A DNA stretch of 32,000 nt, from the NCBI RefSeq assembly GCF_004365815.1, contig NZ_SODD01000002.1, forward strand, positions 60,001 to 92,000, written 5' to 3'. The notes beneath the pieces were generated by a model, which saw nothing but the letters and a program-made list of their open reading frames with translations, was not told the DNA's origin and ran no database searches. Both the position numbers and the translations under genes were made by a program. The stretch comes from Breznakia blatticola (lineage in GTDB: Bacteria > Bacillota_I > Bacilli_A > Erysipelotrichales > Erysipelotrichaceae). Numbering within the stretch: position 1 is the first letter of the stretch; each line of letters begins with the position of its first letter. This document shows positions 1 through 32,000 of the stretch, piece after piece.

Positions 1-35
1 AAAGTTTAGTGTTACTAAACAGAGAGGAGTTATAT

Positions 36-566
36 ATGGATATTGGATTGAAATTAAAAGAACTACGAACCCAGAATGGGTTAACTTTAGATGAATTGAG
101 CGCCCGTAGTGAACTTTCCAAGGGATTTTTAAGTCAGTTGGAACGTAATCTTACATCACCATCCATCGTAACCCTTCAAGACATTTTAGAAGCACTAGGA
201 ACAAACTTGTCAGAGTTCTTCAATGAAGAAGAAAATCAAAGTGTTTTTCGTGAAGAGGATTATTACGTTAGTGAAAAGGATGGTATTACCACGACTTTTG
301 TTGTGCCTAATGCACAGAAAAATGATATGGAACCAATTCTTTTGACACTCGATGCGAAAAGTAGATCGCAGAGTATTAATCCACATGAAGGAGAAGAATT
401 TGGGTATGTTATCAAAGGAAATGTCACGCTAGTTAATGGGGATAAAAGCGACGAACTTAAACAAGGAGAAACCTTTTATTTGAATGGAAAACATATTCAC
501 TATCTTGTGAATGATTCCAACAATGAGGCAACAATTATTTGGGTTATGAGCCCACCAAATTTTTAA
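36..566 (+). CDS. XRE-family HTH plus C-terminal cupin transcriptional regulator (PuuR-like architecture)
   Basis: N-terminal HTH_3-like segment (IGLKLKELRTQNGLTLDELSARSELSKGFLSQLERN). C-terminal cupin-like segment (HEGEEFGYVIKGNVTL...GETFYL). ATG at 36 follows AGAGGAG; the GTG at 9 in the ORF track is less likely. Stop lies 13 nt before potA. Confidence 0.8.
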   Translation: MDIGLKLKELRTQNGLTLDELSARSELSKGFLSQLERNLTSPSIVTLQDILEALGTNLSEFFNEEENQSVFREEDYYVSEKDGITTTFVVPNAQKNDMEPILLTLDAKSRSQSINPHEGEEFGYVIKGNVTLVNGDKSDELKQGETFYLNGKHIHYLVNDSNNEATIIWVMSPPNF

Positions 567-578
567 AAGGAGAACATT

Positions 579-2150
579 ATGAACAAGATTATTCAGTTTA
601 AAAATATCGTAAAAAGCTTTGATGACCAAGTCATCTTAAAGGGGATTACGTTAGATATTTATGAAAATGAATTCGTAACTTTACTTGGACCATCTGGTTG
701 TGGGAAAACCACATTATTACGAATTTTGGGAGGATTTTTAGAAGCTGATTCTGGTGAAGTGATTTTTGATAATGAAAATATTGCAGATTTACCACCATAT
801 AAAAGAGAGTTAAATACAGTATTTCAAAAGTATGCATTATTTCCGCATATGAATGTATTTGATAATATTGCATTTGGTTTGAAAATTAAAAAGATGAGTG
901 ATGATGTCATTCGTCAAAAAGTTACACGTATGTTGAAATTAGTAAACTTAGAAGGGTATGAGGATCGTAAAATTGATCAACTTTCTGGTGGACAACAACA
1001 ACGTATTGCAATTGCACGTGCACTTGTAAATGAACCAAAAGTACTGTTACTTGATGAACCACTAGGAGCACTAGATTTAAAACTTAGAAAAGAAATGCAA
1101 CTGGAATTAAAAAAGATTCAACAAGAAGTTGGAATCACATTTATTTATGTAACACATGACCAAGAAGAAGCACTAACGATGTCAGATAAAATCGTGGTTA
1201 TGCGTGAAGGAGAAATTGAACAAGTAGGTACACCTGTAGATATTTACAATGAACCAGTAAACGAGTATGTTGCAAACTTCATCGGAGAAAGTAATGTCAT
1301 CGATGGTGTAATGAAAGAAGATTACCTTGTCTCTTTTGATGATAAAGATTACACATGTGTCGATCATGGATTTAAAGAAAATGAAGAAGTAGATATCGTG
1401 ATTCGTCCTGAAGATATTGAAATTGTTGGGCGCGGACGCGGGGTTCTGAATGGGAAAGTAAAATCGATGTTATTTAAAGGAGTACATAATGAAATTATTG
1501 TGGAAACAGCACGTGGGAGTCATGTCGAAGTAACTATGACCATCTATAATAAAGAACCAATCTTTAATGAAGATGCTGGAGAATACATTAGTGCCAACAA
1601 CTTCTATGTCGATGTACAAGATTTCGATGAATTGACAGATGATGATATTATCGCTCGTGCAGATGCACAAGCTTGGGATGCTGAAACTGAAGAATATGTT
1701 GGATTTTCCAATGTGACATATGAAGAATTAGTAGGTGAAGATACATACCCAGTTACTTTCTCAACAAGTAAAGGAACAAGTATTACCATTCAAATGATTG
1801 GGGTAAAACAACGCTATATTCAAGATGAGAAAAAACGTATTGGGATTGCAGCTTTTGATTTCTTTAAAACACTTGATGAAATTGAAGAATCACAAGCACT
1901 TGATACAGATTTAAAGACTTGGGCAGATGCAGTAAGTTGGGATTTAGATACAGATGAAGCAATTGAAGTGCGTAATGTTGATTACGATTTTGAAATTGAA
2001 GATTTAAAACCAGGTAAATATAAAGTATCATTCTCGACAGTTGGACGTGAGTTCAAAATTCATACGACGAAATCAAGTGAAGTCGATAAAAACGTTGGGT
2101 TATCATTTGGTCCAGAAGATATCCATGTAATGGAAAAAATGGGGTTCTAA
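579..2150 (+). CDS. potA: Spermidine/putrescine ABC importer ATPase PotA, with a ~175-aa insertion in the C-terminal regulatory domain
   Basis: Walker [11 protein letters not shown]-loop, signature LSGGQQQR, Walker [13 protein letters not shown]-loop THDQ. PotA-type tail (ANFIGESN ... [13 protein letters not shown]). RBS AAGGAG upstream. Followed by potB/potC/potD-like genes. Confidence 0.9.
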
Positions 2151-2151
2151 G

Positions 2152-2976
2152 ATGAACAACTATAGACGACTTATCCAACCATACGTGCTTTGGATTAGCA
2201 TCTTTCTAGTGTTGCCAATGATATTGATCGTACTTTATGCATTTACAACAGGAGGAAACGATGTACTAACTTTCCATTTTACTTTGGACAACTTTGCACG
2301 ATTCTTTAATGATAATGTGTTTATTGGAGTTTTGATTGACTCGTTTCGAATTGCTTTAATTACAACGATTCTTTGTATTATTATTGGATATCCTGCAGCT
2401 TATTTTATTAGTAAGATGCAAGTAAAAAGCAATGCATTCTTTATTCTTTTAATTACTTTACCGATGTGGATTAACATGTTAGTTCGTACATATGCATGGG
2501 TTGGTATTTTAAGTGATAATGGAGTTATCAATAATATCCTATCATTCTTTGGTTTAGGACCATTGCATATGATTCATACAGAATTTGCGATTGTGCTTGG
2601 AATGGTGTATAACTTCTTACCATTTATGATATTGCAAATTCATGCATCACTTTCAAAAATGGATCCATCTTTAGTTGAAGCAAGTAGTGATTTAGGAGCA
2701 AGTAAATTTGAAACGTTTAAACGTATTATTTTCCCACTTTCATTACCTGGAGTGATTAGTGGAATTACGTTAGTATTCTTACCAGCAACAAGTTCGTTTT
2801 TTATTCAACGTCTACTTGGAGGAGGAACAATCTTAGTTGGTAACTTGATTGAAAACTATTTCGTGACAACAGGTGACTGGAACTTTGGTAGTGCGATTAG
2901 TTTAATTATGGCTGTAATTATTATGCTTTCGATGTACTTCACCAATAAATTGGATAAAGAAAGAGGTGAAGACTAA
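2152..2976 (+). CDS. potB: Polyamine ABC importer permease, PotB-like
   Basis: Six hydrophobic segments and an EAA-loop-like motif (EASSDLGASKFETFKRIIFPLSLPG). Starts 1 nt after the potA stop; its stop overlaps the next start (ATGA-type junction at 2976). Confidence 0.85.
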   Translation: MNNYRRLIQPYVLWISIFLVLPMILIVLYAFTTGGNDVLTFHFTLDNFARFFNDNVFIGVLIDSFRIALITTILCIIIGYPAAYFISKMQVKSNAFFILLITLPMWINMLVRTYAWVGILSDNGVINNILSFFGLGPLHMIHTEFAIVLGMVYNFLPFMILQIHASLSKMDPSLVEASSDLGASKFETFKRIIFPLSLPGVISGITLVFLPATSSFFIQRLLGGGTILVGNLIENYFVTTGDWNFGSAISLIMAVIIMLSMYFTNKLDKERGED

Positions 2977-4838
2977 TGAAAGAGAAATATGGTTCAAAAG
3001 TATTTTTAGGATTGTTGATGGTGTTTTTCTACCTACCAATCTTATATATGATTGTCTTCTCATTTAACGGAAGCAAGTCTTTATCAAAATTTACAGGCTT
3101 CTCATTGCGTTGGTACGAACAAATGTTTGCCAATAAATCAATGATTGAAGCGATCTATTATACGGTTGTAATCGCCATACTTGCGACAATCATTTCAACA
3201 GTTGTTGGAACACTTGCAAGTATTGGTTTATCGAAATCAAAAAAAGTATTAAAAACTTATGTTGAGCAAATTAACAATTTGCCAATTATGAACCCAGAAA
3301 TTGTAACTGCAATTGGGTTGATGTTATTTTTTACCACAATGAAAATTGAAAAGGGATTTATAACATTATTACTTGCGCATATTGCTTTTTGTATTCCGTA
3401 TGTCATGTTAAGTGTAAGTCCAAGATTACGACGTTTGGATCCTAACTTAGCCAATGCAGCAATGGATTTGGGAGCTACACCAAGTTATGCCTTACGTAAA
3501 GTTATTATTCCGCAATTGATGCCAGGTATTGTTGCTGGTGCACTAATTGCCTTTACGATGAGTTTTGATGATTTTATCATTTCATATTTCGTATCAGGAA
3601 ATGGAATTAAAAATATTTCGATTCTTGTATATACAATGAGTAAACGAATCAATCCATCCATTAATGCGTTATCCACAATTATTGTTGTTATTATCACAAT
3701 TGTCTTAATTGTGGTGAACTTAATGAGTATGAAAAAAACAAAGACCAACAAAACGGGGCAACGGATTGGACTTGCAGTTGTTGCTGCATGTGTAGGACTT
3801 ACCATCTTTGGTCTGCAAAAACTTAGAAGTAATACAGGTGGAGATTTTGATCCAATTGAAACGTACGGTTGTGATACGTTAAATGTATTTAATGCTGGAG
3901 AATATATTGGTGAAGATACGATTGCCAAATTTGAAAAGAAATACAATGTACATGTAAATTATTCACTGTTTGCCTCAAATGAAGAGATGTACACAAAATT
4001 GTTAAGTGGTGAATCATACGATGTACTTGTTCCTAGTGATTATATGATTGAACAACTGATGCAAGAAGATCGCTTACAGAAAATCAATTTAGATCACATT
4101 AAAAATTATGATGCATTAAGTCCAATGGTAACTGGTCTTGATTACGATCCGAAAAATGAATACAGTATTCCATATTTCTGGGGTAGTGTAGGAATTATGT
4201 ACAACAAAAATAAAGTTTCACAAGAAGACTTAGAAACAGAAGGATTTGGAATATTACAAAATCCAAAATACAAAGGACGCATCTTTGTTTATGATAGTGA
4301 ACGTGATTCATTTATGATGGCATTAAAACATCTAGGATATTCGATGAATACGAGTAACTTAGATGAGATTAATGAAGCCTATGAATGGTTACGTGATATT
4401 CGAGCAAATGATCCAGTATTTGTTACTGACGAAGTTATTGATGGAATGATCAATGGTGAAAAAGATATTGCAGTTGTATACAGTGGTGATGCAACATACA
4501 TTCAAATGGAAAATCCAGACATGGCATATTATGAGCCATTGGAAGGTACAAATATTTGGAGTGATGCAATGGTAATTCCAAAAAACAGTGCATGTCCATT
4601 ATTAGCAGAAGCATATATCGATTTCAATTTAGATGAAACAATTGCTTATGAAAACTCAGAATATGTTGGATATACATCAAGTGTACAAAGTGTTATGGAT
4701 GATTTAATCGCTGGTGAATTCAAAGATTTACCAAGTTATTTACCACGTAGTGGTTATGATAAAGATGAAATCTTTAAATACAATCCAAAGATTCGAAAAG
4801 TGATTTCCGAATTGTGGGTTAAAGTAAAAGCAAAATAG
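2976..4838 (+). CDS. Fusion protein: PotC-like permease (aa 1-250) plus PotD-like polyamine-binding protein (aa ~290-620)
   Basis: N-terminal half has the permease EAA loop (AAMDLGATPSYALRKVIIPQLMPG). C-terminal half is PotD-like (YDVLVPSDYM, IPYFWGSVGIMYN, DAMVIPKNS). The junction carries a signal-peptide/lipobox-like segment, MKKTKTNKTGQRIGLAVVAAC. Confidence 0.85.
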   Translation: MKEKYGSKVFLGLLMVFFYLPILYMIVFSFNGSKSLSKFTGFSLRWYEQMFANKSMIEAIYYTVVIAILATIISTVVGTLASIGLSKSKKVLKTYVEQINNLPIMNPEIVTAIGLMLFFTTMKIEKGFITLLLAHIAFCIPYVMLSVSPRLRRLDPNLANAAMDLGATPSYALRKVIIPQLMPGIVAGALIAFTMSFDDFIISYFVSGNGIKNISILVYTMSKRINPSINALSTIIVVIITIVLIVVNLMSMKKTKTNKTGQRIGLAVVAACVGLTIFGLQKLRSNTGGDFDPIETYGCDTLNVFNAGEYIGEDTIAKFEKKYNVHVNYSLFASNEEMYTKLLSGESYDVLVPSDYMIEQLMQEDRLQKINLDHIKNYDALSPMVTGLDYDPKNEYSIPYFWGSVGIMYNKNKVSQEDLETEGFGILQNPKYKGRIFVYDSERDSFMMALKHLGYSMNTSNLDEINEAYEWLRDIRANDPVFVTDEVIDGMINGEKDIAVVYSGDATYIQMENPDMAYYEPLEGTNIWSDAMVIPKNSACPLLAEAYIDFNLDETIAYENSEYVGYTSSVQSVMDDLIAGEFKDLPSYLPRSGYDKDEIFKYNPKIRKVISELWVKVKAK

Positions 4839-4840
4839 TA

Positions 4841-4874
4841 AAAAGCGTGAGTTAGAAATAGCTCATGCTTTTTT
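4841..4874 (+). terminator. Rho-independent terminator of the pot operon
   Basis: Stem AGCGTGAG (4844-4851) pairs with CTCATGCT (4862-4869), including one G-U pair. A T-run follows. Confidence 0.75.
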
Positions 4875-4877
4875 ATG

Positions 4878-4906
4878 ATGACAAAGTGGCTGGGTTTTGT
4901 TATACT
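4878..4906 (+). promoter_or_regulatory. Sigma-A type promoter for the ABC-F gene (ATGACA-17-TGtTATACT)
   Basis: -35-like ATGACA at 4878-4883, a 17-nt spacer, and extended -10 TGtTATACT with TATACT at 4901-4906. Confidence 0.55.
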
Positions 4907-4929
4907 ATCAAAAGAGAGGTGGTGTTGTA

Positions 4930-5002
4930 ATGTACGTAAACAAATAGATCAATGAAAAATACAACGTTCATGTCTATTGTCCCTTCAACAAAGAAAGGGA
5001 GG
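4930..5002 (+). promoter_or_regulatory. Candidate leader: 5-codon uORF (MYVNK) plus two hairpins, the second covering the ABC-F Shine-Dalgarno
   Basis: uORF ATG TAC GTA AAC AAA TAG at 4930-4947, preceded by AGAGGTGGTG. Hairpin 1 is AATAGA..ATGAA / TTCAT..TCTATT (4943-4978) and contains the uORF stop. Hairpin 2 is TCCCTT (4980-4985) / AAGGGA (4995-5000) and overlaps the SD AAGGGAGG. Confidence 0.35.
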
Positions 5003-5009
5003 TTTACTT

Positions 5010-6533
5010 ATGCAAAACACACTACAAGTTAAAAACGTTACACTTAGCGATATAAGTGGGAAAGTGATGGTTGAAGATTTAAGCTTCATCATCAATCAAA
5101 AAGATAAAATGGCAATTATTGGCGAAGAGGGAAATGGAAAAAGTACCTTATTGAAAGCCATCTACAATCCTATGTGGATTGAACAATATGCAAAACTATC
5201 AGGAACAATCGACATGCAATTTTCACTCGTGGCATATCTAGCGCAAAAACTAGAGGCGAAGTGGAATGCATGTTTTTTATATGAATACTTGTTGAGGGAC
5301 GAAATAGACGAAGAATGTGATTACAATCGATACCAGAGGTATGAAGAAATTTGTGCTTCTATCCACATCGATAACGAACTGTTGTATAAAGATCAAAAAA
5401 TGAGTTCTCTAAGTGGAGGAGAACGTGTAAAAATGCAAATTGTAAAGATGTTGTATCATCAACCAGATTTGCTTTTAATGGATGAGCCAACCAATGATAT
5501 CGATTTAGAAACAATTGAATGGTTAACTACATTTATTAAAGAAAGTGATGCGACCATTGTGTTTATTTCACACGATATCGAACTTATTGATGCGTGTGCT
5601 GATGTGATTTTACATCTTGAGCAACGAAATAAACGCAATAAACCTGTTTGGTCATTGCACTATGAAAACTATCATAGTTATGCTAAAAATCGTAATGAGA
5701 AGTATGAAGAAGATGTGCGCATTACACAAAAAGAAAAACGTGTCCACAAAGCAAAGATGGATCACATGAATGATTTAAAAAATAAAGTAACGCATGCACA
5801 CAATAGTGTATCTAGACAAAATCCTGCAATGGGACGCTTATTAAAAAAGAAGATGCGTGTGGTTAAAGGTATTGAAAGACGCATGAGTGAAGAAGATTTC
5901 TCAATTGATACGTATGAAGAATCGATTCATTTGAAATTAGCGGATACTGGATATCCTGCAGGTAAAGAAATTATTCACTTTGAACAAGATGTGTATATTC
6001 AGGATCGCCTACTTGTACAAGATGCAAATCTTGAAATGTATGGAAAAGATAAAGTAGCACTTATTGGAAATAATGGTACGGGTAAAAGTGTCATGCTAAA
6101 AGCAATCTATGCTATGATGCAAGAAAAAGAGTTGGATGTTATTTATATGCCACAAAACTATGAAGAACTACTTGATTATCAAGTAAGTCCAATTGACTTT
6201 ATGCTTGAAAAAACGACTTTATTACTTGCTGATGTACAAACTCTACTTGGTTCGATTCACTTATCGGTACGTGAAATGAGTGAGCCTATTGGTTCACTTA
6301 GTGAAGGGCAAAAAGCAAAAGTTTGCTTAGCATATGTAATTGCAAAAAATCCAAAAGTACTTATTATGGATGAACCAACGCGAAACATATCTCCATTAAG
6401 TAAACCTGTACTTATTGAATTATTAGAGAATTATAAAGGTGCACTTTTATTAACGACACATGATCGTTTCGTGTTAGATTCCTTAAATCTAAGTATATAC
6501 AAAATAGAAAATCAAAAATTGTATAAATTATAA
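5010..6533 (+). CDS. ABC-F family ATPase (two tandem nucleotide-binding domains, no membrane domain); possible ribosome-associated/antibiotic-resistance type
   Basis: NBD1: GEEGNGKST, LSGGERVK, LLLMDEPTNDID. A charged ~85-aa linker follows (KEKRVHKAKMDHMNDLKNK...). NBD2: GNNGTGKSV, LSEGQKAK, LIMDEPTRNIS. ATG at 5010 has an AAGGGAGG SD; the track start at 4977 lacks one. Confidence 0.85.
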   Translation: MQNTLQVKNVTLSDISGKVMVEDLSFIINQKDKMAIIGEEGNGKSTLLKAIYNPMWIEQYAKLSGTIDMQFSLVAYLAQKLEAKWNACFLYEYLLRDEIDEECDYNRYQRYEEICASIHIDNELLYKDQKMSSLSGGERVKMQIVKMLYHQPDLLLMDEPTNDIDLETIEWLTTFIKESDATIVFISHDIELIDACADVILHLEQRNKRNKPVWSLHYENYHSYAKNRNEKYEEDVRITQKEKRVHKAKMDHMNDLKNKVTHAHNSVSRQNPAMGRLLKKKMRVVKGIERRMSEEDFSIDTYEESIHLKLADTGYPAGKEIIHFEQDVYIQDRLLVQDANLEMYGKDKVALIGNNGTGKSVMLKAIYAMMQEKELDVIYMPQNYEELLDYQVSPIDFMLEKTTLLLADVQTLLGSIHLSVREMSEPIGSLSEGQKAKVCLAYVIAKNPKVLIMDEPTRNISPLSKPVLIELLENYKGALLLTTHDRFVLDSLNLSIYKIENQKLYKL

Positions 6534-6662
6534 TTCATCAAATTCCATTTGATTTGTCACACGTTTTCATTTCCTCGTGTATAATATAAGTATAGAAGCT
6601 ATGTTATATGAAAAGGAAGTGATACCATCAAACACAATATTTCAGTAGAAGTAGGCGTAGAT

Positions 6663-6893
6663 ATGAGTGGTGTTTCAAAACAAACAAAGAAACTGTATCT
6701 GAAGAAAAATCGGATCATTATCTCATTGGAACTAAATAAATTGGCAAGCCAAAAAATGATTCAAGATGTAAGTCAAAGCATACTGCATAAGACTGCAGTT
6801 CATAACATAGCTAGAGCATTTACGCGACACGATTTGGACTATGTTTCATTTTGTGTGGATTCAACAAAAGATATTACATATTTGACTCATTAA
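6663..6893 (+). CDS. Hypothetical small protein, possible ribbon-helix-helix (CopG-like) DNA binder
   Basis: The segment KKNRIIISLELNKLASQKMIQDVSQSILHKTAVHNIARAF fits a strand-helix-turn-helix RHH pattern. Extended -10 TGTATAAT lies near 6578 and a bidirectional terminator follows the stop. The SD is weak, so coding status is uncertain. Confidence 0.3.
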   Translation: MSGVSKQTKKLYLKKNRIIISLELNKLASQKMIQDVSQSILHKTAVHNIARAFTRHDLDYVSFCVDSTKDITYLTH

Positions 6894-6906
6894 ATCATTG
6901 GCAAAA

Positions 6907-6938
6907 GAAAAGCACTTCATCATTTTGAAGTGCTTTTG
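6907..6938. terminator. Bidirectional rho-independent terminator between convergent genes
   Basis: Stem AGCACTTCA (6911-6919) / TGAAGTGCT (6926-6934), with an A-run upstream and a T-run downstream. Confidence 0.8.
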
Positions 6939-6940
6939 CC

Positions 6941-7429
6941 TTATCTAAACATCCAACCAAAGAAGAATTGGAAAATCATCAAATAAAAGAATACTTGGAA
7001 GATTAATACAATAATTCTTGATAGACCACTTTGACGTGGTTGATTGCTACGTTGATAGTAGTATTGTTGTCCGCCATAGCTATTTCTTTGTTGTTGCTGT
7101 TGTGCTTGCGCTCTAAAAATTTGCTCAAAGAAATCATTCATATCTGTAAACTGTGCACCTTGTTGTGAACGTCCATAGTATTGTTGATATGCCTGTTGCT
7201 GTTGTTGATATTGACCAGCATTATGTCCATAACGATCGTATGCAGCTTTCTTATCCGCATCACTAAGGTTTTCGTATGCTTCATTTACTTCTTTAAATTT
7301 CGCTTCTGCATCCGCTGCCTTGTTTACATCGGGATGATACATTTTTGCTTTTTTTCGGTATGCTTTTTTAATTTCATCTGGAGTTGCAGTTTTACTGACT
7401 CCAAGTACTTCGTAATAATCTCTTTTCAT
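6941..7429 (-). CDS. J-domain protein with a Q/Y-rich low-complexity linker and a C-terminal hydrophobic tail
   Basis: Canonical J domain ([33 protein letters not shown] with HPD). No Zn-finger or DnaJ C-terminal domains. Gln/Tyr-rich stretch ([21 protein letters not shown]...[17 protein letters not shown]). Tail [23 protein letters not shown]. The start at MKRDYY (7429) is preferred over 7465. Confidence 0.8.
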
Positions 7430-7532
7430 TGTGCACATCATAAACCGAAACGAAGAAAAATACAAGTGTTGAAATAACTTTCAGTATTTGTTCACATTTT
7501 GCTATAATAAAAACGGAAAAGGGGAATCGATT

Positions 7533-8615
7533 ATGAACGAACAAATGAATCAAGTGTTACGAACACCATCCAATTACTTACAAGGAATAAATATTACGTT
7601 AGATTTATCCAATGTGTTGGAACTTAGTGAAGATGCAAAGATATTAATTATTGTTGATACGTATACGATGAAAGATTATCGCCAGCGAATTGAAAAATCG
7701 CTAGATACTGCACAAATGTTTGAGTTTGTCGTATTTGAAGGTTTACTAACTATGGAACGTTTAGAAGTGATTGTTAAAGAACATGAAGAATTAGATTACG
7801 ATATGGTTCTTGGTTTTGGTGGAGGTACGATTATGGATGTTGCAAAAGCAGTATCTACGTTGCTTCAAACTACGGTTGTCTTAGTTCCAAGTATTGCTTC
7901 AACGGATGGACCATGTTCTCGACTGTCAGCAATTTATCATGAAGATGGTGGTTTCTCACACTATATGGTGCGTGAACAATCACCAGAATATGTCATCGTG
8001 GATTTATATATATTATCATTAGCACCAGTACGTACATTTATTGCTGGAATTGGTGATGCACTATCTACGTATGTAGAAGCTAATGCTTGCTATTTATCAA
8101 TGTCAGTAAATGATGCAGGGGGTCTAGATACATTCTCCTCATTAATGATTGCACGAAGTTGCAAGGAAATCATCTTTGAAGATGCAGTTGATGCAGTAAA
8201 AAGTTTGCAAGAAAAAATGATTACACCATCATTCAAACGAATGATTGAAGCGAATATATATTTAAGTGGAATTGGTTTTGAAAGTGGTGGATTATCTATT
8301 GCACATGCACTGCATAATGGATTAACAAAGCTTAGAAGTGAGCGTCGATTCATGCATGGAGAAGTAATTGCATACACAACACTTGTTCAGCTAGCTACTG
8401 AAAATAGTCATGAATTTACACAATATAGAGATCTATGTTTACAACTTGGTTTACCAACGAAACTTGCTGATTTTGGTTTAACTTTAGATGAAAAGGTAAA
8501 AACAATCATTGAACAAACATGTTTCTTTGAAGGTAGTAGTATGTATCATGTACCTTATGAAATCAGTCCTGAAATTGTATTTCAAGCAATGGAATTTGTA
8601 GAGAAGAGAATTTGA
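7533..8615 (+). CDS. gldA: Glycerol dehydrogenase (iron-containing alcohol dehydrogenase family)
   Basis: GGGTIMDVAKA, SIASTDGPCS, GDALSTYVEA, HALHNGLT and HGEVIAYT motifs. ATG at 7533 follows AAAGGGG. Extended -10 TGCTATAAT at 7500-7508. Confidence 0.85.
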   Translation: MNEQMNQVLRTPSNYLQGINITLDLSNVLELSEDAKILIIVDTYTMKDYRQRIEKSLDTAQMFEFVVFEGLLTMERLEVIVKEHEELDYDMVLGFGGGTIMDVAKAVSTLLQTTVVLVPSIASTDGPCSRLSAIYHEDGGFSHYMVREQSPEYVIVDLYILSLAPVRTFIAGIGDALSTYVEANACYLSMSVNDAGGLDTFSSLMIARSCKEIIFEDAVDAVKSLQEKMITPSFKRMIEANIYLSGIGFESGGLSIAHALHNGLTKLRSERRFMHGEVIAYTTLVQLATENSHEFTQYRDLCLQLGLPTKLADFGLTLDEKVKTIIEQTCFFEGSSMYHVPYEISPEIVFQAMEFVEKRI

Positions 8616-8628
8616 TCTTCTCTTTTTT
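8601..8628 (+). terminator. Rho-independent terminator after gldA
   Basis: Stem GAGAAGA (8601-8607) / TCTTCTC (8616-8622) followed by T6. The stem overlaps the stop codon. Confidence 0.75.
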
Positions 8629-8629
8629 G

Positions 8630-8658
8630 TTGACTAGATATAAAGTGACTTGTATAAT
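8630..8658 (+). promoter_or_regulatory. Near-consensus promoter TTGACT-17-(TG)TATAAT for the ABC exporter pair
   Basis: TTGACT at 8630-8635, a 17-nt spacer, TG at 8651-8652 and TATAAT at 8653-8658. The track start codon at 8650 lies inside this promoter. Confidence 0.7.
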
Positions 8659-8691
8659 TGTATCAAGACGTTAATACAAAGAGGGGACATT

Positions 8692-9408
8692 ATGATAGAA
8701 GTAAAAAACTTAACAAAATCTTATGGAAGTTTTAAAGCAGCAGAAGATGTAAATCTAGTGGCTAAAGATGGATGTATTACTATCCTGTTAGGGCCAAATG
8801 GTGCTGGGAAAAGTACAACGATTAAAAGTATTGCCAATTTATTAAAATTTGATGGAGAAATTGATATTTGCGGATATCCAAATAGTACAGTTGAAGCTAA
8901 ACAAGCATTTGGTTATATTCCAGATACACCAGTACTTTATGATTTACTAACAATTGATGAACATGTGGATTTCATCGGTAGTGCATATAAAGTAGAAAAC
9001 TATCGTGAAGTTGCAGATCATTACATTACATTATTTGATTTAGAGGAAAAAAGAAAAAAAGTCGCAAAAGAATTAAGTAAAGGGATGCGTCAAAAACTAA
9101 GTATGTTATTAGCGCTTGTGATTCAACCCAAAGCATTACTTGTAGATGAGCCAATGGTTGGACTTGACCCTGCAAGTATTGAAGAAACACTTGATTTATT
9201 TGTGAAGCTAAAAGATGAAGGATGTTCGATTTTAATTAGTACGCACATTATTGATATTATCGAGAACATTTGGGATGAAGCTTATATCATGGATCACGGA
9301 CGTATTGTAAAAACTGCTAGTCGTAGTCATATGAATGGAGAAAGTCTGAAAGATTTATTCTTTAAATATACAAGTGTTGAGGTAAAGAATGATGAAATCC
9401 TTGATTAA
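8692..9408 (+). CDS. ABC transporter ATP-binding protein
   Basis: GPNGAGKST, LSKGMRQK, LLVDEPMVGLD and STH motifs. ATG at 8692 follows AGAGGGG. Confidence 0.85.
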   Translation: MIEVKNLTKSYGSFKAAEDVNLVAKDGCITILLGPNGAGKSTTIKSIANLLKFDGEIDICGYPNSTVEAKQAFGYIPDTPVLYDLLTIDEHVDFIGSAYKVENYREVADHYITLFDLEEKRKKVAKELSKGMRQKLSMLLALVIQPKALLVDEPMVGLDPASIEETLDLFVKLKDEGCSILISTHIIDIIENIWDEAYIMDHGRIVKTASRSHMNGESLKDLFFKYTSVEVKNDEILD

Positions 9409-10954
9409 ACTATCTTTATTGAAAATGCGCGGACAAGTTAGAGCGTTATTTTCTAAACCAACCAGTGCAGTAGCAACGATATTTATGGTGCTATTATATG
9501 GGGCAATTATTGTTGGTAACTTTATGAATTCCTCGAGCGAAGATGTTATTGGTATGTCCATTGATATTCATATAGGAATATTAGTATCTCTAGCAATGAG
9601 TGCATTGATGGTAATTATGCAACTTATGAATAAAAATAAAGCGATGCTGATGGGTGAAGATGCATTCTATTTATTAGGCGGTCCATTTAGTCGTCGACAA
9701 GTTCAATCATTTGTTGTTGGTTATACGTATGTACAAGCGATTTATATGTCGCTACTTTCACTATTTATGGTGATTTCACTTGTAGGATCGACAAGCATGC
9801 TTGTGATTTTATGTATCTTTCTAGCAAACTATTTTATTTATGTGTTCTTTTTAGGACTCACAGATTATTTGTATGTTGTAGGAATTGTATTTCCAAAACT
9901 AGCAAATGTTGCTAAATATGTAGGGTATGCAATTTTAATTTGTGTGTTTGCGGTTGCAGGCTACTTTGTATTTGAAACCGGTTTTGATTTACAAACTGCT
10001 TTACTGAAATTTGCACAAACAGATGCATTCTATTTTATTCCTGTATTTGGTTGGGCAAAAATGTTTATTAGTGGTGCAGTTGATGGAAACACATTATATA
10101 CACTGCTTGGATTGGGTTTACTTGTTGTAAGTTCAATTGTAATCTTTATCTTATTTAGAAACTTTCCATATGATTACCATGAAAAAGCAATAGAAGATTC
10201 ATTTGCCTTAAGTAATAAAATGAAAGCCGCAAAAAGTGGAAACACTGATGCAATGAGAGATACATCAAAATTAAAAAATTATAACAGTAAGTTCAAACTT
10301 GGAGCTTGGGCGATTTCAAGTAAGCTGATTCTTGAAATGCGAAAACGTAAGCAACTTGTTTCGATACAGGAATTAATCACACTTGCACTTTTTGCAGGTA
10401 TGTCGATAATTTTAGAATTTGGTATCGTATGGTTTAGTGGGATGCTCGTATACTGGGTGGTTATTAGCTCACAAACGGCAAACTTCAAAGAAGAATTCCA
10501 AAACTATATGATTTATTTAATCCCTGATTCACCATTGAAAAAGATGTTAGCAATTGTCGGACCAACGATTTTGAAAAATATCGTTGTTGTGGCATTAGCG
10601 ATTACAGTTGTTGGTGTAATTGGTCAAGAAAAAATCTATGATATCGGTTATGCAATCATGATGGTTGTCGGATACTTATTTGTTTGTATTAGTGCAAACA
10701 TTCTGACACTGCGTTTATTCAAAAGTACAGCAAATCGTACCTTTGTCTTATTGATGCAAATGCTGATTGTTATTCTTTGCATTATTCCAAGTATTGCCTT
10801 ATCTGTTTGGTTGTTATTTACTTTAACCTTACAAGAAGGTCAAATCTTACAATTATTCTCAATCGTATCTATTTTTGCAAATATTGTGGTGGCAGGAATT
10901 ATTATCTTCTTGTGTCGCAATATGCTAAATGGACGCGAACTTCAAAGCGAATAA
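9389..10954 (+). CDS. Large polytopic membrane protein, putative ABC exporter permease partner
   Basis: At least 10 hydrophobic segments. Overlaps the upstream ATPase gene by 20 nt, with a GAGGT SD 5 nt before the ATG. No recognisable catalytic motifs. Confidence 0.7.
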   Translation: MMKSLIKLSLLKMRGQVRALFSKPTSAVATIFMVLLYGAIIVGNFMNSSSEDVIGMSIDIHIGILVSLAMSALMVIMQLMNKNKAMLMGEDAFYLLGGPFSRRQVQSFVVGYTYVQAIYMSLLSLFMVISLVGSTSMLVILCIFLANYFIYVFFLGLTDYLYVVGIVFPKLANVAKYVGYAILICVFAVAGYFVFETGFDLQTALLKFAQTDAFYFIPVFGWAKMFISGAVDGNTLYTLLGLGLLVVSSIVIFILFRNFPYDYHEKAIEDSFALSNKMKAAKSGNTDAMRDTSKLKNYNSKFKLGAWAISSKLILEMRKRKQLVSIQELITLALFAGMSIILEFGIVWFSGMLVYWVVISSQTANFKEEFQNYMIYLIPDSPLKKMLAIVGPTILKNIVVVALAITVVGVIGQEKIYDIGYAIMMVVGYLFVCISANILTLRLFKSTANRTFVLLMQMLIVILCIIPSIALSVWLLFTLTLQEGQILQLFSIVSIFANIVVAGIIIFLCRNMLNGRELQSE

Positions 10955-10960
10955 TAAAAT

Positions 10961-10995
10961 ATCCATGTGAATGTCATTCACATGGATTGTTTTTT
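10961..10995. terminator. Bidirectional terminator between convergent genes
   Basis: Perfect 11-bp stem ATCCATGTGAA (10961-10971) / TTCACATGGAT (10977-10987) with loop TGTCA. T-run downstream and A-rich sequence upstream. Confidence 0.85.
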
Positions 10996-12223
10996 ATAAT
11001 TGACTGGCTTTATGAAAGAAAATATAACCAATGATAAACATGATCACCAAGACGATGATTCCACCACCAACAAATCCAGTGATTTGGGCAAATAGACCCA
11101 TCATAAAGGTTCCTAAAAATGATGCACCTTTACCGCAAATATCATAGATTCCAAAGAACTCACCACTCTTTTCTTTTGGGATGATTTTGGCAAAGTAGCT
11201 ACGTGACAGTGCTTGGATGGCCCCTTGGAACATACCCACACATACGGCAAGTACCCAGAACTCCCATTGTTTATCTAGTTGTAAAGCAAAGATTGCAATA
11301 CCTGTATACGCCATGATGCATAGTTTGATTAACTTTGTACTTTCTTGACTCTTCGATAACTTTCCAAAAAGTAAGGCAAAAGGAAAGGCAACAAGTTGAG
11401 TGACAAGCAATGCCAGAAGTAAACCTTGTGAGTCTAAACCAAGTGCACTTCCATATGCGGTCGCCATTTCAATAATTGTATATACACCATCAATATAGAA
11501 AAAGAAAGCAATTAAGAAAAAGAGTACTTTACGATTGGCTTTCAAATCTTTCAATGCAGAGCCTAAGCGTTGAAAACTTGCTCGAATTGGATGCGCTTGC
11601 TTTTCGATATAGTGCGTTTGTTTGTAATTCTTTAGTAGTGGAATTGAATTTGCTAGCCACCACAATGCATTAATCATAAAGGCAATCATCATTGCAGTTC
11701 CTAAAGATAAACCAAAGGATGTGTTAAATAAGACAAAGATTAAGGAAATAATAAATGGAATACAACTTCCAATATATCCCCAGGCATATCCGTGACTTGA
11801 TACTTCATCCATTCTTTCTTCCGTAGTAATATCTGCTAACATTGAATCATAGAAAATTAAACTAGCAGCATATCCAACTTTTGCAATCACAAAGATGCAA
11901 AGGAAAATCTTCCATGAACTTGTAAGTGATAAACTTGCACAACCAAGGACACCAACCCCCAAGGCGATCATAAAGACAGGTTTGCGATAGCCTTTCGTGT
12001 CTGATATCGTTCCTAAAATTGGTCCGATAAAGGCAACGATTAATGTAGATATACTTGCTGCATATCCCCAATATGCTAGATAATCAACTTCTGAGATATG
12101 TGCCTCAGTCGCAAGAAAGTTAAAGTAAATAGGAATGATCGTTGAGACAAGCATGATAAAAGCTGAGTTACCAACATCATATAAAATCCAATACTTTTCA
12201 AGTTTTGTCAGTTTTTGTTTCAT
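10994..12223 (-). CDS. MFS transporter, UMF1/Atg22-like family
   Basis: 12 predicted TM segments. N-terminus KLEKYWILYDVGNSAF resembles the UMF1 signature. SD GAGGGG. Promoter TTGTAA-17-TATACT on the minus strand (plus coordinates 12250-12278). Confidence 0.8.
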   Translation of the reverse strand: MKQKLTKLEKYWILYDVGNSAFIMLVSTIIPIYFNFLATEAHISEVDYLAYWGYAASISTLIVAFIGPILGTISDTKGYRKPVFMIALGVGVLGCASLSLTSSWKIFLCIFVIAKVGYAASLIFYDSMLADITTEERMDEVSSHGYAWGYIGSCIPFIISLIFVLFNTSFGLSLGTAMMIAFMINALWWLANSIPLLKNYKQTHYIEKQAHPIRASFQRLGSALKDLKANRKVLFFLIAFFFYIDGVYTIIEMATAYGSALGLDSQGLLLALLVTQLVAFPFALLFGKLSKSQESTKLIKLCIMAYTGIAIFALQLDKQWEFWVLAVCVGMFQGAIQALSRSYFAKIIPKEKSGEFFGIYDICGKGASFLGTFMMGLFAQITGFVGGGIIVLVIMFIIGYIFFHKASQL

Positions 12224-12295
12224 TATATTTCCCCTCGTCTTTTTTCTTTAGTATAAGTGAGGAAGGCGAATATTACAAATTGAATAAAAGCTTTA

Positions 12296-12304
12296 TGCTA
12301 TAAT
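12296..12304 (+). promoter_or_regulatory. Extended -10 promoter (TGcTATAAT) only 9 nt upstream of the 12314 ATG, implying a leaderless or near-leaderless mRNA
   Basis: TG at 12296-12297 and TATAAT at 12299-12304. No SD lies between the -10 and the ATG at 12314. Confidence 0.5.
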
Positions 12305-12313
12305 AAATGTACG

Positions 12314-12799
12314 ATGAAACTAGATGAAAAGAAAAAAGCAAAAGAAAAGGCAATCCTAAATCATGTTTATAGTGATACAAACTATGAAATCATTCCTAGC
12401 GAACGACCTGATTTTACACTAAAAGCAAAAAACAAAGATGAAGTTTTTGGTGTAGAAATAACGGAGTTATATTTGTCTGAAAATCATGCAAAAGCAATGA
12501 ATCTAAAAAGTCAAAATGCTGAAATGATTTCACCAAGTTATGAGCGATATAAACAAAAATTGCTTGAAGTCATTGCGGATAAAAATCAAAAGAGTATGCA
12601 ATACAGTAAAGATGTTGCATATTTAGAGTTAGTCATTGATGATTGTGAAAAACAATTTATTAATGCTGATAAGGATTTCTTTACACTATTAAAGGAAAAT
12701 GAAGAAATGCATCAAGTAATTGCAGCATCCAACTTCAAACGTGTTTTTGTATTAAGTAAATATAAAAATGCACCGATTGTGATTGCACTTGAAGCGTAA
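12314..12799 (+). CDS. Hypothetical protein; possible PD-(D/E)xK-like nuclease fold (speculative)
   Basis: 161 aa with no signal peptide or TM segment. The segment YEIIPSERPDFTLKAKNKDEVFGVEITELY resembles the strand-PD ... E-x-(K/T) core of restriction-endonuclease-fold proteins. The fold call is pattern recognition only. Confidence 0.5.
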   Translation: MKLDEKKKAKEKAILNHVYSDTNYEIIPSERPDFTLKAKNKDEVFGVEITELYLSENHAKAMNLKSQNAEMISPSYERYKQKLLEVIADKNQKSMQYSKDVAYLELVIDDCEKQFINADKDFFTLLKENEEMHQVIAASNFKRVFVLSKYKNAPIVIALEA

Positions 12800-12817
12800 A
12801 ATAGTAGAGGTAAAAAA

Positions 12818-13336
12818 ATGTTAGATAAATTAAGAGAAATTGAAATGCTATATATGCAAGGTCAAAAGCGTTATGATGAAATGGAAATGCATCCAAAAAT
12901 TATGCAGTTTTATTTAAAAGAACAACCTGTTAGTGATGTGGAATACCATGATGTATTAGATTTGATGGGATTTACATTCCCTGCAGATTTAGCAGAGTTT
13001 TATCATTATAAAAATGGTAGTGGAACTTTAGAAGTCATTGTGACAAGTAAAGAAAGAAGATATCGTATGTTATCATTAGCCGCAATGATTGAACTAAAAA
13101 TGTATTTCCAAAACAAGATAGAACCAAGTAAAAGTACAAGTGGATATGATCATATTGAAGATCCAACATGGATTGCCTTTGCAGCAAGTGAAGATGGTTC
13201 CTTTCTACTATTAGATACGCAAAAACAAGTGATTTTAGAATATCAATTTGGTACGCAAGTATGTGTAACTAAAGCTGCTGATTCTTTTACACAATTGTTG
13301 ACAACAACAATCGAGAAATTAAAGGAAATTGTATGA
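12818..13336 (+). CDS. SMI1/KNR4 (SUKH-1) family protein
   Basis: LDLMGFTFPADLAEFYHYKNGSG followed by a beta-rich region and WIAFAASEDGSFLLLD, typical of SMI1_KNR4/SUKH domains. SD AGAGGT. Confidence 0.65.
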   Translation: MLDKLREIEMLYMQGQKRYDEMEMHPKIMQFYLKEQPVSDVEYHDVLDLMGFTFPADLAEFYHYKNGSGTLEVIVTSKERRYRMLSLAAMIELKMYFQNKIEPSKSTSGYDHIEDPTWIAFAASEDGSFLLLDTQKQVILEYQFGTQVCVTKAADSFTQLLTTTIEKLKEIV

Positions 13337-14073
13337 TTGTAATTGTTTCACCAGCGAAAACAATGCAAGTACATAGGGAAGTGTGTCTTACTTCACTTCC
13401 TTTTGCTTCGTATACAACAAGACTTGCTAGACAACTTGCATCGTATTCACATGAACAGTTGAAAGATTTGATGCATATAAGTGATACGATCGCTAAAGAG
13501 ACAAAAGATAAGTTTCATGCATTCGAGAAAGAAGATAAAGGAAGTTATGCAATTGAAGCGTATCAAGGTTTGCAGTTTCAACAACTTACCAATCATCAAG
13601 ATAAAAAGGCATTTGCAAATACTCATATTCGAATTGTGTCAGCACTATATGGGTTATTGAAACCATATGATGTGATTGTTCCATATCGTTTAGAGATGCA
13701 ATGTAAACTGGCCATAGATGATGCAAACAATTTATATACATATTGGAAAGATACGCTTTCAAAAGAAATGGCATCTTTGTTGGGTAAGCAAGAAAATCCA
13801 ATCATCATAGATTTAGCAAGTAAAGAATATAGTAAAGTGTTTGCTAAAGAGCTTAAAGAGAAAATGATAACCATTGATTTTGTTGAAGTTGATAAGGATA
13901 AGCAAAAACGTAATTCAGCAACAGTGAAGAAATTACGTGGACAAATGTTGGAATATATTTTGCAACATCAAATCTTTTCTCCTGAGGCATTGAAAGAATT
14001 CAGTTATGATGGCTTTATATATGCGAAGCAAGCATCAAATGAAAAACAATACACATTCCATAAAGTGTTATAA
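13333..14073 (+). CDS. yaaA: YaaA-family peroxide stress protein (DUF328/UPF0246)
   Basis: N-terminus MIVIVSPAKTM, AYQGLQF, SALYGLLKPYD..PYRLEM, and a RG..L C-terminal region. The start overlaps the upstream stop (ATGA at 13333-13336). Confidence 0.85.
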   Translation: MIVIVSPAKTMQVHREVCLTSLPFASYTTRLARQLASYSHEQLKDLMHISDTIAKETKDKFHAFEKEDKGSYAIEAYQGLQFQQLTNHQDKKAFANTHIRIVSALYGLLKPYDVIVPYRLEMQCKLAIDDANNLYTYWKDTLSKEMASLLGKQENPIIIDLASKEYSKVFAKELKEKMITIDFVEVDKDKQKRNSATVKKLRGQMLEYILQHQIFSPEALKEFSYDGFIYAKQASNEKQYTFHKVL

Positions 14074-14134
14074 TACAAAACAAAATATATGCATGCTATA
14101 ATTATCTTGGGAAAGATAAGGAAGGTGTTTTATT

Positions 14135-14671
14135 ATGGAAAGAAGTAAAAAAAGTTTTTTCTGGCTAATGTTAGTGTTAGGAATATTTTGTATTATTGGT
14201 TCAATTGCAGCGATTACAAATCCAGGAGTAACACTGATTACTCTTGTAGTAGTTATTGCAGCAGTTGCATTTGTCAGAGGAATTGAAGCAATCATCTTGT
14301 ATTTTGATATCAAGAGTTATGGTGATTTTAAACCAGTGATGATGCTTGTTGTCGGAATTCTAGAAATTGTGCTTGGTGTATTATTCTTAAGCGATATTGC
14401 TAGTGGAGTAGCTACACTTGGAGTCATGGTTGCATTCTGGTTGATTTTTGATTCAATTTTTAGATTAACAAATGCGGGGTATTATAAAAATGTAATGCCA
14501 GGTATGTATGTACTTATGATTATTTTGAATATTATTTCACTAGTAGTTGGAGTGATGTTGTTATTTGAACCACTTGTTTCAGCAATGACCATTCCAGTAT
14601 TACTATCTGTGAGCTTTGCCGTATTTGGTATTCAAAGTATCGTAATTGCTTTTACAAGTAGAAATGCGTAA
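14135..14671 (+). CDS. HdeD/DUF308-family membrane protein
   Basis: 178 aa with six short TM segments and repeated G-x-x-x-I/L-x-G-I/V patterns typical of DUF308. Extended -10 TGCTATAAT at 14094-14102. Confidence 0.7.
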   Translation: MERSKKSFFWLMLVLGIFCIIGSIAAITNPGVTLITLVVVIAAVAFVRGIEAIILYFDIKSYGDFKPVMMLVVGILEIVLGVLFLSDIASGVATLGVMVAFWLIFDSIFRLTNAGYYKNVMPGMYVLMIILNIISLVVGVMLLFEPLVSAMTIPVLLSVSFAVFGIQSIVIAFTSRNA

Positions 14672-14677
14672 TTTATG

Positions 14678-14703
14678 GGAACCTTTCAAGGTTCCTTTTT
14701 TTG
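14678..14703 (+). terminator. Rho-independent terminator
   Basis: GGAACC (14678-14683) / GGTTCC (14690-14695) followed by T8. Confidence 0.8.
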
Positions 14704-14793
14704 AACATTGTCTGAAACTTTGTGAATATCAAGGGTAGTTTCTTTTACTATACTTCAATCCTTGATATAATGAACGTAATATTGAGGTATCTT

Positions 14794-15900
14794 ATGAATG
14801 AAGAACAAATAAAAACTGAAAAACAACGTGCGTTTATTATCAAGATGGCATATATTGCAATTATTATAGGTTTGATTATTTTCGCATTTCGCTATGTATT
14901 ATCTTGGGTTTTACCATTTGTGCTTGGATTATTGGTTGCTGCCATTATGCAAAAACCGGTTCGTTATCTAGCAAAGAAAATCAAACTACCTTCAAAGGTA
15001 ATTACCATTCTCTGTGTCGCATTATTTTATGTATTTATCGGTGGAGCAATTTTACTGATTAGTATTCAATTGGGTAGTTCATTAACGGAATTATTCCGTT
15101 CGTTTCCTGATTACTATGCTTCGACAATTCAACCAGCAATCGATACACTATTTAACTCGATTTATAAATTGGTCAATGGAATTAGTCCTGATATTGCAAG
15201 TAATGTTGAAGATCTCAACAATCAAGTAATCACGATTCTAAAAGATGCAATTCCTACGGTTTCAAAACAAGGGATTGATATAGCAACAAGCTTTGTGATG
15301 TTTGTGCCTGGATTCTTGATTGGATTGTTGATGATGATTATTTCATCGTTCTTTATTGCGATTGATTTTGATCGTATGGCAGAATTCTTTATGTTGCAAT
15401 TCAATGACAATCAAAAAGTAGTGGTTCGCAAAGTGAAAAGTTTTGCTGTAGGAACGCTTGCAAAGATTATTAAATCATATGCGATGATTATGTCGATTAC
15501 ATTTGTTGAAGTAGCTATTGGATTATCTATACTTGGTGTAGACAATGCAATTGGACTCGCTTTCTTTATTGCAATCTTTGATATATTACCGGTACTCGGT
15601 ACTGGTGGAATTATGATTCCTTGGACTTTAATCACCTTAATTAATGGAAATGTGGAATTGGCAATTGGATTGTTTATTGTATATGTAATCGTGACAATTA
15701 TCCGTAATATCATTGAACCAAAGATTGTTGGTGTACAAGTAAATGCCAACCCAGTATTGATGTTGCTAGCCATTTTCTTAGGAGCAAGAATTTTAGGCTT
15801 TACTGGAATTATTAGTTTACCGATTCTTGTTATTGTTATTAAGAATTTAAATGAAGAAGGTGTCATTCACCTATATAAAAATCTACCAGCTAAAGAATAA
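14794..15900 (+). CDS. AI-2E family transporter / YtvI-like integral membrane protein
   Basis: Polytopic protein with FFIAIFDILPVLGTGGIMIPW and IIEPKIVG motifs typical of AI-2E (PerM/YtvI) proteins. ATG at 14794 follows GAGG. Extended -10 TGATATAAT at 14763-14771 rules out the track start at 14722. Confidence 0.8.
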   Translation: MNEEQIKTEKQRAFIIKMAYIAIIIGLIIFAFRYVLSWVLPFVLGLLVAAIMQKPVRYLAKKIKLPSKVITILCVALFYVFIGGAILLISIQLGSSLTELFRSFPDYYASTIQPAIDTLFNSIYKLVNGISPDIASNVEDLNNQVITILKDAIPTVSKQGIDIATSFVMFVPGFLIGLLMMIISSFFIAIDFDRMAEFFMLQFNDNQKVVVRKVKSFAVGTLAKIIKSYAMIMSITFVEVAIGLSILGVDNAIGLAFFIAIFDILPVLGTGGIMIPWTLITLINGNVELAIGLFIVYVIVTIIRNIIEPKIVGVQVNANPVLMLLAIFLGARILGFTGIISLPILVIVIKNLNEEGVIHLYKNLPAKE

Positions 15901-15901
15901 G

Positions 15902-15929
15902 AAAAAAGCACGTCGTGAGATGTGCTTTT
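15902..15929. terminator. Bidirectional terminator between convergent genes
   Basis: Stem AGCACGTC (15907-15914) / GATGTGCT (15919-15926), including one G-U pair. Flanked by an A-run and a T-run. Confidence 0.75.
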
Positions 15930-16941
15930 ATAATAATGGGATGTTATTTTTCTTACAAACTTCAATGATTTCATCTGACCAAAGACTTGCCTGTACTTCT
16001 CCAACGTGTGCTTTACGTAGAAAATACATACATAATCTTGATTGACCAATTCCACCACCAATGGTTAATGGATAATCGTGATTCATAATCGCTTGATGAT
16101 ATGGTAATTTAAGTCGTGCTTCGGCATCGGCTTTTTTTAATTGTTCATCAAGTTTTTTATCATTTACACGAATTCCCATACTTGATAATTCAAGTGACAT
16201 TTCAAGTACTGGATACCAAACAAGAATATCTCCGTTGAGTGTCCAATCATCATAATCTGGTGCACGTCCATCGTGTTTCTTTCCAGAACGTAAGGTATCA
16301 CCAATCCCCATTAAGAAGACAGCTCCATATGCCTTAACAATACGATCTTCACGTTCTTTTGGACTTAGATCAGGATACATATCTTCAAGTTCTTGACTTG
16401 AAATAAAATGAATTTTTTCTGGTAAAATCGGGTCTCCAATTTGTGGATATTGACGAATGACCATATATTCAATTTCGAGTAAGATATCATAGATTTTACG
16501 AACTGTTGTTTGTAAATAATCTAAGGTTCTTTGTTTTGGTGTGATAATTACTTCCCAGTCCCACTGGTCAACGTAAATTGAGTGGTAGTTATCCAGTTCT
16601 TCATCACGACGAATCGCATTCATATCTGTATACAATCCTTCATTTTTTCTTAAGCCATAACGTTTAAGTGCATCACGTTTCCACTTTGCAAGTGAGTGAA
16701 CAATTTCAATGCTGCGATCGTTAACATCTGGTGCCACAAAATCAATTGGGCGTTCCACCCCGTTTAAATCATCGTTAAGTCCGCTATCTGCTTGTACAAA
16801 AAGTGGTGCACTAACTCTTGTTAGATGAAGTGCTTCACCTAAACGACGTTCAAACATATCTTTAACAAATTTAATTGCGATTTCCGTTTCCAACAAACTT
16901 AATGTAGGTTTGTATCCATCTGGAATAAATGTTTTCCCCAT
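15928..16941 (-). CDS. asnA: Aspartate--ammonia ligase (asparagine synthetase A)
   Basis: Full-length AsnA-like sequence ([44 protein letters not shown]). AAGGAG SD lies 8 nt before the ATG at 16941; the ATG at 16947 is only 2 nt from the SD. Confidence 0.9.
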
Positions 16942-17068
16942 ATACATAACTCCTTACTTATATGTAGATAAGTATAACATAAAGCCTTCAAAAATAAACA
17001 TAATTCAAGCATAACAATAGGTATTTGTTGATAGTTGGACTACAATTATAGTAAGGGAGGGATGTACT

Positions 17069-17356
17069 TTGAACTCAAAATTTGAAATTCAAACAAACGA
17101 GTTATTGCATATGTTGAATACGCATCCATTAATTATCGATGTGCGACAACCATCAGAATTTGCACATGGGCATATCCCAGGTGCAATTAATGTTCCACTA
17201 GATAAAGTGGATCAACTTCAATTAGATGATGAAGCAATACTTGTGTGTCAAACAGGAAGACAATCGTTTGTGGCGAAATTGATATTGGATGAAAAGGGAT
17301 ATCGGACAAAACGTGTAATCGATGGAATGTTACAGTGGGATGGACCACTGGAATAA
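17069..17356 (+). CDS. Single-domain rhodanese-like sulfurtransferase
   Basis: IIDVRQPSEFAHGHIPGAINVP plus the active-site loop CQTGRQS. TTG start at 17069 lies 7 nt after AAGGGAGGG. Confidence 0.75.
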   Translation: MNSKFEIQTNELLHMLNTHPLIIDVRQPSEFAHGHIPGAINVPLDKVDQLQLDDEAILVCQTGRQSFVAKLILDEKGYRTKRVIDGMLQWDGPLE

Positions 17357-17417
17357 TAGTTTATTTGATTTGTTGTATAAGATGATGTATTTGTAGACAT
17401 AGAATGGAGGAACGAGT

Positions 17418-17768
17418 ATGAAAATAGTAGTAGATAAAGATGCAATCAAACGCATGGAAAATGAAGTCCCTATGAATCAAGACTTCTTGTTACATTTAGA
17501 TGATGGACAAGGAATTGATTTCCATGAACATGTTTCATGTGGATTAACTTTACATTTTCGTTTGTTATCTGTAGCAGATCATACAAAGTATCCAGAGTAT
17601 GAAATTGAAGCAGAATCCAACATTGGACCGATTTATCTAAAAGATTATTCGTCAATGTATTTAGATCCAGAAAACACAATACGCTTAGGTAGTTATGGTG
17701 AATATCAACTGATTGGAATCTACAGTGGAAATATTGATGCAAATCTTAGTGTTAGTCGATATGATTAA
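17418..17768 (+). CDS. Hypothetical protein, possibly HesB/IscA-like Fe-S biogenesis fold
   Basis: The pattern MKIVVDKDAIKRM...LLHLDDG...SCGLTLHFRLL...IGPIYLKDYSSMYL resembles small Fe-S_biosyn family proteins. SD GGAGGA. Assignment is weak. Confidence 0.4.
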   Translation: MKIVVDKDAIKRMENEVPMNQDFLLHLDDGQGIDFHEHVSCGLTLHFRLLSVADHTKYPEYEIEAESNIGPIYLKDYSSMYLDPENTIRLGSYGEYQLIGIYSGNIDANLSVSRYD

Positions 17769-17793
17769 AGCAATAACATTTTGAATATAATGA

Positions 17794-17833
17794 AAGAGGT
17801 CATACCACAGCATTGTGATATGATCTCTTTTTT
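17794..17833 (+). terminator. Rho-independent terminator
   Basis: Stem AAGAGGTCATA (17794-17804) / TATGATCTCTT (17819-17829), including one G-U pair, followed by a T-run. Confidence 0.7.
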
Positions 17834-17888
17834 GTATTATGTATGTATAAATGTGATCCAAGAAAATGAAGGTAAAGTGGTTTATTAA

Positions 17889-18266
17889 TTAATCTTCTGT
17901 GATGATGATTTCAACTTTTTCAGGAATACTTTCATAACTATCGTAGTATGATTTTACAATTGCAGTTATTGCAACTAGTGACAAAACTAGTATAACAACT
18001 AGCATAACAACTAGCATAACATTAGATAGTCTTTTTATCTTCGTTGCTTGTAATAGTTCTTCCTCAGAACAGCATTCTAGAAAGGAGATATAAATCTCTT
18101 TTGGGCTACCAAACTCTTTTTCAAGGTCATCTTGTGTAATAGTTGGGTTAGGTTTTCCGTAGATATCAATCAAAGCATTTAGTTTATGTAAGAAATCTCT
18201 AGATTTACTTGTCGGTAAAGCAAACTGTTTTCTGATTCTACGTTTAAACTTTTTTAACTCATTCAT
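17889..18266 (-). CDS. PadR-associated single-pass membrane protein, DUF1700/HAAS-like N-terminal domain
   Basis: The cytoplasmic helical region ends in EKEFGSPKEIYISFLE (compare the LGsPkeIa motif of DUF1700). One TM segment (VMLVVMLVVILVLSLVAITAIV) and a short acidic exterior tail. Overlaps the PadR gene by 8 nt. Confidence 0.55.
   Translation of the reverse strand: MNELKKFKRRIRKQFALPTSKSRDFLHKLNALIDIYGKPNPTITQDDLEKEFGSPKEIYISFLECCSEEELLQATKIKRLSNVMLVVMLVVILVLSLVAITAIVKSYYDSYESIPEKVEIIITED
17973..18020. repeat. Four tandem copies of a 12-bp unit (AACTAGCATAAC, degenerating 5'-ward), in frame within the TM segment
   Basis: The units are aactagtgacaa / aactagtataac / aactagcataac / aactagcataac. 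On the minus strand they encode LSLV-VILV-VMLV-VMLV. Confidence 0.85.
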
Positions 18267-18597
18267 TTCTTGATAACCCCCTTTTAACGATTTCCTGAAT
18301 AATTTCTATGTTTTCAAGAAAAATGTTGGCTTGATTTTCAAAATAAGCTTGTCCCTCATCTGTTAGTTTGTAATAGACTCGTACTCTGTTGTTAACAATT
18401 TTGTTGTAACTTTCTACATACTTATTTTCTACTAAATTATACAAAATTGGATACAAGGTACCTTCTTTTATATCGTCAAAAATTCCAGATGAAAGTTGTT
18501 TAATAGTTGTAGTAATTTCGTATCCATAGCAAGTGTTCTGATTTAAAACAGACAAGACTAGGAGTTCCATTTTGAATATATTGTTTTGTTTACCCAT
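18259..18597 (-). CDS. PadR-family transcriptional regulator
   Basis: Winged-HTH PadR pattern (ELLVLSVLNQNTCYGYEITTTIKQLS...EGTLYPILYNLVENKYVESY...RVYYKLTDEG). ATG at 18597 lies 6 nt after GGAG. The longer track start at 18615 falls in a TTGAAC-17-TAGAAT promoter (plus coordinates 18614-18642). Confidence 0.8.
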   Translation of the reverse strand: MGKQNNIFKMELLVLSVLNQNTCYGYEITTTIKQLSSGIFDDIKEGTLYPILYNLVENKYVESYNKIVNNRVRVYYKLTDEGQAYFENQANIFLENIEIIQEIVKRGLSRNE

Positions 18598-18655
18598 ATC
18601 TTTCTCCAAGTACATTCTACTTCAATTGTTGGATGTGTTCAATAAAAAAAGAATA

Positions 18656-18684
18656 TTGACAATATATGTATATTTAGATAATAT
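18656..18684 (+). promoter_or_regulatory. Consensus-like promoter TTGACA-17-TAATAT directed at the 18849 gene
   Basis: TTGACA at 18656-18661, an exact 17-nt spacer, and TAATAT at 18679-18684. Confidence 0.7.
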
Positions 18685-18692
18685 ACATATAT
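18662..18692. promoter_or_regulatory. Perfect 13-5-13 palindrome (ATATATGTATATT-tagat-AATATACATATAT), candidate PadR operator
   Basis: The arms at 18662-18674 and 18680-18692 are exact reverse complements. The element fills the spacer and -10 of the plus-strand promoter. Confidence 0.6.
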
Positions 18693-18848
18693 GGATATTT
18701 CAATTTGAATTCTACTTGAAAATTTGAATTAATGGTTTTAAACAAGTGGATAAACTCTTATGTAGTCGTGTTTTAGTCATACTACAGTAAAAACAAACAT
18801 AATTATACGTGGAAGTTAATAATAGACGTCAAATATTAGAGGTAAGTT

Positions 18849-19193
18849 ATGGATGCAATGAAAATAATAAGAATACGTAATGTTTACAATGTAATCATTT
18901 ATTTGATTGGGGCTATAGCTATGTGGGGAACTGATAAGTTTAACACTGTGAATTTTGTATATTTCATATATTTTGTCTTGGCTCTATTTATAGATGATTA
19001 CATTGATCAAAATGTTACACTCAACTCTCGTTTTAAACTTCAAAGAGGAATTACTATACTATATTCGCTGTTCATTGGTGGATACTATTGTTATAGTTGC
19101 TATAAATTGAGTAAGTACGCATCTCTATCAATAATGGTTGTTACACTGGTATTTGTCTATTTTATAATCTATGGTTTGAAAAATAGACGATAG
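18849..19193 (+). CDS. Hypothetical small membrane protein (3-4 TM)
   Basis: 114 aa, hydrophobic, SD AGAGGT. Follows a ~160-nt leader from the promoter at 18656-18684, and a terminator lies downstream. Confidence 0.5.
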   Translation: MDAMKIIRIRNVYNVIIYLIGAIAMWGTDKFNTVNFVYFIYFVLALFIDDYIDQNVTLNSRFKLQRGITILYSLFIGGYYCYSCYKLSKYASLSIMVVTLVFVYFIIYGLKNRR

Positions 19194-19286
19194 TCAAAAT
19201 CTATTAAGTAAGAGATTGTTAAATTGATATAAGTATGTTTAGCTGCGAGTGTCAGAAGAATCTTTAGTATGTGAAAATAATGAGTT

Positions 19287-19330
19287 AAGACAAAACAAAG
19301 TTGCGTCAACTTAGCTTTTGTCTTTTTTGT
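19287..19330 (+). terminator. Rho-independent terminator (long imperfect hairpin plus T-run)
   Basis: AAGACAAAA (19287-19295) / TTTTGTCTT (19316-19324), with an inner AAGTTG/CAACTT stem. TTTTTT follows. Confidence 0.65.
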
Positions 19331-19486
19331 TATTCTGTTTAAAATCAATTTTATCTCTTTGAATTATTCTTAGTTACAGTTGAATATATTGTTTTAATTA
19401 TTGTGTCAATTATTAATGTAATTCAGTATAAAGCATACTACTTTACATTTATTAACTAGTCGATATGACTAACGCTTTTCTTTTTA

Positions 19487-19527
19487 AAATAGATATGATA
19501 CTATCTATTTAGATATTTATCGAAATA
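19487..19527. promoter_or_regulatory. Operator-like array of TAGATA/TATCTA half-sites over the putative extended -10 of the ABC-2 operon
   Basis: Perfect inverted repeat AAATAGATA-tgatac-TATCTATTT (19487-19510), overlapped by a second repeat ATTTAGATA-tt-TATCGAAAT (19507-19526, 8/9 match). TGaTACTAT (19496-19504) could be an extended -10. Confidence 0.4.
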
Positions 19528-19539
19528 GGTGGAGGAATT

Positions 19540-20454
19540 ATGAATGCAATAAGAATTGAACATATTCGAAAAGTGTTTTCAGAGCATAAAGTTGCAGTCG
19601 ATGATATCAGTCTGCAAATAGAAGAAGGTCAGATCTTTGGTTTTCTTGGACCTAATGGGGCTGGTAAGACAACAATGGTTAAATTATTGGTTGGAATGTT
19701 AGAGCCAAGTGCTGGAAGTTCCAGTGTTATGAATATAGATTCAACAAAAGATGGTGTATCGATACACGCAATTAGTGGAGTATTAACTGAACATGCGATG
19801 ATGTATGATCATCTAACAGCGATGGACAATTTGGTATTCTTTGGTGAAGTTTTTGGACTTGAGAAAGAAGAAAGTATCGCAAGAGGAATGAAGTTGCTTG
19901 AAGAGTTGGATTTGCTAGATGCAAAAGATCAGAAACTTGGTACATATTCTACAGGGATGCGACAACGTTTATCACTTGCCCGAGCACTTATTCATAAACC
20001 GCGTGTGTTATTTCTTGATGAACCAACAAGTGGTTTAGATCCAGAAAGTGCACTTCGTGTAAATCAACTTATTATGAAACTTGCTAAGCAAGGGGTTACT
20101 ATTTTTCTATGTACGCACCAACTTCGGTATGCACAAGAAATATGTACAAGCTATGGATTAATTGATCATGGAAAATTACTTGCAAGTGGTACATTAGAAG
20201 ACTTACGTAAACAAATTTATGATGGGTATACGGTACGAATGAAAACTTCAGTTATGCCTATCCATGTTGATTATGTTGAAGTTGAAGATGGTCAAATTGA
20301 ATTTAAATTAGATAGTGAAGATCGTATTGCTGATATTATTCGTGATATTGTGCAACGTAATGGAAATATTACGCATGTATCAAGTCGTAAAATGTCATTA
20401 GAAGAAATCTATTTTGCTCTAATGAAACAAGGAGGTATGCAAGATGAATCGTAA
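19540..20454 (+). CDS. ABC transporter ATP-binding protein (ABC-2 exporter type)
   Basis: GPNGAGKTT, YSTGMRQR, LFLDEPTSGLD and CTHQL motifs. SD GGTGGAGG. Confidence 0.85.
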   Translation: MNAIRIEHIRKVFSEHKVAVDDISLQIEEGQIFGFLGPNGAGKTTMVKLLVGMLEPSAGSSSVMNIDSTKDGVSIHAISGVLTEHAMMYDHLTAMDNLVFFGEVFGLEKEESIARGMKLLEELDLLDAKDQKLGTYSTGMRQRLSLARALIHKPRVLFLDEPTSGLDPESALRVNQLIMKLAKQGVTIFLCTHQLRYAQEICTSYGLIDHGKLLASGTLEDLRKQIYDGYTVRMKTSVMPIHVDYVEVEDGQIEFKLDSEDRIADIIRDIVQRNGNITHVSSRKMSLEEIYFALMKQGGMQDES

Positions 20455-21232
20455 AATGAAAGCGATCATTCGTAAAGATATACGTTCAATTATCGATAAT
20501 AAACGTTATTTATGGACATTATTGTTGCTACCGATATTTTTAGGTGTAGTTTTTCCAAGCATCTTTGTCGTACTTGTAAAACTTGTACCGACGGATATGA
20601 ATGATATGGATGCACTGATTCGCTTACTTCCACAGAATTTAAGTGAAGCTGAGATTTTTGATGCACTATTGGATATGATTTTAAATCAAACGATTCCAAT
20701 TTTCTTTATGTTAATCCCGATTATGTGTGCTTCTGTTATGGCAGCGAGTTCCTTTGTTGGAGAGAAAGAAAAACGTACATTGGAAACATTGTTATATTCG
20801 CCACTGTCTTTGCGTGATGTTTTTAAAGCAAAGGTGTTAGCTTCAACGATTATGAGTTTAGTAATTACCTTTGCGACTTTTGGACTTATGGTGGTTATAC
20901 TCAATATTGAATTACAATTCATCGATCAAAGTACTTTTATTCCAGGGTTTACATGGCTATGGGTGATGTGTTTACTGGTTCCTGCAGTGACGTTAATGTC
21001 AATCGTGTTTATTGTTAAAGGTTCTGCGAAAAGTAAAACGATGGAAGAAGCACAACAAAGAGCAAGTTTTCTAGTTATGCCAATCGTGTTGATATTTATT
21101 AGTCAGTTTACAGGATTGTTGATGATTCAACCAATTTATATACTTATAGCTGGTGCAGTATTACTTGTTATTAGCTATGTGTTATTGCAAAAAGCAACTG
21201 CTGCTTTTACATATGAAAAACTTATACAATAG
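20444..21232 (+). CDS. ABC-2 family transporter permease
   Basis: Six TM segments. Overlaps the ATPase gene by 11 nt, with GGAGG 8 nt upstream of the ATG. Confidence 0.75.
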   Translation: MNRKMKAIIRKDIRSIIDNKRYLWTLLLLPIFLGVVFPSIFVVLVKLVPTDMNDMDALIRLLPQNLSEAEIFDALLDMILNQTIPIFFMLIPIMCASVMAASSFVGEKEKRTLETLLYSPLSLRDVFKAKVLASTIMSLVITFATFGLMVVILNIELQFIDQSTFIPGFTWLWVMCLLVPAVTLMSIVFIVKGSAKSKTMEEAQQRASFLVMPIVLIFISQFTGLLMIQPIYILIAGAVLLVISYVLLQKATAAFTYEKLIQ

Positions 21233-21324
21233 TCTTGTCATCAAGGCTATTTTTTTACGGTTTACCTCAATGGCTTTTTTATGTAATAGCAAGTATAATA
21301 TAACTAATTAATTGGAGGAAGATT

Positions 21325-23931
21325 ATGAGTGCCTATACAAATGAAGCAAAGTATGTTTTGCAAGATTTGCAAAGTGATCCTAGCAATGGATTATCAACAC
21401 AAGAAGTAGAAAAACGATTGTCTACTTATGGATATAACAAACTACATGAAAGTAAGAAAAAAACATTAGTACAGCGTTTTATTGAGCAATTCAAAGATGT
21501 AATGATTATTATTTTATTAATTGCTGCTGCAATTAGTTTTGTTGTTGCATTTGAAGAAAAAAGCGCATCTGCATTTTTTGAACCATTATTGATTTTATTT
21601 ATCGTAGTGTTGAATGCGATTGTTGGTGTATATCAAGAAAATAAAGCAGAGAAATCACTTGAAGCACTGCAAAAGATGACGACACCACAATCAAGAGTGA
21701 TTCGCGATGGGAAAGAACAAATTATACAAACGAGTGATTTGGTTCCAGGTGATATTGTAAAACTTGAAGCAGGGGATTTTATTCCTGCAGATTGTCGTCT
21801 AGTCGAAGCAAATGCATTAAAAAGTGATGAATCGATATTAACTGGAGAAAGTGTTCCAGTTGATAAAAAAGCGGATGCAATCATTGCGGAAAATGAACCA
21901 CTTGGTGACCGTGTCAATATGGTATATTCAGGATGTGTACTGACAAATGGTACAGCTATTGCAGTAGTTACAGAAACTGGAATGCAAACAGAAATGGGTA
22001 AGATTGCTGGATTGTTGGATGGTGATGATAATCAAAAAACACCACTTCAAGAACGTCTTGCAAAACTAGGTACATACTTAGGAATTGTTGCCTTGATTAT
22101 TTGTGCGATTATCTTCGTGATGGGGATTATGGATGGAATGCCAATATTAGAAATCTTTATGACTGCAGTGAGTTTAGCTGTTTCAGCGATTCCAGAAGGG
22201 CTTCCAGTAATCGTTACAGTTGTATTATCGATTGGTGTTGGTCGTATGGCACAACGTCATGCAATCGTGAAACGTTTACCTGCGGTTGAAACATTAGGTA
22301 GCACATCGATTATCTGTTCAGATAAAACAGGAACACTGACTCAAAACAAGATGACGTTATTAAAAGCATACGTTGATGGGCAAGAAATTGAAGATATAAG
22401 TGATCACAATGATGAACAAGTAAAGAAACTGCTTGCTTATGCGATTCTATGTAGTGATGCAAGTATTTATATTGATGATGAAGGTAAGGAAGTCAGCGTA
22501 GGAGATCCAACTGAGACAAGTATTATTGCAGCAGGACGAAAAAATGGCATGATGCAAGATGACTTAGCTACAACATATCCACGCCTAGCAGAGCTTCCTT
22601 TTGATAGTGATCGTAAGATGATGTCAACCATTAATCAAATCGATGGAAAAAATATTGTCATAGTAAAAGGTGCTTATGACGAGATGAATTTACATATGAT
22701 TCATGGGGATTTAGGTAAAGCTGCAGAAGTAGTTGAAGCGATGAGTAAAGAAGCATTACGTGTAATTGCTGTCGCATACAAAGAAATCGATGAAATACCT
22801 ACAGAACTCACAAGTGAAATACTTGAAAATGATTTAACATTTATGGGTGTGGTTGGTATGATTGACCCACCACGTGAAGAAGTAAAAGCAAGTGTTGCAA
22901 CATGTATCAAAGCTGGAATTAAGCCAATTATGATTACAGGTGACCATGTCTTAACTGCAACGGTTATTGCAAGTCAACTGGGTATCTATAAAGAAGGTGA
23001 TCTAGCAATTAGTGGACAAGAACTTATCAAAATGAGCGATGAAGAACTCAGTGATCAGTTAGAAAAAATATCTGTCTATGCACGTGTATCGCCTGAAGAT
23101 AAAATTCGAATTGTCAAAGCATGGCAAGCAAAAGATAAAGTCGTGTCGATGACAGGAGATGGTGTAAATGATGCACCATCACTAAAAGCAGCGGATATAG
23201 GTTGTGCAATGGGAATCACAGGAACAGATGTCGCAAAAAGTGCTGCGGATTTAATCTTGATGGATGATAACTTTGCGACAATTGTTGAAGCAGTACGCGA
23301 AGGTCGCGGCATATATAATAATATTCGTCGAGTCGTTGGTTACTTATTAGGAACGAATATTGGAGAAATCGCAGTTGTATTCTTTGCGATGTTATTGTGG
23401 CGAAAAACACCACTACTATCAATGCAACTTTTATGGATTAACTTGGCTACTGATTCTTTACCAGCGATTGCTTTAGGAATGGAACCAATTCACGAAGGTG
23501 TAATGAACGAAAAACCTAGACCAAAACAAGAAGGTATTTTCGCTAATGGACTGGGCGTACAAGTTGTCTTACAAGGAATTATGTTTGGTCTACTCTCACT
23601 AATTGCATTTAAAATTGGAATGGATGATGGCGGATTAGCAGATGGACGTACGATGGCATTTATTGTTTTAGGTTTATCACAGGTACACCATGCATTTAGT
23701 ATGCGTTCGCATAAAAGTCTATTTAAAATTGGACCATTTACAAATAAGAGTTTGAATAAAGCAGCAGCAGTATCCATCGCGTTGATGCTTATCGTAATTT
23801 TCATTCAACCGATTACGACAATCTTTGGCTTGGATCATTTATCCATCCATTTATATGCCATGGCCTGGATCTTAAGTATTACCCCAGTTATTGTCTTGGA
23901 AATTGCCAAAGCTTTAGGTCTAGCAAAATAA
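21325..23931 (+). CDS. Type II (Ca2+-type, SERCA/YloB-like) cation-transporting P-type ATPase
   Basis: TGES, PEGLP in TM4, DKTGTLT, MITGDH and TGDGVNDAPSLK motifs. An N-terminal Cation_ATPase_N-like segment (GLSTQEVEKRLSTYGYN) and ~10 TM segments. SD GGAGGA and -10 TATAAT near 21293. Confidence 0.9.
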   Translation: MSAYTNEAKYVLQDLQSDPSNGLSTQEVEKRLSTYGYNKLHESKKKTLVQRFIEQFKDVMIIILLIAAAISFVVAFEEKSASAFFEPLLILFIVVLNAIVGVYQENKAEKSLEALQKMTTPQSRVIRDGKEQIIQTSDLVPGDIVKLEAGDFIPADCRLVEANALKSDESILTGESVPVDKKADAIIAENEPLGDRVNMVYSGCVLTNGTAIAVVTETGMQTEMGKIAGLLDGDDNQKTPLQERLAKLGTYLGIVALIICAIIFVMGIMDGMPILEIFMTAVSLAVSAIPEGLPVIVTVVLSIGVGRMAQRHAIVKRLPAVETLGSTSIICSDKTGTLTQNKMTLLKAYVDGQEIEDISDHNDEQVKKLLAYAILCSDASIYIDDEGKEVSVGDPTETSIIAAGRKNGMMQDDLATTYPRLAELPFDSDRKMMSTINQIDGKNIVIVKGAYDEMNLHMIHGDLGKAAEVVEAMSKEALRVIAVAYKEIDEIPTELTSEILENDLTFMGVVGMIDPPREEVKASVATCIKAGIKPIMITGDHVLTATVIASQLGIYKEGDLAISGQELIKMSDEELSDQLEKISVYARVSPEDKIRIVKAWQAKDKVVSMTGDGVNDAPSLKAADIGCAMGITGTDVAKSAADLILMDDNFATIVEAVREGRGIYNNIRRVVGYLLGTNIGEIAVVFFAMLLWRKTPLLSMQLLWINLATDSLPAIALGMEPIHEGVMNEKPRPKQEGIFANGLGVQVVLQGIMFGLLSLIAFKIGMDDGGLADGRTMAFIVLGLSQVHHAFSMRSHKSLFKIGPFTNKSLNKAAAVSIALMLIVIFIQPITTIFGLDHLSIHLYAMAWILSITPVIVLEIAKALGLAK

Positions 23932-23948
23932 TCAAAATACTATAAAGA

Positions 23949-23979
23949 AGCATAAGTAGCAAATACTTGTGCTTTTTTG
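23949..23979 (+). terminator. Rho-independent terminator after the Ca-type ATPase
   Basis: 10-bp stem AGCATAAGTA (23949-23958) / TACTTGTGCT (23964-23973), including one G-U pair, with loop GCAAA and T6. Confidence 0.8.
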
Positions 23980-23986
23980 ATGAAAC

Positions 23987-24000
23987 TTGATATCCATCAA
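23987..24000. promoter_or_regulatory. Perfect FNR/FLP-type box TTGAT-ATCC-ATCAA upstream of the P1B ATPase
   Basis: Exact TTGAT-N4-ATCAA. It ends 22 nt upstream of TATACT (24023-24028), which places the box centre near -41.5 relative to a predicted start at ~24035. Confidence 0.7.
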
Positions 24001-24054
24001 TTTTTATCTATAAGTGATCTTCTATACTAGGAGTAGATAAAGGAAGTGGTATAG

Positions 24055-25908
24055 ATGAAACGATATATACTAAAACACAGAAATCAAATAACAATCTTTA
24101 CATTGGTTGTCATAGTTGTTGCCTTTGTGCTTCACTACGCTTTTCACCAAACGCAACAAAGTGAAATCTTATTACTGGTTGCATCCATTGTTGGGGGTAT
24201 ACCTATTTGGATGCAAGCATTGGAAGCGTTGCGTCTTAAAATCATTAGCATTGATTTACTAGTAAGTATTGCAATCATTGGTGCGTTGACCATTCAAAAC
24301 TATGAGGAATCTGCCATTGTTACATTCTTGTTTTTGTTTGGACTTTCCTTAGAACAAAGAACATTGGCAAAAACTCGATTGGCAATTCAAGAGCTTGTTT
24401 CTATGGCACCCAAACGAGCGTTACGAGTTGGAGTTGATGATGTTGTAGAAGAAGTTGATGTTGATGATTTGCAGTTTGGGGATGTACTGCTTGTAAAAAC
24501 GGGGGGTCAAATTCCGGTGGATGGTTTGGTCATTGCCGGTGAAGGTTATAGTAATGAAGCAACCATTACTGGAGAGTCACTGCCTGTGTTTAAACAAAAA
24601 GATGACCCAGTGTATGCAGGAACAATCCTAGAAAATGGAACTTTGCGTATTTATGCCCAAAAGGTTGGAGAAGATACTACTTTTGGTAAAATAATCGAGC
24701 TTGTCGAAGAAGCACAAGATGCCAAATCTCAAGCGGAGCGGTTTATTGATCGATTTTCTAAATACTATACGCCGGTTGTTTTATTACTCGCTTTGGTTGT
24801 TTGGTGGGTTTCGCAAAGTGTGGAACTAGCTATTACAATTTTGGTTTTGGGTTGTCCAGGAGCGTTGGTGATTGGTGTCCCCGTATCCAATGTGTCTGGT
24901 TTAGGAAATGGAGCGAAACACGGTGTGCTCTTAAAAGGAAGTAGTGTCATCCAAAGTTTTAGCAAAGTTGATACAATGGTATTTGATAAAACTGGGACAC
25001 TGACTGTGGGTAACCCTGAAGTGGTACATGTAATCAGTTATACAAAAAAACAAGATCAAGCATTGCAATATCTGGTGAGCGTTGAAAGGGAATCTCAGCA
25101 TCCACTAGCTAAAGCAATCATTGAAGCATACAAAGATATTCAAAGTTTACCAGTAAGTCAAACACGTGTTATTCGTGGTGATGGAATCATTGCAAAAGTC
25201 GCTGGAGAAGTGGTGATGGTTGGAACGCCGACCTTATTAAAAAATCATCAGGTTATATTTGACAAACAGATGGAAGCTGATATTGCAGAACTCGAAAATC
25301 AAGGTCATTCACTTGTACTTGTAAGTGTAGGAGGAAGTGTAGCATTATTGATTGCCATTCGTGATGTCTTGCGTCAAGATATTGTAAAAGATCTTCTAGA
25401 TTTACAGAAAATGGGTATAAGTGACTTAGTTTTACTGTCTGGAGATAGTCAAAGTGCTGTTGATGTCATCGCTCATCAACTGGGTCTTTCAAAAGCTTTT
25501 GGGAAGATGTTGCCTAAAGATAAAGCGGCATATGTGAAAGAACTTCAACAACAAGGACATGTTGTTGCATTTGTTGGGGATGGCATTAATGATAGCCCTT
25601 CTCTTGCGCAAGCAGATATAGGTATTGCCATGGGTTCAGGGACTGATGTAGCCATTGAAACCTCTGATGTTGTGTTAATGAATTCTGATTTTCATAAACT
25701 ACCATATGCACTTGGATTGGCCAAAGCAACCAATCGAAATATGAAACAAAACATTATAATTGCAATAGCAGTAGTCATCTTCCTTTTGCTTGGTGTGTTT
25801 TTCAGTCAATGGATGAATATGGCAATTGGTATGTTTGTCCATGAAGGTAGCATTCTTGTTGTTATCCTTAATGGTATGCGCTTATTGAAATATAAATTAA
25901 AAAAATGA
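24055..25908 (+). CDS. P1B-type heavy-metal-translocating P-type ATPase with no fused N-terminal metal-binding domain and an atypical TM metal-site motif (CPG)
   Basis: TGES, DKTGTLT, LSGDS, GDGINDSPSLAQADIG. The TM motif is LGCPGALVIGVP (CPG at 24853-24861) rather than CPC/SPC. The last TM carries HEGS (25840-25851). There are 4 TM segments before the actuator domain. SD AAAGGAAG. Confidence 0.9.
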   Translation: MKRYILKHRNQITIFTLVVIVVAFVLHYAFHQTQQSEILLLVASIVGGIPIWMQALEALRLKIISIDLLVSIAIIGALTIQNYEESAIVTFLFLFGLSLEQRTLAKTRLAIQELVSMAPKRALRVGVDDVVEEVDVDDLQFGDVLLVKTGGQIPVDGLVIAGEGYSNEATITGESLPVFKQKDDPVYAGTILENGTLRIYAQKVGEDTTFGKIIELVEEAQDAKSQAERFIDRFSKYYTPVVLLLALVVWWVSQSVELAITILVLGCPGALVIGVPVSNVSGLGNGAKHGVLLKGSSVIQSFSKVDTMVFDKTGTLTVGNPEVVHVISYTKKQDQALQYLVSVERESQHPLAKAIIEAYKDIQSLPVSQTRVIRGDGIIAKVAGEVVMVGTPTLLKNHQVIFDKQMEADIAELENQGHSLVLVSVGGSVALLIAIRDVLRQDIVKDLLDLQKMGISDLVLLSGDSQSAVDVIAHQLGLSKAFGKMLPKDKAAYVKELQQQGHVVAFVGDGINDSPSLAQADIGIAMGSGTDVAIETSDVVLMNSDFHKLPYALGLAKATNRNMKQNIIIAIAVVIFLLLGVFFSQWMNMAIGMFVHEGSILVVILNGMRLLKYKLKK

Positions 25909-25913
25909 AAAAC

Positions 25914-25927
25914 TTGATAGGTATCAA
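25914..25927. promoter_or_regulatory. Second perfect FNR/FLP-type box TTGAT-AGGT-ATCAA upstream of the HMA gene
   Basis: Exact TTGAT-N4-ATCAA with the same flanks as box 1 (AAACTTGAT....ATCAATTTT). It ends 22 nt upstream of TACAGT (25950-25955), the same geometry as box 1. Confidence 0.7.
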
Positions 25928-25981
25928 TTTTCTTTTGAAACCTTTGCGTTACAGTTAGCGTATAGAAAGAAGGTGTGAAAT

Positions 25982-26209
25982 ATGCAAAAAGCCGTGCTAC
26001 AACTCGAAACCTTGGCATGTCCAACATGTATGCAAAAAATTGAAGCTGCACTAAAAAACGTGGATGGTGTTGATAAAGCAAGTGTCAAAATATTATTTAA
26101 TGCCAGTAAGGCAAAGCTTGATTTTGATGCAACAAAAACTACATTAACAAACATTCAAAAAGCTGTAGAAACAATTGGTTATGAAGTACTAAAAGCCAGT
26201 GAAAAGTAA
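25982..26209 (+). CDS. Heavy-metal-associated (HMA) domain metallochaperone, CopZ-like
   Basis: 75 aa with a ferredoxin-like HMA pattern and metal site LACPTCMQKIE (CxxC). SD AAGGTG. Confidence 0.8.
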   Translation: MQKAVLQLETLACPTCMQKIEAALKNVDGVDKASVKILFNASKAKLDFDATKTTLTNIQKAVETIGYEVLKASEK

Positions 26210-26227
26210 CAGGAAAGGAGTGATACC

Positions 26228-26524
26228 ATGACTGTAAAAGACTATATACAAGAACATCAAGAACGTTTGGATTTGTATACGAAAGCAATTGTTAACGCGC
26301 ATGGTCAACATCATCCAGAAGTGTATGAAGTGCGTGAACTGTATAAGGAAATTGAAATGCGTAGCTTACATCATCAAGATATACAGCAAACGGTTGCCAG
26401 ACTTAAAGCAGTAACAAGTGATTTCGCTGTTCCCAGTGATGTTTGTCAAACGTTTTTACAAACCTATGAAATGTTAGGTGAACTTGCTGAAATCGCTGCT
26501 AGTGAAAGGCAAAGTGCTTGCTAG
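26228..26524 (+). CDS. Small His-rich protein resembling the central part of RIC/ScdA-type hemerythrin-like domains
   Basis: KAIVNAHGQHHPEVYEVRELY resembles the RIC pattern kV.rVHG..hPel. FAVPSDVCQTFLQTYEMLGEL resembles f.vP.daC.t....y..L.e. The terminal H...E helices of full RIC proteins are absent. SD AAAGGAG. Confidence 0.4.
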   Translation: MTVKDYIQEHQERLDLYTKAIVNAHGQHHPEVYEVRELYKEIEMRSLHHQDIQQTVARLKAVTSDFAVPSDVCQTFLQTYEMLGELAEIAASERQSAC

Positions 26525-26561
26525 TTTTAACGCACTACTCTAAGATAATGAAAAGGAGGTA

Positions 26562-27236
26562 ATGATGATGAGTGAACATATTTGCGTATCGCTTGTTCCT
26601 TTGTTTAATCATTTAGATATGAAGGATCAAAAAGTTATCAATACGTTAGCTAGACATAAGGATGTTACCAAAGGTGAACGAATCTTTTCGCCTGGTGATG
26701 AAAAACTTGTCATTGTTGCCAGTGGAAACATGAAAGTTTATCAGCTGTCCGCGAATGGAAAAGAACAACTGTTACGTGTGGTTGAACCGGGCGGTTATGA
26801 AGGTGAAAACCAACTGTTTGGTGCAACAAATGACAGTGTCTTTGGAGAAGCTTTGGAAAATATGGAAATTTGTTTTATAAACAAAGAAGACTTTCGTAAA
26901 CTGTTGCTTGAGTATCCACAATTGACATTGAAATTGTTAGAAATCAACGCACAAAAATCGCTAGTCTTGGAACAACAGGCACGTTTTCTTTCCATGGAAA
27001 AAGTTGAAGAACGTTTGGCTACCTACTTACTGGATGTAACGAAAGTTGTGGGTACTACAAAATATACATTGCCTTTAAAAATGAAGGAACTTGCTACCTT
27101 TCTAGGGACAACTCCAGAAACCTTGTCACGTAAATTCAAACAACTTGAAAGTAAAATGTATCTACGTCGTCAACAAAAACTGGTGGAAATTTTAGATAGG
27201 GAAGGCCTAGAAAGTATCATCTCAAATATGCGTTAA
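26562..27236 (+). CDS. Crp/Fnr-family transcriptional regulator, FLP-like (two-cysteine type)
   Basis: cNMP-binding-like beta-roll, dimerisation helix, and a C-terminal HTH with TPETLSRKFK (the E--SR recognition motif of FNR-type proteins). Only two Cys residues (HICVS and MEICF). Three consecutive ATGs at 26562/26565/26568; SD AAGGAGG at 26553-26559 favours the second or third. Confidence 0.85.
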   Translation: MMMSEHICVSLVPLFNHLDMKDQKVINTLARHKDVTKGERIFSPGDEKLVIVASGNMKVYQLSANGKEQLLRVVEPGGYEGENQLFGATNDSVFGEALENMEICFINKEDFRKLLLEYPQLTLKLLEINAQKSLVLEQQARFLSMEKVEERLATYLLDVTKVVGTTKYTLPLKMKELATFLGTTPETLSRKFKQLESKMYLRRQQKLVEILDREGLESIISNMR

Positions 27237-27296
27237 TCAAAAAAATGGTTGTCAAAACACGAAGCGTGAAGCGGATATAGATGACCATATTTTTTA

Positions 27297-27329
27297 CACC
27301 TTAAGTTAGCGTTATCTAACCTAAGGGTG
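27297..27329 (+). promoter_or_regulatory. Strong imperfect hairpin in the long flavodoxin upstream region
   Basis: CACCTTAAGTTAG / CTAACCTAAGGGTG gives 12 bp with one mismatch and one bulge, loop CGTTAT. No U-run follows. The 3' arm covers the SD-like AAGGGTGA of a 46-codon ORF at 27336-27476. Confidence 0.4.
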
Positions 27330-27503
27330 AGAAGTATGCATCTTGCAATGGAAAGTAGTTGTAGGTTGGATCACGCTTGGCGTATGTCTATCAACATAAA
27401 GAAACTGGTTGCAATGTTCAGTACGTGCACAAGTGTTCATCTTCATGAGTTTCATGCTAGATGCCAACACTACTAGGAAATATAAGAAAGTAGAGGATAA
27501 TAA

Positions 27504-27923
27504 ATGAATAAAGTTCTAATTGTATACTGGTCAATGACAGGTAATACAGAAGCAATGGCAAATGCCTTAGCAGAAGGATGTACAGAAGCAGGTAATGAGG
27601 TCACATGTGTGAATGTTTCTGAAAGTCCAAGTTTGGATGGATATGACGCGTACCTATTTGGTTGTTCATCCATGGGGGACGATGCATTGGATGAAGCAGA
27701 ATTCAATCCATGGTTTACTTCAATTGAAGCAGATTTAAAAGACAAAAAGGTTGCTCTTTTTGGTTCTTATGGTTGGGGTGATGGTCAATGGATGCGTGAC
27801 TGGGTCATTCGTACCAAAGAAGCCGGTGCAAATCTATATCAAGAAGGTCTTATTGTTAATGAAAGTCCAAGTGATGATGATCTTGCAACTTGTAAAGCGT
27901 ACGCGAAAGCATTTATTGCATAA
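27504..27923 (+). CDS. Short-chain flavodoxin
   Basis: MNKVLIVYWSMTGNTEAMA (FMN phosphate loop), GCSSMGDD and LFGSYGWGDG motifs. 139 aa. SD AGAGGA. Confidence 0.9.
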   Translation: MNKVLIVYWSMTGNTEAMANALAEGCTEAGNEVTCVNVSESPSLDGYDAYLFGCSSMGDDALDEAEFNPWFTSIEADLKDKKVALFGSYGWGDGQWMRDWVIRTKEAGANLYQEGLIVNESPSDDDLATCKAYAKAFIA

Positions 27924-27949
27924 AAAAATTCCAACTTGGAATTTTTTTT
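27922..27949. terminator. Bidirectional terminator between flavodoxin and the TetR gene
   Basis: AAAAAAATTCC (27922-27932) / GGAATTTTTTT (27938-27948) with loop AACTT. Confidence 0.8.
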
Positions 27950-28580
27950 ATAAATATTCATCTTTGTAAAAACGTTTACGCAGCATAATGAAGTACGCTT
28001 CAAAGTTTTTAATGACCGCATCAATATCATCTTGTAGCAGTTTTTGATTTGTCTCGATGTAACCATATGATGCATAAGTGATTAGTTCAAGCAACAATGG
28101 AATATCGTTTGGATCTTTAAATTTATACGTGTCTGCACGTTCGATAAGAGAACTCCATGCTTCATCTACCATTTCGTTTTTATATTTGACAATGATGTCT
28201 TTTACAAAGGGATCGTTATCGTTGTAAACCCGTAAAAGAAAACTGTAGCTGTCTGGATGTTTTTTCATCACCTTTACTTTGGTGTGCATAGAATGCAATA
28301 TAAATTCAAAGATATCTGAAATCTCCAAATAGTTTGATTCTTGCAGCCCATCCATCACAATGCGGATGACATAAACAAAGGCAACTTCAAACATATTCTT
28401 TTTATTACCGAAATAATGAAACAACAATCCTTTTGAAATTCCTGCATCTTTTACCATTTGATTTGTACTTGCTTTTTGGTACCCGTGGTTGGCAAATTCT
28501 TTAATTATTGCGTTCATTAAAGGGATTTGCTTACTTTTTTCTATCTTGTCTAATGTTTCTTTCATATTCATAGTATACAT
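27948..28580 (-). CDS. TetR/AcrR-family transcriptional regulator
   Basis: N-terminal TetR HTH (IIKEFANHGYQKASTNQMVKDAGISKGLLFHYFGNKKNMF). The true start may be the ATG at 28565 (MKETLDK), because codons 2-3 of the longest ORF form the -10 TATACT of its own predicted promoter, which would make the mRNA leaderless. Confidence 0.85.
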   Translation of the reverse strand: MYTMNMKETLDKIEKSKQIPLMNAIIKEFANHGYQKASTNQMVKDAGISKGLLFHYFGNKKNMFEVAFVYVIRIVMDGLQESNYLEISDIFEFILHSMHTKVKVMKKHPDSYSFLLRVYNDNDPFVKDIIVKYKNEMVDEAWSSLIERADTYKFKDPNDIPLLLELITYASYGYIETNQKLLQDDIDAVIKNFEAYFIMLRKRFYKDEYL

Positions 28581-28612
28581 CAGTTGACCAATGTGGTCAA
28601 CTGATGTATAAT
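28572..28612. promoter_or_regulatory. 41-bp near-perfect palindrome containing two divergent promoters; candidate TetR operator
   Basis: AGTATACATCAGTTGACCA-atg-TGGTCAACTGATGTATAAT; the arms match 18/19 and the inner 10-bp arms are perfect. Plus strand: TTGACC (28584-28589)-17-TATAAT (28607-28612). Minus strand: TTGACC-17-TATACT. Confidence 0.75.
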
Positions 28613-28650
28613 GAAATCATTCTTAGCGATGACTAAGGGAGAGGTAAGTT

Positions 28651-29541
28651 ATGGATACAGTTATTAAAATTGATAAGCTTCAAAAGAAATTTGGAAAATT
28701 TGAAGCACTTAAAGATGTTAGTTTTGAAGTAAAAAAAGGAGAAGTTGTTGGTTTTATTGGACCAAATGGTGCTGGTAAAAGTACAACAATCCGCGTGCTA
28801 TTAGGGATTTTAAAACGCAGTGGAGGTTCAGTTGAAGTGTTTGGAAAAGATGCTTGGGATGATGAAATCGAAATCCACAAACGTTTGTCGTATGTGCCTG
28901 GAGATGTTGCCTTATGGGGAAACATGACAGGTGGAGAAATCATTGATTTATTTATCAAACTTCATGGTGGGGCAAAACGCAACAAACGTGATGAACTTAT
29001 TAAAAAGTTTGAATTGGATCCAAAGAAAAAGGCAAAGAACTATTCCAAAGGAAATCGCCAAAAAGTAGGTTTGATTGCAGCTTTGAGTGTAGATAGTGAT
29101 TTGTACATTCTGGATGAACCCACGAGTGGACTTGACCCGTTAATGGAGGCCGTCTTCCAAGAAGAAATTGAACAATTAAAAAACGAAGGAAAATCGATTT
29201 TGTTATCGAGTCATATTTTAAGTGAAGTAGAACGACTTGCAGACCGTGTGGTTATCATTCGTGAAGGTGTCGTTGTGGAACAAGGAACACTTGATGAAAT
29301 GCGTCATCTAACACGTTCCAATGTTATTTTACAAACAACAGGTGACTTGTCTGTTTTCAAAAACATGACAGGAGTTTACGATTTTCAACAAAAAGGCAAA
29401 GAATTGAGTTTCTCAATCGATCATGAACATATCAATGATTTGTTGAAAGTTGCAGCAACGATGCCGATGGACAAATTTGAAATAGTTCCACCAACCCTTG
29501 AAGCATTGTTTATCACGCATTATGAAAATGATGAAGCTTAG
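28651..29541 (+). CDS. ABC transporter ATP-binding protein
   Basis: GPNGAGKST, YSKGNRQK, YILDEPTSGLD and SSHIL motifs. SD GGGAGAGG. Confidence 0.85.
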   Translation: MDTVIKIDKLQKKFGKFEALKDVSFEVKKGEVVGFIGPNGAGKSTTIRVLLGILKRSGGSVEVFGKDAWDDEIEIHKRLSYVPGDVALWGNMTGGEIIDLFIKLHGGAKRNKRDELIKKFELDPKKKAKNYSKGNRQKVGLIAALSVDSDLYILDEPTSGLDPLMEAVFQEEIEQLKNEGKSILLSSHILSEVERLADRVVIIREGVVVEQGTLDEMRHLTRSNVILQTTGDLSVFKNMTGVYDFQQKGKELSFSIDHEHINDLLKVAATMPMDKFEIVPPTLEALFITHYENDEA

Positions 29542-29553
29542 GTGGTGAGTAAG

Positions 29554-31164
29554 ATGAATCGTAATTTTGCGCTATGGGAATATTTATTTATTCAGTATCT
29601 AAAGCGAGATTGGAAAAAGATTGTTTTTTGGATTGTTGGTTTAGGTTTGTTTTGCGGAGGTTTTATTCCTTTCTTTGAAGAAATTGCCAAAGGTGATGGA
29701 CTGTTAGGTATGTATGAAACCATGCAAAACCCAGCGATGATTTCCATTGTTGGACCAACACCGATTAGTGATCCACAAGCATATACGATTGGAGCGATGT
29801 ATTCCAATGAAATGTTATTGTTTTGTGGCTTGTTTGCCTTTATTATTTCGGCGATGCATGTGGTAGGTCACACACGTAGAGAAGAAGACTTGGGTCTTCA
29901 AGAATTGATTCGTTCGTTCCGTGTTGGTCGCGAAGCAAATGCACTTGCAGTCATGGTGGAAACGGTGTTGATTAACCTTGTGCTTGCTTTATTTGTTTGT
30001 GGTTTGATGGTGTCATTCAATTTAACCGGAATCGATGTTACAGGATCGCTATTGTTTGGTTTATCCATTGCGATGCTTGGAATTGTTGGTGCAGTTGTTG
30101 GCTTGTTGATGGCACAAGTTATGTCTACTTCAGCCGGAGCGATTGGTGGAAGTATTGCACTTTTAATCGTATTGTATATCGTTCGTGCGACAACGGATAT
30201 TTCCAATGTTTCACTTTCGATGATGAACCCGTTAGGATGGGGATATTTAACCTATCCGTTTGTCGAGAACAACTGGCTACCAATTGTATATGCACTCGTG
30301 TTCTCGATCGTTGGTATCTTTGTGGCGTTTGTATTAGAAAGTAAACGCGATATGCAAGATGGCTACATTCCTCAATTTGAAGGAAAAGCGCATGCAAGCA
30401 AACGCATGTTGAGTGTACCAGGAATGTTTTGGCGTATTACACGAGGCACAAATATTGCGTGGTTAATTGGTTTTGCAGTCATGGGTGCAGCTTATGGTTC
30501 TGTATATGCAGATATGCAGTCATTTTTAAACAGTAATGAAATGATGCAACAAATGTTTACAGTACAAGGCATCTCAATTGAAGTCTCTTTTACAGCAACG
30601 ATTATGTTTGTGGTACAAGGTCTTGCGATAATCTTGCCTATTGTAATGTTAAACAAACTATACAATGAAGAACGACGTGGACATTTATCACAAGTCTATT
30701 CGACAAAAGTAAGTCGTAATCAAATATACTGGTCAGTTATTGGTATTGCCATTTGCTTAAGTGTATTTGCCAATCTAGCAGGATCTTTTGGACTTGGTGG
30801 AATGGCTATAGCATCTATGAGTAAAAGCACCATGACGTTTATTGATTTTATTGGTGCAGGTTTCAATTATTTTGCGGTATTCCTATTCTTTATAGGGCTT
30901 GGTGGTTTGTGTATTGGATATGCACCAAAATTAGGAAAACTATTGTATTTGTATCTTGGATATTCGTTTATGGTAAGTTATTTTCTAAATCTACTAGACT
31001 TGCCAGAATGGGTAAATCAAACATCGGCTTTGAATTGGATGAATCGCGTACCAATGGAAAGTTTCAATGTAAGTGCATTTTTAATTGTCGGTGCTATTGG
31101 AATTGTTATGATGATACTTGGTGCTATTGGTTATCATAGACGAGATTTACATGAAGGTGTATAA
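29554..31164 (+). CDS. Large ABC-2-type exporter permease (about 12 TM)
   Basis: Two groups of about six TM segments. ATG at 29554 lies 5 nt after GGTGGTGA; the GTG at 29542 is an alternative start. Confidence 0.75.
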   Translation: MNRNFALWEYLFIQYLKRDWKKIVFWIVGLGLFCGGFIPFFEEIAKGDGLLGMYETMQNPAMISIVGPTPISDPQAYTIGAMYSNEMLLFCGLFAFIISAMHVVGHTRREEDLGLQELIRSFRVGREANALAVMVETVLINLVLALFVCGLMVSFNLTGIDVTGSLLFGLSIAMLGIVGAVVGLLMAQVMSTSAGAIGGSIALLIVLYIVRATTDISNVSLSMMNPLGWGYLTYPFVENNWLPIVYALVFSIVGIFVAFVLESKRDMQDGYIPQFEGKAHASKRMLSVPGMFWRITRGTNIAWLIGFAVMGAAYGSVYADMQSFLNSNEMMQQMFTVQGISIEVSFTATIMFVVQGLAIILPIVMLNKLYNEERRGHLSQVYSTKVSRNQIYWSVIGIAICLSVFANLAGSFGLGGMAIASMSKSTMTFIDFIGAGFNYFAVFLFFIGLGGLCIGYAPKLGKLLYLYLGYSFMVSYFLNLLDLPEWVNQTSALNWMNRVPMESFNVSAFLIVGAIGIVMMILGAIGYHRRDLHEGV

Positions 31165-31191
31165 AAAAAGGTTGTCAGTGCAACCTTTTTC
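31164..31191. terminator. Bidirectional terminator
   Basis: AAGGTTG (31168-31174) / CAACCTT (31181-31187) with loop TCAGTG, flanked by A7 and T5. Confidence 0.8.
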
Positions 31192-31196
31192 TTTGC

Positions 31197-32000
31197 TTAT
31201 TCGCTACGTAATGCTTCTACAGGGTCTTTTTTTGCTGCCATCTCAGCAGGGATACATCCACCAAGTAGCGTTAATATTAGGGAGATACATACAAGAATAA
31301 GTGCATGTATTGGATTGAGTTTTGCAACATTTGCTAGCCCAGAAACATTTTCAATTACGATATTAGCTGGAATCGTAAGTAACTGTGCAATTCCAATTCC
31401 CAATAAACCAGAACATAATCCAATGATAAAGGTTTCTGCATTGAAAACACGCGTGATGTCTTTTTTTCTGGCTCCAAGGGCACGAAGTATTCCAATCTCT
31501 TTTGTTCGTTCTAGTACCGAAATATAGGTAATAATTCCAATCATGATACAAGAGACAATCAAACTAATTGCAGAGAAGGCAATAAGTACAATTGTTATGG
31601 CACTCATGATTTCACCTGATAGTGAAGATAACATTGCCGCAAAATCCGTGTATAGTACCTGATCGTCGGTTGCTTTATCTACATTGTATGCATCAAGATA
31701 TGCAATAACATCATCTTTGCTTTCAAAGTCTTTTGGATAAATCATGATGGAGTTTGGAATTGCATCAGCTCCTAAGTAGGCAAGTGTTGCCTCTTTTGTA
31801 TTTTGACTAGTAGGGTCTTTATCAAATGGTTGACCTGTCAGTACATTTGTTTCACTTGCTTGTTGTGCACGAACAATTGCAGAACTTGAATTACTAGACA
31901 TAACTTCTTGAATAAGGCTTGGTGTATATAAAACACCGCTACCAGAAGTAATTAGTTCTTTATCTTTTTTACCACGCATAATTGCTTGTACTTTCAAGGT
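31197..32000 (-). CDS. FtsX/MacB-type ABC transporter permease, C-terminal part (the gene continues past the window end)
   Basis: FtsX-domain pattern (SVLERTKEIGILRALGARKKDITRVFNAETFIIGL) followed by two more TM segments. An extracytoplasmic domain lies upstream. The ORF is open to position 32000. Confidence 0.8.
   Translation of the reverse strand, partial: TLKVQAIMRGKKDKELITSGSGVLYTPSLIQEVMSSNSSSAIVRAQQASETNVLTGQPFDKDPTSQNTKEATLAYLGADAIPNSIMIYPKDFESKDDVIAYLDAYNVDKATDDQVLYTDFAAMLSSLSGEIMSAITIVLIAFSAISLIVSCIMIGIITYISVLERTKEIGILRALGARKKDITRVFNAETFIIGLCSGLLGIGIAQLLTIPANIVIENVSGLANVAKLNPIHALILVCISLILTLLGGCIPAEMAAKKDPVEALRSE

Follow-up and report, generated by a model that had tools for sequence, protein, structure and literature searches.

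Judged from its sequence, the 32,000-nucleotide stretch of Breznakia blatticola DNA analyzed here (the window) contains a new copy of the FLP cassette, whose first descriptions, from lactic acid bacteria, date to 1998-2000. We consider it likely that the FLP regulator of this cassette activates its own operon together with a metal pump through two class II sites in a redox-triggered manner. A first-pass annotation of the same DNA had proposed an autoregulated redox-to-metal-transport switch, and this proposal is supported by the comparative evidence presented below.

In the proposed mechanism, a dimeric Crp/Fnr regulator of the FLP subgroup would read both TTGAT-N4-ATCAA sites through its E--SR helix, each box standing in for the -35 element that the promoter, with just its -10 hexamer, lacks. 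With its site centred some 41.5 bp ahead of the predicted start, bound FLP would recruit RNA polymerase (class II activation), so that promoter 1 would drive a P1B-4-like divalent-metal ATPase and promoter 2 flp along with the genes for a CxxC metallochaperone and a small RIC-derived protein. Since the second unit ends with flp, positive autoregulation would follow if the sites are its own. The input would most likely be the state of an invariant cysteine pair (the N-terminal Cys and the Cys at about 102); oxidative stress would switch the cassette on, because the oxidized L. casei FLP is reported as the DNA-binding form, and the level of some divalent metal of redox relevance would be adjusted. 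From sequence comparison we infer that the window regulator binds these sites, that it activates transcription instead of repressing it and that its trigger is redox-related, and likewise the kind of metal that is handled. The features involved are listed in Table 1.

Table 1. Predicted features of the cassette and their positions in the window
Feature	Position	Strand	Remarks
Intrinsic terminator hairpin of the upstream Ca-type P2A ATPase gene	23943-23979	+	Ends 8 nt before box 1
Box 1	23987-24000	+	TTGATATCCATCAA; perfect match; predicted FLP site of the ATPase promoter, centre at about -41.5
-10 hexamer TATACT, promoter 1	24023-24028	+	22 nt downstream of box 1; predicted start at about 24035
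P1B-type heavy-metal ATPase, 617 aa	24055-25908	+	TIGR01525, 547 bits
Box 2	25914-25927	+	TTGATAGGTATCAA; perfect match; predicted FLP site of the HMA/mini-RIC/flp promoter
-10 hexamer TACAGT, promoter 2	25950-25955	+	22 nt downstream of box 2; predicted start at about 25962
HMA-domain protein, 75 aa	25982-26209	+	PF00403, 46.5 bits (cut-off 24.8); CPTC at residues 13-16
Mini-RIC protein, 98 aa	26228-26524	+	Two segments homologous to the RIC/ScdA di-iron domain (AHGxxHPE, IPxDxC)
flp, FLP-family Crp/Fnr regulator	26562-27236	+	Likely start ATG 26565 or 26568; two Cys; ETLSR helix
Possible terminator (hairpin and U-run) closing the flp unit	27245-27296	+	Fold of 27230-27330, z -2.4; weak call

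The Last Gene Encodes a Regulator of the FLP Family

The identification of the last gene as a Crp/Fnr regulator with an E--SR helix held. Its product has the two-domain architecture of the family, with matches to PF00027 (cNMP_binding, 60.7 bits) and PF13545 (HTH_Crp_2, 60.9 bits) that both exceed their cut-offs, and its recognition helix is TPETLSRKF, in which ETLSR aligns with ETISR of FNR. FNR proper carries four cluster cysteines (three N-terminal ones plus Cys122), whereas the window protein has just two, and its score against NF008365 (Fnr) was 60.5 bits for a cut-off of 228. With one N-terminal Cys left of three, a four-Cys [4Fe-4S] cluster would therefore be impossible. The two cysteines, which had been placed at about 6 and 102-104, are C8 and C104 when counted from the first ATG, or 7/103 and 6/102 when counted from the two better-spaced ATGs that are the likely starts (Table 1), and C104 aligns with Cys122 of FNR. 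Both are invariant in the homologue alignment, and exactly two Cys were found in 142 of 164 homologues. Their conserved H-x-C and E-x-C context is as compatible with metal binding as with a disulfide.

Alignment with the FLP of the L. casei group revealed 42% identity over 213 aa (E 1e-58), C8 and C104 corresponding to C5 and C102, and on these sequence features we assign the window regulator to the FLP family as a true member. The L. casei-group flp locus (L083) was found by scanning metagenome contigs for the published flp primer sequence; its product starts with MAHSC and has Cys5 and Cys102 exactly, and this numbering together with the exact primer match points to the L. casei group. In a protein search seeded with the Lacticaseibacillus brantae homologue, L. 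casei FLP was absent from the best 120 matches.

We also infer that the cysteine pair of the window regulator would work as a dithiol-disulfide switch, on the basis that both residues are conserved and that the corresponding FNR residues share one cluster site. In oxidized Flp, an intramolecular disulfide confers promoter binding (PMC7162690). The peroxide sensitivity mentioned for Lactococcus flp mutants was found in the literature as well, where a flpA flpB double mutant is described as hypersensitive to H2O2; the flp deletion in L. casei IGM394, which had no growth or H2O2 phenotype, counts against the proposal (PMC7162690).

An unlikely alternative is that FLP senses the transported metal (Zn, Fe, Co or Cd) directly, DNA binding being switched when the metal binds and not by a disulfide, and that the cassette is an ordinary metal-inducible efflux system. 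The ligands would be the two Cys and, at position -2 from each of them, a conserved His (first Cys) and a Glu (second Cys). In favor of such a sensor, of 156 homologues 149 have H-x-C at the first Cys and about 145 have [T/S]-E-x-C at the second, every regulated gene encodes a metal-handling protein, and Scott et al. in 2000 reportedly found Zn and Cu in purified FlpA. However, the Glu is lost both in the L. casei-group FLP (TVC) and in the homologue encoded by plasmid pGdh442 (QIC), and the published in vitro switch is of the dithiol-disulfide type (PMC7162690).

Both Promoters Show the Same Class II Geometry

The first-pass annotation had described two exact TTGAT-N4-ATCAA boxes with shared flanks, and no further such site in the intergenic regions. 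Both statements were confirmed: the sequence occurs twice in the 32-kb window, both times in intergenic DNA, the flanking bases AAACTTGAT...ATCAATTTT are common to the two boxes, and among sites with up to two mismatches there was no further near-perfect intergenic box with the 22-nt geometry. Box 2 begins 6 nt past the ATPase stop codon, and at both promoters 54 nt separate the end of the box from the start codon. In shuffled versions of the window 0.22 occurrences were expected and 3 out of 100 shuffles reached two; the box count of two thus excludes chance only weakly. Chance is excluded because, within a comparative set of 80 related genome loci (1.1 Mb of orthologous sequence), 92 of the 103 perfect boxes found fall at the two promoter positions.

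As had been noted, each box ends 22 nt before its -10-like hexamer and neither promoter has a recognizable -35 element; the best match at 16-18 nt from either hexamer was 3/6, and a consensus promoter scan called no sigma-70 promoter upstream of the ATPase gene or the HMA gene. Both promoters show the class II arrangement, i.e., a box replacing the -35 element, a -10 hexamer of the form TAnnnT 22 nt further on and a centre at about -41.5, a position given relative to the predicted -10 hexamer. The proposed centres agree with the orthologous loci, where, again relative to predicted -10 hexamers, the 22-nt spacing was found in 81 of 92 non-redundant promoters (40/43 for the ATPase promoter and 41/49 for the second one). 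The box upstream of the ATPase gene is perfect in 47 and has one mismatch in 15 of 67 orthologous loci; box 2 is perfect in 45 and has one mismatch in 28 of 77. TATACT is the commonest -10 hexamer in the orthologous ATPase promoters, and the information content of the aligned promoters has two maxima, the box and TA..(A)(C)T.

That FLP instead acts as a repressor, covering the -35 region of a weak promoter that is derepressed upon its release, seems very unlikely to us, even though each box overlaps the expected -35 position and, in E. coli, a semi-synthetic promoter was reportedly repressed by L. casei FLP. An occludable -35 element is missing from the window promoters and from 90 of the 92 orthologous ones, nearly all of which have a best match of 2-3/6, and the rigid 22-nt phasing is of the kind demanded by a face-of-helix contact with the polymerase, whereas simple occlusion needs none. 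A point against the activation proposal is the statement that FLP binds sequences unlike those of FNR (PMC3590769); nonetheless, the sites that occur naturally in the L. casei-group locus are FNR-like.

The terminator hairpin in front of box 1 (-17.4 kcal/mol, z-score -6.3; none of 200 shuffles equally stable), whose 3' arm includes the U-run, insulates promoter 1. No terminator was found between the ATPase gene and box 2, and promoter 2 is therefore probably internal to a longer transcript. Hence, of the two promoter units claimed initially, the boxes and -10 hexamers stand but a fully separate second operon probably does not, and the ATPase unit and the HMA/mini-RIC/flp unit may not be independent. 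An Rfam scan of positions 23700-27600 gave zero matches, so no riboswitch or other known RNA accounts for the leaders. The GC profile revealed no compositional break around the cassette and thus no sign of a recent insertion into the B. blatticola genome.

Boxes and Genes Are Conserved Together

The window has flp as the distal gene, an HMA gene of the orfX type, a small gene in the orfY position and an adjoining cation ATPase gene, which is the composition of an FLP operon. As had been stated for Lactococcus, flp stands at the end of an operon with metal-transport genes: the order P1B ATPase, HMA, small orfY-type protein and flp was found in 62 of 80 loci, with mini-RIC in the orfY slot in 35 of them and a Dps-like protein in 27. 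The Lactococcus plasmid pGdh442 has the same layout with two perfect boxes. Boxes co-occur with flp in genomes of Bacillota, Bifidobacteriaceae and Atopobiaceae and on plasmids, and both the boxes and the 22 nt that separate them from the -10 hexamer are conserved in dozens of species from different phyla. In the rearranged layout of the Listeria plasmid pLMR479a four boxes precede dps, flp, the HMA gene and the ATPase gene, each 22 nt from its own -10 hexamer, and in two loci where the ATPase is absent (L021 and L078) a box lies directly upstream of flp. On this comparison, the four-gene cassette is well conserved and mobile, between phyla and onto plasmids.

It is most improbable that the boxes are read by another Crp/Fnr protein of the host (an oxygen-sensing Fnr or an ArcR-type protein) with flp as a co-regulated passenger, since, although TTGAT-N4-ATCAA is the generic FNR consensus and is readable by several E--SR family members, boxes and flp were co-transferred across phyla and plasmids while the other regulators of the hosts differ, boxes stay in front of flp where other genes are lost, and the window has no further intergenic site.

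Several perfect boxes were set aside. A third one in the MTC7 contig (L001, position 13489) was rejected, lying inside an opposite-strand ABC-transporter gene with no -10 hexamer, and those inside the ATPase genes of four enterococcal loci (L010, L043, L050 and L058), at similar within-gene positions, were taken as coding sequence.

The Cassette Encodes a P1B-4-Like ATPase, an HMA Protein and a Mini-RIC

The call of a metal ATPase was right and could be specified as P1B-4-like. Its best PDB match is the P1B-4 pump sCoaT (7QBZ, E 1.7e-98), slightly above CopA and ZntA; it has no HMA match and no N-terminal metal-binding domain, and the HEGS motif of TM6, in VHEGSILVV, aligns with VHEGSTLVV of 7QBZ. 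The closest solved relative, the HEGxT-type TM6 and the missing N-terminal HMA domain are those of a P1B-4 pump, but TM4 has CPG instead of SPC. This CPG, aligned to the SPC of sCoaT, is invariant in the ATPase orthologues (63/63), and nothing was found in the literature on a CPG motif in TM4. By these motifs the ATPase is P1B-4-like and a putative divalent-metal pump.

The 75-aa product of the second unit combines an HMA fold with a CxxC motif, as CopZ-like proteins do, reaches no equivalog cut-off, and its gene is conserved alongside flp in 76 of the 80 loci. It is probably the metallochaperone of the ATPase, which has no HMA domain itself. For the following gene, described as RIC-like, RIC homology was found (TIGR03652, E 1.4e-11) but not RIC identity, the score being 44.7 bits for a cut-off of 204.7. 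No Pfam match was obtained, and a profile built from 12 mini-RIC orthologues matches ScdA residues 90-138 and 168-208 only. The protein is thus a two-segment fragment, whereas RIC/YtfE/ScdA proteins are full-length, with ScdA_N and a complete hemerythrin-like di-iron domain; its position is taken by a Dps-like gene in other species.

Significance of the FLP Cassette

What the analysis yields for the window is a confident annotation and not a discovery. FLP has been known for more than 25 years, yet its target genes were described as still unclear in a 2019 paper (PMC7162690), and Listeria plasmid studies called the FLP-associated pumps uncharacterised. The comparison gives a precise predicted regulon, in which flp is joined by the genes for a CPG-type P1B ATPase, an HMA protein and either a mini-RIC or a Dps-like protein, and a fixed promoter design with a predicted site centre at about -41.5, for a cassette that has spread between phyla and to hundreds of plasmids in food and clinical Gram-positive bacteria. 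If it is an oxidant-induced export module for a metal, possibly iron, it would bear on how enterococci, Listeria and starter cultures survive stress.

A more specific reading, possible but rather doubtful, is that the cassette is a mobile oxidant-activated iron-detoxification module and not a zinc system. The CPG pump would then be an Fe(II) exporter from a P1B-4-related subgroup not described so far, the exchangeable Dps-like or mini-RIC partners would sequester or repair iron, FLP would be an activator filling the role that PerR has in other Bacillota, and the conserved H-x-C/E-x-C pair might directly sense iron-dependent oxidation. In that case the older reading of Lactococcus flp mutants in terms of zinc uptake would need a revision like that of ZosA, whose zinc reading was later revised and which was renamed PfeT.

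Comparison with Known Systems

The FLP of Lactobacillus (Lacticaseibacillus) casei was reportedly described by Gostick et al. in 1998. The window regulator shares with it the Crp/Fnr fold, only two Cys at equivalent positions and the E--SR helix, although the hosts differ (an Erysipelotrichaceae member vs. a lactobacillus) and the two proteins are 42% identical. In the L. casei-group locus, too, flp comes last after an HMA gene and beside a CPG-type P1B ATPase gene, and FNR-like boxes end 22 nt before the -10 hexamers. Its order is ATPase, HMA, dpsB and flp, so that a Dps-like gene precedes flp in place of the 98-aa RIC fragment of the window, and its boxes each have one substitution (TTGAT-N4-GTCAA and TTGAC-N4-ATCAA) whereas those of the window are perfect.

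The orfX-orfY-flpA/flpB operons of Lactococcus lactis are said to have been reported by Gostick et al. in 1999 and Scott et al. in 2000; the copy on plasmid pGdh442 was used here as their representative. It has the same order of ATPase, HMA (orfX type), small protein (orfY type) and flp, boxes 22 nt before TATACT and TATAAT, and a regulator 52% identical to that of the window. Here the orfY-type gene is Dps/ferritin-like, and about 700 nt separate the ATPase gene from the second promoter, compared with 6 nt in the window.

With FNR of E. coli and Aliivibrio fischeri, the window system has in common the DNA consensus, the recognition-helix residues, the distance between site and -10 hexamer (centre at -41.5) and the second Cys, equivalent to Cys122. 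FNR differs in having three N-terminal cluster Cys as against one in the window FLP, and in its regulon, which is that of anaerobic respiration and not a local metal cassette.

PerR controls P1B-4 Fe(II) efflux pumps (PfeT/ZosA of B. subtilis and streptococcal PmtA) together with Dps/Dpr. The likeness lies in a peroxide-linked regulator paired with a P1B-4-like pump and in the Dps protein of sister loci of the window cassette; the pumps also have no N-terminal metal-binding domain and share HE-G-S in TM6, as in sCoaT. P1B-4 pumps have been reported to export Fe2+ (PMC10654040). In contrast, PerR is a Fur-family repressor while the window FLP is a putative activator of the Crp/Fnr type, TM4 has SPC in the PerR-controlled pumps but CPG in the window ATPase, and the FLP cassette, unlike those pumps, is accompanied by a separate HMA protein.

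Two boxes of identical geometry precede the cassette genes

A pattern scan of the 32-kb window for TTGAT-N4-ATCAA retrieved exactly two matches, both intergenic, where 0.22 were expected by shuffling and two were reached in 3 of 100 shuffles. As shown in the table, one precedes the ATPase gene (box 1, promoter 1) and the other the HMA unit (box 2, promoter 2). From the end of each box it is 22 nt to a TAnnnT hexamer and 54 nt to a start codon that is itself preceded by a ribosome-binding site, and the two boxes share the flanking bases AAACTTGAT...ATCAATTTT. A distance of 29.5 bp between box centre and -10 corresponds to the -41.5 geometry of class II promoters activated by FNR and CRP. The best -35 match located 16-18 nt from either -10 reached 3 of 6 positions, and a consensus promoter scan called no promoter at promoter 1 or promoter 2. 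When up to two mismatches were allowed, no further site of the window combined a near-perfect box, the 22-nt geometry and an intergenic place. These results bear out the first-pass annotation, which had described two perfect boxes in the same geometry with shared flanks, neither promoter with a recognisable -35, and no other intergenic site in the window.

Features of the FLP cassette and its flanks (positions in the window)
Feature	Position	Description
Ca-type P2A ATPase gene	21325-23931	upstream neighbour
Terminator hairpin of the P2A ATPase gene	23943-23979	-17.4 kcal/mol, z -6.3
Box 1	23987-24000	TTGAT-N4-ATCAA
-10 hexamer, promoter 1	24023	TATACT
P1B heavy-metal ATPase	24055-25908	617 aa, without N-terminal metal-binding domain
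Box 2	25914-25927	TTGAT-N4-ATCAA
-10 hexamer, promoter 2	25950	TACAGT
HMA protein	25982-26209	75 aa, CPTC
Mini-RIC	26228-26524	98 aa, no Pfam match, sub-threshold RIC match
flp, Crp/Fnr regulator	26562-27236	cNMP-binding-like and HTH_Crp_2 domains
Weak hairpin and U-run 3' of flp	27245-27296	

The very stable terminator hairpin of the upstream P2A ATPase gene, which was missing from the output of the consensus terminator scan, ends 8 nt before box 1. Box 2 starts 6 nt after the ATPase stop codon, and since neither the terminator scan nor reading of the sequence revealed a terminator between them, promoter 2 is probably internal to a longer transcript. Searches against Rfam found no known RNA in the cassette region, and GC content showed no break across it. 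Judged by the position of the ribosome-binding site AGGAGG (26554-26559), flp more likely starts at ATG 26565 or 26568, from which its cysteines would be numbered 7/103 or 6/102, respectively. Downstream of the cassette lie genes for a short-chain flavodoxin (27504-27923), a divergent TetR-family regulator (27948-28580) and an ABC transporter pair (28651-31164); no box was found at any of them, and none is conserved beside flp in other genomes.

The regulator belongs to the FLP family

The window FLP contains exactly two cysteines, C8 and C104. In an alignment with 13 relatives that are 60-74% identical to it, many positions were invariant, including both cysteines and the PETLSR helix; of 164 homologues, exactly two cysteines, 96-97 residues apart, are present in 142, and GTTPETLSR in 157. 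The best solved relative was Aliivibrio fischeri FNR, whose ETISR aligned with ETLSR of the window FLP and whose cluster ligand Cys122 aligned with C104. Because the other FNR cysteines are absent from its predicted product, flp cannot encode FNR proper.

By searching metagenome contigs with 20 nt of the flp deletion-primer sequence published for L. casei IGM394 (PMC7162690), we retrieved the L. casei-group locus in seven contigs, which carry an ATPase, HMA, a Dps-like gene and the regulator. This regulator begins MAHSC and carries its other cysteine at residue 102, which is precisely the Cys5/Cys102 pair in the literature. Its identity to the window FLP was 42% (E 1e-58), C8 pairing with C5 and C104 with C102; the homologue on the Lactococcus plasmid pGdh442 was 52% identical to the window FLP. 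Given this cysteine alignment and the identity to both proteins, the window regulator is, by every sequence criterion applied, a member of the FLP family. The E--SR helix and the likeness to the two-cysteine FLP, both noticed in the first reading, were confirmed by these alignments, and its recognition of an FLP system was essentially correct.

Boxes and regulator gene are inherited together

A genome scan yielded 80 loci in Enterococcus, Tetragenococcus, Lactobacillus, Lacticaseibacillus, Streptococcus, Staphylococcus, Sporolactobacillus, Oceanobacillus, Clostridium, Bifidobacteriaceae and Atopobiaceae. In 62 of them the genes run ATPase, HMA, X, flp, where X is mini-RIC in 35 and a Dps/ferritin-like protein in 27. 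Upstream of the ATPase gene, the box is perfect in 47 of 67 loci and has one mismatch in 15; upstream of the HMA unit, the corresponding figures are 45 and 28 of 77. In the 1.1 Mb covered by the 80 loci, 92 of 103 perfect boxes fall at these two promoter positions. Once near-identical sequences had been removed, the best -10 lay 22 nt from the box end in 40/43 ATPase promoters and 41/49 HMA-unit promoters. The box itself, a single C before it, the two bases TT after it and TA..(A)(C)T were the only positions of high information content, and the best -35 match was 2-3 of 6 in almost all orthologous promoters. In two loci that lack the other genes (L021 and L078), a box still stands in front of flp. 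That boxes and flp are inherited together is the chief reason for regarding the boxes as sites of the regulator encoded next to them. Perfect boxes were also found inside enterococcal ATPase genes (L010 5574, L043 5584, L058 5585, L050 5312 and L019 5442), at similar within-gene positions in L010, L043, L050 and L058, and were taken as coding sequence.

The L. casei-group locus, whose boxes are TTGATCACCGTCAA and TTGACGACGATCAA (L083, 947 and 2815), showed the same promoter design, as did pGdh442, with two perfect boxes. The boxes of Lacticaseibacillus copies (L083, L035 and L044) occupy the conserved promoter positions and carry one substitution, reading TTGAT-N4-GTCAA or TTGAC-N4-ATCAA. These FNR-like boxes stand in discrepancy with the statement that FLP and FNR bind different sequences (PMC3590769), a statement that also counts against the mechanism proposed below.

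The Listeria plasmid pLMR479a (L089, 1405-8462) carries a rearranged cassette in which a 36%-identical FLP relative lies among dps, HMA and ATPase genes; these four genes each have their own box (4127, 4873, 6008 and 6473), located 22 nt before TATACT or TATAAT. An adjoining fetAB-type iron exporter and a cupin gene have no box. Relatives were present on 465 plasmid records, 366 of them predicted to be mobilizable or conjugative, and most of the 246 Enterococcus plasmid matches appear to be of the pLMR479a type. We also observed that a Lactobacillus delbrueckii-type cassette is nearly identical, promoters included, in contigs assigned to Bifidobacterium, Aeriscardovia, Galliscardovia and Faecalicatena (L029, L032, L036-L039, L041, L052-L056, L059 and L061), which points to recent cross-phylum transfer or to mis-assigned contigs.

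Pump and partner proteins

Among solved structures, the ATPase was closest to the P1B-4 pump sCoaT (7QBZ), with CopA and ZntA just behind, and it reached no NCBIfam equivalog. Its TM6 segment VHEGSILVV aligned with VHEGSTLVV of sCoaT, whereas TM4 carries CPG instead of SPC. CPG was present in all 63 orthologues, accompanied by HE[G/L/V]S in TM6, and the copies of the L. casei group and of Listeria have it as well; a literature search found no description of this CPG pump subgroup, its motif or its substrate. The P1B-4 class is broad in its specificity, and its bacterial members export Fe2+ (PMC10654040).

Mini-RIC scored 44.7 bits against the RIC model, whose cut-off is 204.7. The earlier label "RIC-like" holds only as partial homology, since the profile match covers ScdA residues 90-138 and 168-208, bearing the AHGxxHPE and IPxDxC segments; the protein is not a full RIC. 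Across loci, it is a fragment-like relative of the RIC di-iron domain of 92-98 aa, encoded upstream of the HMA gene in some of them. The Dps/ferritin-like partner has about 180 aa and an acidic tail, and was found in 27 loci with the ATPase and 5 without it.

Proposed mechanism

Most likely, FLP activates both cassette promoters from the boxes, with its cysteine pair as the signal. FLP dimers would bind box 1 and box 2 and, from about -41.5, activate promoters that could not work alone; promoter 1 would drive the pump, and promoter 2 the chaperone, mini-RIC and flp itself, producing positive feedback. The state of the cysteine pair would be the signal sensed. In oxidised Flp, an intramolecular disulfide confers promoter binding, and a Lactococcus flpA flpB double mutant is hypersensitive to H2O2; against this mechanism, deletion of flp in L. 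casei gave no phenotype (PMC7162690). FlpAB has been linked in the literature to metal homeostasis and oxidative stress. Another group reported that a proposed FlpA motif is absent upstream of flpB, having looked at the gene and not at the operon start.

A less likely alternative is that FLP senses metal directly: with the conserved His and Glu residues near them, the cysteines resemble a possible His/Cys/Glu/Cys metal site no less than they resemble a disulfide pair. The first cysteine lies in an H-x-C context in 149 of 156 homologues (window residues 6-8) and the second in [T/S]-E-x-C in about 145 of 156 (window residues 102-104), but neither the L. casei-group protein nor that of pGdh442 has the Glu. 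That the boxes are repressor sites is unlikely because the -35 is missing and the phasing of box to -10 is rigid. Reading of the boxes by another regulator is likewise unlikely, since they are co-transferred with flp.

Comparison with known systems

The window cassette is a further member of the FLP system known from L. casei and L. lactis, here in an Erysipelotrichaceae genome. It differs in the partner gene, which is mini-RIC, a variant common to 34 other loci, and not Dps-like as in L. casei. The locus is a solid annotation with a moderately interesting question attached. Four points in the present data go further than the older descriptions consulted: a promoter design that is both widespread and rigid, a pump subgroup with invariant CPG, two iron-type partner proteins that alternate, and spread on plasmids. 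Collectively, these features suggest that the cassette may serve oxidant-induced export of iron or another divalent metal, by analogy with PerR-PfeT-Dps.
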